A DNA stretch of 64,000 nt, taken from NCBI GenBank assembly GCA_000092065.1, contig CP000594.1. One strand, given 5' to 3'. This stretch comes from Ostreococcus lucimarinus (lineage: Eukaryota). The translations under genes and the position numbers were made by a program. Under the pieces are notes generated by a model. The model was not told the DNA's origin. It did no database searches and was given only the letters and a program-made list of their open reading frames with translations. Shown here one piece after another: positions 1-64,000 of the stretch. Within the stretch, counting starts at the first letter, position 1. Each line of letters begins with the position of its first letter.

Positions 1-29
1 AAAATCGACGACCGCGGACGCGCGGGTGA

Positions 30-1133
30 CTGACGAGAGGTTTCGCGGCGCAGTTTTCTTCGCGTAAGCGCGTCTGCGGCGCGCCGGCGGCGGCGTCCCG
101 GACGCGCGTCGTCGTCCCGCGGGCTCGAGCGGTCGCGGCGCGCGCGAGCGGAGAGAAGAAGTCGGTGTTGATCGTGAACACGAATGGTGGCGGACACGCG
201 AACATCGGGTTCTGGCTGGCGAAGACGCTGGCGGGGGCTGGGCACGACGTGACGATGAACGTCGTCGGCGCCGAGGACGATAAGAAGATGGCCAAGACTC
301 CGTTCTCGTTGTTCGATGAGATTCGAGGGATGGGTGTGAAGACGGTGTGGGCGAACCCCGATGAAGTGGCGTCCAAGCATGCCGGGGCGAAGTTCGACGT
401 GGTCGTCGATAACAACGGTAAGGACATGGACACCGTTGGTCCGGTGGCGGATTTCGCCGTCGCCGCGGGGGCGTCGCAGTTCTTGTTCGTCTCGAGCGCG
501 GGTATCTACAAGCCCACGCCGTGCCCGCCGCACGTCGAGGGCGATGCCGTGAAGGAGACGAGCGGCCACGCCGTCGTCGAGGCGCACTTGAAGACGTTGC
601 CGTTGAAGATGAGCTCTTTCCGCCCGCAATACTTGACGGGATACGGATCGAACAAGGACTGCGAGGAGTGGTTCTTCGATCGCGCCGTGCGCGGCCGACC
701 GATCTTGGTCCCGGGCTCGGGTGATCAGCTCTCGTCGGTGACGCACGCCGAAGATTTGGCCACCATGATCGCCGCCGCCGTCGGCAACGACGCCGCCGCT
801 GGGGAAATCTTCAACTGCGTGACGACGAAAGCCGTCACGCTGAACGGCATGGCGGAACTTTGCGCCAAGGCTGCGGGCGTCGAACCGAACGTGATCAACT
901 ACGACCCGAAGGATGTCCCGGATGTCGAAGTTAAGAAGGCGTTCCCGTTCCGCCCGATCCACTTCTACAGCTCCAGCGCCAAGGCGCAAGCCGTGCTCGG
1001 CTGGTCGCCCAAGCACCCGGATTTGGCCGCCGAGCTCAAGGAACGCTTCGCGTACTACAAGTCCATCGGACGCGATAAGAAGGAGATGTCGTTCGAAACC
1101 GACGACAAAATTCTCGCCGCGATCGGCAAGTAA
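30..1133 (+). CDS. CSP41A: Chloroplast stem-loop binding protein 41 kDa a (CSP41a), an NAD-dependent epimerase/dehydratase-fold RNA-binding protein. The 5' end is incomplete.
   Basis: End-to-end similarity to plant CSP41a (KKVLIVNTNSGGHA...FLF(I/V)SSAGIYK...RPQY..G.G.NKDCEEWFFDR...NCV...KIGRDKKE..F..DDKIL). The frame stays open upstream to nt 30 with an Arg/Ala/Ser-rich transit-peptide-like sequence but no ATG, so the start lies upstream, either off-window or in an upstream exon. Confidence 0.85.
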   Translation: MTRGFAAQFSSRKRVCGAPAAASRTRVVVPRARAVAARASGEKKSVLIVNTNGGGHANIGFWLAKTLAGAGHDVTMNVVGAEDDKKMAKTPFSLFDEIRGMGVKTVWANPDEVASKHAGAKFDVVVDNNGKDMDTVGPVADFAVAAGASQFLFVSSAGIYKPTPCPPHVEGDAVKETSGHAVVEAHLKTLPLKMSSFRPQYLTGYGSNKDCEEWFFDRAVRGRPILVPGSGDQLSSVTHAEDLATMIAAAVGNDAAAGEIFNCVTTKAVTLNGMAELCAKAAGVEPNVINYDPKDVPDVEVKKAFPFRPIHFYSSSAKAQAVLGWSPKHPDLAAELKERFAYYKSIGRDKKEMSFETDDKILAAIGK

Positions 1134-1217
1134 ATAGCGAGCTTGATTTTATATTAAACGAACATATTGAACGTGCAACGCGAGCTAAAACGTACAGTAC
1201 ACGGATCGGCGACGTCG

Positions 1218-2396
1218 TCATCGGTTTGGAACTTGGGAGAAACCACCTAGAAAGTTGAGCGCCAAATTCTTCGCCGAGTCCGCCGTCAGGGATTGTATTT
1301 CACGATCCAAGTGCGCGCGATGCGTCGCCCGCGGACTGGCGTAGGCGTAACTCGCGTGTCGAAGCGTGACCTCGACCCCTCGCGTCAACGACTCGTACGC
1401 CTCGCCGAGATCGGAATCTTTGAACCTTTCTAACTCATCCATATCACCGTCGATGATGTGCCAATGCTCGCCCGGACGCGCGGTGGTGGCGATGAGATTC
1501 GCCGCGGCGAGCGAGCGCGAGGCAAAGTTTTCGGTCGGGATCACGCAGACCCCGTAACCGTCGACGTCTTCGGCGACTTCGAAACCGTTTTCTCTAAATA
1601 TTTCGCGGCACCTCTCCACCGCGCGTCCGCGCGAATTCAAGACGAACACCTTGCTCCCGCGCGCCAGCGCGGCGTGCAAGAGCGGTTTCAGGTCCTCGTA
1701 CACGACCTGCTCGCCCGCGCTCGTCCCCGGCTCGCCGTCCGCCGTCGTCTCCATCCGACGCGCGTCCACCGACGCTTGCAAACCCGCCGGCATCATCCGT
1801 CGCCCGTCCCACCCGACGCTCGACTCCACCTCCTCCCCCCACTTCAACACGCTCATCAACTTTATCTCCGGCCAGCTCGACACGATCTCGTCCACCGTCA
1901 ACGGCCTCGTTCTTCGCTCGAACCGCTGCTCGTTTGAAAACACCGGCCCCGGCCGCCCGCCGCTCGTCGTCCGCCCGCCGATGATCGCCTCGTCCGCGAT
2001 CACCCGCACCATCACCACCGCCTCGCACGACGTCGACTCCGCGATCGCTCGTCGCATCGTTCGCATCGCCTCGACGTACGACGACGCGTCTCCCGGGACG
2101 TGCTCCGGCCAGCGCTCGCGCGCCACCGCGTGGCTCACCCTCGTCATCTCCACCGTCGCGTCCACGACGGCGTCGTACGCGAACAGCACGACGTCGCGCG
2201 ACCGCTCGATGGCGTCGTCGTCGCTCGCGTCGCTCGCGTCCGCCGCGCGTCGCGCGACGCGTCGGCGTCGCGCCGACGCCGACGCCGATGTCCCGCTCGA
2301 TCGCGTCGCGCGGTCGCGCGCGCCTCGCGCGGTCGCGGTCGCGCGCGCGCGCGGCTCCGGACGCGCGCGCGACGCGTCGATCGCCCGCGCGTCCAT
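1218..2396 (-). CDS. Hypothetical protein. The C-terminal half is proteinaceous and Rossmann/DUSP-like; a Rit1-type tRNA-modification protein is only a guess.
   Basis: The C-terminal ~250 aa of the 720-aa minus ORF has balanced composition (VFVLNSRGRAVERCREIFRENGFEVAEDVDGYGVCVIPTEN...HWHIIDGDMDELERFKDSDLGE). The N-terminal part of the long ORF is Arg-rich and antisense to the JmjC gene, so I placed the start at the in-frame ATG at 2396. Confidence 0.4.
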   Translation of the reverse strand: MDARAIDASRARPEPRARATATARGARDRATRSSGTSASASARRRRVARRAADASDASDDDAIERSRDVVLFAYDAVVDATVEMTRVSHAVARERWPEHVPGDASSYVEAMRTMRRAIAESTSCEAVVMVRVIADEAIIGGRTTSGGRPGPVFSNEQRFERRTRPLTVDEIVSSWPEIKLMSVLKWGEEVESSVGWDGRRMMPAGLQASVDARRMETTADGEPGTSAGEQVVYEDLKPLLHAALARGSKVFVLNSRGRAVERCREIFRENGFEVAEDVDGYGVCVIPTENFASRSLAAANLIATTARPGEHWHIIDGDMDELERFKDSDLGEAYESLTRGVEVTLRHASYAYASPRATHRAHLDREIQSLTADSAKNLALNFLGGFSQVPNR

Positions 2397-2456
2397 GGCG
2401 CGCGCGCGTGTCGCGCCGCGCGCCGCGACGACGCTCGGAGGGACGCGGGACGCGCG

Positions 2457-3935
2457 ATGCGACGAAAAGATATTTTGTTTCGCGCCGGACGCCGCGAGCG
2501 TTTTAATCGCGCGACACACTCGTCGTCGCGCGGCCGATTCGGGACGCGCGCGACGCCGCGGGGCGCGACGTTGCGCGGAAAAACATATCGAAGATCGATC
2601 TCGCACGGCGGCATACGCGCGTACGGCGCGCGAGGCGTCGCGAGACGGGACGACGATGGGGAATCGCGCGAGGCGAGCGTTTCTGAAGACGAGACGACGC
2701 GCGGGACGGGGGGGTGGACGCCGCGCGCGCGCGAGGATTTCGGGACGTCGGGAGGGGCGTTTCCGGAGATTAACGTCGTGCAGTTCGTGGACGCGGAAGA
2801 CGGGGCGCCGGTGAGTTGTTTTGGGATGGATTACGAGACGCTGCGGCGGCGCGCGGCGGAGGCGGCGTTCGACGAGACGTCGACGACGCCCGAGTATCGT
2901 GGGTTTTTGAATCACGCGAGACGGTGCGTCGATGGGAGCGGAAAGATCGACTGGGGTTCGGTGACGCGCGTGGGGGGGCTGGCTGGGTCGAGAGAGGTGC
3001 GGCGGGCGCGCGGGGTGGACCCTCGGGACGTCGAGGCGGCGTGTTTGCGAGGCGAAGGCGAACCTTTGATCGTCGAGGACGGAGGGAAAGATTGGGCCAA
3101 GTGGGATTTTGAAACGCTTCAAAACGAAATCGGTGATTTTGAGGTGTTGTGTAACGATCGAGCGCCCGCGCGGCGACGAGAGATCGATGGATCCAAGCAG
3201 CGGTCGCACCTGATTCCGTTTCGGGCGTACGCCGACTACGTACGAAAGCGCGACGGCGTCGCCGGCACAGTCTTTGACGATCGCCGCACGCCGTTTTATG
3301 CAAACGGCATGCGCGTATTCAGCGAGTGCAAGCGCGCCGACGCCCTCTCGCGGGCGTTTCCACGACCTTATTTCACGCACGAGTGCGATAATACGGAGAC
3401 GCTGCTCATGGCGACAACGAACGAGCTCGGGTCGATACTCAAATTTGACTCGGAAATCGCGCTCAGAATGCGTGACAGCGTCTCAAAATCGCTCGACAAG
3501 ATGTTTGTCGGGCCTCGAGGCGCACTCACGCGCCTTCATTACGACGCCGGGGACGCTCACGGTTGGCTGGGACAGGTCGAGGGGCGGAAGCTCTTCGTGT
3601 TTTATCCGCCCAGCGCGTCGCCGATGCTTTATCCGATTGAAGACTCGCACGCCAGCGTCGATCCACTGGAGCCAGACTACGATCGATTTCCACTATTTCG
3701 CGAAGCGCAATCGCGCGCGCGAGTGTGCGTGCTGAATCCGGGAGAAGTCGTACTGTGTCCTCGACGATGGTGGCACTACGCCGTGGCCCTGGACACTAGC
3801 GTCACGGTTATGAGGAATTGGTACAACGTCAATACCAACGCCCAGGCGTTGGTCGAGCAGATATGCTCCACGATTAAACAAACAGTAGACAATAGAGCGA
3901 AAGGATCCGTGCCTCGAAACGAAGCGTCTCGATGA
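2457..3935 (+). CDS. JmjC-domain (cupin-like) protein, putative 2-oxoglutarate/Fe(II)-dependent hydroxylase
   Basis: Cupin/JmjC signature region: LTRLHYDAGDAHGWLGQVEGRKLFVFYPP...DPLEPDYDRFPLF...LNPGEVVLCPRRWWHYAVALDTSVTVMRNWYN. The first in-frame ATG clear of the opposite-strand gene is at 2457. Confidence 0.7.
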   Translation: MRRKDILFRAGRRERFNRATHSSSRGRFGTRATPRGATLRGKTYRRSISHGGIRAYGARGVARRDDDGESREASVSEDETTRGTGGWTPRAREDFGTSGGAFPEINVVQFVDAEDGAPVSCFGMDYETLRRRAAEAAFDETSTTPEYRGFLNHARRCVDGSGKIDWGSVTRVGGLAGSREVRRARGVDPRDVEAACLRGEGEPLIVEDGGKDWAKWDFETLQNEIGDFEVLCNDRAPARRREIDGSKQRSHLIPFRAYADYVRKRDGVAGTVFDDRRTPFYANGMRVFSECKRADALSRAFPRPYFTHECDNTETLLMATTNELGSILKFDSEIALRMRDSVSKSLDKMFVGPRGALTRLHYDAGDAHGWLGQVEGRKLFVFYPPSASPMLYPIEDSHASVDPLEPDYDRFPLFREAQSRARVCVLNPGEVVLCPRRWWHYAVALDTSVTVMRNWYNVNTNAQALVEQICSTIKQTVDNRAKGSVPRNEASR

Positions 3936-4168
3936 AGATACGTCGCGGCGCTAGTCGGTGAATTCGCTCGCTCGCGCGTCGCGTCGTTTACGGATGAATG
4001 GAATCGAAAGATTAAAAGCCTATGGTAATTAATCAGCAGCGATACACGTGCGCTTGAGCGTCGTCCGCGCTTAATGCTTGAACACCCGCTCGCGTGCGGC
4101 GAAAACTCGCGGCGAAAGAGATGATATTCGTCGTACAAACGAACGACTCGAACGACTCGCTCGAGCGT

Positions 4169-4909
4169 CTACGCCGAGAACAACTCCTCCAAAGTCATGT
4201 CCCGCATCTTGGCCACTTCCTTGAACGTTCGCATCTCGTTCAACCCCGCAACGACCGCCCGCGCATTATTCAACGGGTTCGAGCTTCCGAGCTGTTTCGC
4301 GAAGCAATTCTTATAGCCCGCCAGCTCCAAAACCGTGCGGCACGCGCCCCCCGCGATGACCCCCGTCCCCGGGCTCGCCGGGCGCAGCATCACCACCGCG
4401 CCGCCCTTCCCCTTCACCGTCACTCGATGCGGGAACGTGTCCCCTTTAGTTATCGGCGCTCGCTTCGCGCTCTTTCGCGCATCGCTCGCCGCCTTCGTCA
4501 CCGCGATTTGCACCTCCTTCGCCTTCTGGCACCCGACGCCAACCAAACCCTTGCCGTCGCCCACGACCACGGTGGCGCGGAAGCTCATCTGCGACCCGCC
4601 CTTGGTGATTTTCGTGACGCGCGACACCTGGACGACGGACTCTTGCATCCCGTCGTCCTCCTTGCCGCCGCGACCGCGGCCTCGGCCGCCGCGACCACCG
4701 CGTCCGCCGCCGCGCCCGCCGCGCGCGCGCGGGGTCTCGGACTCGCCTTCGACTGCCGACGCGTCTGCGTCGTCGCCGGCGCGCGCGACCGTCGCCGTGC
4801 GCCGCGGGGCGACGGCGACAATTTTATCGCATCGGTTCGCGCGGCTCGGGAGGCGCGCGGACGCCGCGCGAGACGCGGGCGCGGCGGTGAGGGCGATGGA
4901 GGCCATCAT
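4169..4909 (-). CDS. Organelle-targeted (probably plastid) bacterial-type ribosomal protein S5 (uS5)
   Basis: C-terminal 160 aa align with bacterial S5 (VTKITKGG...[27 protein letters not shown]...[22 protein letters not shown]...K.LGS.NP.N...A...L). It is preceded by a transit-peptide-like N-terminus and an RGG-rich spacer. Confidence 0.85.
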
Positions 4910-5229
4910 GATTCGCGGCGCGACGTCGATGGTTGAATCGACGCGTGGAAGCGCGCGTGGGCGGCGGTCGTCCGGGCGTGCGGTGGGCGCGCGACGAAAC
5001 GATCGACGGTGCGCGTCGAGCGTGCGCGAGCGGCGACGATGGCGTCGCGGTGTGCGGCGCGGCGGCGGCGACGTTCGAGGGCGAGGGCGAGAGAAACCCT
5101 ATTGCTCCTTCAGGGTAGAGATGGGGTGGCGACCGACCGCGTGTGGGTAAACAGTGATAAATCGACGCGATCAGGACGCCGCGGCGCGCGCGAGTCGCTC
5201 GAAAAGGCGCGCGGGGATCGATCACAACG

Positions 5230-6537
5230 TTAATCGCGACCGGAATCGCGCGCGGCGTTCCGGATTTCGGTGCTACTGACGTCGACGCGAAAAGACGGGA
5301 GGGCGGCGAAGAGGTCGGCGGCGCGGCGCGCGGCGGCGGCGGCGAGGACGTCGGCGGCGGGGACGAAGGCGCGAGAGACGCGGTCGACGCGGCCGGCGAC
5401 GAGGAAATCGCACGCGTTGGCTCGGATTTCGTTGAGGGATTCGTCGAGGGCGGCGTCGGAGCCGGCGTATTTGGGGTCGAGGAGACGCGCGGCGGTGTCG
5501 GCGCCGACGACGAAGGCGGCGCCGGGGGCGGCGCGGGTCTTGTCCACGAAGAGTGGGGTTTTGGTGAGTAAACACACCGTGCCGGGGGTGGAGAACTGCT
5601 CGAGTCGACGCATGATCTCGTCTATGGAGAGCGTCCCCTTGTCGGCGTTCGTGACGCCGATTTCGTACGCGCCGAGCGCGCCCGGGGGCTTTGTCGCCGT
5701 CGCCGCGGCGAGCAAGTCGCGGTGGCCGTCGTGCAAAGGGTTGAACGACCCACTCAACACGACGTTCGCACGCGTGGCGCCCACTGCGGTGAGCACGCCC
5801 CCCGTGAATTCCAAAATCATCGGCGCCGCGGTGGTGGCACCGCTCGTCGACGAGTCGTCCTCCGCCAACCACCGCTCGACGACGGCGCGAGCGTCGCTCG
5901 CGTTTGCGTACGCCGAATCCTCCATCGTCGTCACCGAAACCTCGTCGAACTCGCGTTCGCTCAGAACTTCTCGCACTAAATCTACACCCGCGTCCGCGTC
6001 CGCGTCATCGACGCTCCGCCTCGCTTCCTCGTACAGCGCTCGCAACACCAACCGCGACGCGCAGCCCTCCTCGTCGAACCGCGAGCGCCCGCTCGTCTTC
6101 TCCAATCGCATCTCGTACGTCGTCATCCGCCCCAGCGTCTTCGCCGCCACGAAACATCTGTGGTCGCCTCGTTTGACGACGTCCTCCGTCGTCAGCGCGC
6201 ACGTCGCGCCGAGGCCCGTCGTCGCTCGCGCGTCGCTCGCCGACGCCGTCGCTCGCGAGCTTCCGTGTCGCACCGCCCTCGCGTACGCCGCGCTCGCCAG
6301 CGCCTCCGCGACTTCCCGCGAGCAGTACGATTCCACGTCATCGTCCGTCGCCCTCCCGAGCGTCTCGAGCGCGCTCTCGCGCGCGTACGGCACGCGCGCG
6401 TCCAATAAAGTGTTCGAGCACCTCGGGACGCTCGTCAGCCACCCGAGCGCGCGCGCCCCGCCGCCCGTGACGTGCAGCACCGCCCTGACCTTGCTCGCGT
6501 GGATCGTCTCCACGATGGCGCGGATTCCGGGCTCCAT
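5230..6537 (-). CDS. Fusion protein with an N-terminal CinA-C/PncC-like (NMN deamidase-like) domain and a C-terminal NadD/NMNAT-like nucleotidyltransferase domain
   Basis: The N-terminal half resembles the CinA C-terminal domain (LHVTGGGARALGWLTSVPRCSNTLLDARVPYARESALETLG...ATTGLGATCALTTEDVVKRGDHRCFVAAKTLG). The C-terminal half has the HxGH nucleotidyltransferase motif (SGSFNPLHDGH) and an ISSTEIR-type terminal motif (VSSTEIRNA). Confidence 0.6.
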   Translation of the reverse strand: MEPGIRAIVETIHASKVRAVLHVTGGGARALGWLTSVPRCSNTLLDARVPYARESALETLGRATDDDVESYCSREVAEALASAAYARAVRHGSSRATASASDARATTGLGATCALTTEDVVKRGDHRCFVAAKTLGRMTTYEMRLEKTSGRSRFDEEGCASRLVLRALYEEARRSVDDADADAGVDLVREVLSEREFDEVSVTTMEDSAYANASDARAVVERWLAEDDSSTSGATTAAPMILEFTGGVLTAVGATRANVVLSGSFNPLHDGHRDLLAAATATKPPGALGAYEIGVTNADKGTLSIDEIMRRLEQFSTPGTVCLLTKTPLFVDKTRAAPGAAFVVGADTAARLLDPKYAGSDAALDESLNEIRANACDFLVAGRVDRVSRAFVPAADVLAAAAARRAADLFAALPSFRVDVSSTEIRNAARDSGRD

Positions 6538-7079
6538 CGGCGCGCGCGCGACGCGGCGTCGCGCGGTGAAGTGCGACAGCGCGTCCCGGTCGTTCGTTCA
6601 AACGTTCGCGTCACACGTCGACGCGACGACGCGCTCGATCGCGCGCGCGCTCGCGAGCTCGAACGCAGGCGCGCATCGCGCGGTCGTCGACGCATGCGCG
6701 CGAGGCGAACGGGCGCGGCGGCGGCGAACGAGGACGACGCGCGATTGGCCAAGTATCTCGTCGTGAACGCGGAAAACGTCGCGCACAACGCGCGAGTGAG
6801 CGCGCGAGTGTTCACGTACCTGAGCATCGTGTCCGGAATCGCGATCGGCGCGCTCGGATACACCGGAGTGCGAGGGTTCGCGGCGCACGGGGTGTTTATG
6901 CTGGCGAGCGCGTGCGCGGTGGCGGCGAGCAAGTGCGAGGGACGACCGACGAGTTTCTTTCCGTCCGTCGATAAGGTGTTCCTGGACGGACCGAACGCTG
7001 GATTGCCGACGTTTGTGTTGTTTTGGACGCTGTCGTATAATTGCTGGCACTTGTTTTAGACGGTCGGAGGAGAGGGATC

Positions 7080-9209
7080 ATGAACACGGCGGCGCTGGTG
7101 AAGCGACAGCGGCGACCGGTGACGTATTCGCTTCCGCAGCCCGAGTACGCGAACAAGCACGTCGGTGGGGTGAACGCGGTGGACTTGGGAGGAGAGGGAT
7201 CCGATAGCATATTCACCGGTGGGCGCGATGGGACGGTTCGGATGTGGGATCTGTCGGCGGGGATGCCAGCGTGCGCGCGGCGGTTTGAAGGTCACGGCGG
7301 GTGGGTGAACGACGTCGCGAGAGTGTCGAGCACACATTTGGCGAGCGCTTCTAGCGATCACACCGTGCGGCTGTGGGATATAAGTGAAGGATCGATGTCG
7401 TCGTCTTGCGCGGTGGCTTTGCAGGGACACACAGATTACGTCATGGCGTTGGCGTGCGCGTCGGAACGCTTGGAAGGAAAGTTTGCTTCGGGCGGGCTCA
7501 ATCGCGAGATTTTCTTGTGGGACATCGAGCGATGTCTCGCGATCAATGCCGCGCCGTCGTATCTAAGCGTGAAGAATGATGGATGCGTCACCGCGCTGGG
7601 GGGCTCGAAGGAGTCCATCTACGCTTTGGGTATGGATGGGACTGGAAACTTGCTCGTCTCCGGCGGTACCGAGCTCGCGCTTCGCGTGTGGGACACGCGG
7701 AGCGCTCAAAAGGAAGGCAAACTCAAGGGACACACAGACAATGTTCGAGCAATCGTCGTCGACACGGATGGTAAAAAGTGCGTCACAGCGTCGAGCGATA
7801 GAACGATTCGTGTTTGGGACATTGGCGAGCAGCGATGCGTGCAGACGTTTGCGGGCATGCACACCGGGTCAATTTGGGCGCTCGCGTGCAACCGCGATTT
7901 CACTCGTGTATACTCGGGAGGTATCGATGCCCGGATATGCGTCACGTCGTTGCGTGATAGGAAAAGTAGTTTAGTCGCGAACGAATCGGCGGCTATTTTA
8001 AAGCTGCGCCTAGACGAGTCAACGCGCGCGAGCGGTTTCGCCGCGCACTCGTCGGACGGCGACTTGTGGACCGCCACTGCGTCGCGGTCGATCAAGCGCT
8101 GGCCGACGATCATCCCGGGCGAAGATGGCTCATCAGCGAACGTAGAAGACTCTCATGGAACGCCGACGAGCACCTCGTTCTCGCGTCGCGCCGCTGGATC
8201 GAGTCTTTTGCGGCAGCCGGGAACGTGGTTCGACGTCGGTTCGCCCGGGGCATTTTCGTTCGGCGGCACGACGCCGCGAAAGTTCGATAACTGGGGCGAT
8301 CCGCACGATCGTGAGCCCCAGGACTTAGTGCCGTCGATGGAGATTATCGGTGTGAGCCCGATCGTTCGTCACAGCGTGCTGAAGAACAAGATGGAGGTGT
8401 TGACGCAAGACTCCATGGGTGCCATCGCGCTGTGGGACGTGTCGCGATCGACCCCAATACGCACGTTCGACGGCGTCACCGATGGATCAGACTTCGAAAT
8501 TTTACTCGAAAATGAAAGTTTGAATCCAGATGTCGTCGTTCCATCGTGGTTTACCTGCAACACTCGTAGTGGTTCGCTCGCCATCACGCTCTCGCCAAGT
8601 TCGGCGTTCAACGCCGAGGCGTACGCGAGCGATCTGGGTATCGCTGACGCCGCGCCGGACGAGCGAAGAAATTTAGGTGTCGAAATCATTCGACTATTGA
8701 TGGATGAGTGGGTAGAAAAATTTACGTCGTCGAAACCTCCGCGATCAACGAAACGGGCGTTCGCCGAGCCGCTCCCGAGCGAGTGTGCGGTTTCGTTCGC
8801 GCACCCCATCGACGACAGCGGTCGCGTGTGCGTCAAGATTCGCGAAGACTTCTCGGGCACACCCACCGAGCGTGAGTTGCTTCCCAAATGGTTCGCCGAT
8901 CACGCCCTGAATCAAGCGCCCGAGCCGGAATCTCCAAAGATCAGTTTCCGCCTCGCCCCTCGCGCAGGCTCGGGTCTCGCTGAAATTTCCCCCGCGAGCG
9001 TCTCGGCGCCCAAGATTCTCGGCGCTCAGAAGATTCGCGAATACATCGCACAGAAGTTAGACGAAACAGATGGCGGAACGAGCACCGATGCCAGCGCGCT
9101 CGCGCTCTGGTGCGCCGGCCAACCCGTGCCGTCGTCGGCCACGCTCGCCGCCGCGCTCGCGCGCGTCTGGAAAAAATCGCCCCCGATCGAGCTCGAGTAC
9201 TCCAACTAG
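7080..9209 (+). CDS. WDR48: WD40-repeat protein, homologue of WDR48/UAF1 (deubiquitinase-activating factor)
   Basis: Strong collinear similarity to WDR48 across the WD repeats (GVNA..L...........FTGGRDG..R.W......HTDWVND...........ASSD.TV..W... GHTDYV.ALA...........GGLNR.IFLWD). The real ATG is at 7080 (MNTAALVKRQRRPVTYS). Confidence 0.85.
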   Translation: MNTAALVKRQRRPVTYSLPQPEYANKHVGGVNAVDLGGEGSDSIFTGGRDGTVRMWDLSAGMPACARRFEGHGGWVNDVARVSSTHLASASSDHTVRLWDISEGSMSSSCAVALQGHTDYVMALACASERLEGKFASGGLNREIFLWDIERCLAINAAPSYLSVKNDGCVTALGGSKESIYALGMDGTGNLLVSGGTELALRVWDTRSAQKEGKLKGHTDNVRAIVVDTDGKKCVTASSDRTIRVWDIGEQRCVQTFAGMHTGSIWALACNRDFTRVYSGGIDARICVTSLRDRKSSLVANESAAILKLRLDESTRASGFAAHSSDGDLWTATASRSIKRWPTIIPGEDGSSANVEDSHGTPTSTSFSRRAAGSSLLRQPGTWFDVGSPGAFSFGGTTPRKFDNWGDPHDREPQDLVPSMEIIGVSPIVRHSVLKNKMEVLTQDSMGAIALWDVSRSTPIRTFDGVTDGSDFEILLENESLNPDVVVPSWFTCNTRSGSLAITLSPSSAFNAEAYASDLGIADAAPDERRNLGVEIIRLLMDEWVEKFTSSKPPRSTKRAFAEPLPSECAVSFAHPIDDSGRVCVKIREDFSGTPTERELLPKWFADHALNQAPEPESPKISFRLAPRAGSGLAEISPASVSAPKILGAQKIREYIAQKLDETDGGTSTDASALALWCAGQPVPSSATLAAALARVWKKSPPIELEYSN

Positions 9210-9263
9210 CCGCGATCGCAACGTTCATCGTCGCGCCTGTTGTCATCTCCACAAAAAAAAATT

Positions 9264-9345
9264 CGCATTCGGCAGGATTTGAACCTACGCACGGAGACCG
9301 TATTCGATTTCTAGTCGAACCCCTTAACCACTCGGGCACGAATGC
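9264..9345 (-). tRNA. tRNA-Ser (anticodon AGA), type II with a long variable arm
   Basis: The reverse complement GCATTCGTGCCCGAGTGGTTAAGGGGTTCGACTAGAAATCGAATACGGTCTCCGTGCGTAGGTTCAAATCCTGCCGAATGCG folds as a cloverleaf. It has a 7-bp acceptor stem GCATTCG/CGAATGC, a D-loop AGTGGTTAA, an anticodon loop CT-AGA-AA, a 15-nt variable arm, and a T-arm GTAGG-TTCAAAT-CCTGC. Confidence 0.85.
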
Positions 9346-10151
9346 TCGTCGCGGACGCCGCGCGCTTCGACACATGGTCAAATCACACATTAAATACGTC
9401 GCACACACACCTAAAAAAACATAAACTTCAATCTCAGACCCCCGACGCGATCGCGCGACGCGTGTTACAGGTTTTTCCCGATCCCCCTCGATCGCGCGCC
9501 GACGTCACGCGATCGCGTCGCCGCGCGGTCGATCGATCGCCGATCGCCGTCGTCGAACCTCGCCGCGTCGATCGATGATCACGCGCGGACGATGCGGTGA
9601 GGTTCGACGCCCGCGCGGGCGCGTCGATCGCGAATATTCTCGAGACGTCGGGCCGCCGCGCGCACTTTACTTTACGTCGCGTGGTCGAACGACACACAGC
9701 AGGTGCGCGAGCGATGCGAGCGCGCGTGACCGAGACGCGCGCGCGCGGGAAATATTCCGCCGCGCGTTCGCGCGCGCGGAGGCGCGGCGCGGCGCGGGAT
9801 CGGGGCGAACGGACGCGCGATGGGACGCGCGCGCGATGATGATCCGTCCGCGGCGGCGGGTTATCTTGACGCGTGGCGTCGCGCGCGACGCGAATATGTC
9901 GGGGCTCGCGCGGTAATACCGCGCGGGAAATCGCGTGCGTCGATCCTGCGCGTCCGTGGGGGATGTCGCGGCGCGATCGCGCGGTGGGATGGGAAGATGT
10001 TGAAGATCTTGGATTTTTGGGACGAGGCGCGGGTGACGGCGCGCGGCGGCGCGGACGTCGAGGCGAAACGAACGAACCGGAAGACTGACGACGGCGAACG
10101 CGCTGAAAACGAGCAGTAAACCGCACATCAACACACTCCACAGACATAAAT

Positions 10152-11315
10152 ATGGGATTTCTTTTCACTTCCGAATCCGTGAACGAGGGTCACCCGGATA
10201 AGCTCGCGGATCAAATCTCCGACGGCATCTTGGATGCGTGCCTCGCGCAAGATCCGGATTCCAAGGTTGCGTGCGAGACCGCGACGAAGACCAACATGGT
10301 GATGGTTTTCGGTGAAATCACGACCAAGGCCAAGGTTGACTACGAAGCCGTCGTGCGCCAAGTGTGCCGCGACGTCGGTTTCATCTCTGATGAAACCGGC
10401 TTGGACGGTAACAAGTGCCGCGTGCTCGTCGAGTTGCACGACCAATCCCCGGACATTGGTCAAGGTGTGCACGGTATGGGCACCAAGTCCGATGAAGACA
10501 TCGGTGCGGGTGACCAAGGTCACATGTTTGGCTACGCCACGGATGAAACTCCGGAACTCATGCCGTTGACGCACGTTTTGGCCACCAAGCTCGGTCACCG
10601 CCTCACCGTCGTCCGCAAGGATGGTACGTGCCCGTGGGTGCTCCCGGATGGTAAGACGCAAGTCACCATCGAGTACGAAAACGAAGGCGGCGCCATGGTG
10701 CCGAAGCGCGTGCACACCATCTTGATCTCCACCCAACACATCGAGGGCGTGACGAACGAGAAGATCGCCGAGGATCTCATGAACGAAGTCATCAAGAAGG
10801 TTGTCCCGGAAAAGTACTTGGACGCCGACACCATCTTCCACTTGAACCCGTCTGGACGTTTCGTCATCGGTGGCCCGCACGGTGACGCCGGTTTGACCGG
10901 TCGTAAGATTATCATCGACACCTACGGTGGCTGGGGCGCGCACGGCGGTGGCGCCTTCTCCGGTAAGGACCCGACCAAGGTCGACCGCTCTGGCGCGTAC
11001 ATCTCCCGCCAAGCGGCCAAGTCCGTCGTCGCCGCGGGTCTCGCGCGCCGATGCTTGTTCCAAATCTCCTACGCCATCGGCGTCGCCGAGCCGTTGTCCG
11101 TGCACGTCGACACCTACGGCACCGGTAAGATTCCGGATTCCGAAATCCTCGCCAAGGTCAAGGCCGCGTTCGATTTCCGTCCGGGCATGATGGGCAAGGC
11201 GCTCGACCTCAAGCGCGGCGGTAACAAGCGTTACCAAACCACCGCCGCCTACGGTCACTTCGGCCGCGATGAAGACCTCGACATCTTCACCTGGGAAAAG
11301 GTCGTCCCGCTCTAA
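10152..11315 (+). CDS. METK: S-adenosylmethionine synthetase (methionine adenosyltransferase)
   Basis: Full-length match with textbook MAT motifs ([60 protein letters not shown]). Intronless, 387 aa. Confidence 0.95.
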
Positions 11316-11572
11316 GATAAAGTAACGAAGCCGTCGGCGCGGCGCGTCTCCTCGCGCGCGGCGTCGTCCCGACCCCGCGCGCGCGTCGTCCCCGCGCCGC
11401 ACACGTTTGTCAAATTTTTAGACGGCGAGCATTTCGCTGTCCGACGGAACAGTCGGAATCATCACTAGACGAGTCGTAAGGATATTATTACGTTGTGAGG
11501 AGAGCCACCGTATAGAGCACTCGCGCCTTCGCGCATTCATGCATTCGCTCGCGTCACGCCGCGCCTCGGGCG

Positions 11573-12367
11573 ATGCCCGCGCGCGCGTCCGCGCCGCCTC
11601 GTCCCGCCGCGCGCGCGCGTCGCCCTCGCGCGCCGCGCCGCGCGTCGCGCGTCCCGCGCGCGTCCCCCCTCGACCGCATCGATCCCGCCGCCGTCGTCGC
11701 CCGCCTCGCCGAGGCCGCGCTCGCCTCGCCGCTCGTCCTCAAGCGCTGCGACGACGTCCGCGTCGTCGTCGACGCCGACCTCGCGCGCGCGCTCGCGCTC
11801 GGCGAGCTCGGCGGCGCGCGCGTGCGCGGCCGCGGCTGGTCGAGCCCGCGCGACTTGACCGCGCGCGACGTCGAGCTCGTCGCGCGCGACGTCCGCGTCG
11901 ACTGGAGCGCGGCGATGGCGATGCGAGGGGTGGTGCTCACGCGACCGGCGCGCGGCGAGGCGCGCCTGACGCTCGACGGGAGGGATTTCGAGAATTTCTT
12001 GAGGCACCCGCTGGCGAGACGCGCGGCGCGCGACGAAGCGTTCGAGTTCGAGCGAGGCGACGTCGCGAGCGACGACGACGACGGGTACCTGGAGTGCGAC
12101 GTGGTGATGCGAGACGGCGGCGCGCGGCGAACGGTGCGAATGCGACCGGGAGAGGGATCGACGGTTCGCGCGACGTCGCGCGGCGACGGGGACGAGACGC
12201 TCGAGCGCGCGTTGGAGACGTTTTTCGAGCGACTCGTCCTCGATTTAGACGGCACGGAGCTGCGGTATCGCGACATGACGATCGACGCGCGCGCGACGGC
12301 GCCGACGGTGACGTTCGAGCTCGATCTGTGCGTCAAAAGGTTTCCGTCGCCCGGGATACGGTTTTAG
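11573..12367 (+). CDS. Hypothetical protein with an Arg/Ala-rich transit-peptide-like N-terminus
   Basis: The C-terminal ~150 aa has normal amino-acid diversity (DFENFLRHPL...DDDDGYLECDVVMRDGG...TFELDLCVKRF). It lies in an extremely GC-rich stretch where three ORFs overlap, so the strand and frame are uncertain. Confidence 0.3.
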   Translation: MPARASAPPRPAARARRPRAPRRASRVPRASPLDRIDPAAVVARLAEAALASPLVLKRCDDVRVVVDADLARALALGELGGARVRGRGWSSPRDLTARDVELVARDVRVDWSAAMAMRGVVLTRPARGEARLTLDGRDFENFLRHPLARRAARDEAFEFERGDVASDDDDGYLECDVVMRDGGARRTVRMRPGEGSTVRATSRGDGDETLERALETFFERLVLDLDGTELRYRDMTIDARATAPTVTFELDLCVKRFPSPGIRF

Positions 12368-12923
12368 CTCGCGTTCTCTCGCTCGCGCGCGAGACGCGCG
12401 CCTCTAATTCTAGCTCTACACATCTAGTTCGCGTTTTCCGGCGCCCGCGTTCGCCTCGACGCCTCCCTCGTCACCGCCCGCATCGCGCTCGGCGGCCACA
12501 GCACCGCGGCGATCCGTCCTCGAAGCGCCCCCGTCGGCGTCTCGCCCGCGTCGCCGTCGTCTCGCGCGTCGCGTCCTCGCCATCCCGCGTCCGCTCGCAG
12601 CGCGCACGTCCCTCGCGAGGGCCCTCGCACGGCGTCGACGCGCTGAATCACGATGCCGTCGCCGTCGCGCGCGCGCACGGCGACGACGTCTCCCGCGTCG
12701 ATCGCGCCGCGCGCGACGCTCGCGCGGTCGCACCACACCACCACCGCCTCGAACGCGTCGCGCGCGTCGCTCGACGCGCTCGCGCGCCGCGCGAGCGCGC
12801 GCTCGGGCGCGCCGACGCGGTCGCCGACGACGGCGCCGAGCGCGAGCGCGAGCGCGCCGTCGCGCGCGACGCGCCGAAGCGTCATGCTCTGCCGCGCCGT
12901 CCCGGTCGCACTTCGCGACGCGC

Positions 12924-14192
12924 ATGCGCGACGCGCGGCGCCGCGCGCGCGCGCCGCGCGCGCGAATCGTCGCGGCGCTCGCGCTCGCGCTCGTCGCGGC
13001 GCGCGCGCGCGCGGGACGCGCGCGCGAGGCGACGGGACGCGCGAACGATGGCGACGACGTCGCGGCGCTGCGCGACGCGCTGCCGAGCGACGGCGCGACG
13101 CTGAGCGAACTGTTCAGGTGGTCGATCGAGGCGGGACACCCGCGCGCGTCGAGCGACGCCGACGATCGGGCGCGCGGCGACGCGGGTCGGGCGGAGGGTT
13201 GGCGCGCGAGGGCGCGCGCGGCGCTCGCGCGAGCGACGGGACGACGCGACGACGGCGCGAGCGCGGTCGACGCGATCGACGACGACGAGGGCGCGGAAGC
13301 GGAAGCGGGACGGTCGAAGACGGTGGATTCGATCGAGTCGAGGAAGAGGGAGGTGCGGGAGGCGCTGGACGCGATGGCGGCGGCGCCGAGTCCGCACGCG
13401 CTCGCGCGAGAGTGCGGCGAAGTGGTGAGGGACGCGCGTAAGAATGAAACCAAGGCGCGAAGGGTGCGCGCGCTGGAGATTTTGTACGATTTGGTGGCGC
13501 CGATCGAGTTGGCGAACGATTTGGATAAGCTCGGGGTGGCGGAGGCGCTGATCGGGGCGCTGAGGGACGAGGACGAGGACGTGGCGAGCGCGGCGGCGAG
13601 CGCGCTCGCGGCGGCGGCGTCGAATAACGTCGTCGTGCAGGGGATCATTCACGAGAGACGAGGGTTCGATGCGCTTTTAGAGCTCGTGTCGTCGCCCGCG
13701 ACGCCCGCGGAGGTGCGTCATAAGTCGTTGTGGGTGCTCGGGATGTGCGCGCGGACGCACGAGGCGTCGCGCGCCGACTTTTTCGCCGCGGGCGGCGCCG
13801 GCGTGTTGGCTGATATTTTGTCTCCGAAAACGCCGGTCAAGACGCGCACGCGCGCGATGGTCTTATTCGGCGACTTAGTTCTCATCGACGGCGTCGCGGA
13901 CGCGATGTTTGCCGACGTAAAAGTCGCGAAATCCTTACTCGAGGACGTCGTCGCGAGCGCGCTCGACGCCGACGCCTCGCTCGACGCGCGCGAGAAAGCG
14001 ATCGGCGCGCTTCTCGCCGCGCGCGAGCGCGGCCCTGAGATCGTGCGACATACGCTCGACGGATTCAAGCGCGATCTCTCGACGCTCGCCGACGCGTTCG
14101 ACGCCGCGGCAAAGGCGGAGGACGACGACTCCGCCGCCGACATCAGTCGTCTCGCGCGCGCGTTGAGCGTCTCGCCAAGGGTTGAATTGTAG
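12924..14192 (+). CDS. Armadillo-repeat Hsp70 nucleotide-exchange factor of the Fes1/HspBP1/SIL1 family, with a signal-peptide-like N-terminus (so SIL1-like)
   Basis: N-terminal Fes1-type motif (LSELFRWSIEAG) followed by ARM-like repeats (ALEILYDLVAPIELANDLDKLG...HKSLWVLGMCARTHEAS...RAMVLFGDLVLIDG). A hydrophobic stretch IVAALALALVAARARAG follows the start. Confidence 0.6.
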   Translation: MRDARRRARAPRARIVAALALALVAARARAGRAREATGRANDGDDVAALRDALPSDGATLSELFRWSIEAGHPRASSDADDRARGDAGRAEGWRARARAALARATGRRDDGASAVDAIDDDEGAEAEAGRSKTVDSIESRKREVREALDAMAAAPSPHALARECGEVVRDARKNETKARRVRALEILYDLVAPIELANDLDKLGVAEALIGALRDEDEDVASAAASALAAAASNNVVVQGIIHERRGFDALLELVSSPATPAEVRHKSLWVLGMCARTHEASRADFFAAGGAGVLADILSPKTPVKTRTRAMVLFGDLVLIDGVADAMFADVKVAKSLLEDVVASALDADASLDAREKAIGALLAARERGPEIVRHTLDGFKRDLSTLADAFDAAAKAEDDDSAADISRLARALSVSPRVEL

Positions 14193-14338
14193 CGCGCGCG
14201 CGTTGAAATAGCATCCTCGTTCGTTGGTCATGTGGACTTCTTCATCATCACATTTCTACTAGTGTTAGATGGCGCCTCGCTCGCGTCGTCGATCTCGAAA
14301 GACCGCCTCCGCTCGCGCGCGCTCGCGCCTCGCCCCGC

Positions 14339-15091
14339 TCAGATGCGGTCGCGCGGCCCGACGACGGCCGGTTGCTGCGGGCCGACCGTGATCGGAAGCT
14401 TGGCGTCCTTCGCCCCCTTCACGCCGTACCCGACGGTCAACAAACCCGCGGAAACGGCCAAGAGCGAGTACACGGCCTCGCGTCGGCCCAAGCCTTGCGC
14501 CGCGTATTCGAAAAACGCCGCCTGTTGATCCGGGTATCGGCTCGACGCGTCGACGCCGTAGACGTCCCACGACCCCGTCGTCGCCTCGACGTCGGACAGA
14601 TCGAAGTACACCGACTCATCGCCGTACTTCGCGTTCGTCTTCATCGCGCTGCATCGTTCGCAAACCACCGCGCGCGCCGTCAGTCCCTCGTCCCGCCGTC
14701 TCGCCCTCGCGCCCCGCTCGCTATCCGTCCCGATCGCGCCCCTCGCGCGCGTCTCCGCCCCTTTTCCGAACCCTCGTCGCCGCTCGCGCCGCGTCCCGCT
14801 CGCGTCGCGCGCGCGCGTCCTGGAGCGCGTCTCGCGCCCCTCGCACGCCCATCGTTCGCTCGCGTCGCGCGTCGTCGCGCGTCGCGTCGTCGTCCCGCGT
14901 CGCTCGAGATACGATCGCGATTCGCCCCTCGCGCGCCGCGCGTCGTTCGCGCGCGATCGCGCGTCGCGTCGCGTCACGCGCGGTCGATCGCGACGTCGCG
15001 GCACGCACCGTTCGCGTCGCGCGCGCGTCGAGCGCGGCGCGCGCACGGCGACGCCGGTGGCGAACGAGGTGGTCTTCGCGGTGGCGAACAT
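14339..15091 (-). CDS. psaO: Photosystem I subunit O (PsaO) precursor, a two-exon gene
   Basis: Exon 2 (14648..14339) encodes the mature PsaO region (FDLSDVEATTGSWDVYGVDASSRYPDQQAAFFEYAA...LLAVSAGLLTVGYG...LPITVGPQQPAVVGPRDRI). Exon 1 (15091..15009) encodes a short transit peptide, MFATAKTTSFATGVAVRAPRSTRARRE. The donor is CG|GTGCGTGC and the acceptor ...CTGAC...GATGCAG|C. Together the exons are 393 nt, giving 130 aa in frame. Confidence 0.75.
   Translation of the reverse strand: MFATAKTTSFATGVAVRAPRSTRARRERCVPRRRDRPRVTRRDARSRANDARRARGESRSYLERRGTTTRRATTRDASERWACEGRETRSRTRARDASGTRRERRRGFGKGAETRARGAIGTDSERGARARRRDEGLTARAVVCERCSAMKTNAKYGDESVYFDLSDVEATTGSWDVYGVDASSRYPDQQAAFFEYAAQGLGRREAVYSLLAVSAGLLTVGYGVKGAKDAKLPITVGPQQPAVVGPRDRI
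14649..15008 (-). other. Intron of psaO (~360 nt, GT-AG)
   Basis: GTGCGT donor. A CTGAC branch motif lies ~30 nt upstream of the CAG acceptor. Removing it restores the frame between the transit peptide and the mature PsaO. Confidence 0.7.
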
Positions 15092-15339
15092 GGCGCGTCG
15101 GGGTGTGGCGACCGGGGATTCGTTTCTCCGTATTCGACGTCCATCGAACGCCATCATAGGGACGTCGATCGCGGTTTATCGCGATCCACGTGGATTCGGC
15201 GCGATCGCGTGTGGAATCGGGGGGACGCGCGATGGTATTATACGTCATCGAGGGGTATATAATGCGTCGAAGTTTTACTATATAGAGGAGCGCGATCGGT
15301 CGGACGGTCGGTCGGACGCGGTCGGTCGGACGGCGCGCG

Positions 15340-17592
15340 CTACGCGTCGTCGTCGTCGTCGTCGTCGGCGGCGGGGCGTCGGCCGGCGTGCGCGGCGTTG
15401 ATCTCGCGAGCCTCGCGGCGGAGGGACTTGACGACGCGGCGGTCGGCGCGGGCGGCGCGGGCGTCGGAGAGCGCGCGCGCGGAGGCGCGCGACGGACGCT
15501 GCCAGGCGCTGCTTCGGCGCGCGGGCGCGCGGGACGGGGCGTGGGAGTGGCCGTGGGCGTGGGCGTGGACGCGAGACGCGTCGGTGGACGCGGCGTGGGA
15601 GTGGCCGTGGGCGCGCTGGGCGCGTTTTTGGGCCTTGGCTTTGGCGGCGTCGGCGGAGGCGGCGGTTTCGGCGACGGCGAGGGCGCGGTCGGCCCAGGCG
15701 TAGGCGCTTTGCATCGCGGCCTGCGCGCCTTTGGTGGATTTGAGTTCGGTTTTGAACTCCTTTCGCGTCGACACCGGAACGAGGGCGCCGGCGTGATCTT
15801 TAGTCGCGCCGGGCGGCGCGACGACGAAGTCGTTCGCCGAACGAACGTCGACGAAGACGTCGGAAGAACGCGCGTCGACGTCGGCCGCGGACGCCGCGTT
15901 CGCCCTCGTCGCGGCTTTGTTAATTTCGTCGACGCGAAGCGCGTTCACGTCGTCCAGCATGCGGCGTCGCGCGCCTTCGAGATCTGTAATCATGCGCGTC
16001 GGGTACGTCGATCCCAACTCGACGCCCGCGGCGTCGAGCTGCTTCGCCGACGCTTCCCACGGGCGGTGTCGCAGGTGCCCTTTCGGCAGCGCCGCGAGCT
16101 CTGGAATCCATCGAGCGATGCTCTCGCCTTCGGGGTCGTGCGCTCGAGAGGATCCATCTGGGGTCAACGAACCCGCGAAGACGTCCCACTGATCGAGTCC
16201 GCTCTTTCCCGCGTTTTGCCACATCATGGAATTGATCGCCAAGTCCGCGTCCACGAGAGTGTCGAGGAACCAATCTGCGCCGTGCGTCCAATGAACGCCG
16301 CAGTAATCGACGAGAAACGTGGCCGCAATCATGCGTTCACTCTGATGCATCCATCCGGTGGCCCAAAGCCGGCGCATGCCCGCGTCCACGGTGGGGAAGC
16401 CCGTCGTTCCAGTTTGCCATCGATGAAGCGCAACGGCGGCTTCGTCGCCCTCCAACCAAGCCTTGCGATTCTCGTAGTGCCCACGCACGGACTTGGACGG
16501 TAACTCGGGCCAGTTGTGCAGTTGCCAGTACGCAAACTCTCGGCGATAGAGACGGTGCCAAAACACGCGAGAGAGCTTTTTGCCCTCCACCCCGTCGCTG
16601 CCCATCTTTTTCGTCGCCAATTCGTGGTAAATCTGCCGCGGCGATATCTGACCATGGCGTAAATACGGTGAAAGCGTGCTCACCGCGGCCGGAGCGACGA
16701 TATCCGCTCTTCCGTGATCGTCCTCAAACTTCTCCAACCCCACCGAAGCGAAGTGCTCCCAAGTAGAGGCGGCGCCCGACTCCGACATCGTCCACTCCGC
16801 GCGAATCCCAGCCGCCCAGTCCAAGCGTTTATCTACGTCTGATACTATCCCTAATTCTTCTAACGACGCCGCGAATCCGTGCTCGGGGCCTAAATCCACC
16901 ACTCGCGCGCTCGCCGGCGCCGCGCGCGGCGCCCCCACTTTCCCTCCGAGCTTCTCCGCGGCGTGCACGAACGGCATGAGCGTGCCGAAAAAGTACTTTT
17001 CCCTCCTCAGATCGATCTGAATCTTCTCTGGCTCAAACAACAAGTACCCCGGCAAGCGCACGATCTCGCACGCGTCCCGCACGCTCGCCGCCGTCTCTTC
17101 GTCGTCCGCGTCCGCCGTCGGTTCGTACCGCCTCGACGCGAACGCGCGCGTCGCTCCCACTCCCCCGCACGCCGCTCGCATCGCCTCCGCGTGCGTCCCG
17201 CGATAATACGACAGTCCTCCTCCACCGTACCGTCGTCGCAGTTCGCGATCGAGCGCGTCCAGCGCTTCGACCAACCACGCCCTTCGCGCGCCTCTCGTCG
17301 TCTCGCCGTCTCGCGTCTCGTCCCACGCGAACACGCACGCCGTCTCGCCGCCGCGCCGTCGCGCCGTCTCCACCGCGGCGAGCAGCGCGGCGTTATCGCT
17401 CACGCGCAGGTCGTGGTCTCGGAACCACGCGACGGCGCCGCGACGCGCGTCGTCGGCGTCGCGCTGACGATTTGTGTCGCCCTCGACGTCACGCGTCGCG
17501 CGCGGCGCGAACCGTCGTGCGGCGCGCGTCGCGGGCGAGGACGCGCGCGCGGCGATCGGCGTCGCCGAGCTCGCGCGCGCGCCGAGGCGCAT
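15340..17592 (-). CDS. CRY: Plant-type cryptochrome of the photolyase/cryptochrome family, with a long low-complexity C-terminal extension
   Basis: Photolyase α/β domain (WFRDHDLRVSDNAALLAA) and FAD-binding domain (TGTTGFPTVDAGMRRLWATGWMHQSERMIAATFLV, WQNAGKSGLDQWDVF). The ~250-aa C-terminal tail includes a His-rich stretch (HGHSHAASTDASRVHAHAHGHSHAP). The start is taken as the in-frame ATG at 17592; the upstream part of the ORF is Arg-rich filler. Confidence 0.85.
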   Translation of the reverse strand: MRLGARASSATPIAARASSPATRAARRFAPRATRDVEGDTNRQRDADDARRGAVAWFRDHDLRVSDNAALLAAVETARRRGGETACVFAWDETRDGETTRGARRAWLVEALDALDRELRRRYGGGGLSYYRGTHAEAMRAACGGVGATRAFASRRYEPTADADDEETAASVRDACEIVRLPGYLLFEPEKIQIDLRREKYFFGTLMPFVHAAEKLGGKVGAPRAAPASARVVDLGPEHGFAASLEELGIVSDVDKRLDWAAGIRAEWTMSESGAASTWEHFASVGLEKFEDDHGRADIVAPAAVSTLSPYLRHGQISPRQIYHELATKKMGSDGVEGKKLSRVFWHRLYRREFAYWQLHNWPELPSKSVRGHYENRKAWLEGDEAAVALHRWQTGTTGFPTVDAGMRRLWATGWMHQSERMIAATFLVDYCGVHWTHGADWFLDTLVDADLAINSMMWQNAGKSGLDQWDVFAGSLTPDGSSRAHDPEGESIARWIPELAALPKGHLRHRPWEASAKQLDAAGVELGSTYPTRMITDLEGARRRMLDDVNALRVDEINKAATRANAASAADVDARSSDVFVDVRSANDFVVAPPGATKDHAGALVPVSTRKEFKTELKSTKGAQAAMQSAYAWADRALAVAETAASADAAKAKAQKRAQRAHGHSHAASTDASRVHAHAHGHSHAPSRAPARRSSAWQRPSRASARALSDARAARADRRVVKSLRREAREINAAHAGRRPAADDDDDDDA

Positions 17593-17666
17593 CGCGCGCG
17601 CGACGCGACGCGACGCGACGAGCGACGACGAATGGCGACGACGAACGGCGTCTCGTCTGGATTCGA

Positions 17667-18572
17667 TTAAATGTTGAGCGCGTGCGCGACGGATCCCGCG
17701 AGCTTCAAAACGACGAAAGGCGCGACGCCGCTGCACGCGCTGACGGTCTGCGGACACGAATCGGTGATCCAAAAGTTGGCGAACCCGGCGGACGGGTCGG
17801 TGAAACGACGCCAAGACTCGTTGGGAAAGACGCCGTGGGTGACGTAGGCGCTCACCGCGGAGGCGCCCTCGCGGCGAAGAACCTTGGCGCACTCGATGAG
17901 GGTGCCGCCGGATTGCACGAGATCGTCCACGATGACGATGTGCTTACCCGTGGGTTTGCCCTCCTTGATCGTGACGATGCGCTTGTCGCCCTCGCGAACC
18001 TTGGTGCAGACGACCTCGTCGTACTTGGCGAAAAAGTTGTGAAAGCGCTTGCACGCGCCCTCGTCGGGGTAGGCGATGACGACGTCCGCGGCGTCTTCTA
18101 AACTTGCTAATCGCTCCAACAAAAGCGGAATTCCCGATGCGAACAGCGGAGTGACGGAGTCACCGAAATAAAATCGCTCCTGAAGCGCGTGAATGTCGAA
18201 CACGATCATATCCGTCGGCCCGCCTCGCGAGTGCGGAATCGAGCTCAACATTCTCGCCATCGTCACCGCGGTGGGGATTTCTCCTTCCTTATCCACCCGT
18301 TCGAACGTACCGGTGGGGAAAAACGGTAAGATCAATCTGAACGACGCGACGAACATCTTGGGAAGGGAGTATATCACGCTAAGCTGTTGGAAAATCACAG
18401 ACGCGTTGTGAAACGACGCCAAAAACGCCACGTGCCGCCCGTGCAGCTGTTCCGCGTCGTTCACGAAAATGTTCGGGAAACCATCCGCGAACGTGCGCCA
18501 CTGAATCTCACCCAACTCAATGTTTCCGTCGATCGCCGCGATCTCTCTCGCCATTTGTTCCATCTGTTCCAT
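17667..18572 (-). CDS. PRS: Ribose-phosphate pyrophosphokinase (PRPP synthetase), class II-like
   Basis: N-terminal Pribosyltran_N-like region and a PRPP-binding loop ([27 protein letters not shown]). 301 aa. Confidence 0.8.
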
Positions 18573-19022
18573 TCGTCCGGCGCGTCGTCGTCAGTCGCCG
18601 CGTTTGAATTCGACGTCGTCGCGCGTTCGCCCTCGCTCTCGCTTCGCTTCGCGCCGTCGCGCTCGCCGCGCTCGCGCTCGCACCTCGGTGCAATAAAACA
18701 ACATCAGCGGCATGGACGACCGCGTCAGGCGCTGGCTCGTCGCTCGGCCGAGCGCGTTCGCGTCGGCGGACATTTCTTCGCGTTCGCGACGGCGCGTTCG
18801 CGACGGCGCGTTCGCGTCGCGGACGGGCGCGCGCCGCGAACCGCGCGCCGCGATCCGCGCGCGCGCTCTTTCGTCCGCGCGACGGCGCGAATTCCGGCGC
18901 ACCGAGACGACGCGCGCGAGTGTGCGGCGCTCGGCGCGTCTCGACCGGGACGCCGCGCCGCGCCGCGCCGCTCGACTACCGACTACGACTACCATTACAA
19001 CCCATGCGCGCGCCGCGTCGCG

Positions 19023-19670
19023 CTACATCGCGCGCCCGACGAACGTCGAGCGAGGATACGCCGCGTGCGCGCGCTCCCACATCACGCACACCCGATCGAC
19101 GCACCTCAGATGATAAAAAATCTTCCCCGTCAGGCTGAGCGTTCGCGCGCGACACGCGCTCTCCACGAACACCGTCGCCGGCGTTCGCCACCCCAGCGCG
19201 CGTCGCGCCATCGCCGCCAGCACGATCGGCACGCACGTCCCCGGTCCGTTACAAATCACCACGTCCGGTTTCACGCGCGCGACGATCGCGATCGCCGCCG
19301 CGCACGCGCGCGCCGTCGTCGCCGCGCTCGTCGTCCATCGCTGGCCCACCTCTCGCGCGCGTCCGATCGTCAGCACGCGCGCCTCGCCGCGAGCGCCGCG
19401 TCGCGAGCGCTCGAACGTGAGCGCTCTGTCGGCGCTCCGCGCGTCCGTGCTCGCGACGACGTACGCCGCGACGTCCAGTCGGTCGAGCGTTCGCGCGTCG
19501 CGCAGGATGCGCAGCATCTCCGCCGTGTGTCCGCCGCTGCCGAGCACGACGAGCGCCCGCGCGCGCCGGCCGCGGAGCGCCGACTTGTCTAACGCGCGCG
19601 TCGCGGCGCGCGCGATCCACAGCGCGACGTTGGCGAGCGCGAGGAGCGCGAGGAGCGAACGCGGTGGCAT
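19023..19670 (-). CDS. ALG14: UDP-GlcNAc transferase subunit ALG14
   Basis: Membrane anchor (LLALLALANVALWIA) followed by the ALG14 core (VVLGSGGHTAEM...ICNGPGTCVP...ESACR..LSLTGK). The start is the ATG at 19670. Confidence 0.8.
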   Translation of the reverse strand: MPPRSLLALLALANVALWIARAATRALDKSALRGRRARALVVLGSGGHTAEMLRILRDARTLDRLDVAAYVVASTDARSADRALTFERSRRGARGEARVLTIGRAREVGQRWTTSAATTARACAAAIAIVARVKPDVVICNGPGTCVPIVLAAMARRALGWRTPATVFVESACRARTLSLTGKIFYHLRCVDRVCVMWERAHAAYPRSTFVGRAM

Positions 19671-19719
19671 GGCGAGGCGAACACTGCGGTCAAAACGCGA
19701 CTCGCGCGCGCGCGGCGCG

Positions 19720-20730
19720 ATGTCGCGGCGCGCGGCGACGGCGGTGACTCTCGCGGTGACGCTCGCGTCGCTGGTCCGCGCGCGCGCGCCGCGCACGGCG
19801 CGCCGCGGCGGCGACGAGGGCGACGCGCGGGCGGCGGGGGCGTGGACGGTCGGGGACGCCGCGCGCGCGACGCTGGCGTCCGCGTGCGTGTCGCTCGCGT
19901 CCCTGGTCGGGTGCGCGCTGATGGCGATCGGCGCGCGCGCGGACGCGCTCGCGTGGCTGAGCGACGCGGCGATCGGGGCGATGCTCGGGGACGCGCTCGG
20001 GTGTCAACTGCCGTCGGCGCTCGAGGCGGCGACGCGAGCGCGAGGACGCGACGGCGCGGGCGTCGCGGCGTGCGCGACGACGTGCGGCGTGCTGGCGTTT
20101 CATCAGTTGGAGGTGATCGTGCGCGCGGTGAAGGCGCGAAACGATGGGAAAGTGGGGACGACGCGGCGGCGTCGAACGCCGAGCGAAAGCCGAAGCCGAA
20201 GCCGAAGCCGAGGCGCGAGTGGTCGAGCGCGCGAGCGACGCGCGGCGGCGCGAGAGATCGCGGCGAGCGGATGGCTCAATCTGTTCGCCGATGCCGCGCA
20301 CAACTTCACCGACGGCGTCGTGATCGCGATCGCGTTCGCCCGGCGCGGCGCGACGCGCGGCTACGCCGCGGCGTGGACGACGCTCGCGCACGAGCTTCCG
20401 CAAGAGCTCGGCGACTACGGCATCTTACGACGCTCGGGATTCACCGACGTCGAGGCGTTATGGTTCAACTTTCTCTCCGCCCTCGTCGCCGTCGGCGCGA
20501 CCGCGCTCACGTTCCTCGTCCTGGCCGCGCTCGACGCCGCGAGCGCCTCCGCGTCGTCCTTCGCCCGACGTCTCGCCCTCGACGTTCCCTACCTCGTCGA
20601 GGCCTTCTGCGCCGGCGGGTTTCTCACCGTCGCCTTCACCGCCCTTCGCGAGGACGATTCGGGATCCGCGTTCGCGCGCGTTCGCGTGTTCGTCGCCGCC
20701 GTCCTCGTCGCGCGTCGCGGCGCCCACTGA
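19720..20730 (+). CDS. ZIP-family (SLC39) zinc/iron permease
   Basis: ZIP signature around the metal-binding TM helices (WLNLFADAAHNFTDGVVIAIAF...HELPQELGDYGIL), with multiple TM segments. I chose the ATG at 19720 because the ATG at 19669 would overlap the ALG14 start codon. Confidence 0.75.
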   Translation: MSRRAATAVTLAVTLASLVRARAPRTARRGGDEGDARAAGAWTVGDAARATLASACVSLASLVGCALMAIGARADALAWLSDAAIGAMLGDALGCQLPSALEAATRARGRDGAGVAACATTCGVLAFHQLEVIVRAVKARNDGKVGTTRRRRTPSESRSRSRSRGASGRARERRAAAREIAASGWLNLFADAAHNFTDGVVIAIAFARRGATRGYAAAWTTLAHELPQELGDYGILRRSGFTDVEALWFNFLSALVAVGATALTFLVLAALDAASASASSFARRLALDVPYLVEAFCAGGFLTVAFTALREDDSGSAFARVRVFVAAVLVARRGAH

Positions 20731-20842
20731 TGCATAAGTAACCCGAGCCCGACTGCGCGCGCCCCCCCTCGTGTCCGCCCCCCCTGCGATTTCCAATATT
20801 TCATATTCAACGACCCAAATGACCCAATTAACAAAAAACATG

Positions 20843-20860
20843 ACACACACACACACACAC
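20843..20860. repeat. (AC)9 dinucleotide microsatellite
   Basis: acacacacacacacacac upstream of the hypothetical gene at 21188. Confidence 0.9.
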
Positions 20861-21187
20861 GACGGTTCAGGACTCGTCGCGATTCAGGCGCCGTCGAGGG
20901 GCGCCGGCCGGTCTCCGCGCGCGGTCGTCGCGCCGACGCATCTCGCGACGCGATCGCGCGCGCGACGCGAGGACGACGACGCGCGGGAGGCGCGCGAAGC
21001 GACCGCCGCGGACGCGCGACGACGCGCGGCGCGATCGACGACGGAGACGCGCGATCGGGCGCGACGCGGCGCGGCGCGGCGACGGGACGAGGTTCGAATT
21101 AATTCCGCGGCGTCATCTCGAGACGCGCGCGGCGAATCGAGGAAGCGCGCGGGGACGCGAGGCGGGCGGTTCGAGGCGCGAGAGGAG

Positions 21188-22483
21188 ATGTCGCAGGCGG
21201 GGACGTCGACGAAGGCGGGACGAGGCGCGGATGGGCGCGAGAGGTTCGTCGTCATTCGCGCGATGGGGCTGAGCGTGGACGGGAAGGTGGAGGCGGTGGT
21301 GGAGAGCGAGGCGTTTCCGACGCTCGAGGCGGCGATCGGGCACAGCGAGTACTTGGCGCAGACGGTGAGAGCGCGCGGGGGGGTTCGGGGGAACGTGGGA
21401 CGAAACGGGGGGAAGAAAGGGATGAAGGCGTCGCGAACGACGATTTGCGAGTTGCCGGTGGACACGCAGGTGTGGCACGTGACGCCGACGAATATTCCCG
21501 GGCCGGCGTATCGAAACGAGGGGCAGCTCATGGTGATGCTGCTGTCGAGTCTGTGCGGACGCGTGGTGTCGAAATCGCGCAATGGGGTGTTGGATGAGTC
21601 GGAGTTCGCGTACAACAACGGCCACGGCGTGCGGTCGGCTCGCAACGGGGGCGACGCGGAGGCGCCACAAATTGCGGACGGCATTCCTTACGTCAAAGCA
21701 AAGATTTTCGGCCAGAAAACGGCTGACCCATTCATGTTGCGCCCTAACATCTCCAAGGCTGCGTTCAGAACGCTCCTCCTGCGCGCGGTGGGTAAGTACC
21801 TGGCCGACGATCGCGAGCCGTACCCGGTGCTGGCGAAATCAGACGTGCAGCTTCAAGTCGCGCAAGTGGCTCACGGAGTCCAATACCACGTTCTCGCGAT
21901 TCGTGCGCTTGGACATTCCGCCGCGGACTTTTCGATGTCCATCGATGATCAAGGTCGAACCTTTGTGCGCGCCGATCCGGCGCAACCGCCAAACTCGAAC
22001 CCGAAGTTGGGGCGGCCGTTCGAGCTGTTGTGTCAGTTCCCTTCCCTCGTGCACTTGCAAACGTGCCGCTGCATTTATCAAGACGACGTACTGTACATCA
22101 TTGTGTATCCTCGTAACGCCAAGTCGCGATCACTTCGTTTGTCTTCAGCAGAAATTAGAAACACGTCTTTGCCGGAAAGCATTCGAAACACCGCGACGGG
22201 CGCCGGCGTGGAAAAGGCCAACGGACCTTCGTTTCCGCGCGAAGTAGGGATCGAGGATGGAACAAATAGCGCTAGACCGGGCGATGAGATTGCCTTGGCT
22301 ACCCTTGGTGGCGCTTTTGGGAAGAACGAAGATGACTCTGACTCCGACAACACGGATGACTTCTCGAACGACGAGGCAGAGGAGCCACGTGCCAAGACTG
22401 CGGCGCCCGAGGTTGATGAGAAGACGATAGATTTACCAGACGAGGATGTCGACAGCGAGGTGGAAGAGCCGATGCCCGAATAG
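21188..22483 (+). CDS. Hypothetical protein with an acidic C-terminal tail
   Basis: 431-aa ORF from the ATG at 21188. Its composition is moderate-GC and diverse, unlike the GC-filler ORFs (e.g. QVWHVTPTNIPGPAYRNEGQLMVMLLSSLCG...LYIIVYPRNA). It ends in a D/E-rich tail. I recognise no family. Confidence 0.5.
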   Translation: MSQAGTSTKAGRGADGRERFVVIRAMGLSVDGKVEAVVESEAFPTLEAAIGHSEYLAQTVRARGGVRGNVGRNGGKKGMKASRTTICELPVDTQVWHVTPTNIPGPAYRNEGQLMVMLLSSLCGRVVSKSRNGVLDESEFAYNNGHGVRSARNGGDAEAPQIADGIPYVKAKIFGQKTADPFMLRPNISKAAFRTLLLRAVGKYLADDREPYPVLAKSDVQLQVAQVAHGVQYHVLAIRALGHSAADFSMSIDDQGRTFVRADPAQPPNSNPKLGRPFELLCQFPSLVHLQTCRCIYQDDVLYIIVYPRNAKSRSLRLSSAEIRNTSLPESIRNTATGAGVEKANGPSFPREVGIEDGTNSARPGDEIALATLGGAFGKNEDDSDSDNTDDFSNDEAEEPRAKTAAPEVDEKTIDLPDEDVDSEVEEPMPE

Positions 22484-22591
22484 GATGATTTTACGTGATG
22501 GACTATTAATAATGCACTCAATGTGAATACACGCTGCGCTACGCTCTAATGTGATGGAATAATGATGCGTTAAATGTCAGTACACGCTGCG

Positions 22592-24151
22592 CTACCCTCT
22601 GTCCGCGTTCAAATCCCCGTCGTTCTCTATCGGTGCCACCTCGTTTTCGTCCGTCTGTAAAGCCTCGAGCACGGCCCTTCGTTCCATCTCTACGTCGTGA
22701 TCGATGGTAAATGTAATGCAGGCCAAAATAACGCCACACACAAACCAAAAGGTAAACGCCACGTTGAACGCCACTCGTCTGCCCATGCTCACGATGAGCA
22801 AGGCGACCAGCGCGGGTCCACCGCCTTTACCGACGTCGTCAATTTGTGAGTAAAATGCAAACATACTTCCACGAGTTTCCGGCGGGTTGACATTCAACAA
22901 AATTGCGCGCACATTGGGCGGTGTCACCGAGCAGAAAACGCCGCCGACGAGGCACGACAGGTACAAACCGACCCTCCCCGGACCGTAGTCGTTGACGTTG
23001 AGATAGTAATACGCTGGAAGTGCTCCAATAGCGGTCGTCAGTCCCATTAAAATCGGAAGTTCGCTCTTCTTCTTATTGTACATCCTCTGACCGATGAATC
23101 CTCCCCCAATGGTGCCGAAGGCGGAGCCCAAGCCGAAGACGGTGATGGCCGCCGTGGCGTTTTGCACCGTCATACCCTTTTGCTTATGTAAAAAGTCGAC
23201 AAAGTACGAATTGAACACCCCCCACGGCACCGTGCCCGGCAAGCCTTGCGCAAGCACGAGGATGTTGGTCTTCACAAGCAATTGCTTCTTGACCTTGCTC
23301 CAATTCATCTTGGCTTTATACGAAACATCTCCCGCTTCGTCGCCGCTTTCGAGCTCGTCCTCCGTCTGCGCCGTCGTTTGTTCGTCGGAATCATCCCGCT
23401 CAGCGACATTTTTCGTTGAATTCCTTCGCATCGTCATTCGATGAACTTCTTCCTCCTGAGCGCCACGCTTGGGCTCGTCGACGACGAGAACCATCACCGT
23501 TGCGAGCACGACCGCGGGCGCGGATGTGAGGATGAACGGTAGTCGCCACCCGTACGCCGGCCCTACCGTACCCGCCACCACTTGTCCGAGCGCCACTCCC
23601 GCTCCCGTCGCGATCGTCAAAAAACTCGCCACGTAACTCCGCTCATGACTCGCAAACAAATCTCCGCACAACGAGAACAACAGCGGTAAGCATCCGCCCA
23701 CCGCGATGCCCGTCATCGCGCGAAGCGCAAACAACTGCCAATAACTCGTCACCCAATACGTCGCCATGCACGGCCCTTCACCGATCAGTGTCGTCCAAAA
23801 GAACAAACGCACTCGACGCACTCGATCGGCGTAGTACCCGATGATCAGCGACGCCGGCGAGCCGACGACGAAAAACGCCAGCTGGAGCAACCCGCCCAGC
23901 TTGACATCCTTCTCTTTTTCATCCATCCCGAACTCCTCCGCTATGGCGCTCATGTTCGGCCCGATGAGGTTTTGATCGGCGTACAGGAACAGAGAAGTGG
24001 CCGTGATCAACCCGACGACGCCGTAGCGCTTCCATCGCTCGCGTCGCGCAAGTCTACGCCGTTGAAAACTCACGGAAGATGATGTCCCCGCCGCTGGGAT
24101 AGCTTCGCCTTCGCGAGGCGCTCGGGACGCGTCGGAGGACTCAGAGGGCAT
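22592..24151 (-). CDS. Major-facilitator-superfamily transporter, spinster-like (paralogue 1)
   Basis: 12-TM MFS architecture with spinster/Spns-type motifs (LFLYADQNLIGPNMSAIAEEFG, LRAMTGIAVGG, GWRLPF). The start is the ATG at 24151. Confidence 0.8.
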   Translation of the reverse strand: MPSESSDASRAPREGEAIPAAGTSSSVSFQRRRLARRERWKRYGVVGLITATSLFLYADQNLIGPNMSAIAEEFGMDEKEKDVKLGGLLQLAFFVVGSPASLIIGYYADRVRRVRLFFWTTLIGEGPCMATYWVTSYWQLFALRAMTGIAVGGCLPLLFSLCGDLFASHERSYVASFLTIATGAGVALGQVVAGTVGPAYGWRLPFILTSAPAVVLATVMVLVVDEPKRGAQEEEVHRMTMRRNSTKNVAERDDSDEQTTAQTEDELESGDEAGDVSYKAKMNWSKVKKQLLVKTNILVLAQGLPGTVPWGVFNSYFVDFLHKQKGMTVQNATAAITVFGLGSAFGTIGGGFIGQRMYNKKKSELPILMGLTTAIGALPAYYYLNVNDYGPGRVGLYLSCLVGGVFCSVTPPNVRAILLNVNPPETRGSMFAFYSQIDDVGKGGGPALVALLIVSMGRRVAFNVAFTFWFVCGVILACITFTIDHDVEMERRAVLEALQTDENEVAPIENDGDLNADRG

Positions 24152-24361
24152 GAAACTTCGCGCGCGCGTTAAAAGCGATACGATGCACGAACCGCGGCGC
24201 GCGCACCGTCGCGCGCGGGCGCGCGCCGATGTACGGCTCGCGCGCGGGCTGGGACGCTCAACAACTCTTTCGGGACGAGCGCGCGCGCGGCGAAATACAC
24301 AACACATCATATTTATTGCACTAAGTTTCATCGAGCGCTCGCGACCAGTCGCGCGGAATCA

Positions 24362-25264
24362 TTATTGACGACCTCCTGAGCGCTGCAAAGCGGCGAGTTT
24401 CGCTTTAGTCGCCACGAGTTCGCGGCGGAGCGCGGCGTTTTCCTCTTCGAGCGCTCGCATCGCGCTCTCGCGCTTTTCGCGACTTCTCGCCGCGCTCTCG
24501 CGGTTACGGAACAGCCGCTCTTGCATGCGGAGCGCTTTCTCGGCTTCGGTCTCTTTCGGGGCGCCTTTCGGCTTCCGTCCCATCTTGAGCGGGGCGATGG
24601 CTTGTCGAAACGCCGGAGGCGTGGCGATGCCGCTGCGCTTCTTCAACCGCTTGGGTTCGTAGGACACGCCCGGAACGGTGGGAACTATCATCATCGACAC
24701 CCGGGACGGCGCACTCCCCGTCGTTTTCGTCGTCGTCGTTTTCTTCACCGCGGTCGCCCTCCCGTTCGTCGCCCTCTTCGCCTTCGCCTTCGCCGTCTTC
24801 CCCGCCGTCACCGTCGCCGTCGTCGTCGCCGCTTCATCCCCCCCGGCGTCCGCCAGCGCCAGCGCCGTCGTCAACTGCATGAAATTCATCGTCGGCAGGC
24901 TCGGCAGGCTCGGCAGGCTCGGCTCGCGTCCCCGCGCCGTCCCGCTCGCGCCGCTCGAATTAATCTTCGCCCACACGTCTCCCATGCTCTGCCGTCCCGC
25001 CTCGTCCGGCAATCGATCGAATATTTTCGCGTCGATCGTCGACGCCTGTCGCGCCACCGCCGTCGCCACCTCGCGCATCGTCGCCGTCGCCGCGTCCGCG
25101 CCTCGTCCGAGCGCGTCCAGCGTCAGCCCGAGCGCGGGGTCGTCCGCGTGCGCGCTCAGCGTCGGGACGAGCTCGCGCGCCCATTTACGCAGCGAATCAT
25201 CGCGCATCACCGCGTCGTCACCGTCGTCCGTCGTCGCGTCGCGTCGCGTCGCCGCGCGCGGCAT
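24362..25264 (-). CDS. bZIP transcription factor
   Basis: C-terminal basic region plus leucine zipper (KALRMQERLFRNRESAARSREKRESAMRALEEENAALRRELVATKAKLAAL). Ser/Ala/Thr-rich N-terminus with an SLPSLPSLP repeat. Confidence 0.75.
   Translation of the reverse strand: MPRAATRRDATTDDGDDAVMRDDSLRKWARELVPTLSAHADDPALGLTLDALGRGADAATATMREVATAVARQASTIDAKIFDRLPDEAGRQSMGDVWAKINSSGASGTARGREPSLPSLPSLPTMNFMQLTTALALADAGGDEAATTTATVTAGKTAKAKAKRATNGRATAVKKTTTTKTTGSAPSRVSMMIVPTVPGVSYEPKRLKKRSGIATPPAFRQAIAPLKMGRKPKGAPKETEAEKALRMQERLFRNRESAARSREKRESAMRALEEENAALRRELVATKAKLAALQRSGGRQ
24892..24925. repeat. Short tandem repeat (GGCAGGCTC)x3-4 inside the bZIP gene
   Basis: ggcaggctcggcaggctcggcaggctcggctcg; encodes SLPSLPSLP on the minus strand. 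Confidence 0.7.
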
Positions 25265-25621
25265 CGCGTCGCGTCGTGCCGCGTCGCCGCGCCGATCGAC
25301 CGGTCGCGCGCGTCGATATCGCCACGTGGCGATATCTGGATATTCGACGAGTCCCGACCCGTCGATCGAGCCCAGATCCGATCGCGCGGGTGCCGACCGA
25401 CGCCGCCGCGCGCGACGGCGACGGTTCGCGCGCGACGGTATTTTTGGACGGCGCGCGACGGCGCGCGACGGCGCGCGCGCGCAGAGCGCGGCGCGCGACG
25501 CGCGGGCGAACGCGCGCGACGGTGCCGGCGACGCGCGCGGCGACGCGCGGTCGGCGCGCGACGGCGCGCGCGAGGAAACGGACGCGCGAGGACGCGACGG
25601 TTCGTCTCGCGCGCGGACGCG

Positions 25622-28012
25622 ATGGGAGGCGCGCGCGACGACGACGTCGCGACGCACGCGGAGCGGGCGCGACGGGAGGCGCGAGCGATCGAACGGCGAG
25701 CGACGCGGTTGGAGCGACGCGCGGAGGCGCTGCGGGCGCGGCGAAAGGCGCTCGGGACGGAGGCGCGGGAGGAGGACGTGGCGGCGGCGCGGTGCGCGGC
25801 GGAGGCGGAGCGCGAGGAGGCGAGGATTCGAGCGCGCGGGCGCGGTGAGACGGTGGAATCGCTGCGGGAGAAGCGAGACGCGGTGATGAGGACGCTAGAG
25901 GAGGCGAGACGGCACGAGGCCGAGCGGTTGGCGCCGATGGTGGTGAGCGCGCGGGAGGAGTGCGAGATGTTGCGCGAGGAAATCGAGGGATGCGGGAAGC
26001 GCGCCGAGGCGCTGACGGGGAGCAGAGACGAGCGCGAACGACGCGCGTGCGAGGTCGAACGCGCGTGCGCGAGCGTGCGAGAGGCACTGAAAATCGAGCG
26101 AGAGAGATTAAAGTGTGAGAAAGCGGTGTTGGGGAAAATACGAGCTGAAAAAGACGCACTGTTTGAGACGTTGACGCGCGCTCGAGCCGACGCGGCGACG
26201 CTCGAAACCCGCGCGGAGACGCTTCGATGCGCAGAAACCGATGCAGAGACGTCGGTGCGACGCAACGAGCAAGAATTGAGCGAACACGTGAGTAAGAACG
26301 CGAAGTTTGACGAGCAGCTGTCGACCGCGGAGAGAGGTTTAAACGATCTCAAGGCGCTCTTGGAGCGGGAATCGTTGGCGCGAGACGAAATCGCCGCCGA
26401 GGGCGTGCGCCGCGAGCTCGATCGACGCGCGTGTCAGAAGTCTTTGACTCGAGCCAAGCAGACGTCGCTTCGTGAGACGCGTGCAAACGCACATCTTACG
26501 TATCTCGTGAACGAAATGTTGACGAACGCACGCTCGATTGCCGACATTGTCGAGGACGTCGAAGGGACAAAGGCTGCGCTCGAACGTGAGCTCGCCACGG
26601 CGGTTCGCGACACCAAGCGTACCATAGAAGAGCAAAACGCGCTCAGACTCGACGTGAACGAGCGTAGGGAAGAGTGCAAGGTAGAAATCACCAAAGGAGA
26701 TTTGCTTGCGCACACCGTGACAGTCACCGTGCGCCAAGAAATAGCAGATTTAGAAGATGAGGTAAAATGTCTTCGTCGCGAGGAGGCGGCGAGAAATCGA
26801 ATACAAAAGTACGTCGCCGACAGGGTCTCGCGCGCGATGAAGCGTCACCAAGGCGTGCAGCAAAACATAGCACAACTAAAATCGCTATTGCGTATCCGCG
26901 ATGCGGAGATGATGGATGTGAAGTCAAATATCGACGACGCGCGAGAGCGCCGCTCGCACTTTGAACGCCTGCGAGAATTGACGACGACGCAACGCGACGC
27001 GTTCGCGACGATCGTGAGAAAATCTGGCGTCATCGCCGGAGCTACTCGAGAAAAGAATGAATGTTTACATTTGAAAACGTTCGAGCTCGAGCGTCAAGCG
27101 CAAGAGAAAGATTGGGAAGTTTCCGCGGCGCGCGGAGAGACAGATGCGAAGAAGCGCGAGAGGGATGCGCGCCGAAATCAAAACGACGCCGTCTCGCACG
27201 TCATCTTGCGCGCCAGAGCGGACATGGAGGTGAGTGAAACCGAACTCGGAAAACTACAAAACGAGCTCAAGGCCGGGAAGTGCGATCAAGAGCTTTTATT
27301 CGAGCAATCAAAGGCGCTTGTGAAATCACGTCAGGCAGTCGCCATGGAGTTGCTCGACCGAAACGACGAGTTGTGTCAACTGTGCGATCGTATCGCCACG
27401 TCCGAAGACGTCAGCCGGCAGTGCGAAGAAGAGCTCGCGCTGCGTGTACATGAATATGAAACACTACGCCGTCAAGTACACGACCTAGAGCGTTCCCTGA
27501 TCGTCGCGCGGCGAAACGTCGCCGCCATACCGCGCTACCAAGCCGAGATTTCGAGCAAGCGCTCGACGCTATACGAGATGCGCGTCTCGGCGGAGAATCT
27601 GAGTCAGCGATTGGAAGATCCGAACGAGCACACGCGGTGGCGATTAATTCATGGTCCGAAGGGTGAGCAAGAAAACGACGTTGACGTGGACGTTTTCAAC
27701 GATAAGCTTGCGAGCGTGGGATCGAGAATTCAAGATCAAGAGCGCGAGCTCGCGAGGCGTCGACTGAGATGTCAAGACATCGATCGAGAGATTGAACGTT
27801 TGCGAGCGGTCATCGCCGAAAATGCAGACGAAGCGATCGAAACTGCGTCGTCGCTCAATCGAGCGAAATCCAAGCTCTCGGCCGTCGAGCGAGCGCTCCT
27901 CGCCGCGGTGTCCGAACTCACCATGTATCGAGCGCTCACCGCCGCGCTCGCCGACGCAAAATCGCGAAACATCGCCGAGATCGATGCCTTACGCTTGAGT
28001 TTAGAGACGTAA
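25622..28012 (+). CDS. Large coiled-coil protein, possibly cilia/flagella-associated of the CCDC39/40/CFAP class
   Basis: 796 aa of heptad-rich sequence with charged E/R/K/L periodicity throughout. It has no enzymatic motifs and carries one conserved-looking block, EDPNEHTRWRLIHGPKGE. The start is the ATG at 25622; the upstream part of the long ORF is antisense to the bZIP gene. Confidence 0.55.
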   Translation: MGGARDDDVATHAERARREARAIERRATRLERRAEALRARRKALGTEAREEDVAAARCAAEAEREEARIRARGRGETVESLREKRDAVMRTLEEARRHEAERLAPMVVSAREECEMLREEIEGCGKRAEALTGSRDERERRACEVERACASVREALKIERERLKCEKAVLGKIRAEKDALFETLTRARADAATLETRAETLRCAETDAETSVRRNEQELSEHVSKNAKFDEQLSTAERGLNDLKALLERESLARDEIAAEGVRRELDRRACQKSLTRAKQTSLRETRANAHLTYLVNEMLTNARSIADIVEDVEGTKAALERELATAVRDTKRTIEEQNALRLDVNERREECKVEITKGDLLAHTVTVTVRQEIADLEDEVKCLRREEAARNRIQKYVADRVSRAMKRHQGVQQNIAQLKSLLRIRDAEMMDVKSNIDDARERRSHFERLRELTTTQRDAFATIVRKSGVIAGATREKNECLHLKTFELERQAQEKDWEVSAARGETDAKKRERDARRNQNDAVSHVILRARADMEVSETELGKLQNELKAGKCDQELLFEQSKALVKSRQAVAMELLDRNDELCQLCDRIATSEDVSRQCEEELALRVHEYETLRRQVHDLERSLIVARRNVAAIPRYQAEISSKRSTLYEMRVSAENLSQRLEDPNEHTRWRLIHGPKGEQENDVDVDVFNDKLASVGSRIQDQERELARRRLRCQDIDREIERLRAVIAENADEAIETASSLNRAKSKLSAVERALLAAVSELTMYRALTAALADAKSRNIAEIDALRLSLET

Positions 28013-28133
28013 ACGAAACGATCTTGATGACGTGAGCGATTACGACGACGACCACGACGACGCGCGCTTGGACGAACGCATTCAAGCTAAAAGAAAAGAA
28101 TTACAACCGCTGGGTCTTCGCGCGGTGCTCACC

Positions 28134-28562
28134 CTAACTCGCTAGTATTCCCAGTAGCACCAACACGCCCGCGATCGCGCTGTACTTGAGCGTCGTAAAA
28201 ATCAACGCCCACGTCACGCTTATCAGCTTCACCCCAACGACCGCGAACCACACACCGAGCAATCCAAACAAAACCCCCACCGCCGCGCCCTCGGGCGTGA
28301 GCTTGTCCCCGCCCGGCAGCTCGCTCGTCGGCATGCTGAACACGTTGGTATCCGCCTTGTATCGCTGTTGGTACTTGAACTGATCCAAAAACCACGCCGC
28401 TTCGGACATTTGCACGTCTTTCTTGCTCTTCTTCGCGCGCGCGACGACGGCGTGGCGATTTCGCTCGGACGAGGGCCGTTGAGGTTGGCGTTGGGGTTCG
28501 CACGCACCGCGAGTTCGGGACGCGGACGCGCACGCCGGCGCGCGCACGGTGCGCAACGACAT
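28134..28562 (-). CDS. Small hypothetical two-TM membrane protein with a transit-peptide-like N-terminus
   Basis: MSLRTVRAPACASASRTRGA... followed by a soluble stretch, then two hydrophobic helices (AAVGVLFGLLGVWFAVVGV, AIAGVLVLLGILAS). No family recognised. Confidence 0.4.
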   Translation of the reverse strand: MSLRTVRAPACASASRTRGACEPQRQPQRPSSERNRHAVVARAKKSKKDVQMSEAAWFLDQFKYQQRYKADTNVFSMPTSELPGGDKLTPEGAAVGVLFGLLGVWFAVVGVKLISVTWALIFTTLKYSAIAGVLVLLGILAS

Positions 28563-28705
28563 CTGATTGATGTCTCGGCGCGGTCGCGCGAGGCTGCGTC
28601 ACGAGTTCGAGCGAGGCGCGCACTGCGGCGAAGGCTGGGTCGCCCAGCGAGCGAGCGTCGAGAGTAACTCGAGAGTCACGAAAGCAATGAATCAATCAAA
28701 ATCAG

Positions 28706-29530
28706 CTATGTTTCCGTGGTGACGTACGTGTACACGTCTCCCGATCGCCCGAATCCTAGGGGTAGTTTTTTACCCACGATGCCCGCGTAATCGCCGACGC
28801 TCCATCGGACGCACCGCTCGTGGAGCGCGTGCGCGTGCGAACCCGGCTCGATGTTTGGATTATTCAAGAACTCGTCCACGCTCGCCCACTTCGCGCGCTC
28901 GATCTCTGTTTCCTGAATCTTAATCTCCCTCGACGCTCCATCCTTGACGCGCAGGCCGACGCAAAAGAATAAATCAGATTTGCCAAACAACCCAAAGTGG
29001 CCGTGTCGACACCCCACGACGGCGTCGAACGTCGTCTCGATCCCAGTCTCCTCCAACACTTCCCGCACCGCCGCGTCGGGAATGTCCTCCCCAGCCTCCA
29101 ACAACCCCGTCGGCATCTTCCACAGATCTCTCCCGCTCGCCGGACCTCGTCGTTCCTGCACGAGGAGCACCTTTTCGTTTTCGCCGTCGTACACAAACGC
29201 CCCGACGCCAACCTGATGCGACGCATTATTCGGTATCGTCGACGCCTCATCGCTCGGCAACCACGTCGTCATCATCACATACGTTCTTTCGGCGTGATGA
29301 AACTCAAATCCGCGCTCCTTCGCCACCGGAACCAACCGCGCGTCGTCGAGCGCGAGCTTCAGCCACACCCCTCGCGCGCCGCTCGCGCGCCACGTCGCCA
29401 ACCACCCTCCCAGCGTCGCGTCGAACGCCTCCGGCGTGCGCGCCGCCCTCACGAACGCATCGTGCGCGTTATCGACGATGATCCCACCGTATCGATCGAT
29501 CGTCCACGGCGCGTTCGTCGCCGTCGCCAT
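28706..29530 (-). CDS. Nudix hydrolase with an N-terminal pre-Nudix domain
   Basis: Nudix box GLLEAGEDIPDAAVREVLEETGI. The N-terminal domain resembles plant NUDT2/6/7-type enzymes. The start is the ATG at 29530. Confidence 0.8.
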   Translation of the reverse strand: MATATNAPWTIDRYGGIIVDNAHDAFVRAARTPEAFDATLGGWLATWRASGARGVWLKLALDDARLVPVAKERGFEFHHAERTYVMMTTWLPSDEASTIPNNASHQVGVGAFVYDGENEKVLLVQERRGPASGRDLWKMPTGLLEAGEDIPDAAVREVLEETGIETTFDAVVGCRHGHFGLFGKSDLFFCVGLRVKDGASREIKIQETEIERAKWASVDEFLNNPNIEPGSHAHALHERCVRWSVGDYAGIVGKKLPLGFGRSGDVYTYVTTET

Positions 29531-29944
29531 CGACGTCCCCGCGGTCGCCGTCGTCGTCGTCGTCGCGTCGCGTCGTCGCGTCGCCTCGCGCGTCGCGCCG
29601 TGGCGCGTCGTTTTTCGCACCGTCGCTCGAGCGCGTCGTCGCGCGCACGCGACGAGCGTCCTCGCGAGCGTCGACATGCGCGGCGCCGCGCGACCGCGCG
29701 CCGCGCGCGCGTCCGCGCGCCCACACACGCGGGTGTCGCCCCGCCACATCCCGGCACCCATATACATACCATCAAACACACCCAAAGTACGCATACAAAC
29801 CACATACGAAATACCACGCGAAATCCATCATTAAAATCAGGCACCCCCCGCCGCGCCCCATCGCGCGACAGGCGCGTCGATTTCGAAATCCCGCGTCGCC
29901 CGCGCGCCACTCCGCGACGCCGCGCGCGCCCGAGCGCACGCGCG

Positions 29945-32637
29945 ATGCCGCCCGCGCTGACGCCGAACGCGATATCCAATATTCTCGAACAGACCCACGG
30001 ATCGCAGGACTTCAAACCCATCGTCCAAGTGTTCGATCTGAAGGAATTGAAAACCAAACCCGACGCCGACGACGCCGCGAAGCGATTCCGCGTCCTCGCG
30101 TCCGACGGTGGATTCGCGGCGCAGGGATTGTTCGGGGCGGAGTTGAACGCGATGTGCGAGCGAGGGGAAATTACGAAATTCACGGTGCTGCGGTTGAGAG
30201 AGTACATCGTGAACGATCTGAACGGGAGACGGTGCGTGCGCGAGATGGGTTGGGATGGGCGGCGCGGCGCGGCGCGGCGCGGCGCGAGGGGCGAGACGAG
30301 ACGCGCGAGGATGGAGACGCGCGATCGAGGGATCGCGATGATCTTGGATGGAAGCGAGGAAGGCGGCGCGATGCGCGAGGGGGGTGACTGACGATCGTGC
30401 GAACGGACGAATGGTTTGAACGTAGGATTTTGATCGTCATGGACGCCGAGGTGATGGATCGGTACGACGCCGTCATCGGACAGCCGCGGGTGTGGCAGCC
30501 GGGGACTGGGACGAACGCGTCGACGGGGATGAACGCGGGGGGGATGCAACAGCAAAGAAACGCGTACGGAGGAGCGCCGGCGGCGCAGGTGGAAGGCTAC
30601 GGGTCGGGTGGAGGGAACGGCGCGAATCTGGCGACGGAACCGCCGCGCGCGAGCGGTGGCGGGTACGGTGGCGGCGCGCCGGCGGCGCAGGGGCAGTATC
30701 GTCGAGATGGTGGCGCGGTGGCGCGCAATGAGCAGCCGAGGTCCATCACGCCGATCCATGCGTTGAACCCGTACCAGAACCGTTGGACTATTCGCGCGCG
30801 AATCACGACTCCGTTGGAGTTGCGCTCGTATTCGAATGCGAAAGGCGAAGGTAAGGTGCTCGGCTTTCAAGTGCTCGATGCCGACGGAACGGAGATCAAG
30901 TGCGTGTGCTTTAACGACACCGCCGTGCGCCTCGCGGGGGAGTTACGTCAAGGCTTGGTGTACGAAATTTCCAAGGGAGCAATCGTCACGCCGCGCGACC
31001 CGCGGTACGCGATTTATCAGTACGAAATTAAGTTGGATAACCACGCGACGTTCGTGCCGTGTCCAGACGCCGAACGCGACATCAAGAAGATGGTATACAA
31101 GTTCAAGAAGCTTTCTGAACTCGACGCGCTCAACGCCGGAGATATGGTGGATGTCATTGGCATCGCATACTCTGTGGGTGATTTGACGACGATCATGAAG
31201 CGCGACGGTTCCGAAACTTCGAAGCGTTCTGTGATGATTCGCGACGACTCGGACACATCCATCGAGTTCACGCTTTGGGATCCGCACTCAGTCGAGATTG
31301 GCGGGCAAATCGAAAGCTTGATCGCTAGCGGCGAAAAACCCGTCATCGCGGTGAAGAGCTCTCGATTGGGCGAGTTCCAAGGCAAGAACATGGGCACCGT
31401 GAGCAGCACGATGGTAGAAATAAATCCCGACAGTTCCGAGGCGACGCGCATGCGCGTTTGGTTTGATCAAGGCGGCGCCGATAAAACTTTCAACTCCTTG
31501 AGCGGTTCTGGCGGTGGCGGCGGCAAAGGCAGTGGTGAATTGCTCTCGTTCTCGACTGTGAAAGAGATCGGTGAAGAACTCGTGGCTAAAAATGAGGGCG
31601 TGGCGTACCTGAGTTGCTGCGGTATCATAAAGCACATCAAACTCGGCGCGGAAGGTAACTTCTATCCCGCGTGTCCGTTGCTTAATGGTGAACGCACGTG
31701 CCAAAAGAAGCTGCGTAAAGATGACTCGACTGGTGAATGGAAGTGCGAACGTCACGCCGGTGAAAAAATCGAAGCCGCGGATTGGCGTTACATGTTTAGC
31801 ATGGTTTGCATGGATCACAGCGATGAGTATTGGGTGAGCGTTTTCGGTGACAAGGGTGACAAGATTTTCGGGATAAGCGCCGCTGAAATGAAGGAAATCT
31901 ACGACCGTGAACCGGAGCGATACGAAAACATGATCAGTGACGCACTGTTCAACGATTACTCTCTACGCGTTAAGGTCGCCGTTGACAACTACACCGACGT
32001 ACCCCGCGCCAAGGGCAGCTTGGTTGAAATCGAGCGCGTCAACTACGTAGACATGAGCAAGAAGTTGATCGGCAAGATTGCAAAGCTTCACGCTGGCGAA
32101 GAACCCGAAGTGTACGTGCCGCCTACGAAGAAGCGTGCTTCCGATGTCGGTTACGGGCAGGAGAACAAGATGCCGGCGTTCAACGGCGGTTGGAACCAAG
32201 CGGGTGGGCAAGCCAACGGTGGTGGCGCGAGTGCCGCGAACGCCGCGAACGCAACTTGCTACAAGTGCGGTCAGACCGGTCATTTTGCGGCAGCCTGCCC
32301 GAGCGGTGGCGGCGGCGGCGGCGGTGCGTCGTACAACCAATTCAATGGCAACGGCGGCGGTGGCGGCTTCAACAACAACGCTCCGAAGAAGGGCGCTTGC
32401 CACAAGTGCGGCGGAGAGGGACACTGGGCGCGCGACTGTCCGAACGCGGCCTACATGGGCAACGGCAACGGCGGTAATCAACCGGTGCACAACGGCAACG
32501 GCTACGGTGGTGGCGGCTACGGTGGCGGCGGCGGCGGCTACGGTGGCGGCGGCGGCGGCTACGGCGGCGGCGGCGGCGGCTACGGCGGCGGCGGCGGCGG
32601 TTACGGCGGTGGTGGCTACGGCGGCGGTGGTTTTTAA
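29945..32637 (+). CDS. RPA1: Replication protein A large subunit (RPA1/RPA70), two exons, with two C-terminal CCHC zinc knuckles and a Gly/Tyr-rich tail
   Basis: Exon 1 (29945..30231) is the RPA70N domain (FKPIVQVFDLKEL...RFRVLASDG...FTVLRLREYIVNDLNGRR). Exon 2 (30426..32637) carries the OB-fold DBD-A/B/C and the C4 zinc ribbon. It ends with CYKCGQTGHFAAACP and CHKCGGEGHWARDCP knuckles and GYGGGGGG repeats. The splice CG|GTGCGTGC ... CTGAC ... GAACGTAG|G joins ...DLNGRR to ILIVMDAEVMD, reproducing the conserved GRRVVILMELEV junction. Confidence 0.85.
30232..30425 (+). other. Intron of RPA1 (194 nt, GT-AG)
   Basis: GTGCGT donor, a CTGAC branch motif ~36 nt from the 3' end, and a TAG acceptor. 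The flanking ORFs are in different frames, which the splice reconciles. Confidence 0.8.
32500..32632 (+). repeat. In-frame GGC/TAC codon tandem repeat, (GGCGGCGGCGGCGGCTAC)n, encoding (GGGGGGY)n
   Basis: ggctacggtggcggcggcggcggctacggtggcggcggc... at the 3' end of RPA1. Confidence 0.85.
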
Positions 32638-32723
32638 AATCAGATCACGAACAAACGCACGAACGCACGAATAGATGACACGCGCATGTAACATGAACGA
32701 ACGAATACAACAAATTACAAACA

Positions 32724-34790
32724 CTATTCGTCGACGAGCGGAAGCGCGTCTCTCGAACGGATGGCTGGAAGCATAGCCGGAATCAAGTTCAGGTAATCTT
32801 CCAACAGTCCTGTCGTGGTGATGAACTGCCACGTGAAGAAGGCCATGACGAGTGATACGAAAAGCGTGGCGACGAAAGCGCGCTCGCGGAAACCCGAACG
32901 CCGGATCATAGCGATCGTCGTTGCCATGACGGGATGAATCGTCATTCTGAAGTAGAACATCGGATAGAAAACGACGAGCGCGACGGAGTACACGGCCAAG
33001 TGTCTCAAGTACTGACGACGCTGTGACCCAGACATTTGCTGCCACGTAAGACCTCGCCACGAGCCCGCTAAAGCTCGTCGCGGCGGTCTTGGAACGAAAG
33101 GTTCATGCTTGCACTTGACGCAGTGACACTTACCACCCACGATGCAACGAGGCAAGATGTGGGGCGAAAACTTTTCATGCAGCTTTTCGATGCCATCGTC
33201 GTCCGCTTGGTAAATCAAAATGCGTCCCTTTGTGCTACTACTCACGACCTCGAGTAATATTTGCAACGCACGTCTCATGAGCCACCACACATTGATGCAA
33301 TGCACCTCGCACGCCAGCTCCGGGTAGTTGGCGTCGAGCGTCACGAGAGTCGTGGCGACGAGGGAAATCGGAAGCGAAGTCAAATCGATACCCGAGCAAT
33401 CGACGAGCGCCACCAAACGACCTCGCATGACACCATTTGACTTCTTCAACCGCATCCACTCCTGCTCGGCGTGCGTCATCACCGCGGCAACGACTTCGTC
33501 CAAGCCTTCCATGCCCACTGCGTCCATGGCGGCTCGAAGTCTCAGCACGAGTTGATAACCGCCGCTCCAGCTTTGCTTCGGACCGTGAATGTATACCACG
33601 TTCTCAAACTGCTTCAGCTTGGCGTCGGTCAAGAACTCATACCTTCTGCGCCATTGCAACGATCGTTCCACGGCTTGCGCCGCGGCGGACGTGTGCTTCC
33701 ACTGTAACAAGAAAGCCGCGAGTTGGGTGTCGGTGAACTTGGCTCTCGCGGTCGGCGAGAGTTTATTTTTCAAAGCGTGAATCTCGTATTCGCGGGGAAT
33801 TAACAGTGCGTTCCCGTATCCAGTATCTGTCGCCACCACACCAGTGTACACGGCGGCTGGCAGTCGTTGTAATCTATTCATTCCGCCCTTGACCCAACCG
33901 ACGGGGCGCAGCAGCGCGTGCCTTTGCCTATGGCTTTCGGCGTACTCTCTCGATTGATTGATGCTCTCGTCGTCGCTCTCTTCATCGCTACCTATGTCTT
34001 CGTCACTGGCGTACTCTCCGTTCGTCCCCGTTCCCGATCCACGTCGACGCCTTCGTCTGTTCCTAGCCCCCGTGAATCGCGCGATGGTGCTCAGCTGTCC
34101 CTCCGCGTGCCGCATCGCGTACAGCACGTCCCTCGGCAACGTCTCCTCCAAAACCTCCCACGCCTCGTTCACCGCCGCCCTATACGAACTCACCTCATTC
34201 TTCACCTTATTCTTCGCCAACAACTTCCCCAACCGCTTCGCGTGTCGCTGCAGCTTTATCCGCACCGCCGGAATCTTGCACACGCGCGCCGCCATTTTCG
34301 CAAACTTCCGCACGAAACATTTATACGGCGCCGACGCCGCGACGAGCAGCGCCACGCGTCCCGTGATCGTCGGCAGCGGCTTACTCGACGCCAGCCCCTT
34401 CGTCATCGTCGCCAACGCCTTGACGACGAGCGTTTCGATCCTTCGTCTTCGCGTCCCGACCGCGTTCGCCTTTAAAAATCCCAACGTTCGTCGTCCGCGG
34501 TGGTTGACGCGATACATCTCTCCCGCGCACACGCACGCCGCGACCAGCGGGCCGCGTCGTCGTCGGGCTTTGCGCAGCCAGACGACTCGCGCGGCGTAGC
34601 TCGCGAACTGCGCCGTGGGCGTCGTCGCGCGGTACAATTCGCGCGCGACCGCCGCCGTGGACGCCGTCGCGAGCGCGACGGCACCGCGACCGAGCGGGCG
34701 CGTCGTCGCGCGCGCGACGACGCGAACGGCGACCTCAGCGGTAGCACCATCGTCCGCGCGCGTCGACGACGCGCCGGACGACGGCGTCAT
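32724..34790 (-). CDS. CRAL-TRIO (Sec14-like) lipid-binding domain protein with C-terminal transmembrane helices
   Basis: CRAL-TRIO N-terminal helix pattern (AAFLLQWKHTSAAAQAVERSLQWRRRYEF) and core domain (VYIHGP...LVALVDCSGIDLTSL...YPELACEVHCINVWWLMRRALQIL...GRILIY). Hydrophobic C-terminus. Confidence 0.65.
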   Translation of the reverse strand: MTPSSGASSTRADDGATAEVAVRVVARATTRPLGRGAVALATASTAAVARELYRATTPTAQFASYAARVVWLRKARRRRGPLVAACVCAGEMYRVNHRGRRTLGFLKANAVGTRRRRIETLVVKALATMTKGLASSKPLPTITGRVALLVAASAPYKCFVRKFAKMAARVCKIPAVRIKLQRHAKRLGKLLAKNKVKNEVSSYRAAVNEAWEVLEETLPRDVLYAMRHAEGQLSTIARFTGARNRRRRRRGSGTGTNGEYASDEDIGSDEESDDESINQSREYAESHRQRHALLRPVGWVKGGMNRLQRLPAAVYTGVVATDTGYGNALLIPREYEIHALKNKLSPTARAKFTDTQLAAFLLQWKHTSAAAQAVERSLQWRRRYEFLTDAKLKQFENVVYIHGPKQSWSGGYQLVLRLRAAMDAVGMEGLDEVVAAVMTHAEQEWMRLKKSNGVMRGRLVALVDCSGIDLTSLPISLVATTLVTLDANYPELACEVHCINVWWLMRRALQILLEVVSSSTKGRILIYQADDDGIEKLHEKFSPHILPRCIVGGKCHCVKCKHEPFVPRPPRRALAGSWRGLTWQQMSGSQRRQYLRHLAVYSVALVVFYPMFYFRMTIHPVMATTIAMIRRSGFRERAFVATLFVSLVMAFFTWQFITTTGLLEDYLNLIPAMLPAIRSRDALPLVDE

Positions 34791-34937
34791 GACGCGCGTC
34801 GACGACTGACGCGGCGCGCGCCGAACGCGCCGCGCGGCGACGCCGCGAGCGACGAACGACGCGCCGCGAGATCACGCGAAACGACGCCGCGATAACGCTA
34901 CGACGAATACATCGAATAAATAGACGCGCCTACGAAT

Positions 34938-35290
34938 CTACGAATCGCGATCGCCGCTCGAATCGCGATCGCCCGCCTCGAGCGCGCCCGTCAACATCGC
35001 GCGCCGAAGCGTCAAGTTATCCTCGCGCGTCCGGTCGATCGCCTCAGCCTTCATCCAATCGTAATCGAATCCCTCGGCATCGCACGCCAGCACTTTTCTC
35101 GTCTCGATGATTCGCACGGCGACGAGTCGGTAATCCAGCTCTTCGTGCGCCATGAGTTCCGCCAACCACGCGCTCGCGTCGGCGCGCAGCGGCTTGGCGT
35201 GCAGGTAATCGATCCAGTTTCGGCGCCATCGGCGAGCGGTGTCGCGTCCCTGACATCTGGTCCAGGACGACGCGGACGGCGGACATGGTG
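34938..35290 (-). CDS. Possible small unannotated gene. Two proteinaceous ORFs sit in adjacent frames, which suggests a frameshift or a non-canonical splice.
   Basis: The downstream frame encodes ...WIDYLHAKPLRADASAWLAELMAHEELDYRLVAVRIIETRKVLACDAEGFDYDWMKAEAIDRTREDNLTLRRAML. The upstream frame starts with ATG (MSAVRVVLDQ...), or extends further to an Ala/Arg-rich leader at 35493. I found no clean GT-AG junction. Confidence 0.25.
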
Positions 35291-35598
35291 AGGAGGTCGG
35301 CGAGCGCCTTGGCGGCCTTTCGCGGCGGCGTGAGACCGTCGAAGTCGACGGTGGCGAAGAAGTCCGCGCCGAGGGCGTCGTCGTCGTCGGCGGCGGCGCG
35401 CGCGCGAGGCGAGGCGCGCGCGCGCGCGCGAGCGCGCGCGACGCGACCGGACGTGGACGCAGCGGCGGCGCTCGCGGCGGCGCTCGCGCGCATGACGGCG
35501 CGGCGCGCGCGGGTGTGAGGAGGACGCGCGGTCGACGCGCGCGAGCGGGACGCGAGGGGCGTCGGTTGACGTCGGTTCAGCGCGAAAGGTGCGTCGAT

Positions 35599-37893
35599 TC
35601 AACAGACGAGCGGGCTGGCCGGAGCGGCGGGACGGAGCAAAAGGAGCGTCGCGCACAGAGCGACGAGACCGAGCTCGGTGGACGTCAACAGGGACGGGAT
35701 GTGGGCGGCGCCGGCGTCGACGACGGCGGAGACGACGTTCGCGAGCGAGGCGCCGGACGCGAGGAGAGCGCGGCTGTCGGCGCCGACGATGGCGTAGAAG
35801 ACGACCCAGGGCGCCATACCGAATGCGGTTCCGGCGACGATGGCGCGGATGGGGACTTGAGTGAGACCCAGGAGGTAGTTGGTGACCGTGAACGGGGCGT
35901 GCGGGAGGAGACGCATCAACGAAACTTTGGAGGCTTGCACGAGGGCGTCGCCGTCGCCGCTCACGGCGCGGTTCACCTTTTTCAACTGCGCCGCGATCGA
36001 TCGACGCGCGGGCGCACCGATGCCCGTTTGCTGCGCCAAGTCATCGCTGATTTGCCTATACCCTCGAGCGCGGCTCGCGCTCGCGGAGATGGCGGCGGCG
36101 CACACGGCGGCGCATAAACCGAGCGCCGCGCCGTACGCGGGACCAAAAAATAAGCCAGCCATGATGAACAAAGGCTGCGTAGGAACGAATGGAATTATCG
36201 CCGCGAGCGTGGTGATCGCGGTGAGGCACAATGGCGCGAGCACGGGACCAGCTTTACTGATCGCGGACTCGGCGACGTTGAGCCAGCTCGTCGCTCCGAA
36301 CGCGGCCTTGACTTTGGTCGCCGTGGCGATCGGACCGGCTTGTCTCGCGTAAACCAGCGCGCTCACGGCGGCGGCGAAGATGGCGACTTGCAAAATGTGT
36401 TGACCACTGATCAAAAAGTCAAACACAGCCACCGCGCGTCGGCGAATACCGATGGCTTTGATCGCCTTGCGCAAGTTTCGCAACTTGAAAAATCGCTCCA
36501 ACCCTTTCGAGTACTGGTTCTCTCGGAGATTTCTATTGGACGACATCCATCCCCACTTTTCGACGTCTGCGCGACTTGCCGCACCCATGCGTTGGCGTTC
36601 GCTGTCGTTCTCGAGCAACATCTTGACGTGCTCGGCGGCTTTGTCGTAGTCGTACTCGGGGTAGAGCAAGCCGACGTCGCCCGGATTGGTGAGGATATCG
36701 AGTAAGCCACCGGCGGCGACGGCAACGACGGGTACGCCCGAAGCCATGGACTCCATGACGACAAAACCGAGCGTCTCACTCGGGCTCGGCATGACGAACA
36801 CGTCCAAAGACGCGTACGCTGCGGACAAATCGTCTCCCGTGATCATCCCCGTGAAAACTGTATTCGTTCCGGCAAAGTGCTCCTCGAGCCTTTTACGTTC
36901 GGGTCCGTCTCCGATGATGGCCAAATTCACGTTCGACGGTAATTTTGCGAGAATATCTTTGAGATCTCCCAAGCGCTTTTCCGCGCCGAGGCGTCCGACG
37001 CACCCGATGATCGGACCGTCGCGACCGCCGCTCAGACGCTTGCGCATCTCCTCGCTCTTAAAGCTCGGATTGAACGCCACCGTGTCCACGCCCTTGTCCC
37101 AGACTTGCAAATTTTTACACCCTTCTCCTCTCAACTCGTTCTCCAGAATGCTCGAAGTCACCAACGTCGTCGACGCGTAGCCGTTCCAAAACCGAATCAA
37201 GTCCCACATCGGCTTGACCAACCCCGCCCACGTGTACCTCGGAATGTAGTGCGGAATGTGCGTGTGATACGACTCCACGAGCGGTATATCCATCGCCTTA
37301 CAGTACGTCATCGCCCCAAAAATCATCCCTCCCGGCACCGCGCAGTGCACCAAGTCCGGTTTATTCTCCTTAAACTCCCGCCACACCCGTCCGTCGAGCC
37401 CGAACGAGCACAGCAGCGTGTCCGTCCCGTAAAACGGCAGCACGAACCCTCTCAACCCGATCACCTTCGCCCCGTGATACTCCTTCGGCGGATCGCGATC
37501 GGGCGTGATCACCACCACGTCGTCTCCCATCTCTCGCAGGTTCTCGATCAATCGCAGGAATCGATTCTTCATCCCGCTCACGTGCGAAAACGGGCTCGGC
37601 TCCACGAAGATGGCCACGCGTCGTTTCGGTCGCGCGTCCGTCGTCGCCGTCGCCGTCGCGGTCGTTCGCGTCGTCGCGCGTCGCCTCGCGACGACCACCG
37701 CGGCGTTCCGCGTCGCCGTCGAGCGCGCGTCCGCGCGTCCCGCGTCGCCGTCGCGTCGTTTCGGTCGGAATATACCACCGCCCGTCGTCGTCGTCGTCGT
37801 CGCGCGCGTCGTCGTCGTCGTCGTCGCGCGCCGCGGTCGCGCCGACGCTCGAGGCGCGCGCGTCATCGCGCGCGTCGCGAACCTCGCGTCCAT
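35599..37893 (-). CDS. SQD2: Sulfoquinovosyl-diacylglycerol synthase (SQD2-like GT4 glycosyltransferase) fused to a C-terminal DedA/TVP38/TMEM64 (SNARE_assoc) membrane domain
   Basis: GT4/SQD2 core (RRVAIFVEPSPFSHVSGMKNRFLRLIENLREMGDDVVVITP...DIPLVESYHTHIPHYIPRYTW...GRLGAEKRL...VMPSPSETLGFVVMESMASGVPVVA). After the catalytic domain comes a multi-TM region with the DedA/TVP38 hallmark RLLPHAPFTVTNYLLGLTQVPIRAIVAGTAFGMAPWVVFYAIVG. The transit-peptide-like N-terminus starts at the ATG at 37893. Confidence 0.8.
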   Translation of the reverse strand: MDARFATRAMTRAPRASARPRRATTTTTTRATTTTTTGGGIFRPKRRDGDAGRADARSTATRNAAVVVARRRATTRTTATATATTDARPKRRVAIFVEPSPFSHVSGMKNRFLRLIENLREMGDDVVVITPDRDPPKEYHGAKVIGLRGFVLPFYGTDTLLCSFGLDGRVWREFKENKPDLVHCAVPGGMIFGAMTYCKAMDIPLVESYHTHIPHYIPRYTWAGLVKPMWDLIRFWNGYASTTLVTSSILENELRGEGCKNLQVWDKGVDTVAFNPSFKSEEMRKRLSGGRDGPIIGCVGRLGAEKRLGDLKDILAKLPSNVNLAIIGDGPERKRLEEHFAGTNTVFTGMITGDDLSAAYASLDVFVMPSPSETLGFVVMESMASGVPVVAVAAGGLLDILTNPGDVGLLYPEYDYDKAAEHVKMLLENDSERQRMGAASRADVEKWGWMSSNRNLRENQYSKGLERFFKLRNLRKAIKAIGIRRRAVAVFDFLISGQHILQVAIFAAAVSALVYARQAGPIATATKVKAAFGATSWLNVAESAISKAGPVLAPLCLTAITTLAAIIPFVPTQPLFIMAGLFFGPAYGAALGLCAAVCAAAISASASRARGYRQISDDLAQQTGIGAPARRSIAAQLKKVNRAVSGDGDALVQASKVSLMRLLPHAPFTVTNYLLGLTQVPIRAIVAGTAFGMAPWVVFYAIVGADSRALLASGASLANVVSAVVDAGAAHIPSLLTSTELGLVALCATLLLLRPAAPASPLVC

Positions 37894-38622
37894 CGTCGCG
37901 GGCGTCGGCGCGAGCCCCCGCGCGTCCCGCACTGCCGCGCGCGATGGACGCCCCCGACGTCGGCGCTCGCGATCGACCGCGCGGCGGTCGACCGCATCGC
38001 GCGCGCCGCGACGCTGTCGACGCTCGCGGGCGCGCTCGCGGGCGCGGCGCTGGCGCTGCGACGACGCCGACCGCAGGCGGTGGCGCCGACGCACGCCGTC
38101 GCGGGCGCGGCGAACGTCGGCGCGTGCGGCGCGGCGCACGCGACGACGCTCGAGGCGCTGGACAGACGGCCGGACGCGCGAGGCGCGACGACGCACGCCG
38201 TCGCGGGCGCGTGCGTCGGGACGGGCGCGGCGTGGGTGAGGTGGGGACGACGCGCGGCGACGGCGGGCGCGGCGTGCGGCGCGGCGGCGGCGGGCGGCGC
38301 GAGGGCGTGCGCGACGGCGCTCGAGGGCGCGGGAGAGCGCGGGTACGAGTTCCCGAGGTGGTTTCCGGTGCAAATCGTGCGAGAGGAGGGGCGCGAGGAC
38401 GAGCTGCTGGCGCTTATGGGGCGGGCGCAGCGAGGCGAGCTGTCGGCGGAGGACGAGGCGAGGACGCGGGACGCGTACGCGCGGTGGAAGATGCGTCGAG
38501 CGGGGAGAGGGTAGAGGCGCGCGCGGCGAAGCGGTGAAGTGGAAAAGTTAGCGTAGAATACAATCGCGATCGGCGAACGTCGGTCGAGACGCGACGCGAC
38601 GCGACGCGCGCGCGCGCGAGGC

Positions 38623-39288
38623 TCAAATCATCGAAGGCGGCGTCGCGCCGAGAGACGCTAAACGTTTGAGCATGTCTCGCCCGAAACTCCCCGGCGAGTC
38701 GTCGCGCGCCAGAGGCACCGAAATTTCAAACGGGAAGCTCACGACGTCGCTCGTCGTCACCGGCGGCACGTGCGCCTTCATCTCGTTCACCAATCCCAGC
38801 ACGTGTCGCTGCGTCCCGACGACTTGGTCTCGCAGCGCCTCCCGCGCGCGCGCGCGCTCCGTCTCGTCCAACTCCTCACCCCTAAAAATCTCCAATCCGA
38901 TCCTCCACTGTTCCCAGTACCCATTCGCCGCGCGCGCTTCCTCCCGTCGCGTTCGTCCGCCGCTCAGCGCCTCTCGCAGCGCGCCGCCGCGTCTCGGCTT
39001 GTCCCGCTCGCGCTCGTAAAAGCTCACCGCCACGTCCGCCTCCCCGCCTCCCGTCTTCAGCGCCCATCGCACGAGGGCGTTTATCTTCTCCTCTATCTTC
39101 CCGTCCACCGCGCCGTCGCCGCACGCGACGTAGTGCACGTCCACGCGCTCGCATCGCGCGTCCCGAGGCGCGCAGCATCCGAGCGCGCGCGCGAAGACGA
39201 TCGTGTGCAGCAGCGCCGAGAGCACGTCGCGCACCTGCGACAGCTCGCATCGCAGCGGCGGCAGCGCGAACACCTCCCGCGCCCGCAT
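38623..39288 (-). CDS. ATG101: Autophagy-related protein 101 (ATG101)
   Basis: Collinear similarity to the ATG101 HORMA-like fold ([13 protein letters not shown] ~ [61 protein letters not shown] ~ [60 protein letters not shown] ~ PWEVWTVKVHV). The start is the ATG at 39288. Confidence 0.65.
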   Translation of the reverse strand: [221 protein letters not shown]

Positions 39289-39450
39289 GCGCGCGCGCGT
39301 CGACGCGCGCCGCGATGCGCGGTCGCGGCGCGGTCGCATCGCGATTCCGTCGCCACCGCGGCGTAACACTATAAAACGCGCGGACGCGACGACGCCGACG
39401 GTGTCGCGCCGCAGAAGACGACGCGCGCGACGCGACGCGACGCGAGCGGC

Positions 39451-41610
39451 ATGGACGAGCGAGCGGCGCTGCTCTCGCGCGCGGTCGCGGACGCGGAGGA
39501 GCGGACGCGCGCGGAAACGCGCGGGCGCGCGCGCGCGCGAGGGAAAGATGGGAAAGTCTCGACGTCGCGATCGGACGACGACGACGACGCGGTGCTCGAA
39601 AGAAGCGCGGGACGGGGTCGACGGACGCGGGCGATGATGGTGACGATCGGACTGGCGTGCGCGGTGGGATTGGCGGCGCTCGGGGCGCGGACGCGCGGCG
39701 GAGACGGCGGACTTTTGGGCGGGCGCGGCGCGAGCGACGGCGCGGCGACGAAACGGGGCGAGCGCGGACGTTCGTCGCGCGCGAAGACTTCGACCGGGGG
39801 CGCGCGCGCGAGTGTGGATTTAACGGCGGAGACGGAGAGCCGGGAGGTTGTGCGCGTCGCGGGCGTGGAGGACTTCACGGCGAGCGATTCGCGATTGGCG
39901 GGTTACAGCAAGCTCGAGGTCGCGGACGCCATCAAGCACGCCGTGGAGTTTGTGAAGAAGGAGCAGTTGGAGGAAAAGCGACTTGAAGCGAAAACGTCGT
40001 CTGACGTGGGCGGGCTCGGCTCGGATGAGATCCCGGATGAGGATACCTGGGGCACGCCGATGCACCTGATGGCGAGACCGGGCGCGGCGAAGGACAGAGA
40101 CGCGCTCAAGGTGACGCTGAGCAAGCTGCTGACGACGCACGACGTTGAATTGGTGTCAAAGAACGTCAAAATCACCGCCAGTGTAAATCCGAAGAAATGG
40201 CCTGATGGCTTAGATCGCGCGGTGTACGCGCTCAAGTCGGTTTTTGAAATCCTCGGAGGCGACTACTTGCACCCGGATTTCTCCCTATTGAAAGGTTTGG
40301 ACTGGATCGAAGCGCCGAACTCGCGTGATTTAGACGGTAAGATCGCCGGTGCATGGGGCGCGCTCTCTAATCACGTCGGCACACTCTTCGGTCACATGTA
40401 CCAGTGGCAGCTCGCCAAGGATTCGATGAACAAGGCCACCATCATCGTCGACAGCGACGGCCTCGCGCCGACAAAGCTCGGGGTGCCGGTGTCGTCGTTC
40501 GGGGCCATCATAGACAACGTGCCGGCGGAGTACGATATCATCTTACTCAACACTTATCCCGATGTCGAGAACTCGCACACGGTCGCGGAATTTCCCGATC
40601 ACAGAGGGCACGACCTCAAGCTCACAACTTGGAAATCGCCCGGGCACACCGGCTTGAGCACTTACATAATCTCGTCGTCGTTCCCGGATAGAGTGTTCGC
40701 GTACGCCGCACAGAAGGGTGCGGGCTACTTAGACTCTTGGATTGTCGATGATTTGTGCACTCGTAAAGTATGCGATGACGATGGAGAAATTGTCGGCATG
40801 GGCGCAATCACGGCGAGCCAGCCTTTGCTGCGATGCTACCGAGCACACGGGGTCATTGAAACGCATCACGACAAGCAGAGCGACCAAGCGACGACTGTGA
40901 TCGCTGAGAACGTGGAAGCAAACACGACCACTGTGCTAGCGACTGGTAAGTTGGTTGGCGATCACAAACACGCGACGAAGGAAGACGACAAACCGGGCAA
41001 GGCCAAGGGGGTGTCTGACGACTCGCTCAAGAAAGTCATGGACGAGACTTTGGACGAAGACTCTGAGCGGCGTGCCAGTCAGAAGAAGTCTTCACACCAT
41101 GACAACGACTCCGATCATTCGTCGAAGGAGTCTTCGAACAAGGATTCCGACGCCGACGCGAAAAAATCAAAGCACGCGCATGTCCACGAAGCCGCTGCGC
41201 TCGAGGCGAGTCTCGGCGTGACGCCCTTTGCTCGCGAGTCTCACGCGACGAAGCCGACCGGGTTAACGAGCGATTTCATCTTCGATTCAATGCACGAGCT
41301 CAACGCTGAGCATGGATCTTTGATTCACAAGAAGTTTTCCTTGTTGCACAAGCATCAGCACGAGCGCGAGCGCGTTGAGGCGATGATAAAGCGTCTTCAT
41401 GACCTGAGGGCGTCGGGCAAGGAGGCGACAGCTCAGGACATCTTGAGCGCGGTACCGACGGAGGAAGAACCGATCGCGGAACCGATCGTAGAACCCATCG
41501 CCGTGGTGCCTCAGAGCGTGGTAGAGCCGGCGCGCAAAGAAGAATTCGAGGCGAAGAAGCCGGCGCCCGAGGCTGACGCAGAAGTCGGCAACTTTCTGAC
41601 GGGGCTCTGA
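39451..41610 (+). CDS. Hypothetical type II membrane protein with a signal anchor and a large lumenal/extracellular domain
   Basis: The single N-terminal hydrophobic segment MMVTIGLACAVGLAALGA comes after a charged leader. The 600-aa domain has diverse composition and an acidic/His-rich region (SSHHDNDSDHSSKESSNKDSDADAKKSKHAHVHE). No family recognised. Confidence 0.5.
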   Translation: MDERAALLSRAVADAEERTRAETRGRARARGKDGKVSTSRSDDDDDAVLERSAGRGRRTRAMMVTIGLACAVGLAALGARTRGGDGGLLGGRGASDGAATKRGERGRSSRAKTSTGGARASVDLTAETESREVVRVAGVEDFTASDSRLAGYSKLEVADAIKHAVEFVKKEQLEEKRLEAKTSSDVGGLGSDEIPDEDTWGTPMHLMARPGAAKDRDALKVTLSKLLTTHDVELVSKNVKITASVNPKKWPDGLDRAVYALKSVFEILGGDYLHPDFSLLKGLDWIEAPNSRDLDGKIAGAWGALSNHVGTLFGHMYQWQLAKDSMNKATIIVDSDGLAPTKLGVPVSSFGAIIDNVPAEYDIILLNTYPDVENSHTVAEFPDHRGHDLKLTTWKSPGHTGLSTYIISSSFPDRVFAYAAQKGAGYLDSWIVDDLCTRKVCDDDGEIVGMGAITASQPLLRCYRAHGVIETHHDKQSDQATTVIAENVEANTTTVLATGKLVGDHKHATKEDDKPGKAKGVSDDSLKKVMDETLDEDSERRASQKKSSHHDNDSDHSSKESSNKDSDADAKKSKHAHVHEAAALEASLGVTPFARESHATKPTGLTSDFIFDSMHELNAEHGSLIHKKFSLLHKHQHERERVEAMIKRLHDLRASGKEATAQDILSAVPTEEEPIAEPIVEPIAVVPQSVVEPARKEEFEAKKPAPEADAEVGNFLTGL

Positions 41611-41783
41611 TCTAGCGTAAACAAAATTTTAATGAGCGAAATGTAGCGAAATAATAGGAATTACTGAATGTTTGGTCGCGGTGAGGTCATTACAACCGCG
41701 TGACGCGTCACAAAGTGACGCATCTCGCGACAAACGAAGACTATATGGTGTCTACGCGTCGGTGACGTGAAACACGACAACGC

Positions 41784-43028
41784 TTACGCGGCCGCACGAA
41801 GAGCTTCGAGCTTGGCCTTGAGGTTGGCCTTCTTCTCTTCGTACGTGAGCTTCGGAAGCTTGAACAGACGCCCAGCGTCCGCCGGCTTCACGCGTTCCTT
41901 CTTCTCGTGGACGGGGTCTTCGCGAATGGCATCGAGGACGTCCTCCATGGCGTCTTCGAGCTCAGTCGGGTCGAAGTCCGCGGCCAAGTACTTGGCAAAC
42001 TGCTGTTCGAACTTTTCCGGTTCCTCCTCTTGCAGCTCTTCCGCGTACTCGGCGACAACACCACCCTTGATGTATCGCTCGAGAGTGTCCGGATCGTGGG
42101 ACTTGTCTTGGAGATCGTACCCAGCGAATCGCTTTTCGTTGTGCGGAATGTCCAACCCGCCGTCCACCGCACCCTTGAGCGCAGCGAACACTCGCGCGCC
42201 GGTCGACGTTCGCACCAAACCGGTGTCCAAGAAGCACTTGAACGGGCGCGCTTCCTCATCACCTTGTTCAACGTGGTAATCCTCCCCGAGGTCCTCCGTC
42301 TTACCCTCGTACGCATCCGCCAAGCCGTACTTCGTCAACAGTCGTCGCGCGCACAGCAACCCGGTCGCGTACGTCGCGGCGTAGTTCGTCAAACCCGCCT
42401 TCATCCCGTACTTCGGCAACTCGTGCGAGTACGCGGACGCGATGCACACGTCACCCGCGAGCGTGGCGTAGACAACTTGGCAAATCACATCGCGGTTCGT
42501 AAAGCGCACGACGAATCGGTACTTCGGCGAGTTGTACTTGTTCTTGTCCTGCGTGATCAAGCGCTGACGAGCGTAGTAATCCGTCTTGCCTGCGAGCGCG
42601 AAAACGTCCCGCGTCCAGCGCGAGCGCGTGATTTAAATCGTCAGTCCACACTCTGCGCGCTCGCACGCCCGCGCGCGCGTCGCGCGCGCGCTCGTTCGCG
42701 CCCGCGCGCGCGGTGCCGAAAAACCCTCGAGCGCGCCACCGCGCGGACATCGATGCGCCCCACGTCGCCGCGCCGCGCGCGCGCGCGATCGCACGCGTTC
42801 GAAACGAAGCATACGAATCATCCGCATCGAACGACGCGATCGACGCCGTCTCGACGGCGTCGACGCGTCGGTCGCGGCGCGATGATCGTCGCGCGATCGA
42901 GAAAGCCCTAAACGCGATGCCGAAGACGTACCAGCGCGGCGACGCGCGAACTTGACTTGGAAGCGCGAGAAGTACGCGTTGGTCTTCGCCACGGATTGGG
43001 ACTTGCGTTTGACTTTTCTGCGACCCAT
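41784..43028 (-). CDS. RPL5: 60S ribosomal protein L5 (uL18), two exons
   Basis: Exon 2 (42589..41784) encodes ...GKTDYYARQRLITQDKNKYNSPKYRFVVRFTNRDVICQ... to the C-terminus. Exon 1 (43028..42932) encodes MGRRKVKRKSQSVAKTNAYFSRFQVKFARRRA. The donor is G|GTACGT and the acceptor ...CTGAC...CGCAG|GC. Together they are 903 nt, giving 300 aa, and they restore the conserved FRRRREGKTDYYAR junction. Confidence 0.85.
42590..42931 (-). other. Intron of RPL5 (342 nt, GT-AG)
   Basis: GTACGT donor, CTGAC branch ~50 nt upstream of the CAG acceptor. It contains GTTTAGGGC (a telomere-repeat-like unit) about 20 nt downstream of the donor. Confidence 0.8.
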
Positions 43029-43504
43029 GGTTGCGTCGTGTGACACGCGAGGCGCGCGCGTCGAAAAGACGGAGCGCGACGGGCGGGGCGTGGCATCGTG
43101 CGCGCGAGGATGGTGTGGTCCGTGTTTGTAGTTTACGATTTTGTTCCAAAGGCGTACTGCTACAGGCGCTCGCGCACGACGACGGGCACCGTTCGCTCGC
43201 CCACGGGTTCGCCGCGAATGAAGAGCGGAATGTCGTACTCGCCGAAATCTACGATCGGGCGCTCGAGCATGAGCGCGCCAGGGGTAAGATTGAGGGATTT
43301 CTGACGTCGAATCTGGAGAGAGACGAAGGCGCGGCGGTGAGTCTTCGCGAGGGTAGAAATCAAACAAACGCCGGGTGTCGGCGGTGCTCGACGGTCGTCG
43401 TCGTCGGTGTCGTCGTCGCGTCAGAATAATGTCTCCTCACGGGTTATAGGCATGAATCCGTCCATTCAGACGGAGGCGCGATGCTATCAGGTGACAATTT
43501 CTCT

Positions 43505-43765
43505 TCACTCGCGAACGAAGACGAGACGAGACGAGATGAGAATCGAATCGACGGAGCGCGCGTCAGTCGAATCACGCACCTCTTCAACGATATTTTCCCG
43601 CGTCACCGCGATGCGAGGTTTCCCAGTTTTCTTGTCCTTAATTCTTCTAAAAGCGATCGCCGGTTCCGCGGTGAGCATCTTCATCACCGTGGCGCGTTCC
43701 TGCGAGTACGTACGATCGTCGTCGGCGTCAGTCCTAGCGCCATTGGCGTTTTGATTCATCGTCAT
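43505..43765 (-). CDS. Small hypothetical ORF of 86 aa, possibly an exon of a spliced gene
   Basis: Moderate-GC, basic region AIAFRRIKDKKTGKPRIAVTRENIVEEV. I cannot assign it to a family. Confidence 0.25.
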   Translation of the reverse strand: MTMNQNANGARTDADDDRTYSQERATVMKMLTAEPAIAFRRIKDKKTGKPRIAVTRENIVEEVRDSTDARSVDSILISSRLVFVRE

Positions 43766-43945
43766 GATTGACGACGTGCGACGTTCGCGCGCCAGATACT
43801 TTGCTCAGACAGCCAAGGGAAACGTTTTGTAAACACCGGAGCCGAAACTCGAATCTTCAGAAACTCTAGTCCGTAGAAAGTTCCAGTCATCATCGCAGGC
43901 GTATCAAATGCCTCGACTTCGTCAGCGTCGTCATCACGGCGACGG

Positions 43946-44455
43946 CTACTCGATCATTTCTCCCATCGCGTCGCTACGTACCTTGCGTTTGTGTTCCTCC
44001 TCTTGCGCCGTCGCCGCGGCTTCGTCTCCGTCCTCCCCCCCCGCCTCGATTCGCGCCCTCTCCCGCGCCGCCAACCGCTCGCGCGCCGCCGCTAACTTCT
44101 CCGCATTCACATACGTCGCCAACTTCCCCGGCACGAGATGATTCCTCGCCCGTCCCGGCCGCACGTGCGCGACCTCGTCGACGTCGCCGAGCCCGCTCAC
44201 CGGCGCCCTCAGAATCACCTCCACCCTCCGGTTCGCCTTCTTCCACCACCGCCGCTCGACGCGCATCGACGCCGGCATCACCCCAGCCTCCCCCACGCGC
44301 GCGCTCGCGCTCGACGCGATCGACAGCGCGCGCGCGCGCCCCGGCACCGTCGAACCTCCCGTCGGCGCGCGCGCCTCCACCGCGCGCTCGCCGAGCGCCC
44401 GCGCGAGCGCGCGCGTCGCGCGTCGCGTCGCGTCGCGCGCGCGCGGTCCCCACAT
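43946..44455 (-). CDS. Organelle-targeted bacterial-type ribosomal protein L9 (bL9), N-terminal domain
   Basis: VEVILRAPVSGLGDVDEVAHVRPGRARNHLVPGKLATYVNAEKLAAARERLAARERARIEAG aligns with the bacterial L9 N-domain (MQVILL.KV..LG..GD.V.VK.GYARNFL.P.GKA..AT..N...FE.RR.E.E.K). It is preceded by a transit-peptide-like leader. The start may be 44455 or the ATG at 44278. Confidence 0.6.
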   Translation of the reverse strand: MWGPRARDATRRATRALARALGERAVEARAPTGGSTVPGRARALSIASSASARVGEAGVMPASMRVERRWWKKANRRVEVILRAPVSGLGDVDEVAHVRPGRARNHLVPGKLATYVNAEKLAAARERLAARERARIEAGGEDGDEAAATAQEEEHKRKVRSDAMGEMIE

Positions 44456-44714
44456 CGCGCGTCACGCGTTCGTCGCGCGCGCCGTCGCCGTCGCGCGCGC
44501 CGTCGTCGTCGCGCTCTGCCGCCGCGCGCGCCGATCGACCCACCGATCGATTCGTTTTCAATCGAACCTCGAGCGAGGTTCGCTCGCGCGCGCTCGATCG
44601 ACGATCGTCGATCGACTCCGGGGCGTCGAACGCGGCCTCGCGGGGGCAGAGCGCGACGACGCCGCGCGCGCGATCCGTCTCTTTGCGACGCGCGAAAGCC
44701 GACGCTCTTTCGAG

Positions 44715-45596
44715 ATGCCGACGAGGTGCGGGCGATGAAACGGCGAGCGATGCGATGCGTTCGATCGGGCGCGACGTCGCGGCGCGCGCGCGGTCGCGCG
44801 CGCGACGGGAGGGGCGAACGCGGCGTGGGACGCGATGGCGAGCCCTAGCGATCGGTGTGCGGCGTGGACGCGCCCGGGCGAGCGGCGCGAACGCGCGCGG
44901 GCGCTCGCGCGCGCGCGGTTGGGCGTGCGGGATTGCGATGCGTCGTTTCGAGGCGCGCGCGGGCGGGCGTGCGGGGGAGACGCGCGCGTTCGACGCGCGC
45001 GTTCGGCGCGTTCGGAGGCTTTAGGGTTTTTAGGAGGACTCGACGCGGGACGCGTCGCGGAGCGCGCGGCGCGGTGGTTCGCGCGATGGCGCGAGAGCGA
45101 TGGAAAAACTTCGGAGAATCGTCGACTGACCGAGGACGTGTGTTTGTTTGCGCGCGCGATTAGGTTGCATAAGAACCGCAAGAAGCGCGGGCACGTGTCC
45201 GCGGGTCACGGCCGTATCGGTAAGCACCGCAAGCACCCGGCGGGTCGCGGTATGGCGGGTGGTCAACACCATCACAGAATTATGATGGATAAGTATCACC
45301 CGGGTTACTTCGGTAAGGTTGGTATGCGTCACTTCCACAAGCTCAAGAACCACTACCACTGCCCGACCATCAACATTGACAAGCTTTGGACGCTCGTCGG
45401 CGAGGAGAAGCGTGAGGAGTGCGCCAAGAACACGTCTCAAGCGCCGGTGATTGATCTCACTGATCACGGTATCTTCAAGCTTCTCGGTAAGGGTCAACTC
45501 CCGAGCCAACCGGTCGTGGTGAAGTGCCGTTACATTAGCAAACTCGCCGAAAAGAAGATCAAGGATGTCGGCGGCGCGTGCATTCTCACCGCGTAA
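44715..45596 (+). CDS. RPL27A: 60S ribosomal protein L27a (uL15), with an 11-nt first micro-exon
   Basis: Exon 2 (45164..45596) encodes (R)[58 protein letters not shown]... to the stop codon. The missing Met-Pro-Thr-Arg N-terminus is supplied by ATGCCGACGAG|GTGCGG at 44715..44725. The intron (44726..45163) ends ...CTGACCGAGGACGTGTGTTTGTTTGCGCGCGCGATTAG|G. The spliced product is [14 protein letters not shown]..., 147 aa. Confidence 0.75.
45016..45034. promoter_or_regulatory. Telo-box-like element (AAACCCTAA on the minus strand; GGCTTTAGGGTTTTTAGG on the plus strand) inside RPL27a intron 1
   Basis: Sequence ctttagggtttttagg. The plant telo-box AAACCCTA is a known cis-element of ribosomal-protein and translation-apparatus genes. 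Coordinates are approximate. Confidence 0.5.
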
Positions 45597-45759
45597 AGGG
45601 CGTCTCTCGAATTCGGGTTCGTCTTCTGGGTAGTCTGGGATTAGTACCGCGCGTTGTTATGAGTAACATTCATCTCACGCGTTCATCAACCTAACCACAT
45701 CCATCGAGCACGACTCCGCCCGCCTCACTCGTCGCCGCGCCGCGGAATATTCACTTCAA

Positions 45760-46356
45760 ATGTACCACGTCCTCATCGCCGCTTTCGCCACCTGCGTCGC
45801 GTGCGAGCTCTTCGAGACCGAGAAAATCTACGCCACCGATGATTACGCGATCGCCAAGCGTCGCATCGAGCTCGCGCGCGAGCGCATCGCCGTCGCCGAG
45901 GCTCAAGTTCGCGAAAAAGGCGAACGGAAGAGCGCGCGTTTGGAGCAAGCGCAAGTCGCGCTCGTGCACGCCGAGCAAAAGATGAAACAGATGTGCATGG
46001 CCACGGGACGGACGTTCATGATCGTTACGTTCATCGGCGCCACGGCGGTCAGATGGTACTACTCGTACGCCGAACAAAAGACTGGGTTGCGACTGCCGTT
46101 CGCCGCGCCGATGCGCTGGGCGCTCGGAACTGGCGAAGACGAACGCGATTTAAATCCCACCGCGGCGTATTTCATCGTGACGTATCTCTGGCGCGTGGTG
46201 TTCGGGGATGTGCTGGGGCGTAAGACGAGACAGATCGAGGCGTATTGGAGCACAAAGGACACGGAACGTTACATGGCCGCGCATCGACAAACCTTCAACT
46301 CGTTGACTCGCGACTCTACGATGGCGGTGGCGCCAAAGGTGAAGAAAATGCGATGA
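45760..46356 (+). CDS. TMCO1: TMCO1-like protein (DUF106 / Oxa1-superfamily ER membrane protein)
   Basis: Collinear with TMCO1: an N-terminal TM, a coiled-coil KR-rich segment, then MCMATGRTFMIVTFIGA...LPFAAPMRWALGTGEDERDLNPTAAYFIVTYLWRVVFGDVLG, which matches LPFTPLSYIQGLSHRNLLGDDTTDCSFIFLYILCTMSIRQNIQKILG. Confidence 0.65.
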   Translation: MYHVLIAAFATCVACELFETEKIYATDDYAIAKRRIELARERIAVAEAQVREKGERKSARLEQAQVALVHAEQKMKQMCMATGRTFMIVTFIGATAVRWYYSYAEQKTGLRLPFAAPMRWALGTGEDERDLNPTAAYFIVTYLWRVVFGDVLGRKTRQIEAYWSTKDTERYMAAHRQTFNSLTRDSTMAVAPKVKKMR

Positions 46357-46446
46357 TCACGAACGCGTGTGATAGATTAGTAGATAGTTTTGTAGCCAGT
46401 TGAGCGCTTATTATTACATACGGCTTGGGAAAGGGGGAACAAATTA

Positions 46447-48384
46447 TCAATCCTTGTCGAAGGAGGAGCTCACGGAGATTTCGCGTGAATCGTACTGGTC
46501 CAAATCGTCCGTGGGGTCGGCTTGAAGCAAGCTCGCGAATTCGTCCATGTCGATTTTACCGTTACCATCGATATCAGCCTCACGGATACACGCCTTGACG
46601 ATGGCGGCGCGAACTGAATCGTTTGATTCGCTTGACTCTTCGAAAATCAATTGCGCCACTTCCTCGGCGTCAATTTGACCGCTATTGTCCTTGTCGAGAA
46701 TGTTGAACGCACGCTCGACCCACTTGGGGTACTCACTCGTCTGTTCAATCTTTTCCCAATCCAACAGCGCGGCGATGAATTCGTTGACATCAATCAAACC
46801 GTCGCCAGACGTGTCCAACGAACCTAAGAGCTGCTTGCTCTCTCGCCCTGTGACGTCGTATCCAATCTCCCTCAACCCCACCTCGAGCTCGCCGAGCTCG
46901 ACCATGTTATCACCTGAAGTGTCCAACTTCGCGAACAATGCTTTCAAGGTCTCGATGTCCGCATCTCGGGCTTGGGACAACGTCTTGATGTCGTCTTCGT
47001 CCTCGCTCAAGAGTTCTCGGGCGATGAGCCTGAGCACCGAACGCTTGAGCAAACCTTGAGTGGCGAAACGCTGCAGTCGAGCGACGACTTGACCGTCCAA
47101 CGCGGAATCCTGCCCCTTTGCTGCCTTTGCCTTCCAACTCGCCGACGTCTGCGTGAGCCAGGGGTGAAGGAGCGCAGCGCGAGCTATCGGTCGGGCTTCA
47201 GGATCGCGATCGAGTAGTTTGCGCACAAAATCCTTCGCCTCGTCGCTCACTTGGGACCAGGGATCGGACTCGAGGTCAACTTCGTCCTCAAGAATAGCCC
47301 TAAACACTTCCTTGGCGTTCGGTCGAGCGTTGACTTTATCGATGAAAGGCAGACGCCCGCTCAAAAGTTGATAGGCGACGACGCCGGCGGACCACACATC
47401 GGCTTGACTGCCGTAGTTGCGTTCAATCACCTCGGGTGCCATGTAGCTCGGCGTTCCACATCGGCGCGCGAGCACTTCTCCTTTGGGGGGCAATTTACCC
47501 GCCAAACCGAAATCCGTGGCTTTGAGAGGCGAGTCGTCATCTTCGGTTTGGAACAAAAAGTTATCCGGTTTGATGTCGCGATAGATAATCCCCCGACTGT
47601 GGCATTGCACCGCCGTCCGCAGCACGCTCTTCACCAATTGCGCCGCCTTTTGCTCGCGATAATCATTAGAATCGTTCATAGAGATGCGATCGAGCAACTC
47701 TCCGCCCGAGCACAACTCCATGAGAAGATGTACGCACTCGTCGTCTTCAAACGCGTCGTAAAGGTACACCACGCTCAACGAAGCTCCGATGGTTTGCATC
47801 ACCTCCACCTCGTTCCTCAGCTTGCCGTGATAATACTGCACCGCCGCTTTCGATGCCGGCGCAGTCTTCCACGGCGCCTTCTTCAGCGTCTTCAACGCGA
47901 ACGCCTCCCCGGTTTTCTTGCTCGTCGCCTTGCGCACGACGCCGTACGACCCCGCCCCCAGCGGCTCCTCATCCAAGCTCGGCACGTCGTACAGCTCGTG
48001 CAGATCCCTACGAAACCCAAAATCTGGTTTTAACTCTTCATTCGTGAAATCATCGAACGGACTATCGATCGTATCCGCCACCTTCGGCGCCGGTCGTCTT
48101 CGCTCGCTCGGCGTCGCGCTCTTCTTCTTCTTCCCGCCCGCGCTCGCCTTCCCCTTCGACCCTTTATCGTCATTCTTCGCCAACCAATCGCTCAGAAACC
48201 CTCGTCGCACGACCTCTACCCCTCGTCGCGCGTCCGCGTCGCGTCGCGCGAGCCGCGTCGCCGCCGTCGACCGACCGCGCGCTTTATCTTCCCTTTTCCA
48301 ACTTCCACCCCTCGCGATCGCGCGCGCGACCGCCGACGCCCGCGTCGTCGTCGCGCACCGCGTCGTCGTCATCTCGCACGACAT
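46447..48384 (-). CDS. CDPK: Calcium-dependent protein kinase (CDPK): Ser/Thr kinase domain plus four EF-hands
   Basis: Kinase subdomains (GAGSYGVVRKATSKKTGEAFALKTLKK, HSRGIIYRDIKPDNFLF, DFGLA, GTPSYMAPE). An autoinhibitory junction is followed by four EF-hand loops (DTSGDNMVELGEL, DTSGDGLIDVNEF, DKDNSGQIDAEE, DIDGNGKIDMDEF). The N-terminal start is uncertain. Confidence 0.85.
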   Translation of the reverse strand: MSCEMTTTRCATTTRASAVARAIARGGSWKREDKARGRSTAATRLARRDADARRGVEVVRRGFLSDWLAKNDDKGSKGKASAGGKKKKSATPSERRRPAPKVADTIDSPFDDFTNEELKPDFGFRRDLHELYDVPSLDEEPLGAGSYGVVRKATSKKTGEAFALKTLKKAPWKTAPASKAAVQYYHGKLRNEVEVMQTIGASLSVVYLYDAFEDDECVHLLMELCSGGELLDRISMNDSNDYREQKAAQLVKSVLRTAVQCHSRGIIYRDIKPDNFLFQTEDDDSPLKATDFGLAGKLPPKGEVLARRCGTPSYMAPEVIERNYGSQADVWSAGVVAYQLLSGRLPFIDKVNARPNAKEVFRAILEDEVDLESDPWSQVSDEAKDFVRKLLDRDPEARPIARAALLHPWLTQTSASWKAKAAKGQDSALDGQVVARLQRFATQGLLKRSVLRLIARELLSEDEDDIKTLSQARDADIETLKALFAKLDTSGDNMVELGELEVGLREIGYDVTGRESKQLLGSLDTSGDGLIDVNEFIAALLDWEKIEQTSEYPKWVERAFNILDKDNSGQIDAEEVAQLIFEESSESNDSVRAAIVKACIREADIDGNGKIDMDEFASLLQADPTDDLDQYDSREISVSSSFDKD

Positions 48385-48508
48385 TCGCGGCCGTCCGAGC
48401 TCGCGCTTCGCCCGCCGCGCGTCGCGCTTTCGCGTTTTCGTCGATTTCGCGCGTCGTCCCGATCGCGCGGTCGGTCGACGTCATCACATCGCGTCGTCGC
48501 GCGCCGCC

Positions 48509-49411
48509 ATGGGCGCGTCGCACAGCGCCGAAGCGGCGATCATCGACGGTAAGACGATCGCGTCGACGATTCGCGCGGAGATCAAGGGCGAAGTCGACGC
48601 GCTGCGCGCGAAGCACGGTAAAGTTCCGGGACTCGCGGTGGTCATCGTGGGCGATCGCAAGGACTCGCAGACGTACGTCCGCATGAAGCGCAAGGCGTGC
48701 GAAGAGGCGGGCATCGAGAGCTTTCACGCCGAACTCCCGGCGAGCGCGAGCGAGGCGGAGGTGCTGGCGACGGTGCGGAAGTTTAACGCGGACGCGCGCG
48801 TGCACGGGATACTGGTGCAGCTGCCGCTGCCGAAAGGGATGAACGAGGAGCGCGTCCTGGCGGAGATATCGCTCGAGAAAGACGTCGACGGGTTTCATCC
48901 GGAGAATATCGGGAAGCTGGCGATGAAGGGACACGAACCGCTGTTTGCGCCGTGCACGCCGAAGGGGTGCGTGGAGCTGCTGAAGCGAAACGGGACGGTG
49001 TTATCCGGAAAGAACGCCGTCGTCGTCGGACGATCAAACATCGTCGGCATGCCGGCGGCGATGCTTTTGATGAAGGAAGATTGTACCGTAACCGTGGTGC
49101 ACTCTAAGACGCGGGATCCGAAGAGAATCTGCCGCGAAGCCGACGTCATCGTCGCGGCGTGCGGGAGCGCGGAGATGGTGAAGAAGGATTGGGTGAAGAA
49201 GGGCGCCGTCATCATCGACGTCGGTACGAACAGCGTGGACGATAAGACCAAAAAGGCTGGCTATCGCTTGGTCGGCGACGTCGACTTTGCCGAGGTTAAG
49301 AAGGTGGCGAGCGCCATCACGCCCGTGCCGGGCGGCGTCGGTCCCATGACCATCGCGATGCTTCTCTCCAACTGCCTGGATTCTGGCAAGCGAGCCATCG
49401 CCAAGGCGTAA
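48509..49411 (+). CDS. FOLD: Bifunctional methylenetetrahydrofolate dehydrogenase/cyclohydrolase (FolD/MTHFD)
   Basis: 300 aa from the ATG at 48509 (IDGKTIASTIRAEIK...VIVGDRKDSQTYVRMKRKACEEAGI...HGILVQLPLP...GFHPENIGKL...PCTPKGCVELL...VVGRSNIVGMP...VPGGVGPMTIAMLL). The upstream part of the 497-aa ORF is antisense filler. Confidence 0.9.
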   Translation: MGASHSAEAAIIDGKTIASTIRAEIKGEVDALRAKHGKVPGLAVVIVGDRKDSQTYVRMKRKACEEAGIESFHAELPASASEAEVLATVRKFNADARVHGILVQLPLPKGMNEERVLAEISLEKDVDGFHPENIGKLAMKGHEPLFAPCTPKGCVELLKRNGTVLSGKNAVVVGRSNIVGMPAAMLLMKEDCTVTVVHSKTRDPKRICREADVIVAACGSAEMVKKDWVKKGAVIIDVGTNSVDDKTKKAGYRLVGDVDFAEVKKVASAITPVPGGVGPMTIAMLLSNCLDSGKRAIAKA

Positions 49412-49549
49412 TCTCATCTTTCGCTCGTCCATGGGTCCTCTATTTTTAATACGTATCGTCGTTGAATTCATTCTTCACTCTCGTTCGTCCCCGCGTCCCG
49501 AAGTTCAAACGCCGACCAGCTGTCGCCAGTCATCGCCGCGCCCTTCGCC

Positions 49550-51928
49550 ATGCGGGGCGCGCCCCCGCCCCTGTACCCGTGGCAGGCCGAAGCGATAAAC
49601 CTCGTCGCCGCGTCGCGTCGCTCGCTGTGCTACACGGCGCCCACGGGCGGCGGTAAAAGTCGCGTCGCCGATGAGTTGTTACGACTGTCCCTGACAAACT
49701 TTCCCGCGGCGAAAGCGCTCGTCGTGCTGCCGTACGTCGCGCTCGTGCGGGAAAAAGTGGCGTCGTTGGAGTCGTTGTTACGCCCGCTCGGGATCAAGGT
49801 GAGGGGCTACGCCGGGGTGGAGTGCGAGGGGGCGCCGTTGGGGAGCTCGAGAGAGCGCTGCGCGGTGACGACGATTGAAAAGGCGTCGTCGTGCGTCAAT
49901 AGACTGTTCGAAACGGGCGAGATATCGCTGCTCAGCGTCGTGGTGGTGGATGAGCTGCACATGGTCAGCGAAGACGAACGTGGGTGCGCGCTGGAGGGGA
50001 TGTTGGCGAAGATACGACACGGAGTGAAGTCGGGAAAGGTGTCGAGCGACGGCCCGCAAATCGTGTGCATGAGCGCGACGGTGGGAAAGTCATCGATGGA
50101 ACGCTTAGCGAGGTGGTTAGACGCGGAGATTTACGTCAGTCATCATCGGCCGGTGGAGTTGAAAGAGTACGTGGTGTGCGTGGGTGGGGTGTATGCGAAG
50201 GAGAATCGAGGTGAGGCGGGCTGGGAGCTGACGCGCGTGGCCGATTCGCCGTCGCGAGTGGAGTTGGAGATCGTCGCCGAACTGGTTGGTCAAGTGTTCG
50301 TCAACGCGCACAGCTCGTTGGTATTTTGCTCGAGCAAGAGTCAGTGTTCAGTTTATGCGACGAAATTGGCGAGCTTGCTTCCGGTGAATCCGAACACGGC
50401 GCACCTGCGAGAAGAGTGCGTGGCGAGACTCTACGAAGCTGCGGAGGGCGAGCCCGACCAAGCGCTAGTAGCGTGTGTTCGCTCCGGTCTCGCGTGGCAT
50501 CACGCCGGATTAACGACGGCAGAGAAGAGAGTAATCGAAGAGGGCTTTCGAGCTGGTGCGATTTTAGCGCTCACATGCACGACGACTCTTGCTGCGGGCG
50601 TCAACTTGCCCGCTCGCCGTTGCGTCATCCTTCGCGGCTTCATCGCCGGTTTACCGACGCCTTCGATGGCTCAGTACAAACAAATGGCTGGTCGAGCTGG
50701 AAGAAAAGGGCAAAGCGATTTCGGTGAATCTTTCCTAGTCACGACGAAACAAGAGGCCGTGGATTGGGCGCGAAATCTAGTACTCGGCGAGCTACCGGCT
50801 TTGGAGTCGCGTCTGTTTCCTCCTGCAATCAAGCGCCATGACATGCCCGTGACGCCAGAACAACGACGGTTTTATCTCGAATCCATCGCGTGTGGAGTAC
50901 TCAAGACAAAGGAAGACGCCGGTGAGCTGGCTTGTCGCACGTTTGCTTGGACATCTGGACGCGATAACGCGTCAATTCTCGCCCGTCAAAGCCGAGCGTT
51001 GAAGGAAATTTACGAAAAAGGGCTGGTTGTCGCGCGCTCCGGCGCGCATTGCGCTGAGTGGTGCTCTACTCCAGAGGGATTCGCGTTCTACAAGTGTACT
51101 TTACCGATAGCACACGCTAAGACGCTGCGGAAAGAGTTGTCTTTCGCGCTTACGAATGGATTGAATCTTTCGACGAAGACGCACTTGCTATTCTTTTGCG
51201 TGTCGAACGAAACCAACGTCTTCGCAGCAAACTTGAATTGGCACGCGTGGAGCGATTGGATGAGTCGATACGACAGTATTCATGAACTTGGGGAGAAACA
51301 TTTGAATGTCACCCGACAGTACGCAGAAAGAGCGCAGCATCGACAAGGGATATCAGACCAAGCCAAGGCGACTCGGTCGCGCCATGAGCGTCTCGCTGCG
51401 GCGTTGCTGTTGAGCGACGTGTTGGCGAGCGACGACACCACCGTCGACATTGCGCGCAAATGGTCAACGTTATCGAACAATCCCGTCAACCGTGGGATGA
51501 TTCAATCTCTTCAAAACAGCGCGGCGACGACGGCGGGCATGGCGAGCGTGCTGTGCGAACAGTGCGGCTGGCACGCGCTCGCAGGTCTTTTGCAAAACGT
51601 TAGCGAAGAGTTGCAAGCTGGCGCGCGACGAGAGCTATTACCGCTGATGCGTCTCGAAGGCATGACCGGCGCAAGAGCACGAGCTCTACATAACGCCGGA
51701 CTAACGACGCCTGCGAAAATCGCGGCACTTCAGAGCGATAAGTTTGACAAGCTGCAAGATGCTTGCCTGCGTTCGCTGACGCGATCGAGAAACGGCGGCT
51801 TGGATCAAGCCATGCGTACCACGGCGTGGAGAATCGCAAGCGCTCTCGTGCAATCGGCTCGTGAAGCGACAATCGAGGAGGCGAAACGGGCGTTGGAAGA
51901 CGATTCTAACGCTGAATGGTTAAATTAA
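49550..51928 (+). CDS. HELQ: Hel308/HELQ-like superfamily-2 DNA helicase
   Basis: Walker A (APTGGGKS), DEAH-like motif II (VVDELH), SAT, motif VI (QMAGRAGRKG). Ski2/Hel308-type C-terminal winged-helix/ratchet region. Confidence 0.7.
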   Translation: MRGAPPPLYPWQAEAINLVAASRRSLCYTAPTGGGKSRVADELLRLSLTNFPAAKALVVLPYVALVREKVASLESLLRPLGIKVRGYAGVECEGAPLGSSRERCAVTTIEKASSCVNRLFETGEISLLSVVVVDELHMVSEDERGCALEGMLAKIRHGVKSGKVSSDGPQIVCMSATVGKSSMERLARWLDAEIYVSHHRPVELKEYVVCVGGVYAKENRGEAGWELTRVADSPSRVELEIVAELVGQVFVNAHSSLVFCSSKSQCSVYATKLASLLPVNPNTAHLREECVARLYEAAEGEPDQALVACVRSGLAWHHAGLTTAEKRVIEEGFRAGAILALTCTTTLAAGVNLPARRCVILRGFIAGLPTPSMAQYKQMAGRAGRKGQSDFGESFLVTTKQEAVDWARNLVLGELPALESRLFPPAIKRHDMPVTPEQRRFYLESIACGVLKTKEDAGELACRTFAWTSGRDNASILARQSRALKEIYEKGLVVARSGAHCAEWCSTPEGFAFYKCTLPIAHAKTLRKELSFALTNGLNLSTKTHLLFFCVSNETNVFAANLNWHAWSDWMSRYDSIHELGEKHLNVTRQYAERAQHRQGISDQAKATRSRHERLAAALLLSDVLASDDTTVDIARKWSTLSNNPVNRGMIQSLQNSAATTAGMASVLCEQCGWHALAGLLQNVSEELQAGARRELLPLMRLEGMTGARARALHNAGLTTPAKIAALQSDKFDKLQDACLRSLTRSRNGGLDQAMRTTAWRIASALVQSAREATIEEAKRALEDDSNAEWLN

Positions 51929-51986
51929 AACCAGGCTAGTAGGCATAGGTAGAATTAGACGTAGAGAATAATAGGCAGCGGCGCGA

Positions 51987-52940
51987 TTACTGAAACGGCA
52001 AAGAGATGCCGAGCCCCTCGTTACCCGGAGCACGGTACTTCTTCTTGTTCGGAGTCGTCAATCTAAAGCTCTTGATCGTCTCGTCGAACCCACGGGCGAG
52101 CTCGTCCCAGTAAATCTCGGGGGCGCTCGAACTCAGCGTGTACAAGTACCCATCCCGCTCAACCGTCACGCCGTAACTGTGTCGAAACGTCGTCGCCTCC
52201 GGCTCGCGCAAATTCGGTGAGCCTTGCGATATGTACTCGTAGTAATAATACGGCACATCATCGATGACGTTGATGATCGCGTTATCCACCTCGGCCAGAC
52301 TCACGCGCTGTCCGCTCGCCACCCGTCCCGTGGCTTTATCCGCCAGAACCGCGTTCGCCACCTGCTTCGCCGTCCACTCCTTCACGGCTTTCGATTCAAG
52401 CGCTGGGGGCGTGTTGCTCACCGTCACCACCGTCGTCAACGGTCCTTTAAAACTCAACAACTCGTACACGATGCGTTGCCGAGCGTTCGGCGACATCGGC
52501 TCCGCGCTCGAGTACGTATCCCGCTCTCGGCTCACCGCCCAACTGATCGGCTTCCCGCTCTCCGCTTCCACCGCGTACGTGAACTCATACGCCAAACTCT
52601 CGCTCACCACGCGCTTCTTCTCGAGTTCGCGAACCTTCGACGCCGTCGGCGGCGCCGCCGCTTCGATCGCCGCCGCGCCGTCGATCGCCGCGTCGTCCTC
52701 CTCCGCGCGCGCGCCCGGCGCCGAAACGACGCTCGCGACGCTCGCGAGCGAGAGCACGTGCACGAACGCCCGGCGCGAGGGCGCGTTCGCGCGCGCGGTG
52801 TCGTCGCGCGCGTCGTCCCCGACGACGGCTCGACAGGATAGGCCGACGCTCTGGCGCCGCGCGACGGCGCGCGCGGGACGCCTGCGAGCGTCCAAGGACG
52901 CGAAAACGCGCGCGAGCGATGCGCGAGACATCGCAAGCAT
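51987..52940 (-). CDS. PsbP-domain protein (PPD-like thylakoid lumen protein) with a Tat-type targeting sequence
   Basis: RR motif followed by a hydrophobic stretch (SRRAFVHVLSLASVASV) then a PsbP-like α/β domain (YEFTYAVE...WAVSRERD...VTVS...YYYEYIS...YLYTLSSSAPE). Confidence 0.5.
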   Translation of the reverse strand: MLAMSRASLARVFASLDARRRPARAVARRQSVGLSCRAVVGDDARDDTARANAPSRRAFVHVLSLASVASVVSAPGARAEEDDAAIDGAAAIEAAAPPTASKVRELEKKRVVSESLAYEFTYAVEAESGKPISWAVSRERDTYSSAEPMSPNARQRIVYELLSFKGPLTTVVTVSNTPPALESKAVKEWTAKQVANAVLADKATGRVASGQRVSLAEVDNAIINVIDDVPYYYYEYISQGSPNLREPEATTFRHSYGVTVERDGYLYTLSSSAPEIYWDELARGFDETIKSFRLTTPNKKKYRAPGNEGLGISLPFQ

Positions 52941-53044
52941 GTGTGCGGGCGAGGCGGGGGGCGTCGGGAAGTGCGGCGGTTTCGCGGCGGCGACGGCGCG
53001 GCGACGAATTCGCGCTGTGCTTTCGCGCTGCTAATCATAACGTT

Positions 53045-55228
53045 CTAGTTAACTAAGTCGACGTCCACGATCACGGGGATGTGGTCTGATGGAAATTGCG
53101 CGTTTGGTAACGCGGTGTGCGCGAGGACGGCGGACATGTCGGGGAGCGGCGATGTGGCGCGCGACGCGAAATCGCTCGTCGAACACCACACGTAGTCCAA
53201 CGCGCCGACGAATCCGCCGACGTAATTCGTCCATTCGAGGAATCCACCGGCAGAGAACAGTGGTCGCGCGGTTCGCAAGTGTGCGCCACAGCCGATCGGG
53301 ACCGCGCTGGCGTCGGGGACGACGGATGAAGCGAGCGCGGCTTGCTTCGCCGAGACGGCGGCGAAGCCGTCATCCTGCGCTCGCTTAATATCACTAAACG
53401 CGCGACGAGCAATCACGTGGTCGTCGGCATCCATCGTTAACCCAGGCGCGAGTCCACTCTCGCGTCGAAGTGTGAATGCAGCGACGGCGTGACAGTTTTT
53501 CAACGTGCATCCGCATTTGACGTGCTTCTTCACGGCTGCGATTGCGTTTGCGTCGTCGCTCGATTTTTCGTCGCATTTACACGACGCGCCCCACTCTTTA
53601 TCCAGCGTACGAGCGCAAAGAGACATGAAAATACCTCGTTCTGCGAGCGCTCGTAACTCAAAGGTATTGGTGACTTCATCAAAGTTGCGATTGAATGTCT
53701 CGTATCCTGTACCATCGTCACAAATATAGAAGAGATCTCGAGCGGCGTCTCGCGATGACGTCCCGCCCCACCGAAATAGACTACCACGAACCCAATCCTC
53801 GTCACTCGCGGAAATCTCGCCTTTGGTGAGATATCTGATGACGCCATCTTCAGGCTCACCGTTAAAATCGCCGCACAATACGAGTGGATCGCCGGCGGCG
53901 AACGCCGTTGCCCGAGTCGTAAATTCGTGAGCTTGCAAGACTCGTAAGTGCATCGCCCCTGGGTGAAAAAATAAGTGAGTGTTACCGACGCACAACGACT
54001 TGCCGCTCGCGCGTACTTTCACGCGCGCGAGCTGCGCAATGGACGTGATCTTTTTGAGAGCCATAGCCAACTCTGCGTTATCGTCATCCGCGATCCAGCG
54101 CCGCAAAGCTTTGTCTCCGATTTCCGTGAGTTTGATCGCTTCTTCGCGCTCGATGCTTTCAAACTTGCTCAATGCGAAGAACATCGCGCATCCTTCCAAC
54201 GTCTGACCGCTCTTACCGACCCAATCTGTCGCGATATATCCGTTTGCAGTGAGTACGGGCACGAACAACGTTTCGTGGTACTTCTTGTCCACTTCTTGTA
54301 GCGCCACGACGTCGGCTTTTGATCGTAAGATATCTTCCAATACTAGCTGCAAGCGTCGTTCCACTTTAGCCAACGCCGTGTCAAAGTAAGGAAACATCGT
54401 TCCCCAAGTGTGCGCGTACGCATCGGCCAACACGTTGTACGTCATGATACGATAATCCGCCGACGTCTCGGCGCTCGGCTCCAACCGTCGCAACGCCTCC
54501 GACCGATCAACGCCCAGCCGCGTCACAACGTTCGTAAACTCAAACCTCTCGTCCAAAGCCTCAACCGCTAATCTTTTACCGAAATCCTCTTTTGTGGGCG
54601 TGTACACGCGCCCTTGGCCGACGATCTCGCCGTCCGCGTACCATCGCCAGTCGACTTCGTCGTGCTGGCAAAATTCCAATCCGTGCGCGGTCGCTGGAAG
54701 CGGATATCCCACCATGGCGTAGTCCACGCTCGAGCACCCCGCCATCTCCGGCGCATCTAATCGTACGAGATACGATATCCGCGTCTCGCAGTCATCGATC
54801 GTGAGGACGCTTCCCTCGGACCACGCTTCGGCGTGCGTAGCGCTCCCAGCCACCGGCGCCCCGTCGCGCTCGAGCGTCACCGTCGTGGTTCCAGAAGCCG
54901 TCTTTCCCCGCGCCAGCGTTTTCAATAAGCGCTGAAAACTCTTTTCTATCGGTTCCGCCGCGTCGCGATGCAGCGTCTTCGATGTGCCGTCGCGCATCGG
55001 CACTTTTATCGTCACGCGCTGCTTTTCGACAAATCTTTTGACGTCGACGTAAAGTTCGTCGCAGGGCGCGTCGGACATCGCGGACGAAGGCTTCGAACGC
55101 GCCGCGACGCGCGTTTGACGATGGCGCGAATCGGGGCGAGGGAGACGGGCGGTGACGAGGGATGCGCCTCGCGGCATTGACGAGCGCGCGAGTGCGGCGG
55201 CGGCTGGACTGGAGCGCCGTCTATTCAT
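53045..55228 (-). CDS. Endonuclease/exonuclease/phosphatase-family nuclease of the CCR4/nocturnin/PDE12 (2',5'-phosphodiesterase 12) type, with a large insertion in the catalytic domain
   Basis: EEP motifs: IMTYNVLAD, VVALQEVD, GNTHLFFHP, LVLCGDFNGEPEDG, and the terminal ...YVWCS...FPSDHIPV. They are split by a ~200-aa insert between the DFN and SDH blocks. There is an N-terminal PDE12-like accessory domain and an Arg/Ser-rich presequence. The start is uncertain among 55249, 55228, 55177 and 55078. Confidence 0.7.
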   Translation of the reverse strand: MNRRRSSPAAAALARSSMPRGASLVTARLPRPDSRHRQTRVAARSKPSSAMSDAPCDELYVDVKRFVEKQRVTIKVPMRDGTSKTLHRDAAEPIEKSFQRLLKTLARGKTASGTTTVTLERDGAPVAGSATHAEAWSEGSVLTIDDCETRISYLVRLDAPEMAGCSSVDYAMVGYPLPATAHGLEFCQHDEVDWRWYADGEIVGQGRVYTPTKEDFGKRLAVEALDERFEFTNVVTRLGVDRSEALRRLEPSAETSADYRIMTYNVLADAYAHTWGTMFPYFDTALAKVERRLQLVLEDILRSKADVVALQEVDKKYHETLFVPVLTANGYIATDWVGKSGQTLEGCAMFFALSKFESIEREEAIKLTEIGDKALRRWIADDDNAELAMALKKITSIAQLARVKVRASGKSLCVGNTHLFFHPGAMHLRVLQAHEFTTRATAFAAGDPLVLCGDFNGEPEDGVIRYLTKGEISASDEDWVRGSLFRWGGTSSRDAARDLFYICDDGTGYETFNRNFDEVTNTFELRALAERGIFMSLCARTLDKEWGASCKCDEKSSDDANAIAAVKKHVKCGCTLKNCHAVAAFTLRRESGLAPGLTMDADDHVIARRAFSDIKRAQDDGFAAVSAKQAALASSVVPDASAVPIGCGAHLRTARPLFSAGGFLEWTNYVGGFVGALDYVWCSTSDFASRATSPLPDMSAVLAHTALPNAQFPSDHIPVIVDVDLVN

Positions 55229-55258
55229 AATAAAAATAATCTCTATCACGTTTGCCCG

Positions 55259-56968
55259 TCAGAGCGAGTACACCGCGGCGGTGGCGGGATCCGGTAATAA
55301 GTCATCGTTGTTCCACATCGCGTCGTCGAGCTCTTCGTCGGATAAGTTGGCGTCGCCGGGACGCTTCATGCGAACCGACGTGCGCGCGCTCAGATTTTGA
55401 TGCACGGGTCGCAAGGTGAGGTAGAGGAGGGTCGCGATGTATACGCCGAGCATGCTGAAGATGATGAGACCTAAGAACACACCCGCGAAAGAGCCCCACA
55501 CGAGCTTAGACTCGACGATGGCCGTGGAGATCAAAATCACGTTGGCGCCGATGATTCCGCCGGAGAGCCAGATGGTGTAACGCAACCGCTTCGCCGACAC
55601 CGCCATGGGACCCATGATTCGCTCGCTCGCGGTGAACTTGATGAGGGGAATCAGCGCATACGGGAGCTGTATCGCTAAAATTGTTGATGATATCACGATC
55701 AAGGACTCGGAGTACTTATCGCCAGCGGCCAAAACGACGATTAAAGACGGCACGATGGCGCACATGCGCGTCACAAACGCTCGAAGCACCGGGTTGACAC
55801 GAAGCTCCAAGAACCCATCCATGACGAACTGACCGGCATACGTTCCAGTAATAGTGGAACTTTGCCCCGACGCGAGCAGCGCGGCGGCGAAGAAACCTTT
55901 CGCCGCCGTGCCGAGCACCTCCTTCAACATTTGCGGCGCGTACTGCAACGGACGCTCGCGCACCTGGCGCATTTCCTCCGGATCGGTCAAGTGCGCGTAA
56001 TTCGACGCCGCGACGATGACGACGGCGAAGTTGATGAACAACGACACCGAGAGCGCCATCCCAGACTCGACGATATTGTACTTGTACGCCATCCTCAGAC
56101 TCTTTTCGCCTAAACTAAACCCGCGGCTCAACACCAGAGCGCTGTGCAAGAATAAATTATGCGGCATCACCACGGCGCCGACGAGAGATACGGCGATATA
56201 CAGCGCCTTGCTTCCCGGCAATCGAGGCAACACAATCCCCGCCACCACAGAGGACGCTTTCGCGTCCACAAACGTGACTTCAGCCAAGAAACACAACGAC
56301 ATCACGCCGACGAGCGCCGCCATGAACGCCTCCAACTTTCGCACCCCGAACGACTGCAACCCCAAAAACACCATCGTCGACATCGACGTCAGCACCACTC
56401 CCACCCACGTGGGAATTCCAAATATCAATTTCAGCGCCAACGCCGTGCCGATGACCTCCGGAACATCGCTCGCGATGATCGCCAGTTCCGTCATCGCCCA
56501 CAGCGCGTACCGCGTCGGGTCCGGATACTCCTCCCGCATGCACCGCGCCAGGTCCCACCCCGTCGCCAGCGCCAGCCGTATCGTCAGACCTTGTATGTAC
56601 CACCCCCCCAGCGTCGCCCAGAGCAACACCCAGAGCAATTTATACCCGAACAGCGTTCCCGCCTGCAAGTCGCTCTCAAAGTTCCCCGGATCCACGTACG
56701 CGATGCACATCAAAAATCCCGGTCCCATGAACCGCCACAGCGTCTTCAGGTTGAACCGATGATCGTCGTCGTCCAGGCCCTCGATCTCGACCCCCGCCGC
56801 GGCGCGCCGCGCCCCGTCCTCGCCTTTCGCGCGCGCGCCGTCGCCGCGCGCGTGCCATCGCGTCCCCGTCCCCGCCGTCGTCGTCCCGCCGTCGTCGTCG
56901 CCCTCGTGCGACCGCGCGGCGCGCGCGGCGCCGTCGAGCACCGGCGCGTCGTCGCGGTCGTCCTCCAT
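55259..56968 (-). CDS. NRAMP: NRAMP-family divalent metal (Mn2+/Fe2+) transporter
   Basis: NRAMP consensus transport motifs (GPGFLMCIAYVDPGNFESDLQAG, MSESGAAST-like TM6 region) and an 11-12 TM architecture. 569 aa. Confidence 0.85.
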   Translation of the reverse strand: MEDDRDDAPVLDGAARAARSHEGDDDGGTTTAGTGTRWHARGDGARAKGEDGARRAAAGVEIEGLDDDDHRFNLKTLWRFMGPGFLMCIAYVDPGNFESDLQAGTLFGYKLLWVLLWATLGGWYIQGLTIRLALATGWDLARCMREEYPDPTRYALWAMTELAIIASDVPEVIGTALALKLIFGIPTWVGVVLTSMSTMVFLGLQSFGVRKLEAFMAALVGVMSLCFLAEVTFVDAKASSVVAGIVLPRLPGSKALYIAVSLVGAVVMPHNLFLHSALVLSRGFSLGEKSLRMAYKYNIVESGMALSVSLFINFAVVIVAASNYAHLTDPEEMRQVRERPLQYAPQMLKEVLGTAAKGFFAAALLASGQSSTITGTYAGQFVMDGFLELRVNPVLRAFVTRMCAIVPSLIVVLAAGDKYSESLIVISSTILAIQLPYALIPLIKFTASERIMGPMAVSAKRLRYTIWLSGGIIGANVILISTAIVESKLVWGSFAGVFLGLIIFSMLGVYIATLLYLTLRPVHQNLSARTSVRMKRPGDANLSDEELDDAMWNNDDLLPDPATAAVYSL

Positions 56969-57634
56969 CGCGCGCGCGCGTCGGCGCGCCGTCGCGGTGT
57001 CGCGCCGCGGTGTCGCGCCCGCGGTCTCGTCCCGAGCCTACAACACGGACGACTCGCACACCTCGACGCGCGCGACGCCGCCGCGCGACGCCGCACACGC
57101 GCGCGCGCCGCGCGCGGACCTCGCGCGCGACGTTCCTCGCGCGCGCGGCGTCCCGAAGCGCGCGCGCGATCGCGCGACGCGACGCGACGGCGACCGAACG
57201 CGATCGGTTCGCGCTTTGAATCGTCGCGACGACGACGATGTCGACGTCGCCGACGCGACGATCCTCGCGACGAGGCGCGCCGACGCCCGACGGCGAGACG
57301 ATGGACGATGGAGGCGGAATCGCGCGCGACGCGCGCGCGGCGGCGTCGCGGGCGAACGTGAAGGTGCGATTCGATTTCGGAAACCTTTTGAGAATTTGAA
57401 TTTCGGACGGCGACCGACGCCGAGCGGAGGCGCGCGCGGATCGAGGATCGAGCGAGGCGCGCGATCGGCGCGCGGCGGAGACGGCGGTGGACGACGGGCG
57501 CGAAAGCGCGGGCGCGATGGGGCGGCGCGCGGGAGGGATCGGACGGGCGGGGAAGACTGACGGCGACGCGCGCTCGAAATCGACAGGTCGAGACGGAGGA
57601 GGGGAAGGAGGACGCGCTGGGACGAGGACGGCGG

Positions 57635-59908
57635 GTGCGAACGGCGAAGCTCGAGACGGGGGACGATGGAAGGAACGGGAGCTCGACGCGCGCGGGGTCG
57701 TCGACGCCGAAACGGGGGAGTTCGGTGGAGAACGAGCCGGCGTCGAAGAGCGACGGGACGACGACGGTTTCGGCGTTGAGCGTGCTCGGCGTGCAGGCGC
57801 CGCGAGTCGTGGGTAAGCGAACGCCCAGGAAGCCGTCGAGCGCGTACGTTAACTTTGAAAATGCGGCGGAGGTTCTAGTTTCGCTGTCGCCGCAGATCAA
57901 CCGCGAAGCGGTTCGCGCGGCGCAGCAAAATAGCCCGAGTAGGAGCTACGCGACGAAGAGTCAAATCGCGGACTTGGCGTTGGGTAACGTGACGACGCCC
58001 AGACGAAAGCGCGCGCGGGCGTTGTTCCCGGATGAAGTGTTCACGACGAGCACGGCGAACGGTTCATCGCCCGCTAGAAGGAAGAAGCCGATGTCGGCGG
58101 CGGATGAAGACACGCTCTACGGCGCTCTAGACGGATTGATGACGCTCGCAGAGAACGTCGCGGCTCCATCGCCGCAACAGACGGATAGCATGAAGAAGAA
58201 ACGTAAGCAAGGTAGTGGACGACCGCGCGGCTCGTACGGGTCACCTTCACGCCACCTGCCGCCGTTACCGAAGTATGCGCTCAAGCCGACGCCGATGCCG
58301 GTCGGGAAGAAGATGTTGAAGATAAACAGGCCTCGGCGCCACGTTTCGCGCGAGATCGAATCTGTTGGTCTCGGCGCGGCGTCCTCACTCTTTCACGATC
58401 ATCGTCTGAGCGAAACGGCTGAGGCGACGACGACGACGCAAGGAGACAACCGGGCGCGTTTGCTCATCGGTGCGCACGATCCGTTGACGAGACGCTGGGC
58501 AAACGCCAACTTCTTCACCGCTGGTACGGACAAGGGCTGGTTTGAAGACAGTGGCTTCTCACGATGGTTGCAGCACATTGGTAAAGGCGATATGCGCGTC
58601 GCTACGCGCGAAGAATGGCAAAAAGTCCGTCGAAAATTACCAAAGACGAGACGCCTTTCGCTCAAATTTTTGAAGGACGAGCGTGTGGACTTGGAGTATT
58701 TCCGACACGCCGCGCGCGAGATGACAAACTTGAAATTGCACGGTACGGTTCTAACGGATGAGCTTAAGGCCTTAATGCTCAAGTGGACGGGTGGCGTTCC
58801 GGTCCCGTCGCCGCTCGAAGTCGGGCAAACGGTGTTGGCGGTGCATCCCCGATTCCATTCGCCGTACATAGGAAACATATTGATTGTCGAGCGCGCCACC
58901 TGTCGCGTACAATTTGCACGTCCAGAACTCGGTGTCGAGCTCGTCCGAGACATCGATATCATGCCAGTAGACGCCAACCAAGAAGAGATGGATCTGATTG
59001 CTGCGGGGACCGCGGAACAAATCGAAAACGAAGCCTTCAACGCTGGTTTCCGAGGAATTTACGATCCGCTGCCGGTGGTCGGTGGCGGTGGCCACGCCTA
59101 CGGCGCCGGCGTCGCAGTTGCCGCACAAATGCGTGAGATGGACGTCCGTTTGCTCAACGAAGCTCAACAAGCTCTCGAGCGCAAGCGCGAGCTCGTCGAT
59201 GCGTTGCGGATGAAGAATGACGCCGCGGAGGAGTTCAAAAAGAAACCAGAACGCGTCAAGCAAGCGGCGGAGACGAACGGCGAAGCGCTTAAATTCCAAC
59301 GAGAATACGCCGCCATCGTTCTCGCCTTGCGCGGCGCCAACGCGGAGTTGGAGGGTGCTTTAGTTCGCTTGCGGCAGCAACAGGGATATCACGACAAACC
59401 CCTCGGGTTGTGGCGGAAAATCAAGAGTCAGAATTTGGGCGACGGTCATCGCGCTCTCTCTCGATTCGCCCCACCATCCGCGACGCCGAGCTCGGACGAA
59501 CTCTACGCTTCGACGGCGGAAGACATCGTCGCCACCGCCGGCATGGGCGCTCGTCGCATCGTTTACCACGTGCAAACCACCACCAACGCCGGCGCCGAGA
59601 GCACGGCGACGCTCAATCCGAGTCTCCAGGAACCTCTCGGAACCGGCGCCACTAAGTCCGATCTCCCTCCCACCGCCGCCGACGTCGACGCCGAAAAGCT
59701 CAAAGTCACCCAGCTCGTCACCGCCATCGTCCAGGCCGCGCTCACCATCAAAGCCTGCGCCGACCGCGGCGCCAGCGCGAGCGTCCTCGACGCCTGCCTC
59801 CGCCGCGTTTCCGATTCCCTTCGCCCCGTCGCCGTGAGCAATCGCGCCGCTTTCGACGCCGTCGAGCGCGCTCTCAAAGACCTTCGCGACGTCTTTCTCA
59901 TCCGTTGA
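57635..59908 (+). CDS. LIN9: LIN-9/ALY (ALWAYS EARLY) DIRP-domain protein, the DREAM/MuvB complex subunit
   Basis: DIRP domain (WANANFFTAGTDKGWFEDSGFSRWLQHIG...TREEWQKVRRKLPKTRRLSLKFLKDERVDLEYFRHAAREM) and a coiled-coil C-terminal region, as in LIN9/ALY proteins. Confidence 0.75.
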   Translation: MRTAKLETGDDGRNGSSTRAGSSTPKRGSSVENEPASKSDGTTTVSALSVLGVQAPRVVGKRTPRKPSSAYVNFENAAEVLVSLSPQINREAVRAAQQNSPSRSYATKSQIADLALGNVTTPRRKRARALFPDEVFTTSTANGSSPARRKKPMSAADEDTLYGALDGLMTLAENVAAPSPQQTDSMKKKRKQGSGRPRGSYGSPSRHLPPLPKYALKPTPMPVGKKMLKINRPRRHVSREIESVGLGAASSLFHDHRLSETAEATTTTQGDNRARLLIGAHDPLTRRWANANFFTAGTDKGWFEDSGFSRWLQHIGKGDMRVATREEWQKVRRKLPKTRRLSLKFLKDERVDLEYFRHAAREMTNLKLHGTVLTDELKALMLKWTGGVPVPSPLEVGQTVLAVHPRFHSPYIGNILIVERATCRVQFARPELGVELVRDIDIMPVDANQEEMDLIAAGTAEQIENEAFNAGFRGIYDPLPVVGGGGHAYGAGVAVAAQMREMDVRLLNEAQQALERKRELVDALRMKNDAAEEFKKKPERVKQAAETNGEALKFQREYAAIVLALRGANAELEGALVRLRQQQGYHDKPLGLWRKIKSQNLGDGHRALSRFAPPSATPSSDELYASTAEDIVATAGMGARRIVYHVQTTTNAGAESTATLNPSLQEPLGTGATKSDLPPTAADVDAEKLKVTQLVTAIVQAALTIKACADRGASASVLDACLRRVSDSLRPVAVSNRAAFDAVERALKDLRDVFLIR

Positions 59909-60026
59909 CGCTTTTAACCACCACCCGCATCCCTGCGTCCCAATCCGCGCGCGCACCGTCAAAACGCGCCGCGCGCGCCGTCGCCGCGTCCGAGTCCCGC
60001 GAGAGCTAAAAGCGCGCGACGCCATC

Positions 60027-61205
60027 ATGCGCGCGAGCGTCGCTTCCGGCGCCGTCGCCGCCGCCGCGCGTCGCGCGTCGTTCCGGAATTCCGTCGACAA
60101 TTCAGTGGCGTCCCTGCGACGACCGAAGCGCGTCGCGACGAGCGCGCGTCGACGCCGATCGTCGACACCGCGCGCGCACCACGGACCGATGACCAATCTG
60201 CAGTTCACGCCGGACAGCGCGCTCGCGGGAGGGCTGATTTTGGGGTCGATGGTGGTGGCGAAGCGATTGAATTCGGGACGCAATTTGGGCGTGAGCGGGG
60301 ACACCAAGGCGTTCGCGCGAGGCGAGGGTCGAGCGACGAGCGCGGCGTTTTTGATCGGACTGCTCGCGGCGGGATACGCGGCACCGATGATTCTGGGCGC
60401 GCAGGCGGCGGTGCCGATGGTGGACGCGACGCGAGCCATCGCGGCGGGCGCGCTCGTCGGAGCGGGGAGCTCGCTCGGAGGCGGGTGCACGAGCGGACAC
60501 GGAATCTCTGGGATCGGACGATTGGACGTGCGAAGCGTGGCGTTCACGTGCGTGTTCATGGTCGTCGGTGCGATCACGGTCGCGGCGACGGGAACGATGG
60601 ATGAGTTACACGTGTCGCAAGCGACGAAGACGATCGACATGCTCGCGCGCTCGCCCGAGGCGAAAACGATTTTGTACGCCAAAATTTTCGCCGCCGGTGC
60701 GGCTGTCCAAGGCGTGCTCTACGCGCTCGCTAAGCGTGAGGGCGGAGGAATCACGGACGTCGTGAAGAAGCTCGAGCTCGTGAGCGAGTCCGTCGCCGGA
60801 CTGTTTTTCGGTCTCGGTCTCGTCGTGAGCGGGATGACGAATCCGGCGAAAGTCGCCGGTTTTCTCGCAGTCACCACTCAAGCTTTCGATCCGTCCTTGA
60901 TGTTCGTCATGGGCGGCGCGCTCGCCCTCGTGGTTGTTTCTATGTTCCTCGCGAAGAATGCCTTGGGCGTCTCTCGTCCGGCCATGGCGCGAGAGTTCTC
61001 GACTACTCCGAAGTACGTCGACAAGTCTGTTTTGATCGGAGGCGCGCTCTTCGGCGCTGGCTGGGGCTTGGGCGGCGTTTGCCCCGGCCCGGGCCTCGTC
61101 AATCTCGTTCTGAACTCCGGTCGCGAGATCACGCTCTGGTGCGTCGCGTACTTTGCCGCGCAAGCCGTCCAACAAAAGCTCTCCTCCCAGTACTCTCTCG
61201 AATAA
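60027..61205 (+). CDS. YeeE/YedE-family (sulfur-transport, DUF395) membrane protein with an organelle-targeting presequence
   Basis: Two YeeE/YedE repeats with the conserved Cys-containing loops (GGGCTSGHGISG and GGVCPGPG). Arg/Ser-rich N-terminus. Confidence 0.7.
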   Translation: MRASVASGAVAAAARRASFRNSVDNSVASLRRPKRVATSARRRRSSTPRAHHGPMTNLQFTPDSALAGGLILGSMVVAKRLNSGRNLGVSGDTKAFARGEGRATSAAFLIGLLAAGYAAPMILGAQAAVPMVDATRAIAAGALVGAGSSLGGGCTSGHGISGIGRLDVRSVAFTCVFMVVGAITVAATGTMDELHVSQATKTIDMLARSPEAKTILYAKIFAAGAAVQGVLYALAKREGGGITDVVKKLELVSESVAGLFFGLGLVVSGMTNPAKVAGFLAVTTQAFDPSLMFVMGGALALVVVSMFLAKNALGVSRPAMAREFSTTPKYVDKSVLIGGALFGAGWGLGGVCPGPGLVNLVLNSGREITLWCVAYFAAQAVQQKLSSQYSLE

Positions 61206-61271
61206 CCGCCGTCCCGCGGCTGCAATACCAAACTTCACAACGTACCCTCACACCCCCGCGCGCGCGGCGCC

Positions 61272-61712
61272 GTGCGATCAGCGATGCTCTCGACGCGCGC
61301 GCGAGCGGCGCCGCCCTCCTTCGCGCGCGTCTCGAGCCGCTCGCGTCGCGCTCGCGTCCCCGCGGCGTCGCCGCGCGCCGTCGAGTTCGGCGCGCGGGAC
61401 ATCGCTTCCCTTCCTCGCGTCGCCGCGTCGTTCGCATCCGCCGGAAAACTAAAGTCGCCGGCGCCCCAGCGCGCGTCTCGCGACGTCAAAGCCCGCGGCG
61501 TGCCCGTTCTCTCGTCGCTTCCGCTCGTCGGCTGGGCGTTTTCGTCCCCAGTCGTGCTCGTGGTCTACGTTTTCGTCGCGATTAGGATGTATCTCGGCTA
61601 CGACAGGACCACGTTCGGAAGCGGCGTGCCCAAGATCGCCATGTGCGGCCTGTGGCCCGTCTTGGCCGCGCTATCGGCGTCGTTTCGCGAGAATTTAAAG
61701 CGCTCTTTGTAA
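61272..61712 (+). CDS. Small hypothetical membrane protein with a transit-peptide-like N-terminus
   Basis: MRSAMLSTRARAAPPSFARVSSRSRRARVPAASPRA... followed by two hydrophobic segments (LPLVGWAFSSPVVLVVYVFVAI, IAMCGLWPVLAALSASF). No family recognised. Confidence 0.35.
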   Translation: MRSAMLSTRARAAPPSFARVSSRSRRARVPAASPRAVEFGARDIASLPRVAASFASAGKLKSPAPQRASRDVKARGVPVLSSLPLVGWAFSSPVVLVVYVFVAIRMYLGYDRTTFGSGVPKIAMCGLWPVLAALSASFRENLKRSL

Positions 61713-62029
61713 GACTTGAGGATTTGAATGCGCCCGGGACAGGCGTCAGAACGCGACGCGACGTCGCGTCGTCGCGCGCGCGTCGTCGGACCCGCGCGCG
61801 CGCTCGAAGGCGGAAAAGACTCGCGCGCGCGATCGCGCGCGCTCGAACTCGCGCGAATCGCGACGCGCGCGTCGATAGGCGCGCGTGAACGTCGACGCGC
61901 GGTGACAGTTGCGTCGAGTAAATCGCCGCGCGGCGGCGCATGCGCCCTGGCCGATCGTCGCTCAGCGGACAGAGTTTGAACGAAGAACACCGCGCGCGCG
62001 CTCACGCGCGAGGGAGGACGTCGCTCGGG

Positions 62030-63433
62030 ATGTCGGCGTCGAACAAGCGCGCGTTCGTGTTCACGTGCCTGGGCCTCGGGTTGGTGTTCGCCGATCAAAA
62101 TTTGTTAGCGCCGAATTTGACCGCCATCGCGAACGATTTGAATCTGTCGCCGAATGAGCGGGACTATAAATTAGGCGGGCAGATCGCGTTCGCGTTCTTC
62201 TTGCTCGGCGCGCCGGCGGCGGTGTTGATCGGGTCGATGGCGGATTACTATCCGCGCACGAAGCTCTTCGCGTGGACGATGCTGTTGGGATCGTGCCCCA
62301 ACGTCCTGGCGTGGATGCCGGGGGTGACGACTTTTGGTCAGTTGTATTGGTTGCGCGCGCTGACGGGAATCGCGGTAGGCGGCGCGGCGCCGTTGACGTA
62401 CTCCTTAATGTCAGACTTATTTCCGCCGAGCGAGCGGACGAAGATGAGCGCGGTGACGGGGCTATCGATGACGCTCGGGATCGTCTGCGGGCAAGCGATC
62501 GCGGGATTTTTGGGGGAGTCGTACGGCTGGCGCTTGCCGTTCGCGGTGGTGGCGATTCCGGCGATATGCGTGGCCATGGTGCTGATGTTCTTTGTCGAGG
62601 AGCCCGAGCGCGGGGCGATGGAGGCGCCGCCGGACGAGGAGGCAAGTCTCGAGCAAGAGTCGCTCGTCATCCAATCGTCCTCACGACCCTCGACACCGCC
62701 GATACCACCGCGAGGGCTGCACTTCAGCGCGACCGCGGCGAAGATGTATGCGCGAAAGTTGCACGGCATCGTCTCCGTGCGCACCGTGGCGTTGTTCTTG
62801 GCGCAAGGCGTGTCGGGTTGCGTGCCGTGGAGTATGATCAACACGTTCTTCAACGATTACTTAGCGCAAGATAAGGGGTTAGGTGTGAAGCAGAGCACGT
62901 CGATGCTGATTTTATTCGCCGTCGGCGGCATGTTAGGGACGATTTGGGCCGGGTGGTACGGCCAAATTCTTTTCAACAACAAACCGGAGAACGTATCGAT
63001 TTTCATGGGATCGAGCGCAATCGTGGGGGTGTTCCCGGTGGCTTACTTGGTGTTGGCGAATTACGACAACTCCGCGTCCGACATCGCGATCAAGTCGATC
63101 TTATCCTTTATTTCGGGAGGCATCGCTTCGTGCGTCGGCGTGAACATTCGAGCGCTGTTGCTCAACGTCCTGCATCCCATGAATCGCGGCACCGCGTTTT
63201 CCCTCTTCATGCTCACCGACGATTTAGGCAAAGGATTCGGACCTCTCGTCGTCGCCGGCTTCGTCGCCGCGTTCGGTCGCGAGACGGCCTTTTTCATCTC
63301 GGTTTTGTTCTGGATTCCTTGCGGGTGTCTTCTCGCCGCCTCGTGCTACACGCTGAAACGAGATTTACAAACCGCCGCTGCGCGTTACCAAACAGAACGC
63401 GCCGAAGAAAATCGTTCGGTTCGATTGGATTAG
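62030..63433 (+). CDS. Major-facilitator-superfamily transporter, spinster-like (paralogue 2)
   Basis: Shares blocks with the MFS at 22592..24151 (ADQNLLAPNLTAIANDLNL, LRALTGIAVGG, GWRLPF, LAQG..G.VPW...N.FF.D). The start is the ATG at 62030. Confidence 0.8.
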   Translation: MSASNKRAFVFTCLGLGLVFADQNLLAPNLTAIANDLNLSPNERDYKLGGQIAFAFFLLGAPAAVLIGSMADYYPRTKLFAWTMLLGSCPNVLAWMPGVTTFGQLYWLRALTGIAVGGAAPLTYSLMSDLFPPSERTKMSAVTGLSMTLGIVCGQAIAGFLGESYGWRLPFAVVAIPAICVAMVLMFFVEEPERGAMEAPPDEEASLEQESLVIQSSSRPSTPPIPPRGLHFSATAAKMYARKLHGIVSVRTVALFLAQGVSGCVPWSMINTFFNDYLAQDKGLGVKQSTSMLILFAVGGMLGTIWAGWYGQILFNNKPENVSIFMGSSAIVGVFPVAYLVLANYDNSASDIAIKSILSFISGGIASCVGVNIRALLLNVLHPMNRGTAFSLFMLTDDLGKGFGPLVVAGFVAAFGRETAFFISVLFWIPCGCLLAASCYTLKRDLQTAAARYQTERAEENRSVRLD

Positions 63434-63509
63434 CCCTTCTTCGCGCCCGCTGTAGATTATCCCTCATTTCAATCCGACGCGCTCGCGTCACTAATCCCCT
63501 CGCCGCGCC

Positions 63510-64000
63510 ATGGCGCCCTTCAACCTGAAAACGATCAGCGTCACCCGCGCCCACCACGGCACCTTACATCGGCTCCAACACGACTCCGAAACCTTGAGCT
63601 CGGTCGCGACTTTCGCCGTGTTCGTTCCCGGCGCGGTCGAAGACTTCAAAGACAAATTCCCCCTCTTGTTGTACCTCTCCGGATTGACGTGCACGGACGA
63701 AAATGTGGCGCAGAAAGGGTGCGCGTTCGAGCACTGCCACGCGCGGCGCGTGGCCATGGTCATGCCGGACACGTCACCGCGAGGAGACGACGCGGCGGAC
63801 GACGAGGCGTGGGATTTAGGGAAGGGGGCTGGATTTTATGTAGACGCGTCGGCGGCGCCGTGGTCTCGACACTACAAAACGTACTCGTACGTCACGAAAG
63901 AGCTGCCGAAAGTGCTGCGGGCGTGCGATTTTGCCGATGCGTTGGATCACGAGCGAGTGTCGATCTCGGGGCACTCGATGGGGGGACACGGGGCGTTGAC
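63510..64000 (+). CDS. FGH: S-formylglutathione hydrolase (esterase D), 3'-truncated by the window edge
   Basis: MAPFNLKTISV...FAVFVPGA...LLLYLSGLTCTDENV...PDTSPRG...EAWDLGKGAGFYVDA...WSRHYKTYSYVTKELP...ISGHSMGGHGAL is collinear with esterase D / FGH. There is no stop before position 64000. Confidence 0.85.
   Translation, partial: MAPFNLKTISVTRAHHGTLHRLQHDSETLSSVATFAVFVPGAVEDFKDKFPLLLYLSGLTCTDENVAQKGCAFEHCHARRVAMVMPDTSPRGDDAADDEAWDLGKGAGFYVDASAAPWSRHYKTYSYVTKELPKVLRACDFADALDHERVSISGHSMGGHGAL

Follow-up and report, generated by a model that had tools for sequence, protein, structure and literature searches.

The closest described counterparts of the two halves of the protein reported here are the PncC/CinA proteins and the yeast protein Pof1. 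In CinA of A. tumefaciens the mutants S31A, K63A, Y58A and R145A were inactive, and S31 and K63 were proposed to form a catalytic dyad (PMC5384747), while another mechanism, proposed from the structure of T. thermophilus CinA, likewise relied on an "absolutely conserved" lysine, Lys-301 (PMC4246079). A catalytic lysine (K61 in E. coli PncC, K63 in A. tumefaciens, K301 in T. thermophilus) is required by both PncC mechanisms (PMC5384747, PMC4246079). Pof1 of S. cerevisiae (YCL047C), in contrast to Nma1/2, was reported to show "single-substrate specificity towards NMN" and not to use NaMN; its phenotypes were described as non-canonical, and it was called a "less efficient NMNAT" (PMC13191266). 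Given these phenotypes and the poor NMNAT activity, Pof1 itself may have a physiological substrate other than NMN. Pof1 and its fungal relatives consist of a single domain of about 240-300 aa and have no PncC-like domain.

The window analysed here is a stretch of 64,000 nucleotides of Ostreococcus lucimarinus DNA (contig CP000594.1). Its minus strand contains, at positions 5230..6537, one uninterrupted ORF from ATG to stop (stop codon at 5230..5232), whose product of 435 aa is a 100% match to XP_001421407.1 / XP_001421438.1 of O. lucimarinus CCE9901, annotated as "predicted protein". Compared with Pof1, to which its identity is about 27%, this protein has an extra PncC-like domain of 175 aa and a linker, and Glu292 and other invariant residues of the two-domain family to which it belongs are absent in Pof1. 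The fusion partner also differs from that of the PncC/CinA proteins (E. coli PncC, 2A9S, 4CT8/4UOC), being a nucleotidyltransferase instead of a COG1058 pyrophosphatase domain. HcgF (UPF0254, 3WVA), which takes part in making the cofactor of [Fe]-hydrogenase, shows no detectable sequence kinship with the family, belongs to another context and is not fused to a nucleotidyltransferase.

The two-domain family and the folds of its domains

Of 1.84 billion cluster representatives searched exhaustively with HMMER, 2,736 matched at E<=1e-30; among the best 150 of these, nearly all were about 380 aa long and colinear. The top match of the family profile was the cluster of Arabidopsis At2g01220 (Q8GX51, "uncharacterized" / "Nucleotidylyl transferase superfamily protein"). 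Other members were found in Mesostigma, mosses, chlorophytes and the red alga Porphyra, a fused form was present in Paratrimastix, and the Chloroflexota contained very many members, with 458 GTDB species matched in one pattern scan. The Ostreococcus protein was colinear with its plant, algal and Chloroflexota orthologues over 97-100% of its length, with 35-40% identity and the invariant residues in common. It differed from the At2g01220 family in a longer acidic linker and in a low-complexity insertion, AVRHGSSRATASASDARAT (6220..6276, minus strand, residues 88-106), which is lineage-specific, was missing from the plant and bacterial relatives in the alignment and had a lower pLDDT. The locus is an ordinary ortholog of a very widespread family and not a novel fusion of this genome. 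The two-domain architecture is ancient and common, and it is under strong purifying selection. Some longer relatives carried fusions with TPR repeats, a Phi_1 domain or unannotated extensions, which gave no functional hint. Searches of open-access full text for At2g01220, PTHR31285 and Arabidopsis NMN deamidase retrieved no paper on the two-domain family. In plants, green and red algae and many bacteria the family protein is present alongside a canonical NMNAT/NadD. The family combines two known kinds in a variant not described in the literature searched, namely a PncC-fold domain without the catalytic dyad carried by a Pof1-type NMNAT.

An AlphaFold2 model built from a 32-sequence family alignment was confident (pLDDT 85.8, pTM 0.80). 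It comprises an N-terminal domain (6013..6537, residues 1-175), an acidic and variable interdomain linker delimited by the alignment and by pLDDT (5818..6012, residues 176-240) and a C-terminal domain (5233..5817, residues 241-435), all encoded on the minus strand; residues 229-235 of the linker were the only stretch of the model with a pLDDT below 50. When the model was used in Foldseek, 21 CinA-superfamily chains stood at the top of the ranking, and the profile of the N-terminal domain matched 2A9S and T. thermophilus CinA at E values of 1e-3 to 4e-3, in agreement with the sequence-only reading, which had taken the N-terminal half to be CinA_C/PncC-like. The profile searches that it had suggested gave a mixed outcome. 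In Pfam, CTP_transf_like was found at residues 261-427 with a borderline score (22.3 bits against a cut-off of 21), whereas PF02464 (CinA_C) did not match the Ostreococcus protein at E<=10 and so did not reach its gathering threshold. PF02464 did match 6 of 32 relatives at E<=0.01, one of them (P0256) with 30.2 bits against a threshold of 23.5. Homology of the N-terminal domain to CinA_C is thus supported by these profile matches, but membership of the Ostreococcus protein in the PF02464 model is not.

For the C-terminal domain, the NCBIfam models of PPAT and NadD gave sub-threshold matches only, and matches of the domain profile to PDB sequences were mostly confined to HxGH and did not tell PPAT apart from NMNAT, so that comparisons of fold and of profile with profile were needed. 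The sole match of the whole protein in a PDB sequence search, 5KLP (HopZ1a-like Orf34), was due to low-complexity sequence and was rejected as spurious. The N-terminus has the CinA_C/PncC fold, and the C-terminus is an HxGH/SxxxxR nucleotidyltransferase of the NMNAT/NadD structural class.

Catalytic and phosphate-binding positions of the PncC-fold domain

In order to compare the N-terminal domain with PncC residue by residue, the equivalent positions were tabulated in 120 relatives. The register was given by HMM alignments to 2A9S and 4CT8 and by hhalign to E. coli PncC, which agreed with each other; the hhalign comparison of the domain profile with the single E. coli PncC sequence (51 columns, probability 9.8%) served for residue mapping only and not as a test of homology, and the equivalences beyond residues 26-110 come from a motif-guided hand alignment, since a homologue search with E. 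coli PncC had yielded nothing but near-identical enterobacterial sequences.

The counterpart of PncC blocks P-I to P-III is HVTGGGARALGWLTSVPRCSNTLLDARVPYARESAL (6367..6474, minus strand, residues 22-57). Within it, the catalytic lysine that acts as general base (K63 in A. tumefaciens, K61 in E. coli) corresponds to Ala56, and not one of the 120 relatives had a lysine at this position (Met in 65, Leu in 18, Val in 15, Thr in 9, Phe in 4, and Ala, Ser and Ile in 3 each). The nucleophilic serine (S31 in A. tumefaciens, S29 in E. coli) corresponds to Thr24, an equivalence that is slightly less certain than that of the lysine position, being based on an ungapped extension of the HMM alignment and on matching secondary structure; among the 120 relatives the residue was Ser in 46, Ala in 38, Thr in 33 and Pro in 1. 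The remaining P-I residues E30, C32 and T33 were Val23, Gly25 and Gly26 in Ostreococcus, and hydrophobic, Gly and Gly across the family. The ESCTGG sequence of PncC has therefore become (V/L)(S/A/T)GG(A/G) in the two-domain family, and GIAGP has become GVG(C/F)T. The PncC threonine Thr105/Thr340, which has a role towards the ring and the intermediate, was matched by Thr107 in Ostreococcus and mostly by Val or Leu in the 120 relatives.

The phosphate-binding positions, on the other hand, were retained. The phosphate serine (S48 in A. tumefaciens, S46 in E. coli) is Ser41, kept in 117/120 relatives, the phosphate tyrosine (Y58 and Y56, respectively) is Tyr51, kept in all 120, and the oxyanion glycine (G106) is Gly108, kept in 119. 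The likely counterpart of the phosphate arginine (R145 in A. tumefaciens, R142 in E. coli, R377 in T. thermophilus) is Arg153, also kept in 119/120, which was placed by hand from the motif (GDR versus RDR) outside the HMM-aligned core. The domain has preserved the 5'-phosphate-holding side of the pocket, and the side that performs amide hydrolysis has been replaced. The sequence-only reading had proposed for this half the deamidation of NMN to NaMN and had set the conservation of the PncC catalytic residues beforehand as the check on which that assignment depended; these residues are lost (Ala56 for Lys, Thr24 for Ser), and the claim fails this check, with the lysine absent throughout the family and the nucleophile position occupied by Ser, Ala, Thr or Pro.

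Several residues of the domain were nearly invariant and have no PncC counterpart, namely His13, Trp33, Thr43, Lys122, Gly124, His126, Arg127, Lys147, Arg151, Glu156 and Ser161. Four of them (K122, G124, H126 and R127) lie in the family-specific motif KRGDHR (6157..6174, minus strand, residues 122-127), and K147, R151 and E156 are family-specific invariants of a basic cluster, K147...R151-x-R153...E156 (6070..6099, minus strand). The relatives kept Lys122 in 111, His126 in 115, Lys147 in 116 and Glu156 in 119 of 120 cases. The polar residues of this set (His13, Thr43, Lys122, His126, Arg127, Lys147, Arg151 and Glu156) resemble an active site or a polyphosphate-binding site more than they do a decayed pseudoenzyme.

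The transferase domain compared with Pof1 and NadD

The two ATP-binding motifs noted in the sequence-only reading were found in the C-terminal domain. Motif 1 (HxGH) is SGSFNPLHDGH (5722..5754, minus strand, residues 262-272), in which His269 and His272 were each kept in 119/120 relatives, and motif 2 (SxxxxR) is SSTEIR (5260..5277, minus strand, residues 421-426), with Ser421 kept in 118, Ser422 in 117, Thr423 in 116 and Arg426 in 119 of the 120. Between them lie a NADK motif (5638..5649, minus strand, residues 297-300), whose Asp299 and Lys300 were present in all 120 relatives, and GADTAARLLDPKY (5467..5505, minus strand, residues 345-357), with the family consensus GxDTAxRLxxPKYY.

Authentic Pof1 and its fungal relatives were retrieved and aligned, and the profile-profile comparison of this alignment with that of the C-terminal domain (hhalign) gave a probability of 99.6% and an E value of 1.5e-24 over 172 columns; the homology extends along the entire C-terminal domain. 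Against single-sequence targets, the domain gave 97.7% and 2e-12 with Pof1, versus 85.9% and 5e-6 with E. coli NadD. The invariant columns of the two alignments coincide, and SFNPxHxxH, NADK, FxxK, GxDTxxR, KYY, a conserved Arg and SSxxIR are common to both; in Pof1 the NADK motif reads NNADK and the counterpart of GADTAARLLDPKY is GFDTLxRIFDPKYY. The latter region sits where NadD has its GxDxxxxLxxWY motif, the Trp and Tyr of which stack against the ring. The NADK and DTxxR motifs are not features of NadD, and the C-terminal domain scored far below the NadD equivalog cut-offs (20.5 versus 112.45 bits for TIGR00482 and 11.9 versus 240 for NF000843). By these motifs and profiles the domain is classed as Pof1-type and not NadD-type. 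The description of this half as NadD-like was therefore right as to the structural class, shared by NMNAT and NadD, and wrong as to the equivalog.

Possible functions, gene neighbourhoods and chromosomal setting

The reading that we prefer, to which we give a probability of roughly one half, is that the protein is a Pof1-type NMN adenylyltransferase joined to a PncC-like module that binds a mononucleotide and does not deamidate it. The C-terminal domain would bind ATP through His269/His272 and Ser421-Arg426 and adenylylate the 5'-phosphate of a mononucleotide, which, by analogy with Pof1, would most likely be NMN, giving NAD+ directly. The N-terminal domain is most likely a ligand binder that does not deamidate, because the phosphate clamp was kept while the catalytic lysine and the ESCT block were lost. 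It would hold a phosphorylated ligand via Ser41, Tyr51 and Arg153, with Gly108 kept and Lys147/Arg151 reinforcing the contact. Capture or sequestration of NMN, sensing of a product or effector, and regulation are plausible roles for such a module; alternatively, it might carry out an as yet unrecognised reaction with His126, Glu156 and the lysines. We counted against this preferred reading the low NMNAT efficiency and non-canonical phenotypes of Pof1, the near-invariant polar residues of the N-terminal domain and the Chloroflexota gene neighbours, which are ubiD-ubiA-ubiX or flavin reductase genes and not NAD genes. With a transferase domain that is the counterpart of Pof1, a PncC fold that has lost the dyad and kept the clamp, and a conserved architecture, a "predicted protein" becomes a testable hypothesis on the regulated or sequestered use of NMN in NAD homeostasis, and the family offers a plausible account of how Pof1, a protein with a non-canonical role under current study, has evolved. 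Its value for NAD biology and for the understanding of Pof1 is moderate.

The neighbours were determined in 68 Chloroflexota species genomes in which the family gene could be called; ORFs were called crudely, as the longest ORF, and the intergenic distances are approximate. The ubiD gene was directly downstream on the same strand in 26/68 genomes, with a 4-nt overlap in 14 of these, and was usually followed by ubiA and ubiX. A Flavin_Reduct gene (PF01613) was directly upstream in 23/68, with nuo genes downstream in about ten of these (e.g. L072), and one or the other pattern was present in 54 of the 68 genomes. UbiX-type flavoprotein and PNPOx genes were found near the family gene in other lineages. 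In a diverse metagenomic sample the neighbourhoods were variable, with UbiD/UbiA/UbiX in 3 loci only, and the commonest neighbour resembled the Pfam-annotated OB-fold/HD gene that adjoins the family gene in locus L092. No NAD-salvage genes recurred around the family gene in the Chloroflexota, other-lineage or metagenomic loci. Because the Chloroflexota pattern was not general in the metagenomic sample and was not accompanied by recurrent NAD-salvage genes, we treat the flavin/quinone neighbourhood as a lead and not as mechanistic evidence, one that keeps a non-NAD substrate possible.

Such a substrate would be a phosphorylated compound other than a pyridine nucleotide, for example an intermediate of a flavin or quinone pathway. 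It would be acted on by the transferase domain and by a repurposed PncC-like pocket, in which the surroundings of the ring are more hydrophobic and those of the phosphate more basic, and the NMNAT activity of Pof1 would then be a side activity. We consider this doubtful but worth keeping in mind, as the ubiD and Flavin_Reduct genes of the Chloroflexota and the UbiX-type and PNPOx genes of other lineages favour it, together with family-specific invariant His, Lys, Arg and Glu residues that suggest a functional site and the poor NMNAT activity and unexplained phenotypes of Pof1.

It is rather unlikely that the N-terminal domain is an active hydrolase or transferase acting on a pyridine nucleotide with a new catalytic constellation (e.g. 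His126, Glu156 and Lys147). Two variants of this proposal were considered, a deamidase working by another mechanism and some other modification of NMN or NAD, coupled in either case to the NMNAT domain. The near-invariance of His126, Lys147, Glu156 and Lys122 and the retained phosphate clamp would fit it, but the positions close to the ring are now hydrophobic, and we know of no lysine-independent PncC.

A similarly low likelihood is given to a more radical possibility, in which the proteins found from Chloroflexota to plants would be a hitherto unrecognised enzyme, with the PncC fold rebuilt as a new active or sensing site around His126, Lys122, Lys147, Arg151 and Glu156 and acting, jointly with the Pof1-type transferase, on a substrate other than NMN, and fungal Pof1 would be its truncated remnant. 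If true, this could explain both the weak NMNAT activity and the odd phenotypes of Pof1. A flavin or a prenyl-FMN/quinone-pathway nucleotide was considered as the candidate substrate, at which the translational coupling of the family gene to ubiD-ubiA-ubiX and the adjoining flavin reductase genes of the Chloroflexota hint.

The enzyme first proposed from the sequence, in which the N-terminal domain converts NMN to NaMN and the C-terminal domain turns this NaMN, channelled from one site to the other, into NaAD, is very improbable. Both folds are indeed those of the proposed enzymes, the residues with which PncC binds the phosphate of NMN/NaMN are kept, Thr24 could in principle serve as a nucleophile, and some automated IMG labels on relatives ("NMN deamidase PncC" or "nicotinic acid mononucleotide adenylyltransferase") agree with it. 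The general base, however, is missing in 120/120 relatives, hydrophobic residues occupy its place and that of Thr105/Thr340, alanine stands at the nucleophile position in 38/120, and the ESCT block reads (V/L)(S/A/T)GG. As to the second step, the NadD equivalog score lies far below its cut-off, and Pof1, the nearest characterised relative of the C-terminal domain, was reported to accept NMN alone; should this preference carry over, NaMN from a deamidase is not what the fused transferase would be expected to use. Channelling is thereby weakened further, and the Ostreococcus protein is probably not a two-step salvage enzyme. An attractive but wrong "two-step channel" annotation can in this way be corrected early, with "NMN deamidase PncC" labels already attached to some relatives.

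Finally, the ORF at 5230..6537 has practically no chance of being a pseudogene or a chance open frame in GC-rich DNA, even though the local high GC content produces many spurious long ORFs (e.g. the 498-aa ORF at 5270..6766 on the opposite strand), because it has homologues over its full length from bacteria to plants, a GC3 of 0.86 against a GC2 of 0.55, a confident fold prediction and every motif residue intact; the conservation data ruled this reading out. The GC content at its three codon positions was 0.66/0.55/0.86, and an in-frame stop lies 20 codons 5' of the ATG, which together indicate a real and complete single-exon gene with no N-terminal presequence in that exon. The antisense ORF was rejected as a gene, being a shadow frame of GC-rich DNA.

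The Nudix gene of the window (28706..29803, PF18290 and PF00293) is a real gene, 22 kb away; the loose thematic link to it drawn in the sequence-only reading was dropped as functional context, the genome being eukaryotic nuclear. For the same reason, on a green-algal nuclear chromosome, the gene order in Ostreococcus carries no operon-type information. The neighbours of the 5230..6537 gene code for uS5 with an N-terminal extension, a WD40/DUF3337 protein, a Cupin_8/JmjC protein and SAM synthetase. This set is consistent with a green-algal nuclear chromosome, and the NCBI name for one cluster member of the uS5 neighbour is plastid ribosomal protein S5.

Genes adjoining the bacterial family gene

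In 26 of the 68 Chloroflexota species genomes with a callable family gene (encoding the PncC-like and Pof1-type nucleotidyltransferase domains), ubiD was found directly downstream of it. The ubiD-ubiA-ubiX cluster often overlapped the family gene by 4 nt in Dehalococcoidia/SAR202 (loci L011-L089), and the gene and the cluster are often translationally coupled in these bacteria. Examples of this arrangement in Chloroflexota are L011:6001-9535, L001:8001-12157 and L090:5001-9157.

A second set of SAR202-type genomes (23/68; loci L036-L088) had a Flavin_Reduct gene (PF01613) directly upstream and on the same strand, as in L072:5373-7128 (downstream region to 13113), and several genomes of this type carried a nuoA-B-C-D-H-I-J operon downstream of the family gene. 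The 90%-identity cluster of P0123 is represented by a family member of 390 aa but also includes proteins of 192-223 aa with the IMG name 'flavin reductase RutF'; this mixture may come from gene calls merging the adjoining flavin reductase and family genes.

In metagenomic loci of another bacterial lineage (L092:4036-4986, L118:510-1523 and about 8 more), the family gene was directly preceded by a different recurrent gene in the same orientation, at position -1 in 7 loci and at most three genes away in 10. By Pfam, the upstream gene in L092, a putative counterpart of those elsewhere, combined an OB-fold (PF01336, weak) with an HD domain (PF01966). The grouping of the remaining loci relied solely on a BLAST comparison that did not include L092.

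Relatives with altered or extended sequences

P0002, a relative encoded on a 61.6-kb ENA contig and 87% identical to the window protein, tracked the latter except for about 40 residues when compared with window 5722..5872. The deviating stretch matched the alternative-frame ORF 5273..5872 (-), with loss of the SGSFNPLHDGH motif, implying two compensating frameshifts, due either to an assembly error or to a strain-level pseudogene. Additional N-terminal regions were present in four longer members, consisting of TPR repeats in P0229, a Phi_1 phosphate-induced domain in P0193 and extensions without annotation in P0153 (Paratrimastix) and P0143 (Scenedesmus); some long members may be gene-model fusions.

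Gene models in the window

Many long overlapping ORFs occurred on both strands of the window. Those at 5270..6766 (+) and 5273..5872 (-), as well as many others, were rejected as genes, being artefacts of GC-rich DNA; ORF length by itself is no evidence of a gene here. The window protein (5230..6537), the neighbouring plastid-type uS5 model and SAM synthetase (10152..11315) each had two NCBI accessions with numbers differing by 31-35, such as XP_001421407.1 and XP_001421438.1. These pairs suggest that the O. lucimarinus assembly contains either a duplicated segment or gene models entered twice; no repeats of at least 150 bp were found inside the window.

Other genes in the window encoded a Cupin_8/JmjC protein (2100..3935, +), a WD40 protein with DUF3337 at its C-terminus (7041..9209, +) and a Nudix hydrolase with a PF18290 N-terminal domain (28706..29803, -). 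The uS5 ribosomal protein gene (4169..4909, -) specified an 85-residue N-terminal extension with an RGG/GRG-rich tract, whereas the NCBI gene model in its cluster had 159 aa only, and the public annotation may therefore be truncated at the N-terminus.

Follow-up and report, generated by a model that had tools for sequence, protein, structure and literature searches.

The window analysed here, the whole of a 64-kb stretch of Ostreococcus lucimarinus DNA, carries on its minus strand a 272-aa open reading frame (14339..15157), which raises two questions: is this frame translated as it stands, or is it a split gene read through its intron; and which photosystem I (PSI) subunit does it encode? Our answer is that the locus 14339..15091 on the minus strand is almost certainly the nuclear psaH gene of O. 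lucimarinus, encoding photosystem I reaction-centre subunit VI (PSI-H) as a 130-aa precursor, with two exons and one 360-nt U2-type GT-AG intron, the 272-aa ORF being accidental. The parts of the gene are as follows.

15009..15091, minus strand: psaH exon 1 (CDS part), 83 nt, with the ATG at 15091..15089 (MFATAK); it encodes MFATAKTTSFATGVAVRAPRSTRARRE plus 2 nt of codon 28, and would supply most of the transit peptide.
14649..15008, minus strand: spliceosomal GT-AG intron of phase 2 (codon 28), 360 nt, G/A-rich and T-poor on the sense strand.
14339..14648, minus strand: psaH exon 2, 310 nt, comprising the last base of codon 28, the predicted end of the transit peptide (AMKTNA), the mature PsaH region (~14629..14342) and the TGA (14341..14339).

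We analysed the relation of the spliced 130-aa product to known protein families. As its sole Pfam match at E<=1, the product returned PF03244 (PSI_PsaH), with 173 bits (cut-off 25) and an E-value of 3.2e-51; the alignment pairs profile positions 2-139 of 139 with product residues 3-130. In a search of the PDB up to E=10, 33 of the 33 matches were PsaH or chain H, with no PsaO chain among them; the top match, O. tauri PsaH (7yca_H, E 5.6e-63), aligned free of gaps, query residues 1-130 corresponding to chain residues 37-166. The product was also 100% identical (130/130 aa) to the homologue P0001 (ABO99701.1 / XP_001421408.1 / UniRef100_A4S781), and the public title of XP_001421408.1 is 'psaH, PSI-H, subunit VI, photosystem I polypeptide [Ostreococcus lucimarinus CCE9901]'. 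Two further searches came back empty: NCBIfam gave zero matches with the product, as expected from a library of bacterial and archaeal families, and an exact look-up of P0001 in the contig index found no record. The initial annotation had named the gene psaO (PSI subunit O), which is wrong. Small size, nuclear encoding, membership of PSI and a transit peptide would, it is true, fit this name as well, and PsaO does occur in Ostreococcus PSI, as a distinct subunit of the O. tauri complex behind 7yca (PMC10097422); however, with Pfam, the PDB and the public record of the identical protein all pointing to PsaH, the probability that the gene is psaO is negligible.

In contrast to the name, the proposed splice sites proved exact to the base. 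The donor reads CG/GTGCGTGC at 15009/15008 and the acceptor CAG/C at 14649/14648, and in an exhaustive search of GT..AG pairs this was the single model that gave back the annotated protein, its product being XP_001421408.1 residue for residue. Removal of the 360-nt intron leaves a CDS of 393 nt (130 codons and a stop), in agreement with the earlier claim of a 130-aa precursor with a spliced length divisible by 3. Exon 1 translates into residues 1-27 of XP_001421408.1, with a GC3 of 0.93, and exon 2 is colinear with O. tauri PsaH (PDB 7yca chain H). A comparison with the annotated gene had been proposed as a check; the splice model matches the public record, although that record is psaH rather than psaO. 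The gene model 15091..15009 + 14648..14339 thus equals the public model for O. lucimarinus CCE9901, whose protein shows no difference from the spliced product; the gene itself was already known, and nothing in it is new.

To this model we can add three short environmental contigs that are without exactly positions 15008..14649 of the window, 15009 being joined directly to 14648.

L001 (identical to L005), JGI Ga0182095_1056510: intron-less.
L002, Logan SRR6824979: intron-less.
L054, Logan SRR6824983: intron-less.

Relative to the window these contigs are 99.9-100% identical downstream of the junction and ~89% identical upstream of it; their strain matches CCE9901 at 100% in exon 2 and at 96% in exon 1. 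The DNA of exon 2 is 100% identical in all three of them; it is also identical in the genomic contigs L003, L006, L009 and L044 described next, save for one single-base insertion in L003. At its 5' end L001 carries ~210 nt of an unrelated gene, and may be partly chimeric.

The genomic contigs L003, L006, L009 and L044 carry the intron, at a length of 358 to 376 nt and with indels, and the 83-nt length of exon 1 is free of indels in 5/5 O. lucimarinus-like haplotypes (the window and these four contigs). In L009 (Ga0181559) and L044 (Ga0181562), exon 1 is 100% identical to that of the intron-less contigs, and yet both have an intron, of 360 and 358 nt, respectively, with the pattern GTGCGTATA...GACTGACGG...GATGCAG. 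Because the same exon-1 haplotype bears the intron in L009 and L044, we regard L001, L002 and L054 as spliced transcripts and not as an intron-less allele, and infer that they are of RNA origin (metatranscriptome or RNA-seq).

An alternative is that the three contigs derive from the genome of a strain with a precise loss of the intron (a presence/absence polymorphism), in which case they would say nothing about splicing. They do reach the promoter region and the convergent neighbouring gene, which is unusual for a single mRNA; however, genes here are spaced by <250 nt, and overlapping transcripts can co-assemble. Besides L009 and L044, in which the identical exon-1 haplotype has an intron and whose JGI names (Ga0181xxx) resemble those of most intron-containing contigs, a scan of JGI metagenome contigs also speaks against intron loss: matches colinear over residues 1-130 were found only in the short-contig Ga01820xx series, there in two lineages (L005, and L010 for the second), whereas the long contigs (Ga01815xx, Ga02557xx) all show the split. 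The Ga01820xx series is, we presume, metatranscriptomic. Intron loss is thus very unlikely as the origin of the three contigs, and splicing remains the preferred reading. The RNA check of the junction that had been suggested earlier is therefore answered in part: three intron-less contigs show the same junction, but their source is a near-identical strain and their RNA origin is deduced as above. Judged from that strain, 14649..15008 appears to be removed from mature transcripts.

How, then, does the intron come to lie in an open frame? The earlier claim that the 272-aa ORF is an artefact with an Arg-rich read-through of the intron in its middle is borne out by codon composition, by shuffling and by sister strains. 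The intron part of the ORF is indeed Arg-rich, and its GC content by codon position (0.71/0.76/0.81) is non-periodic, as opposed to the periodic 0.59/0.74/0.93 and 0.64/0.48/0.86 of the exons. Its composition is G168 C106 A62 T24, that is, 76% GC, 64% purine and 6.7% T; no stop codon interrupts 4/6 of its frames, and of its mononucleotide shuffles 20% stay free of stops in the frame of the ORF. An open frame of 120 codons is unremarkable because of this T-poor composition, the open frames and the stop-free shuffles; the same stretch is also overlapped by long ORFs in a second minus-strand frame and on the plus strand. The 272-aa ORF would thus be an accident of an intron length that happens to be 3n and of the rarity of stop codons at so little T. 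The frame that reads through the intron is not conserved among sister strains, as the genomic contigs show.

L003: intron of 376 nt (not 3n), stop at codon 41.
L006: intron of 360 nt, frame open throughout the intron.
L009: intron of 360 nt, stop at codon 125.
L044: intron of 358 nt (not 3n), frame shift.

Could the continuous ORF of 272 aa (or of 250 aa from the ATG at 15091) nevertheless be translated, the intron being retained constitutively or in a regulated isoform, so that the presequence of PsaH would contain an insert of 120 Arg-rich aa? The intron is 3n and stop-free in frame both in this strain and in L006, and prokaryote-style gene callers yield such proteins (for example, P0105, 282 aa). 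However, the open frame is what composition predicts, the stretch is without codon periodicity, and the other sister strains have stops or a broken frame. Moreover, PF03244 matches the unspliced ORF (161 bits) at residues 163-272 alone, its C-terminal 110 aa, and such an insert is found in none of the 102 homologue matches, read-through calls on genomic contigs excepted. The existence of spliced transcripts (from the near-identical strain, and of deduced RNA origin) also counts against it. Translation of the continuous frame is therefore extremely unlikely, and a functional 272-aa protein was rejected on the composition shuffles and the sister-strain comparison. We return to the spliced gene.

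The signals that define the intron are the following.

15002..15008, minus strand: 5' splice site GTGCGTG, which fits the published O. lucimarinus consensus outside chromosome 2 (PMC2483917).
14678..14685, minus strand: putative branch-point motif GACTGACG, with the branch A at 14680, 31 nt before the last intron base.
14649..14651, minus strand: 3' splice site CAG, at the junction seen in the spliced contigs L001, L002 and L054.

The GTGCGT donor is conserved in L003, L006, L009 and L044, and the final 42 nt of the intron contain one variable base (T/C) among haplotypes. The branch motif GGACTGACGG is present, with its branch A at 14680. EST-confirmed O. lucimarinus introns outside chromosome 2 have an 'atypical consensus GTGCGTG', and their branch motif is ACTGAC in 87.2% and GACTGACG in 66.5% (Irimia and Roy 2008, PMC2483917); compared with them, the psaH donor and its ACTGAC/GACTGACG branch are the exact consensus. 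The psaH intron, at 360 nt, is however longer than the median of 111 nt and mean of 168 nt reported for O. lucimarinus introns. In the 64-kb window GACTGACG occurs 12 times, against 3.9 +/- 1.9 expected, and an RPA1-like gene in the window has ACG/GTGCGTGC ... TGACTGACGA ... CGTAG/G at 30232..30425. The constrained grammar of a GTGCGT donor and a CTGAC branch, which the initial annotation had described as common to psaH and RPA1, is thus real, with the signals seen in both genes, and was already published (PMC2483917). Introns are in excess in highly expressed O. lucimarinus genes (Lanier et al. 2008, PMC2367439); psaH is unnamed there, and a photosystem subunit with an intron fits this excess.

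Upstream of exon 1 the choice of the start codon has to be considered.

15142..15157, minus strand: upstream ATGs, two of them in frame at 15157 and 15154 (MMAFDG...) and one out of frame at 15144, which heads a 56-aa ORF.

These ATGs belong either to the 5' UTR or to an alternative start of a 152-aa precursor, which would have the same splice and consist of MMAFDGRRIRRNESPVATPRRA followed by the 130 aa. The two in-frame ATGs are present in the L001/L002/L009 haplotype, gene calls on L001 and L002 are 152 aa long (P0002, P0003), and O. tauri 7yca_H is deposited with an N-terminal extension of 36 aa. In L003 and L006, however, the in-frame upstream ATGs are absent, and conservation of the extension is poor; in Micromonas and further lineages the homologues start at the MFATAK/MAF... 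position, and the NCBI annotation is the 130-aa form. The out-of-frame ATG at 15144, lying between the candidate starts, argues for a 5' UTR beginning downstream of 15144. Overall, the 152-aa precursor is unlikely, and we favour, with good though incomplete confidence, translation from the ATG at 15091.

We next consider the precursor made from that start. Residues 1-34 of the product contain 16 Ala/Ser/Thr and 8 Lys/Arg against 1 acidic residue, and mature PsaH chains in the PDB begin at query residues 35-36. On this homology we predict a transit peptide of ~34 aa (residues 1-34) and a mature start at about K35 (KYGDES...). It had been claimed that the transit peptide is ~30 aa long and that the mature protein begins with MKTNAKYG; exon 1 does carry most of the peptide, but its length is better put at ~34 aa and the mature start at about KYGDES. 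The intron, in codon 28, thus lies ~7 codons upstream of the homology-placed mature N-terminus, not at the cleavage site. Exon 1 and the first 6 codons of exon 2 would together encode this transit peptide of ~34 aa, in which Ala, Thr, Ser and Arg abound; import and cleavage would then leave a mature protein of ~96 aa (KYGDESVYFDL...GPRDRI) with one hydrophobic helix (AVYSLLAVSAGLLTVGYGV). In the O. tauri structure 96 residues of PsaH were traced (PMC10097422). Compared with O. tauri PsaH (7yca_H), the mature part is nearly identical and the transit peptide diverged, the O. tauri deposit having 36 extra N-terminal residues.

In the O. tauri complex (Ishii et al. 2023, PMC10097422, PDB 7yca), PsaH has 3 Chl a and 1 SQDG as ligands, and PsaH and PsaL jointly make up the pocket that receives the phosphorylated RRpT N-terminus of Lhcp1. 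By homology with the O. tauri PSI supercomplex, mature PsaH of O. lucimarinus would adjoin PsaL on the PSI core and help to dock phosphorylated Lhcp/LHCII trimers; a role beside PsaL in O. lucimarinus PSI is accordingly suggested by analogy.

Is the intron a recent acquisition? In L017, from another Mamiellophyceae-like lineage, the spliced genomic locus encodes a protein identical to P0007, which in turn has a 99% match in the intron-less contig L010. The L017 intron is a 514-nt GT-AG intron of phase 2, 7 codons before KYGDES, which is the position and phase of the intron in the window. In L039 and L040 (P0021) the intron, likewise of phase 2, precedes KYGDES by 9 codons, and L024, L026, L032, L034 and L045 have by tblastn a two-block structure split at a similar position; for L024 and L026 (P0010-type) this means a two-HSP structure only, the contigs not being identical to P0010. 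The Micromonas pusilla-like L045 has an extra intron within the mature region. Since the position is common to other Mamiellophyceae lineages, the intron near the boundary of transit peptide and mature protein appears to be old, not a recent insertion.

The content of the intron was searched for repeats and RNA genes. The Introner elements of Micromonas (Simmons et al. 2015, PMC4540971) are likewise Mamiellophyceae introns with a repetitive-looking interior; unlike them, the psaH intron belongs to no repeat family within the window, and its position is common to other lineages. BLAST of the intron against the 64-kb window for introner-type repeat copies gave only 72-93% matches to low-complexity GC-rich tracts, and a repeat search found just degenerate GC-rich direct and inverted repeats. 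With low-complexity matches alone in the 64-kb window, an introner-like repeat family was ruled out. So was an RNA gene inside the intron: an Rfam search of the intron gave no significant family, its one match, to a miRNA family, being at chance level (20.6 bits and E 0.73, where the gathering score is 83).

The 5' part of the gene is hypervariable between near-identical strains. L003 and the window are 99-100% identical over 11600-14699 and 16000-17499, other intergenic spacers included, but 50-87% identical over 14700-15399 and 97-98% identical over 15400-15999. The divergence of 13-50% is thus concentrated in ~600 nt (~14700-15300) that run from the promoter through exon 1 into the intron, of which they include the 5' two-thirds, with flanking kilobases 99-100% identical; a milder tract of 2-3% divergence extends to ~16000. 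Intron identity to the window is 99.7% in L006, ~86% in L009 and L044, and 81% in L003, so that the psaH promoter, exon 1 and intron together come in three or more haplotypes set in near-identical backgrounds, with a sharp boundary within the intron. In all haplotypes the sense strand of the intron is purine-rich and GC-skewed (64% and +0.23 in the window).

The 5' end of psaH may therefore be a hot spot of micro-diversity between near-identical strains, possibly a new one. Possible causes of this island are recombination with a diverged lineage, low-complexity slippage, transcription-associated mutagenesis and chimeric metagenome assembly. A more specific idea, which we offer as doubtful, starts from the length, purine richness and GC skew of this first intron and from the very high expression of its gene: the intron would be a hot spot of transcription-associated (R-loop-type) mutation or recombination, or else diversifying or balancing selection on expression would act on it, and the conservation of its position across Mamiellophyceae would reflect the boost to expression that a 5'-proximal intron gives.

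As the gene and its intron, like the consensus of the splice signals, were public beforehand, the results on the gene model carry little biological weight. They do show that here exact splice sites are recoverable from sequence alone by means of the rigid GTGCGTG...GACTGACG...AG grammar, and that gene names assigned without a database search need a profile check, psaO having been given where psaH is correct. T-poor, GC-rich introns create long spurious ORFs, and read-through 'PsaH' proteins of 139 to 282 aa (P0004, P0005, P0105) pollute metagenome protein catalogues. The hypervariable 5' region of psaH could be of interest to picoeukaryote population genomics.

The initial annotation had ascribed to RPA1 the same intron signals as those of psaH, the minus-strand two-exon gene. 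In agreement with this, the RPA1-like gene contains a candidate intron with the splice signals of the psaH intron and, as in the psaH intron, a purine-rich interior:

Intron candidate in the RPA1-like gene
30232-30425, plus strand: ACG/GTGCGTGC ... TGACTGACGA ... CGTAG/G

Over both strands of the whole window, the extended branch motif GACTGACG was observed 12 times, against 3.9 ± 1.9 expected under a dinucleotide model. On the same scale (whole window, both strands), neither GTGCGTG alone (18 observed versus 14.9 expected) nor ACTGAC alone (20 versus 19.0) was enriched. Paired motifs are found at the following positions:

Pairs of GTGCGT...ACTGAC elsewhere in the window
9935-10084, plus strand
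32324-33011, plus strand
19236-18595, minus strand
23821-23042, minus strand

Comparison of the window with the intron-carrying genomic contigs of sister strains (L003, L006, L009 and L044) and with the intron-less contigs read as spliced transcripts (L001/L002/L054) placed a hypervariable island at 14700-16000. Identity between these strains is 99-100% in the kilobases on either side, other intergenic spacers among them. It drops to only 50-87% in a stretch comprising the psaH promoter, exon 1 and the intron's 5′ two-thirds, and is 97-98% at 15400-15999. At least three haplotypes are present at the island, which has a sharp edge near 14700, inside the intron. It is possible that the island was caused by recombination, slippage, transcription-associated mutation or assembly chimerism.

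Exon 2 of L003 is identical to that of the window, with the exception of a one-base insertion at ~3290 (window ~14390; GGTCGGGCCC vs GGTCGGCCC). Because of this insertion, which is probably a homopolymer sequencing error, the L003 product (P0019) matches the spliced PsaH query over only 68% of its length. In L045 (2045-3010), the Micromonas pusilla-like psaH locus, the coding sequence falls into three blocks: one intron lies at the transit-peptide position and a second one within the mature region.

When prokaryote-style gene callers are applied to metagenome contigs of Ostreococcus, artefactual PsaH proteins result. Some of these (P0004, P0005 and P0105) run on into the psaH intron, with lengths of 139, 170 and 282 aa, while P0009 and similar proteins begin at the internal Met30 and are 101 aa long, without the transit peptide. 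A further variant, P0008 (from MERC), has the same exon junction as the psaH product (..ERAMKTNAKYG). Its transit peptide lacks 11 residues (VRAPRSTRARR), and its C-terminus is frame-shifted. P0008 is not an alternative splice form, because there is no AG at the end of the 33 nt that it lacks; it reflects an in-frame deletion allele or else an error of assembly.

psaH is closely flanked on both sides by other open reading frames:

Neighbours of psaH
12924-14192, plus strand: Fes1-like ORF, convergent with psaH
15340-17892, minus strand: photolyase/cryptochrome-like ORF (FAD_binding_7), upstream neighbour of psaH

Just 146 nt separate the psaH stop from that of the Fes1-like ORF, and 248 nt lie between the end of the photolyase/cryptochrome-like ORF and the psaH ATG. 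Transcript contigs running across several genes can be accounted for by this close packing. We noted that positions 1-210 of the spliced contig L001 encode an unrelated protein's C-terminus (...GSYVYADADGVVVAAKKLEL*), which has no counterpart in the window. This 5′ end reflects either a chimeric transcript assembly, joined at a (CGACCGAC)n tract, or a different synteny in that strain.

Upstream of the psaH start, in-frame ATGs at 15157 and 15154 (minus strand) are present in some haplotypes only. An out-of-frame ATG at 15144 (minus strand), which heads a 56-aa ORF (14974..15144), is kept in every aligned strain. The pattern of upstream ATGs at 15142-15157 (minus strand) is relevant to where the psaH 5′ UTR starts.

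Follow-up and report, generated by a model that had tools for sequence, protein, structure and literature searches.

The RPA1 gene of Ostreococcus lucimarinus: a conserved intron and a predicted two-knuckle, glycine/tyrosine-rich C-terminal extension

The RPA1 locus studied here lies in a stretch of 64,000 nucleotides (the window) of O. lucimarinus contig CP000594.1 and raises the question of where the encoded protein ends, and whether its C-terminus is exceptional. A sequence-only reading had proposed an RPA1 with a separate exon for the N-terminal domain, a 194-nt intron and an unusual tail of two CCHC zinc knuckles followed by a Gly/Tyr repeat. Based on the gene model, homologue comparisons and structure predictions described below, this is very probably the A/C-type RPA1 (‘Ol RPA1E’) of O. 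lucimarinus CCE9901 or a strain nearly identical to it, 832 aa long, with one conserved phase-2 intron in DBD-F and a lineage-typical green extension that the reference annotation missed.

Gene model, intron and RPA70 core

The two-exon RPA1/RPA70 gene occupies 29945..32637 (+), and its spliced CDS of 2499 nt encodes 832 aa. The features are as follows.

29945..30231 (+): exon 1, 287 nt, frame 2; start codon (ATG at 29945) and most of RPA70N/DBD-F, aa 1-95 plus 2 nt of codon 96
30232..30425 (+): spliceosomal intron, 194 nt, phase 2, CG/GTGCGT...TAG/G (slashes mark the splice sites)
30259..30286 (+): intronic (GCGGC)5.6 microsatellite (TRF, 100% matches)
30426..32637 (+): exon 2, frame 1; end of DBD-F, linker, DBD-A/B/C and C-terminal extension, TAA at 32635-32637
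30457..30735 (+): linker between DBD-F and DBD-A, aa 107-199; rich in Gly, Ala and Gln, containing GGGYGGG motifs; disorder predicted
30736..31425 (+): DBD-A and DBD-B OB folds, aa ~200-429
31606..32067 (+): DBD-C, aa 490-643, followed by the C-terminal helix, aa ~636-651
31672..31755 (+): DBD-C zinc motif C512-x8-C521-x14-C536-x2-H539
32089..32634 (+): C-terminal extension, aa 651-832, 182 aa; missing from XP_001421229.1 and from non-green RPA1
32257..32298 (+): CCHC zinc knuckle 1, CYKCGQTGHFAAAC, aa 707-720 (Pfam zf-CCHC and regular expression)
32398..32439 (+): CCHC zinc knuckle 2, CHKCGGEGHWARDC, aa 754-767 (Pfam zf-CCHC, best stretch aa 753-769)
32440..32634 (+): Gly/Tyr tail, aa 768-832, 65 aa; G 65%, Y 12%, terminal Phe
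32687..32691 (+): TGTAA, candidate poly(A) signal, 50 nt 3' of the stop codon

The predicted splice does restore the conserved GRR junction, as had been claimed: the product reads ...NGRR/ILIVMDAEV and is aligned with ...DGRRVVILMELEV in the human protein. RPA70N is likewise encoded in another frame (frame 2) than the OB-fold body (frame 1). Exon 1, and aa 1-650 overall, show 100% identity to the O. lucimarinus reference model XP_001421229.1, splice junction included. Without splicing, the exon-1 reading frame meets a stop at 30391. Enumeration returned 81 GT/GC..AG donor-acceptor pairs that leave the frame open, so the chosen splice is not mechanically unique and is argued instead from homology, from the junctions of orthologues and from a 5-nt indel. 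The motif GTGCGT is uninformative alone, with 61 matches against 66 expected in the 64-kb window. TGTAA is the green-algal poly(A) signal, as in Chlamydomonas. No E2F (TTTSSCGS) or MSA elements were found in the promoter region 29500..29960.

The intron was found at the same codon and in phase 2 in four species, with a GT[GA]CGT donor and a CTGAC branch motif in each. These are O. lucimarinus (194 nt), O. tauri (143 nt; GTGCGT..ACTGAC..CAG) and two metagenomic relatives, L003 (216 nt) and L004 (177 nt). In O. lucimarinus the donor is GTGCGT, the acceptor TAG, and the branch-like CTGAC (30388-30392) lies 34 nt ahead of the acceptor. An environmental allele, L005, shows a 5-nt indel within the intron, not a multiple of 3, together with zero substitutions in exon 1; it carries one additional GCGGC unit in the microsatellite. 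A GC content of 69% and the simple repeat might suggest a recent insertion of a mobile ‘introner’ such as those known from Micromonas. However, Micromonas-type introners occur as many near-identical copies, and blastn against the 64-kb window gave no second copy of this intron, the matches being confined to low-complexity GC sequence. Position and phase are common to the four species while sequences and lengths are unrelated, which argues for an old intron, and a recent insertion is considered extremely improbable.

The identification as RPA1 was upheld by the Pfam RPA1 domains and by the collinearity of human RPA70 (8rk2_A) with aa 5-647 (E 1.9e-72), in addition to the identity with the reference model. 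Pfam Rep-A_N (PF04057; aa 5-106, E 8.3e-26, profile positions 1-99 of 101) spans the junction at aa 96, and RPA70N structures match this N-terminal domain at E ~1e-8. The linker (G 25%, A 16%, Q 10%) has AF2 pLDDT values below 50 (model residues 24-98; AF2 was run on the exon-2 product, so that model numbering differs from that of the 832-aa protein). The following two OB folds were recognised as tRNA_anti-codon (aa 232-297) and REPA_OB_2 (aa 325-429) in Pfam and match RPA70 DBD-AB (PDB 1jmc/1fgu) at E ~1e-37, with pLDDT ~90 for the OB folds. In the alignment to human RPA70 the stacking aromatics equivalent to F238, W361 and F386 are kept; at the position of F269 an Arg is aligned, with a Tyr one residue later.

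DBD-C corresponds to Pfam Rep_fac-A_C (PF08646, E 1.1e-31). Its C512, C521 and C536 are invariant in 26/26 sequences compared, and the fourth zinc ligand is a His (H539), not a Cys, as noted before for O. lucimarinus (PMC4731521). The trimerisation core structure 1l1o_C is matched at E 4e-16 and the C-terminal helix aligns to it; AF2 places this terminal helix at model residues 540-555 (aa ~636-651).

The C-terminal extension and the end of the reference model

The extension is rich in Gly (39%), with Ala, Asn and Tyr as partners instead of Ser, and the predicted peptides include ASDVGYGQENK and GACHK...DCPNAAYMGNGNGGNQPVHNGNGYGGGGY. Both knuckles had been anticipated by the sequence-only reading and were recovered as two zf-CCHC stretches in Pfam (E 6.5e-14). 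They are of the CX2CX4HX4C form, are 33 aa apart and stand out as local AF2 pLDDT peaks (~81 for knuckle 1, ~78 for knuckle 2) between spacers below 50. HIV-1 NC knuckles were the best PDB matches for knuckle 2 (E ~1e-3).

The Gly/Tyr tail (8 Tyr and 1 Phe; no Ser, Gln or RGG) has pLDDT values of ~30-37. TRF detected the proposed 21-nt tandem repeat at 32505..32616 (period 21, 5.3 copies, 93% matches, score 175), within which four GGGGGGY units of 21 nt (32521..32604) are flanked by GGGGY units. The repeat had been described as perfect at the codon level. This is true of the protein (4 x GGGGGGY) but not of the DNA, in which units 1 and 2 agree fully and synonymous GGT/GGC differences occur in units 3 and 4.

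None of this region is contained in XP_001421229.1, and the protein was listed as lacking an extension in PMC4731521. Could the reference model be essentially right, a splice or poly(A) site that has escaped notice cutting the protein off at about aa 650, and the knuckle and Gly/Tyr region being untranslated and open by chance? The model does stop at ...IGKIAKL (aa 650), and all six frames are open over the GC-rich tail, GGC repeat included, which makes continuity of the ORF weak evidence for coding by itself. However, the model is flagged “partial” and has no stop codon at its end, and the ORF continues in frame for 182 codons past aa 650 to the TAA. The end of the model coincides with the end of homology to human RPA70, as expected of a homology-built model. 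The extension is thus absent from the annotation because the gene model stops where animal/fungal RPA70 homology ends.

Comparison with relatives also argues for translation. Both knuckles and the motifs PTKKR, QENKMP and GGWNQAG are kept in frame and in order in O. tauri and all close relatives. The annotated O. tauri protein (808 aa) covers both knuckles and the tail, and a transcriptome-derived Picocystis protein (P0127) runs from DBD-F through both knuckles. Between O. lucimarinus and O. tauri, pN in the extension (0.26) is far below pS (0.62), giving a dN/dS of ~0.24 compared with 0.275 for DBD-F; these values are rough, owing to saturation at synonymous sites (pS 0.6-0.77) and to an ambiguous alignment of the low-complexity parts. 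A protein ending near aa 650 is therefore regarded as very improbable. As judged from these alignments, the published absence of a C-terminal extension in O. lucimarinus RPA1E is a product of the truncated XP_001421229.1.

Distribution, paralogue class and tail length

The whole-protein homologue search (35 hits) was swamped by glycine-rich words, and its repetition without the low-complexity parts gave a cleaner taxon spread. Two knuckles with a G/Y-rich tail were present in all of the roughly 10 closest 90%-identity clusters, and also in the RPA1s of Diphasiastrum (a lycophyte) and of the angiosperms Stephania and Aristolochia; the best streptophyte matches were all knuckle-bearing. Non-green RPA1s end 5-8 aa after the C-terminal helix, with no extension. 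The core chlorophytes Botryococcus and Prototheca have a G/Y tail but no knuckles, which suggests that the module probably predates the chlorophyte/streptophyte split. One knuckle form, GHWARDC, recurs from Ostreococcus to angiosperms. As GHWARDC is generic for cellular and retroviral knuckles, one-to-one orthology of algal and plant knuckles (C1/C2) is not claimed.

Thus the double knuckle with its GY tail, first taken as unusual, turns out to be typical of the green lineage. According to Aklilu & Culligan 2016 (PMC4731521) plant RPA1C outside the Brassicaceae normally carries two knuckle clusters (C1 and C2, ~30 aa apart) in an extended, Gly-rich C-terminus, the single knuckle being a special case of the Brassicaceae. 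The same study assigns XP_001421229.1 to this class as ‘Ol RPA1E’ (Suppl. Table; best Arabidopsis match RPA1E, 32%, 1e-110), with only one further RPA1 paralogue in O. lucimarinus, XP_001422250.1 (RPA1B), and describes a C4-type DBD-C zinc motif in algal A/C-like sequences. The plant C6 zinc motif is not found here: DBD-C reads C-x8-C-x14-C-x2-H, and this CCCH pattern speaks against strict group-C membership. On its motifs, the gene is best filed as an algal A/C-like progenitor type. With only two RPA1 paralogues present, this A/C-type gene with its extension probably covers both A and C roles.

The repeat had been predicted to be length-polymorphic, and such variation was seen among metagenome-assembled alleles, which have tails of 56, 61, 63 and 70 aa. 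GGGGGGY copy number ranges from 2 to 4 among cluster members, with differences between alleles of 2 aa or of entire 7-aa units. Since the variants come from metagenome assemblies, the tails of some cluster members are plainly corrupted (P0037, P0049, P0015) and the repeat (~130 nt) is close to short-read length, the differences could reflect short-read collapse or expansion without real polymorphism. Against this, identical alleles appear on many separate contigs (66 with the 3-unit P0044, 14 with the 2-unit P0045), and tails of differing length are found within the O. tauri cluster and others as well. In addition, the window allele and the common environmental allele are equal in length but differ in unit order and content (GGGGY+GGGGGGY vs GGGGNGY+GGGGY), which collapse cannot yield. 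A purely artefactual origin seems unlikely to us, whereas part of the copy-number variation may be artefactual given the assembly and frameshift artefacts in P0015 and P0037.

A literature search for zinc features of Ostreococcus RPA found nothing relevant. The present results correct the reference annotation, XP_001421229.1 being, on this evidence, short by its last 182 aa. They also correct the published inference that O. lucimarinus RPA1 is extensionless and that, among the algae sampled, the knuckle occurs in Micromonas only (PMC4731521); this is new but modest. In our census every prasinophyte-type alga appears to have the knuckle-bearing extension, which land plants share, so that the ‘plant-specific’ tail of repair-type RPA1 would have originated as early as in early green algae. 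Apart from these points, the gene is an ordinary housekeeping one. O. tauri is reported to be amenable to gene targeting by homologous recombination; if this holds, the roles of the knuckles and the G/Y tail could be addressed in a haploid unicell that has only two RPA1 genes.

Proposed function and comparison with known systems

According to our model, the OB folds would bind ssDNA as in all RPA, and the helix after DBD-C, the counterpart of the one through which human RPA builds its trimer core with RPA2/RPA3, would be followed by two small knuckles arranged like beads on a glycine-rich, predicted-disordered string with a (G4-6Y)n end. The knuckles may add contacts to single-stranded nucleic acid or to partner proteins that are needed for the repair and recombination functions of this paralogue class. 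The G/Y tail might act as a flexible, weakly self-associating spacer, the length of which would drift as the 21-nt and 6-nt GGC-rich units slip during replication. By analogy, a repair role through extra ssDNA/RNA contacts is suggested by Arabidopsis RPA1C/E (~32% identical), in which knuckle deletion makes plants hypersensitive to camptothecin and gamma rays much as null mutants are, and reduces SSA/SDSA (bioRxiv 10.64898/2026.01.26.701817).

The extension might instead act chiefly on RNA, in post-transcriptional regulation or in the handling of R-loops and RNA:DNA hybrids. Plant RNA-binding proteins such as AtGRP2 typically combine Gly-rich regions with interspersed CCHC knuckles (PMC11602973; PMC4731521), CCHC knuckles often prefer ssRNA (according to the discussion in bioRxiv 10.64898/2026.01.26.701817), and retroviral NC knuckles were the best PDB matches. 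Yet the knuckles are tethered to a core with high affinity for ssDNA, and the Arabidopsis knuckle deletions equal a DNA-repair null, for which their authors state that a purely regulatory role may not suffice. A role mainly on RNA is considered distinctly improbable compared with an additional ssDNA-binding and repair module.

A more far-reaching joint reading can be offered tentatively, and we think it rather unlikely as a whole. The two-knuckle G/Y extension would be ancestral to green A/C-type RPA1, with the knuckles lost in core chlorophytes. The slippage-prone (G4-6Y)n tail, nearly always aromatic-ended, would be a tunable self-association module concentrating RPA on ssDNA, comparable in function with the Gly-rich linker and tip in bacterial SSB, and would be needed for recombination and repair in picoalgae with two RPA1 genes.

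Among the closest known systems is the orthologue in O. tauri (XP_022841136.1 / A0A096PAV9, ~60% identical), which has the same intron position and phase, differing in intron length as given above, and the same neighbourhood, NUDIX(-)/RPA1(+)/CRAL_TRIO(-). Its N-terminus reads MPPLLTPDAINNVL, compared with MPPALTPNAISNIL in O. lucimarinus. It likewise has two knuckles (CYKCGQTGHFAMNC, knuckle 1; CRACGGTGHWARDC) and a G/Y tail, but its tail is irregular and ends in NWQQ, whereas that of O. lucimarinus is a clean 21-nt tandem repeat ending in F. Plant group-C RPA1 (Arabidopsis RPA1C/RPA1E; rice, maize and tomato RPA1C) shares the full RPA70 domain set and a glycine-rich CX2CX4HX4C extension of ~120-180 aa, compared with 182 aa here. 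It differs in its C6 DBD-C, in a Gly/Ser-rich rather than Gly/Tyr/Asn/Ala-rich extension, and in lacking the regular (GGGGGGY)n tandem tail. Human and yeast RPA70 (8rk2, 1jmc, 1l1o) are collinear over DBD-F, A, B and C and have the DBD-C zinc motif, the C-terminal helix and the stacking aromatics in common with the algal protein, but their zinc motif is C4 and they have no extension, knuckles or G/Y tail.

Two further systems resemble the extension in layout or composition. Plant class IV glycine-rich proteins (AtGRP2/CSDP) consist of an OB-type fold followed by two CCHC knuckles among glycine-rich segments (PMC11602973). Their cold-shock domain is absent from O. lucimarinus RPA1 (Pfam) and the cores are unrelated, so that the likeness is one of layout and not of family; it suggests, by functional analogy, that the tail could serve as a single-strand-binding or melting accessory. 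FUS-type low-complexity domains resemble the O. lucimarinus tail in that Tyr recurs at regular spacing in a segment rich in Gly and predicted to be disordered. They are, however, long and S/Y/G/Q-rich, with many [GS]Y[GS] motifs and proven condensation, and for a short tail dominated by Gly and devoid of Ser, Gln and RGG the initial label ‘FUS-like’ is loose; in composition the tail is nearer to plant glycine-rich proteins than to FUS SYGQ.

Gene model, domains and intron

The RPA1 gene at 29945..32637 (+) is real and had been read correctly. In the reading-frame scan, frame 2 (+) starts with an ATG at 29945, encodes an RPA70N-like product and stops at 30391, and frame 1 (+) remains open between 30397 and the TAA at 32635-32637. 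Splicing of 30231 to 30426 excises 194 nt (GTGCGT...CTGAC...TAG) and yields a CDS of 2499 nt encoding 832 aa.

Domains and motifs of the spliced RPA1 product
aa 5-106: Rep-A_N (Pfam; profile 1-99 of 101), match continuous over the junction at aa 96
aa 232-297: OB fold (Pfam)
aa 325-429: REPA_OB_2 (Pfam)
aa 490-643: Rep_fac-A_C (Pfam)
two stretches: zf-CCHC (Pfam)
32257-32298 (+), aa 707-720: knuckle 1, CYKCGQTGHFAAAC
32398-32439 (+), aa 754-767: knuckle 2, CHKCGGEGHWARDC

Full-length human RPA70 (8rk2_A) is collinear with aa 5-647 (E 1.9e-72), with GRRILIVMDAEV opposite GRRVVILMELEV, and every testable RPA70 feature was found. The two exons, the change of frame, the intron and its junction, both CCHC knuckles and the repeat of the sequence-only reading were thus all recovered in place (ORFs, Pfam, 8rk2_A, Tandem Repeats Finder). 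AF2, run on the exon-2 product, gave a pLDDT of ~90 in three OB folds, a predicted helix at aa ~636-651 and small confident islands at both knuckles (~81 and ~78); the linker between DBD-F (the N-terminal OB domain) and DBD-A, the spacers and the G/Y tail remained below 50. This F-A linker (30457..30735, aa 107-199) is Gly/Gln/Tyr-rich with GGGYGGG motifs, is predicted to be disordered and forms short repeats in relatives (e.g. YGGAQQGG in the homologue P0007). Hence, the DNA-binding core has low-complexity sequence on either side.

The splice is not forced mechanically, since 81 GT/GC...AG pairs keep the frame open. Four independent lines support the intron at 30232-30425. It is the only candidate pair that retains the entire DBD-F domain, and the RefSeq model XP_001421229.1 uses the same junction. 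In the annotated O. tauri gene, a phase-2 intron of 143 nt interrupts the homologous codon (AC|GTGCGT...ACTGAC...CAG|G), and two metagenomic relatives carry phase-2 introns of 216 nt and 177 nt at the homologous place, with GTGCGT/GTACGT donors and CTGAC branch motifs. Finally, a 5-nt indel (one unit) in an intronic (GCGGC)n microsatellite (30259..30286) separates the window from the environmental allele L005; in coding sequence, this indel would shift the frame. Exon 1 is without any difference. A repeated introner was rejected upon comparison of the intron with the window.

Prokaryote-style gene calls in metagenomes split RPA1 into two ORFs or read through in-frame introns of 216 nt and 177 nt (L005 1044..1445 and 1501..3741; homologues P0003 and P0008). 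Hence, many picoalgal RPA1 'proteins' in databases lack their N-terminal part or include intron sequence translated as protein.

The gene lies between a NUDIX hydrolase (-) upstream and a CRAL/TRIO protein (-) downstream, an arrangement identical for the O. tauri orthologue. The short divergent promoter common to RPA1 and the NUDIX gene (29500..29960) contains neither a canonical E2F site (TTTSSCGS) nor an MSA element; an A/C-rich stretch at ~29740..29840 breaks up its CG-rich surroundings. RPA1 and CRAL/TRIO converge with only 86 nt between their stop codons (32638..32723) and with TGTAA on each strand of the spacer (32687, +; 32719, -); either the two 3' UTRs are very short or they overlap.

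Probable translation and length variation of the C-terminal extension

Over residues 1-650, the spliced product shows 100% identity with XP_001421229.1, a 650-aa entry of O. lucimarinus CCE9901 ('predicted protein, partial'), and 3-5 positions differ in environmental relatives of the same 90% cluster. Accordingly, the window belongs to the reference strain or to a nearly identical one. The reference model is 3'-partial, lacking the last 182 aa (window 32089..32637). It has no stop and its last residues, ...KIAKL, mark the exact point where similarity to human RPA70 ceases, as would be given by a homology-built model.

Because every frame stays open across the GC-rich tail, the case for translation of the extension rests on conservation. 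The annotated O. tauri orthologue is 808 aa long and includes the whole tail, both knuckles and the PTKKR, QENKMP and GGWNQAG motifs are kept in frame across relatives, and the transcriptome-derived Picocystis protein P0127 is a single sequence that spans DBD-F and both knuckles. Between O. lucimarinus and O. tauri (Nei-Gojobori), the extension has pN 0.26, pS 0.62 and dN/dS ~0.24, compared with 0.275 for DBD-F and 0.12 for the OB core, values that are only approximate given the saturated pS and the ambiguous low-complexity alignment. Two long antisense and alternative-frame ORFs across the tail, 31963..33060 (-) and 32078..32674 (+) (365 aa and 198 aa), are Ala/Thr/Val-rich GGC-repeat read-throughs without homologue support and were rejected as GC-rich low-complexity artefacts.

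Tandem Repeats Finder placed a repeat at 32505-32616 (period 21, 5.3 copies, 93% matches, score 175), within which four GGGGGGY units can be seen by eye at 32521-32604. Units 1 and 2 are identical in DNA and units 3 and 4 carry synonymous GGT/GGC changes only; the tandem repeat is thus near-perfect, not perfect at codon level as had been claimed. In the O. lucimarinus cluster, the tails after knuckle 2 were read for eleven members.

Tail classes after knuckle 2
56 aa: 2 GGGGGGY units
61 aa: 2 GGGGGGY units and an extra GGGGY
63 aa: 3 GGGGGGY units and a GGGGNGY unit absent from the window
70 aa: 4 GGGGGGY units and GGGGNGY

The window allele also has a 63-aa tail, in a unit order different from the 63-aa class, and assembly collapse cannot produce such a difference at equal length. 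The 3-unit allele is carried by 66 contigs and the 2-unit allele by 14; tail length also varies inside the O. tauri and other clusters. The proposed length polymorphism is borne out by these classes, but part of the variation may be an assembly artefact, since the tails of the homologues P0037, P0049 and P0015 are plainly corrupted or frameshifted.

Distribution and putative role of the extension

All full-length proteins retrieved were searched by regex for knuckles and tail, and the sequence after the C-terminal helix was extracted. Two knuckles and a tail of 60-90% Gly+Tyr occur in all ~10 closest 90% clusters (O. tauri, several marine picoalgae). The RPA1s of Diphasiastrum, Stephania and Aristolochia have two knuckles, and those of Ceratopteris and Lithospermum one. 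P0022 (Botryococcus), P0145 (Prototheca) and two further relatives, P0021 and P0024, carry 110-230 aa of G/Y tail without a knuckle, which suggests secondary knuckle loss. Animal, fungal, amoebozoan and brown-algal RPA1s end 5-8 aa past the helix. Hence, the architecture, previously considered unusual, is lineage-typical and not exceptional, in agreement with PMC4731521.

Almost all complete green-lineage tails have an aromatic last residue (…GGGGF, …GNGGW, …GGGQW, …GGRRY, …CGGGY, …KMEF), the O. tauri tail (NWQQ) being an exception. A two-knuckle tail is also present in P0126, a protein from a EukProt scaffold with a haptophyte label ('Diacronema/Pavlova lutheri'), which retains an unspliced insertion elsewhere in DBD-F. 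P0126 is 87% identical to P0127, from a transcript of the green alga Picocystis salinarum (MMETSP); one of the two sources is likely contaminated or mislabelled, and a knuckle-bearing haptophyte RPA1 is not the likely reading.

Beyond the observed domain layout of RPA1, the mechanism is inferred from what is established for RPA, in which DBD-F recruits partner proteins and the terminal helix connects with RPA2 and RPA3. The two knuckles, on a flexible glycine tether, may provide extra contacts to single-stranded nucleic acid or to partners, and may be needed for the function of this paralogue in repair and recombination. The G/Y tail could be a disordered spacer or self-association element whose length is changed by slippage. 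The proposal of knuckle contacts derives from Arabidopsis, the only source of functional data on the extension: when the knuckle of RPA1C or RPA1E was deleted by CRISPR, sensitivity to camptothecin and gamma rays matched that of the null allele, and SSA and SDSA were reduced (bioRxiv 10.64898/2026.01.26.701817).

Comparison with plant group C and AtGRP2-type proteins

Plant group-C RPA1 has as its hallmark a Gly-rich extension with CCHC knuckles, which outside Brassicaceae usually form two clusters at a distance of ~30 aa (Aklilu & Culligan 2016, PMC4731521). There, XP_001421229.1 was entered as 'Ol RPA1E' and described as having no C-terminal extension, with M. pusilla as the only sampled alga with a knuckle; the window sequence attributes this statement to the truncated model. 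The result is useful as a correction of both annotation and literature, and as evidence for the old age of the knuckle-bearing tail in the green lineage.

Compared with plant group C, O. lucimarinus RPA1 shares the extension and knuckles and only partly matches the Gly/Ser composition, whereas its zinc motif is C-x8-C-x14-C-x2-H and not C6. In view of this mixed fit it is best called an algal A/C-like progenitor type, as already in the literature. The nearest solved relatives of the knuckles are retroviral NC knuckles, with marginal E-values. A parallel layout, an OB-type cold-shock domain and two knuckles in Gly-rich sequence, is found in AtGRP2-type proteins (PMC11602973); this is an analogy, not membership.

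What the first reader, a model, noticed from the sequence alone, without database searches (positions are those of the whole stretch)
44715..45596. RPL27a starts with an 11-nt micro-exon (ATGCCGACGAG) 438 nt upstream of the main ORF
The main ORF begins exactly at the conserved [11 protein letters not shown] block but lacks the universal Met-Pro-Thr/Ser-Arg N-terminus. The sequence ATGCCGACGAG|GTGCGG at 44715 supplies M-P-T-R with a canonical GTGCG donor. The acceptor TTAG|G is preceded by CTGAC and a T-rich tract, and restores the frame to 147 aa. Micro-exons like this are routinely missed by gene callers, and the long GC-rich ORF 44835..45596 would be mis-annotated as an N-terminally extended L27a.
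Basis: seen in the sequence. Interest (0 to 1): 0.55.

Follow-up and report, generated by a model that had tools for sequence, protein, structure and literature searches.

The report
RPL27a gene with start-proximal intron

Summary
Observation and interpretation are both confirmed. ATGCCGACGAG (44715-44725) is followed by a GT..AG intron (44726-45163, 438 nt) and by exon 2 (45164-45596). Splicing gives a 147-aa uL15/L27a that aligns end to end with solved 80S uL15 chains.

The window is Ostreococcus lucimarinus CCE9901-like. The spliced protein is identical to GenBank ABO99525.1/ABO99560.1 (RPL27aA/aB, XP_001421232/XP_001421267). A published EST cluster covers 99.3% of the RPL27aB model and is listed among intron-containing clusters (PMC2367439). 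One environmental contig lacks exactly these 438 bases.

The donor GTGCGGG and branch site GACTGACC fit the published species consensus (GTGCGTG, GACTGACG). The in-frame 253-aa ORF is spurious: its GC is flat across codon positions, substitutions are spread evenly over codon positions, and a 1-nt indel between the window and the environmental contigs alters its start and length. Prokaryote-style callers do annotate it on about 100 metagenome contigs.

"Micro-exon" overstates the case, because exon 1 also carries the 5'UTR.

Side observations:
- The split lies at 11 nt only in the O. lucimarinus type. It is 12 nt in other Ostreococcus and Micromonas, and 14 nt in Bathycoccus.
- The intron carries an invariant plant telo-box (TTTAGGGTTT).

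Verdict: real, ordinary, already known.

The parts
44674..44684 (+). TCCGTCTCTTT, an oligopyrimidine (TOP-like) motif 31-41 nt upstream of the ATG. It is the putative transcription start region of exon 1 (inferred).
   Evidence: TCCGYCTYTTY occurs twice in the window. Both copies are in sense orientation, one upstream of the RPL27a ATG and one upstream of the RPL5 ATG (43063-43073, minus strand). Similar CCGCCT(C)TT motifs lie just upstream of the ATG in other Ostreococcus lineages.
44715..44725 (+). Coding part of exon 1: ATG CCG ACG AG (Met-Pro-Thr plus the first two bases of Arg4).
   Evidence: It is identical in all O. lucimarinus-type metagenome contigs, including the lineage that is 94% identical (0/11 changes).
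44726..45163 (+). Spliceosomal GT-AG intron: 438 nt, phase 2, 73% G+C.
   Evidence: It is precisely absent from contig L001/L008. It diverges 8.2% from the 94%-identical lineage, against 1.2% for exon 2. It has no Rfam match and no unusual fold (z = -0.44).
44726..44732 (+). 5' splice site GTGCGGG.
   Evidence: It matches 6 of 7 positions of the published O. lucimarinus non-chromosome-2 consensus GTGCGTG (PMC2483917).
44835..45163 (+). Spurious in-frame ORF extension (110 codons) inside the intron. It is not coding.
   Evidence: GC at codon positions 1/2/3 is 0.73/0.70/0.72, against 0.58/0.38/0.72 in exon 2. Substitutions against L016 fall 10/11/8 by codon position, against 0/0/5 in exon 2. 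A 1-nt indel at 44827 between the window and the environmental contigs changes the ORF from 253 to 286 aa. The extension is absent in other Ostreococcus clades.
45020..45029 (+). TTTAGGGTTT, a plant-type telomere-repeat motif (telo-box, AAACCCTAAA on the other strand) inside the intron. It is a candidate intron-borne regulatory element (inferred).
   Evidence: It is the only TTAGGGTTT in the window (expected 0.06). TAGGGTTT is invariant in 7 Ostreococcus-type lineages whose introns are otherwise poorly alignable.
45124..45131 (+). Branch site GACTGACC. The branch A is at 45129, 34 nt before the last intron base.
   Evidence: It matches 7 of 8 positions of the published consensus GACTGACG. ACTGAC is present in 87% of EST-confirmed non-chromosome-2 introns (PMC2483917). 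CTRAC sits at a similar distance in the orthologous introns.
45139..45149 (+). T-rich tract TGTGTTTGTTT between the branch site and the acceptor.
45160..45163 (+). 3' splice site TTAG|G.
45164..45596 (+). Exon 2 coding sequence (third base of Arg4 through Ala147, plus TAA). It encodes the body of uL15/L27a.
   Evidence: tblastn gives 100% identity over residues 4-147. Pfam PF00828 scores 58.2 bits against a cut-off of 21.5. The protein aligns end to end with solved uL15 chains.

Best explanation
This is the cytosolic large-subunit ribosomal protein gene RPL27a (uL15) of Ostreococcus lucimarinus. By the published model names it probably lies on chromosome 14.

Proposed mechanism:
- Transcription probably starts at an oligopyrimidine motif about 35 nt upstream of the ATG. 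The motif sits in a 260-bp divergent promoter region shared with a mitochondrial-type L9 gene (inferred).
- Exon 1 carries the 5'UTR and only 11 coding bases, ATGCCGACGAG.
- A 438-nt GC-rich U2-type intron is then removed. Its signals are the 5'ss GTGCGGG, the branch site GACTGACC, a T-rich tract and the 3'ss TTAG.
- Splicing joins AG to G, making Arg4, and continues into [10 protein letters not shown]...
- The product is a 147-aa protein.

The in-frame 253-aa ORF that runs back into the intron is a by-product of stop-poor GC-rich sequence.

Shown here: the sequence, the identity of the spliced product to the annotated proteins, the existence of a molecule with exactly this junction, the non-coding evolution of the intron, and the orthologous structures.

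Inferred: the transcription start site, and a regulatory role for the conserved telo-box in the intron.
For: - Coordinates and frame were checked directly.
- The spliced product is identical to ABO99525.1/ABO99560.1/XP_001421232/XP_001421267, 'Ribosomal protein L27aA/L27aB'. The neighbouring 198-aa ORF is identical to XP_001421233 of O. lucimarinus CCE9901.
- JGI contig Ga0182090_1363178 matches window 44593-44727 and then 45162-52713 at 99.85-100% identity, with nothing in between.
- Lanier et al. 2008 Table S1 lists RPL27aB (eugene.1400010117) = EST cluster CL1925Contig1 at 100% identity and 99.3% coverage. Table S2 lists that cluster among the intron clusters.
- The splice signals match the species consensus GTGCGTG / GACTGACG of Irimia & Roy 2008.
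- Against a lineage that is 94% identical, exon 1 shows 0/11 changes and exon 2 shows 5/433, all at third codon positions. The intron shows 36/437 changes plus an indel.
- Orthologues have a first coding segment of 12 nt (other Ostreococcus; M. commoda, with transcript contig L011) or 14 nt (Bathycoccus, with spliced contig L035).
- The protein aligns over residues 1-147 with solved plant and animal uL15 chains at E = 1e-68, and Pfam PF00828 is matched.
Against: - I could not read the GenBank CDS coordinates. That the reference model uses this same exon is inferred from the identical protein and from the uniqueness of ATGCCNACNAGGT in the window.
- I could not verify whether the intron-less contig comes from RNA or DNA. 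Other contigs from the same sample series keep their RPL27a introns (L039, L045).
- That contig's first 305 nt match nothing else, and the ORF across them is a singleton. The contig is therefore partly chimeric or unusual.
- The donor has G instead of T at +6, and the branch motif ends in C instead of G.
- The transcription start is not mapped.
Confidence: 0.97

Rival explanations
1. There is no splicing. The gene is the continuous 253-aa ORF 44835-45596, encoding an N-terminally extended L27a.
For: The ORF is open and in frame. JGI/IMG annotates it as L27Ae, and it was seen on 99 metagenome contigs.
Against: - The extension has flat GC across codon positions, and substitutions are spread evenly over them.
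- A 1-nt indel at 44827 between the window and the environmental contigs alters its start and length.
- Other Ostreococcus clades have stop codons a few codons upstream of exon 2 (P0128, P0129).
- Eukaryotic uL15 proteins are 144-149 aa and start with M-P/T-T/S-R.
- No Pfam domain falls in the extension.
- The reference annotation and the EST cluster support the 147-aa product.
Confidence: 0.01
2. The intron-less contig L008 is not cDNA. It is a genomic intron-less allele or paralogue, which would mean an intron presence/absence polymorphism, or an intron-less second copy, in natural O. lucimarinus populations.
For: - The contig is 7988 nt long, spans six genes on both strands, and is colinear with the genome for 7.5 kb.
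- Other contigs of the same sample series retain RPL27a introns.
- The upstream sequence departs from the window at 44593.
- CCE9901 is annotated with two identical L27a copies, and only one of them is in the window.
Against: - The 147-aa ORF was found on this one contig only, whereas the intron-containing ORF is indexed in 103 blocks of the collection and was seen on 99 contigs.
- The 126-aa ORF across the odd 5' end is a singleton among 15 billion proteins.
- The break at 44593 lies in a palindromic CGATCGACGATCGTCGATCG stretch, which is a typical site for a mis-join.
- The contig's 198-aa neighbour is identical to the window's copy, not to the annotated paralogue's neighbour.
- From memory only, and not verified: the Ga01820xx series are metatranscriptomes.
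Confidence: 0.08
3. A different upstream exon or start codon supplies the N-terminus.
For: None was found. A systematic enumeration of ATG / GT / AG combinations within 1.6 kb upstream allowed for this possibility.
Against: In the window that enumeration returned a single solution: ATG 44715, 11 nt, GTGCGG, 438 nt. No alternative gives an M-P/T-T/S start in frame. Contig L008 joins exon 2 to this exon.
Confidence: 0.01

Closest known systems
Annotated O. lucimarinus CCE9901 genes RPL27aA / RPL27aB (ABO99525.1, ABO99560.1; XP_001421232, XP_001421267; JGI model eugene.1400010117)
   Same: The 147-aa product is identical. An EST cluster confirms the model and its intron.
   Different: Nothing detectable. 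I could not tell which of the two annotated copies is the one in the window.
[quoted passage not shown] 2002 as quoted in Nielsen & Wernersson 2006, PMC1626468)
   Same: The first intron lies within a few codons of the ATG in a short, lysine-rich, highly conserved ribosomal protein. That paper reports ribosomal proteins as over-represented among genes with such introns in vertebrates, arthropods, fungi and plants.
   Different: The classic 'start codon intron' is phase 0, directly after the ATG. Here the intron is phase 2 in codon 4. Some green-algal metagenome contigs do show the ATG-only form (L088, L093).
Orthologous RPL27a genes of other Mamiellales (Ostreococcus clades, Micromonas commoda CP001325.1, Bathycoccus prasinos OZ117029.1)
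   Same: - All have a tiny first coding segment, a 250-490-nt intron, and a CTRAC branch site 30-53 nt from the 3'ss in most lineages (none was found within 80 nt in L027).
- The synteny RPL5 - mitochondrial-type L9 - RPL27a - ... - CDPK is conserved.
   Different: - The split position differs: 11 nt (phase 2) here and in the 94%-identical lineage L016; 12 nt (phase 0) in the other Ostreococcus lineages and M. commoda; 14 nt (phase 2) in Bathycoccus.
- M. commoda has a second intron.
Plant telo-box (AAACCCTAA) cis-element of translation-apparatus genes (Gaspin et al. 2010, PMC3022908)
   Same: The motif is the same. It is associated with ribosomal protein genes and lies in the 5' part of the gene. 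That paper reports enrichment in 5'UTRs and in the first two introns in Arabidopsis.
   Different: - Here it sits about 140 nt before the 3' end of intron 1, with TTTAGGG on the sense strand.
- No binding or expression data exist.
- I found no paper in the searchable library describing it in Ostreococcus.

Membership tests
Eukaryotic uL15 (L27a / yeast L28), Pfam PF00828 Ribosomal_L27A | Pfam domain scores above the gathering threshold. | tested here: met
   58.2 bits against a cut-off of 21.5, over residues 72-143.
Eukaryotic uL15 (L27a / yeast L28), Pfam PF00828 Ribosomal_L27A | Full-length colinearity with uL15 chains from solved 80S ribosomes, including the N-terminus. | tested here: met
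   Residues 1-147 align with residues 1-148 of 7qiw_c, 9vtg_LI, 8azw_f, 5lzs_a and others, at E = 1e-68 to 1e-65.
Eukaryotic uL15 (L27a / yeast L28), Pfam PF00828 Ribosomal_L27A | Conserved N-terminal M-(P/T/A)-(T/S)-x-x-x-K-x-RKxRGHVSxGHGR block. | tested here: met
   The spliced product starts [21 protein letters not shown]. Homologues start MPTH, MPTR, MTTR or MATR.
O. lucimarinus 'non-chromosome-2' class of U2-type introns (Irimia & Roy 2008) | GT...AG termini and the 5'ss consensus GTGCGTG. | tested here: met
   The donor is GTGCGGG (6/7) and the intron ends in AG.
O. lucimarinus 'non-chromosome-2' class of U2-type introns (Irimia & Roy 2008) | ACTGAC / GACTGACG branch motif near the 3' end. 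| tested here: met
   GACTGACC lies at 45124-45131, with the branch A 34 nt from the 3' end. The other 12 GACTGAC sites in the window all read GACTGACG.
O. lucimarinus 'non-chromosome-2' class of U2-type introns (Irimia & Roy 2008) | The intron is actually removed from transcripts. | tested here: met
   Contig L001/L008 carries the exact junction. The published EST cluster CL1925Contig1 covers 99.3% of the model and is listed among the intron clusters. The RNA origin of L008 itself is not verified.
Micro-exon in the strict sense (a very short whole exon, usually internal) | The whole exon, not just its coding part, is only a few to about 30 nt and is flanked by introns on both sides. | tested here: inconclusive
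   This is the first exon and includes the 5'UTR. The TOP-like motif at 44674-44684 would give an exon of about 45-50 nt. L008 is colinear from 44593, which would give 133 nt or more. No TSS data are available. No upstream intron is indicated.
Start-codon-proximal intron of ribosomal protein genes | The first CDS intron lies within the first few codons of a ribosomal protein gene. | tested here: met
   The intron lies after base 11 of the CDS. Orthologues have it after base 3, 10, 12 or 14.
Telo-box cis-element | Sequence identity to the plant telomere repeat unit (AAACCCTAA / TTAGGGTTT) in the 5' part of a translation-related gene. | tested here: met
   45020-45029 reads TTTAGGGTTT. It is invariant in 7 lineages.
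Telo-box cis-element | Binds a factor and modulates expression. | not testable with these tools
   This needs reporter or ChIP experiments.

The most novel reading that the evidence does not exclude
The intron may be more than a spacer.

- Across at least six Ostreococcus-type lineages whose introns are otherwise barely alignable, the only invariant internal block apart from the splice signals is a sense-strand telo-box, TAGGGTTT. Related algae carry the same motif in the RPL27a promoter or in intron 2.
- The intron could therefore be kept, in one of the most compact eukaryotic genomes, because it houses an enhancer for ribosomal protein gene expression.
- The O. lucimarinus lineage also shifted the exon/intron boundary by one base (12 nt phase 0 to 11 nt phase 2) through paired changes at both splice sites. 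This is a clean recent case of one-base intron sliding.
Probability: 0.35. Interest if true: 0.3.

Novelty: already known. Interest (0 to 1): 0.1.

Why it matters
For genome annotation, this is a worked example of a known pitfall. ORF-based callers applied to picoeukaryote DNA in metagenomes give this gene a false 106-139-residue N-terminal extension, or clip it at Leu5, and these wrong versions are the commonest forms in the metagenome-derived protein clusters read here. The gene itself and its splicing are already correctly annotated and EST-supported, so nothing new follows for ribosome biology.

The side observations could interest people who study why intron-poor, compact genomes keep introns in highly expressed genes. 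These are the conserved telo-box in the intron, the TOP-like motif shared with RPL5, and the one-base shift of the intron between sister lineages. All three are untested.

Tried and rejected
- snoRNA or other structured RNA in the intron: Rfam at E <= 1 over 44300-45800 found nothing. The intron's fold is no better than shuffles (z = -0.44).
- Second L27a copy in the window: none. A look-up of the annotated paralogue's 198-aa neighbour (P0175) found no record, so the second CCE9901 copy could not be inspected.
- Origin of sample 3300016797 / Ga0182090 (RNA or DNA): two literature searches found nothing.
- Source of the unmatched 305 nt at the 5' end of L008: there was no match in the window or in any fetched locus. 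The ORF across it is a singleton.
- L012, a contig with a different, shorter intron 5' part joined to the window-type 3' part: its 12-nt exon 1 is out of frame with the phase-2 acceptor. I treat it as a chimeric assembly, not as evidence about the gene.
- The bacterial promoter/terminator scan is not applicable to a eukaryotic gene and was not used.
- TTTAGGG sites at 38880, 47298 and 63815: no ribosomal protein genes are evident from the ORF lists, and I did not pursue them.
- The telo-box is not conserved in the RPL5 intron of the clade represented by L013. I therefore do not claim it as a general feature of Ostreococcus ribosomal protein gene introns.

Full report
**1. What is in the sequence**

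The window reads ...CTCTTTCGAG ATGCCGACGAG|GTGCGGGCGATG... at 44715-44725/44726. It reads ...CGACTGACCGAGGACGTGTGTTTGTTTGCGCGCGCGATTAG|GTTGCATAAGAACCGCAAGAAGCGC... at 45163/45164. Joining 44715-44725 to 45164-45596 gives a 444-nt CDS that encodes 147 aa, [21 protein letters not shown]...CILTA*. The intron is 438 nt and 73% G+C, against 56% for exon 2 and 63% for the window. The 253-aa ORF 44835..45596 exists as described. ATGCCNACNAGGT occurs once in the window on both strands, and tblastn finds a single L27a locus.

**2. Where the window comes from and what is already annotated**

An exact-sequence look-up shows that the spliced 147-aa protein is identical to GenBank ABO99525.1 / ABO99560.1 (XP_001421232 / XP_001421267), named 'Ribosomal protein L27aA/L27aB, component of cytosolic 80S ribosome'. 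The next ORF downstream (198 aa) is identical to XP_001421233 of Ostreococcus lucimarinus CCE9901. The reference annotation therefore already encodes this N-terminus.

Lanier et al. 2008 (PMC2367439) list RPL27aB (JGI model eugene.1400010117, i.e. chromosome 14) in Table S1. It is matched by EST cluster CL1925Contig1 at 100% identity and 99.3% coverage. Table S2 lists that cluster, 'ribosomal protein l27a', among the intron-containing clusters.

**3. Direct evidence for the junction**

The only contig in the collection on which the 147-aa ORF was called as one uninterrupted gene is JGI Ga0182090_1363178 (L001/L008, 7988 nt). It matches window 44593-44727 at 100% and then continues at 45162-52713 at 99.85%. 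The overlap of the two matches is the AGGT shared by donor and acceptor. Only the split 44725^45164 gives GT...AG. An assembler cannot create such a deletion from a 4-nt microhomology, so molecules with this junction were present in that sample.

There are caveats. I could not verify that the sample is RNA. My recollection that the Ga01820xx series are metatranscriptomes is from memory only. Other contigs of that series keep their RPL27a introns (L039, L045). The first 305 nt of L008 match nothing I hold, and the ORF across them is a singleton among 15 billion proteins. The break sits in a palindromic CGATCGACGATCGTCGATCG stretch. By contrast, the seven metagenome contigs fetched through the 253-aa ORF all retain the intron and are otherwise colinear with the window at 99.8-99.9%. 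That ORF was seen on 99 contigs.

**4. Splice signals**

Irimia & Roy 2008 (PMC2483917) report that EST-confirmed O. lucimarinus introns outside chromosome 2 have the atypical 5'ss consensus GTGCGTG. They also report that 87% of these introns contain ACTGAC and 66.5% contain GACTGACG. This intron has GTGCGGG, and GACTGACC at 45124-45131, followed by a T-rich tract and TTAG.

In the window 13 GACTGAC sites occur, and the other 12 all read GACTGACG. Several are followed by an AG 26-47 nt later, for example the RPL5 intron. That intron runs 42590-42931 on the minus strand, is 342 nt and phase 1, and has donor GTACGT and branch site GACTGACG.

**5. The ORF extension is not coding**

- GC at codon positions 1/2/3 is 0.73/0.70/0.72 in 44835-45164. 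It is 0.58/0.38/0.72 in exon 2, and 0.57/0.45/0.76 and 0.60/0.43/0.70 in the neighbouring genes.
- Against L016, a lineage that is 94% identical, divergence is 0/11 in exon 1 and 5/433 in exon 2, with all five changes at third positions. It is 36/437 plus one indel in the intron, 16.8% in the 5' intergenic DNA and 11.7% in the 3' flank.
- Within the ORF extension the substitutions fall 10/11/8 on codon positions 1/2/3.
- A 1-nt indel at 44827 separates the window from every metagenome contig aligned here (L002, L016, L017). It turns the spurious ORF from 253 aa into 286 aa.
- In other Ostreococcus clades the ORF stops a few codons upstream of exon 2 (MFSRSQLHKNRKK..., or a start called at Leu5).

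**6. Orthologues**

For all fetched loci I enumerated every ATG/GT/AG combination within 1.6 kb upstream that restores an M-P/T-T/S... start. Nearly all lineages gave one solution that restores the conserved N-terminus. The few additional hits (for example in L013, L019-L021 and L064) do not give the conserved MPT/MTT start.

- O. lucimarinus type (window, L016-L018): 11 nt, phase 2, AG|GTGCG[GC]G ... TTAG|GTTG.
- Other Ostreococcus-type lineages (L013/14, L019-L029; 89-97% protein identity): 12 nt, phase 0. An example is AGA|GTGCGTG ... CGCAG|TTGCAC.
- Micromonas commoda CP001325.1 (L010): 12 nt, CAC|GTGAGT, plus a second intron. The spliced junction is seen in contig L011.
- Bathycoccus prasinos OZ117029.1 (L009) and about 25 similar contigs: 14 nt, TT|GTGAGT ... 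CAG|ACAC. A spliced contig is L035.
- Other green-lineage contigs: 10 nt (MTTR...) or ATG only.
- Many non-green contigs: no intron.

The synteny RPL5 - mitochondrial-type L9 - RPL27a - ... - CDPK is shared by Ostreococcus, Micromonas and Bathycoccus.

The architecture is thus conserved across the order. The exact split differs by 1-3 nt, and the 11-nt state is specific to the O. lucimarinus type. Relative to its closest relatives, that lineage lacks the A of AGA at the donor and has an extra G after the acceptor. This is a one-base intron slide with compensation at both ends.

Contig L012 joins a 12-nt exon 1 to the window-type phase-2 acceptor. That is out of frame, so I regard L012 as a chimeric assembly.

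**7. Identity of the protein**

Pfam PF00828 scores 58.2 bits against a cut-off of 21.5. Residues 1-147 align with residues 1-148 of uL15 chains in solved tomato, tobacco, rabbit and human 80S ribosomes at E = 1e-68 to 1e-65. The best named homologue outside the species is Bathycoccus prasinos (84% identity, MPTHLHKNRKK...).

**8. How it compares with what is known**

Ribosomal protein genes are the classic carriers of introns next to the start codon. Nielsen & Wernersson 2006 (PMC1626468) quote Yoshihama et al. [quoted passage not shown] They also show that ribosomal proteins are over-represented among start-codon-intron genes in four eukaryotic groups. Lanier et al. [quoted passage not shown] The feature is therefore expected.

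'Micro-exon' is a loose term here. The 11 nt are only the coding part of the first exon, which also holds the 5'UTR.

**9. Things seen on the way**

(a) TTTAGGGTTT at 45020-45029 is the only TTAGGGTTT in the window (expected 0.06). In an alignment of seven Ostreococcus-type introns, TAGGGTTT is the only invariant internal run of 8 columns. The other conserved islands are exon 1 with the donor, the branch site and the acceptor. Each lineage has the motif in sense orientation about 70-175 nt before the 3'ss, and all but L024/L026 have no TTAGGG elsewhere in about 3 kb of flank.
- The O. lucimarinus RPL5 intron has TTTAGGG in sense orientation.
- M. commoda has ACCCTAAAA 89 nt upstream of the ATG and TTTAGGGTT in intron 2.
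- A Bathycoccus-like contig has AAACCCTAAA 82 nt upstream of the ATG.
- This is the plant telo-box of translation-apparatus genes (PMC3022908). I found no report of it in Ostreococcus.

(b) TCCGYCTYTTY occurs twice in the window. Both copies lie 31-45 nt upstream of the ATG of the two cytosolic ribosomal protein genes, in sense orientation (7 of 100 shuffles reach two matches). It may be a TOP-like initiator.

(c) Non-coding DNA here is more GC-rich than coding DNA, which generates long spurious ORFs on both strands.

**10. Verdict**

The finding is real and correctly interpreted. It is also already annotated and EST-supported, and it is typical for its gene class. Interest is low. The residual novelty lies in the conserved intronic telo-box and the one-base intron shift, both of which are side observations that need experiments.

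Noticed in passing
window 45020-45029 (also L013 2884-2895, L016, L019-L027 introns; L010 3010 and 2412; L030 996): A plant-type telo-box, TTTAGGGTTT, lies inside the RPL27a intron. It is the only TTAGGGTTT in the 64-kb window. TAGGGTTT is the only invariant internal block, apart from the splice signals, across seven Ostreococcus-type introns. Micromonas and a Bathycoccus-like contig carry the motif in the RPL27a promoter or in intron 2 instead.
   Followed up: yes
window 44674-44684 (+) and 43063-43073 (-): TCCGYCTYTTY occurs exactly twice in the window. Both copies are in sense orientation, 31-45 nt upstream of the ATG of the two cytosolic ribosomal protein genes (RPL27a and RPL5). It may be a TOP-like initiator. 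The statistics are weak: 7 of 100 shuffles give two or more matches.
   Followed up: partly
window 44715-44725 compared with L013/L019-L029 (12 nt), L010 (12 nt), L009/L030-L056 (14 nt), L058/L064/L066 (10 nt), L088/L093 (3 nt): The length of the first coding segment of RPL27a differs by 1-3 nt between closely related picoalgae. The O. lucimarinus type is the only one with 11 nt (phase 2). Its nearest relatives have AGA|GT...AG|TTG where it has AG|GT...AG|GTTG, which is a compensated one-base intron slide.
   Followed up: yes
L008 1-305 (JGI Ga0182090_1363178): The intron-less environmental contig departs from the window upstream of 44593, at a palindromic CGATCGACGATCGTCGATCG stretch. Its first 305 nt match nothing fetched, and the 126-aa ORF across them is a singleton in the 15-billion-protein collection. 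It is either a chimeric 5' end or a rare rearranged or intron-less allele.
   Followed up: partly
L012 2781-3150 (JGI Ga0494229_03080): This contig is a mosaic. To the right of window position 45122 it is 98.7% identical to the window. To the left it is only 70-83% identical. Its 12-nt exon 1 (AGA|GTACGT) is out of frame with the window-type acceptor TTAG|GTTG, so it is probably a chimeric assembly of two co-occurring Ostreococcus lineages.
   Followed up: partly
window 42590-42931 (-), RPL5: RPL5 also has a 5'-proximal intron: 342 nt, phase 1, after 97 coding nt. Its donor is GTACGT and its branch site is GACTGACG at 42639-42646. It has a sense TTTAGGG at 42906-42912, 19 nt after the donor. 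That telo-like motif is not conserved in the clade represented by L013.
   Followed up: partly
window 44827: A one-base indel in a G-run separates the window from every metagenome contig aligned here (L002, L016, L017). It changes the spurious intron-spanning ORF from 286 aa to 253 aa. It may be a strain difference or a reference sequencing error.
   Followed up: partly
whole window; e.g. 44000-45000 (76% GC) against 45164-45596 (56% GC): Intergenic and intronic DNA is markedly more GC-rich (CGCG-rich) than coding DNA. This produces many long stop-free ORFs on both strands, such as 44138-44848 (+) and 44558-45181 (-), which prokaryotic callers annotate as genes.
   Followed up: no
outside the window (GenBank ABO99560.1/ABO99561.1): CCE9901 is annotated with two identical L27a genes, aA and aB, 35 accession numbers apart. 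Each is followed by a 198-aa gene. The second copy's 198-aa neighbour differs by 2 residues and was not on record in the gene-position index searched, whereas the window's version was seen on 634 contigs. This may be a strain-specific segmental duplication or an assembly artefact.
   Followed up: partly
window 28, 10083, 14685, 18596, 23043, 30386, 34804, 42646, 43568, 43733, 50141, 57555: Twelve of the 13 GACTGAC sites in the window read GACTGACG, the published extended branch-site consensus. Several are followed by an AG 26-47 nt downstream and probably mark further introns. The RPL27a site is the only one that ends in C.
   Followed up: partly
window 48260-48337 compared with L007 3427-3455: One metagenome contig lacks about 77 nt near the 5' end of the CDPK gene and encodes 643 aa instead of 645 aa. 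This is an indel or repeat-length polymorphism.
   Followed up: no
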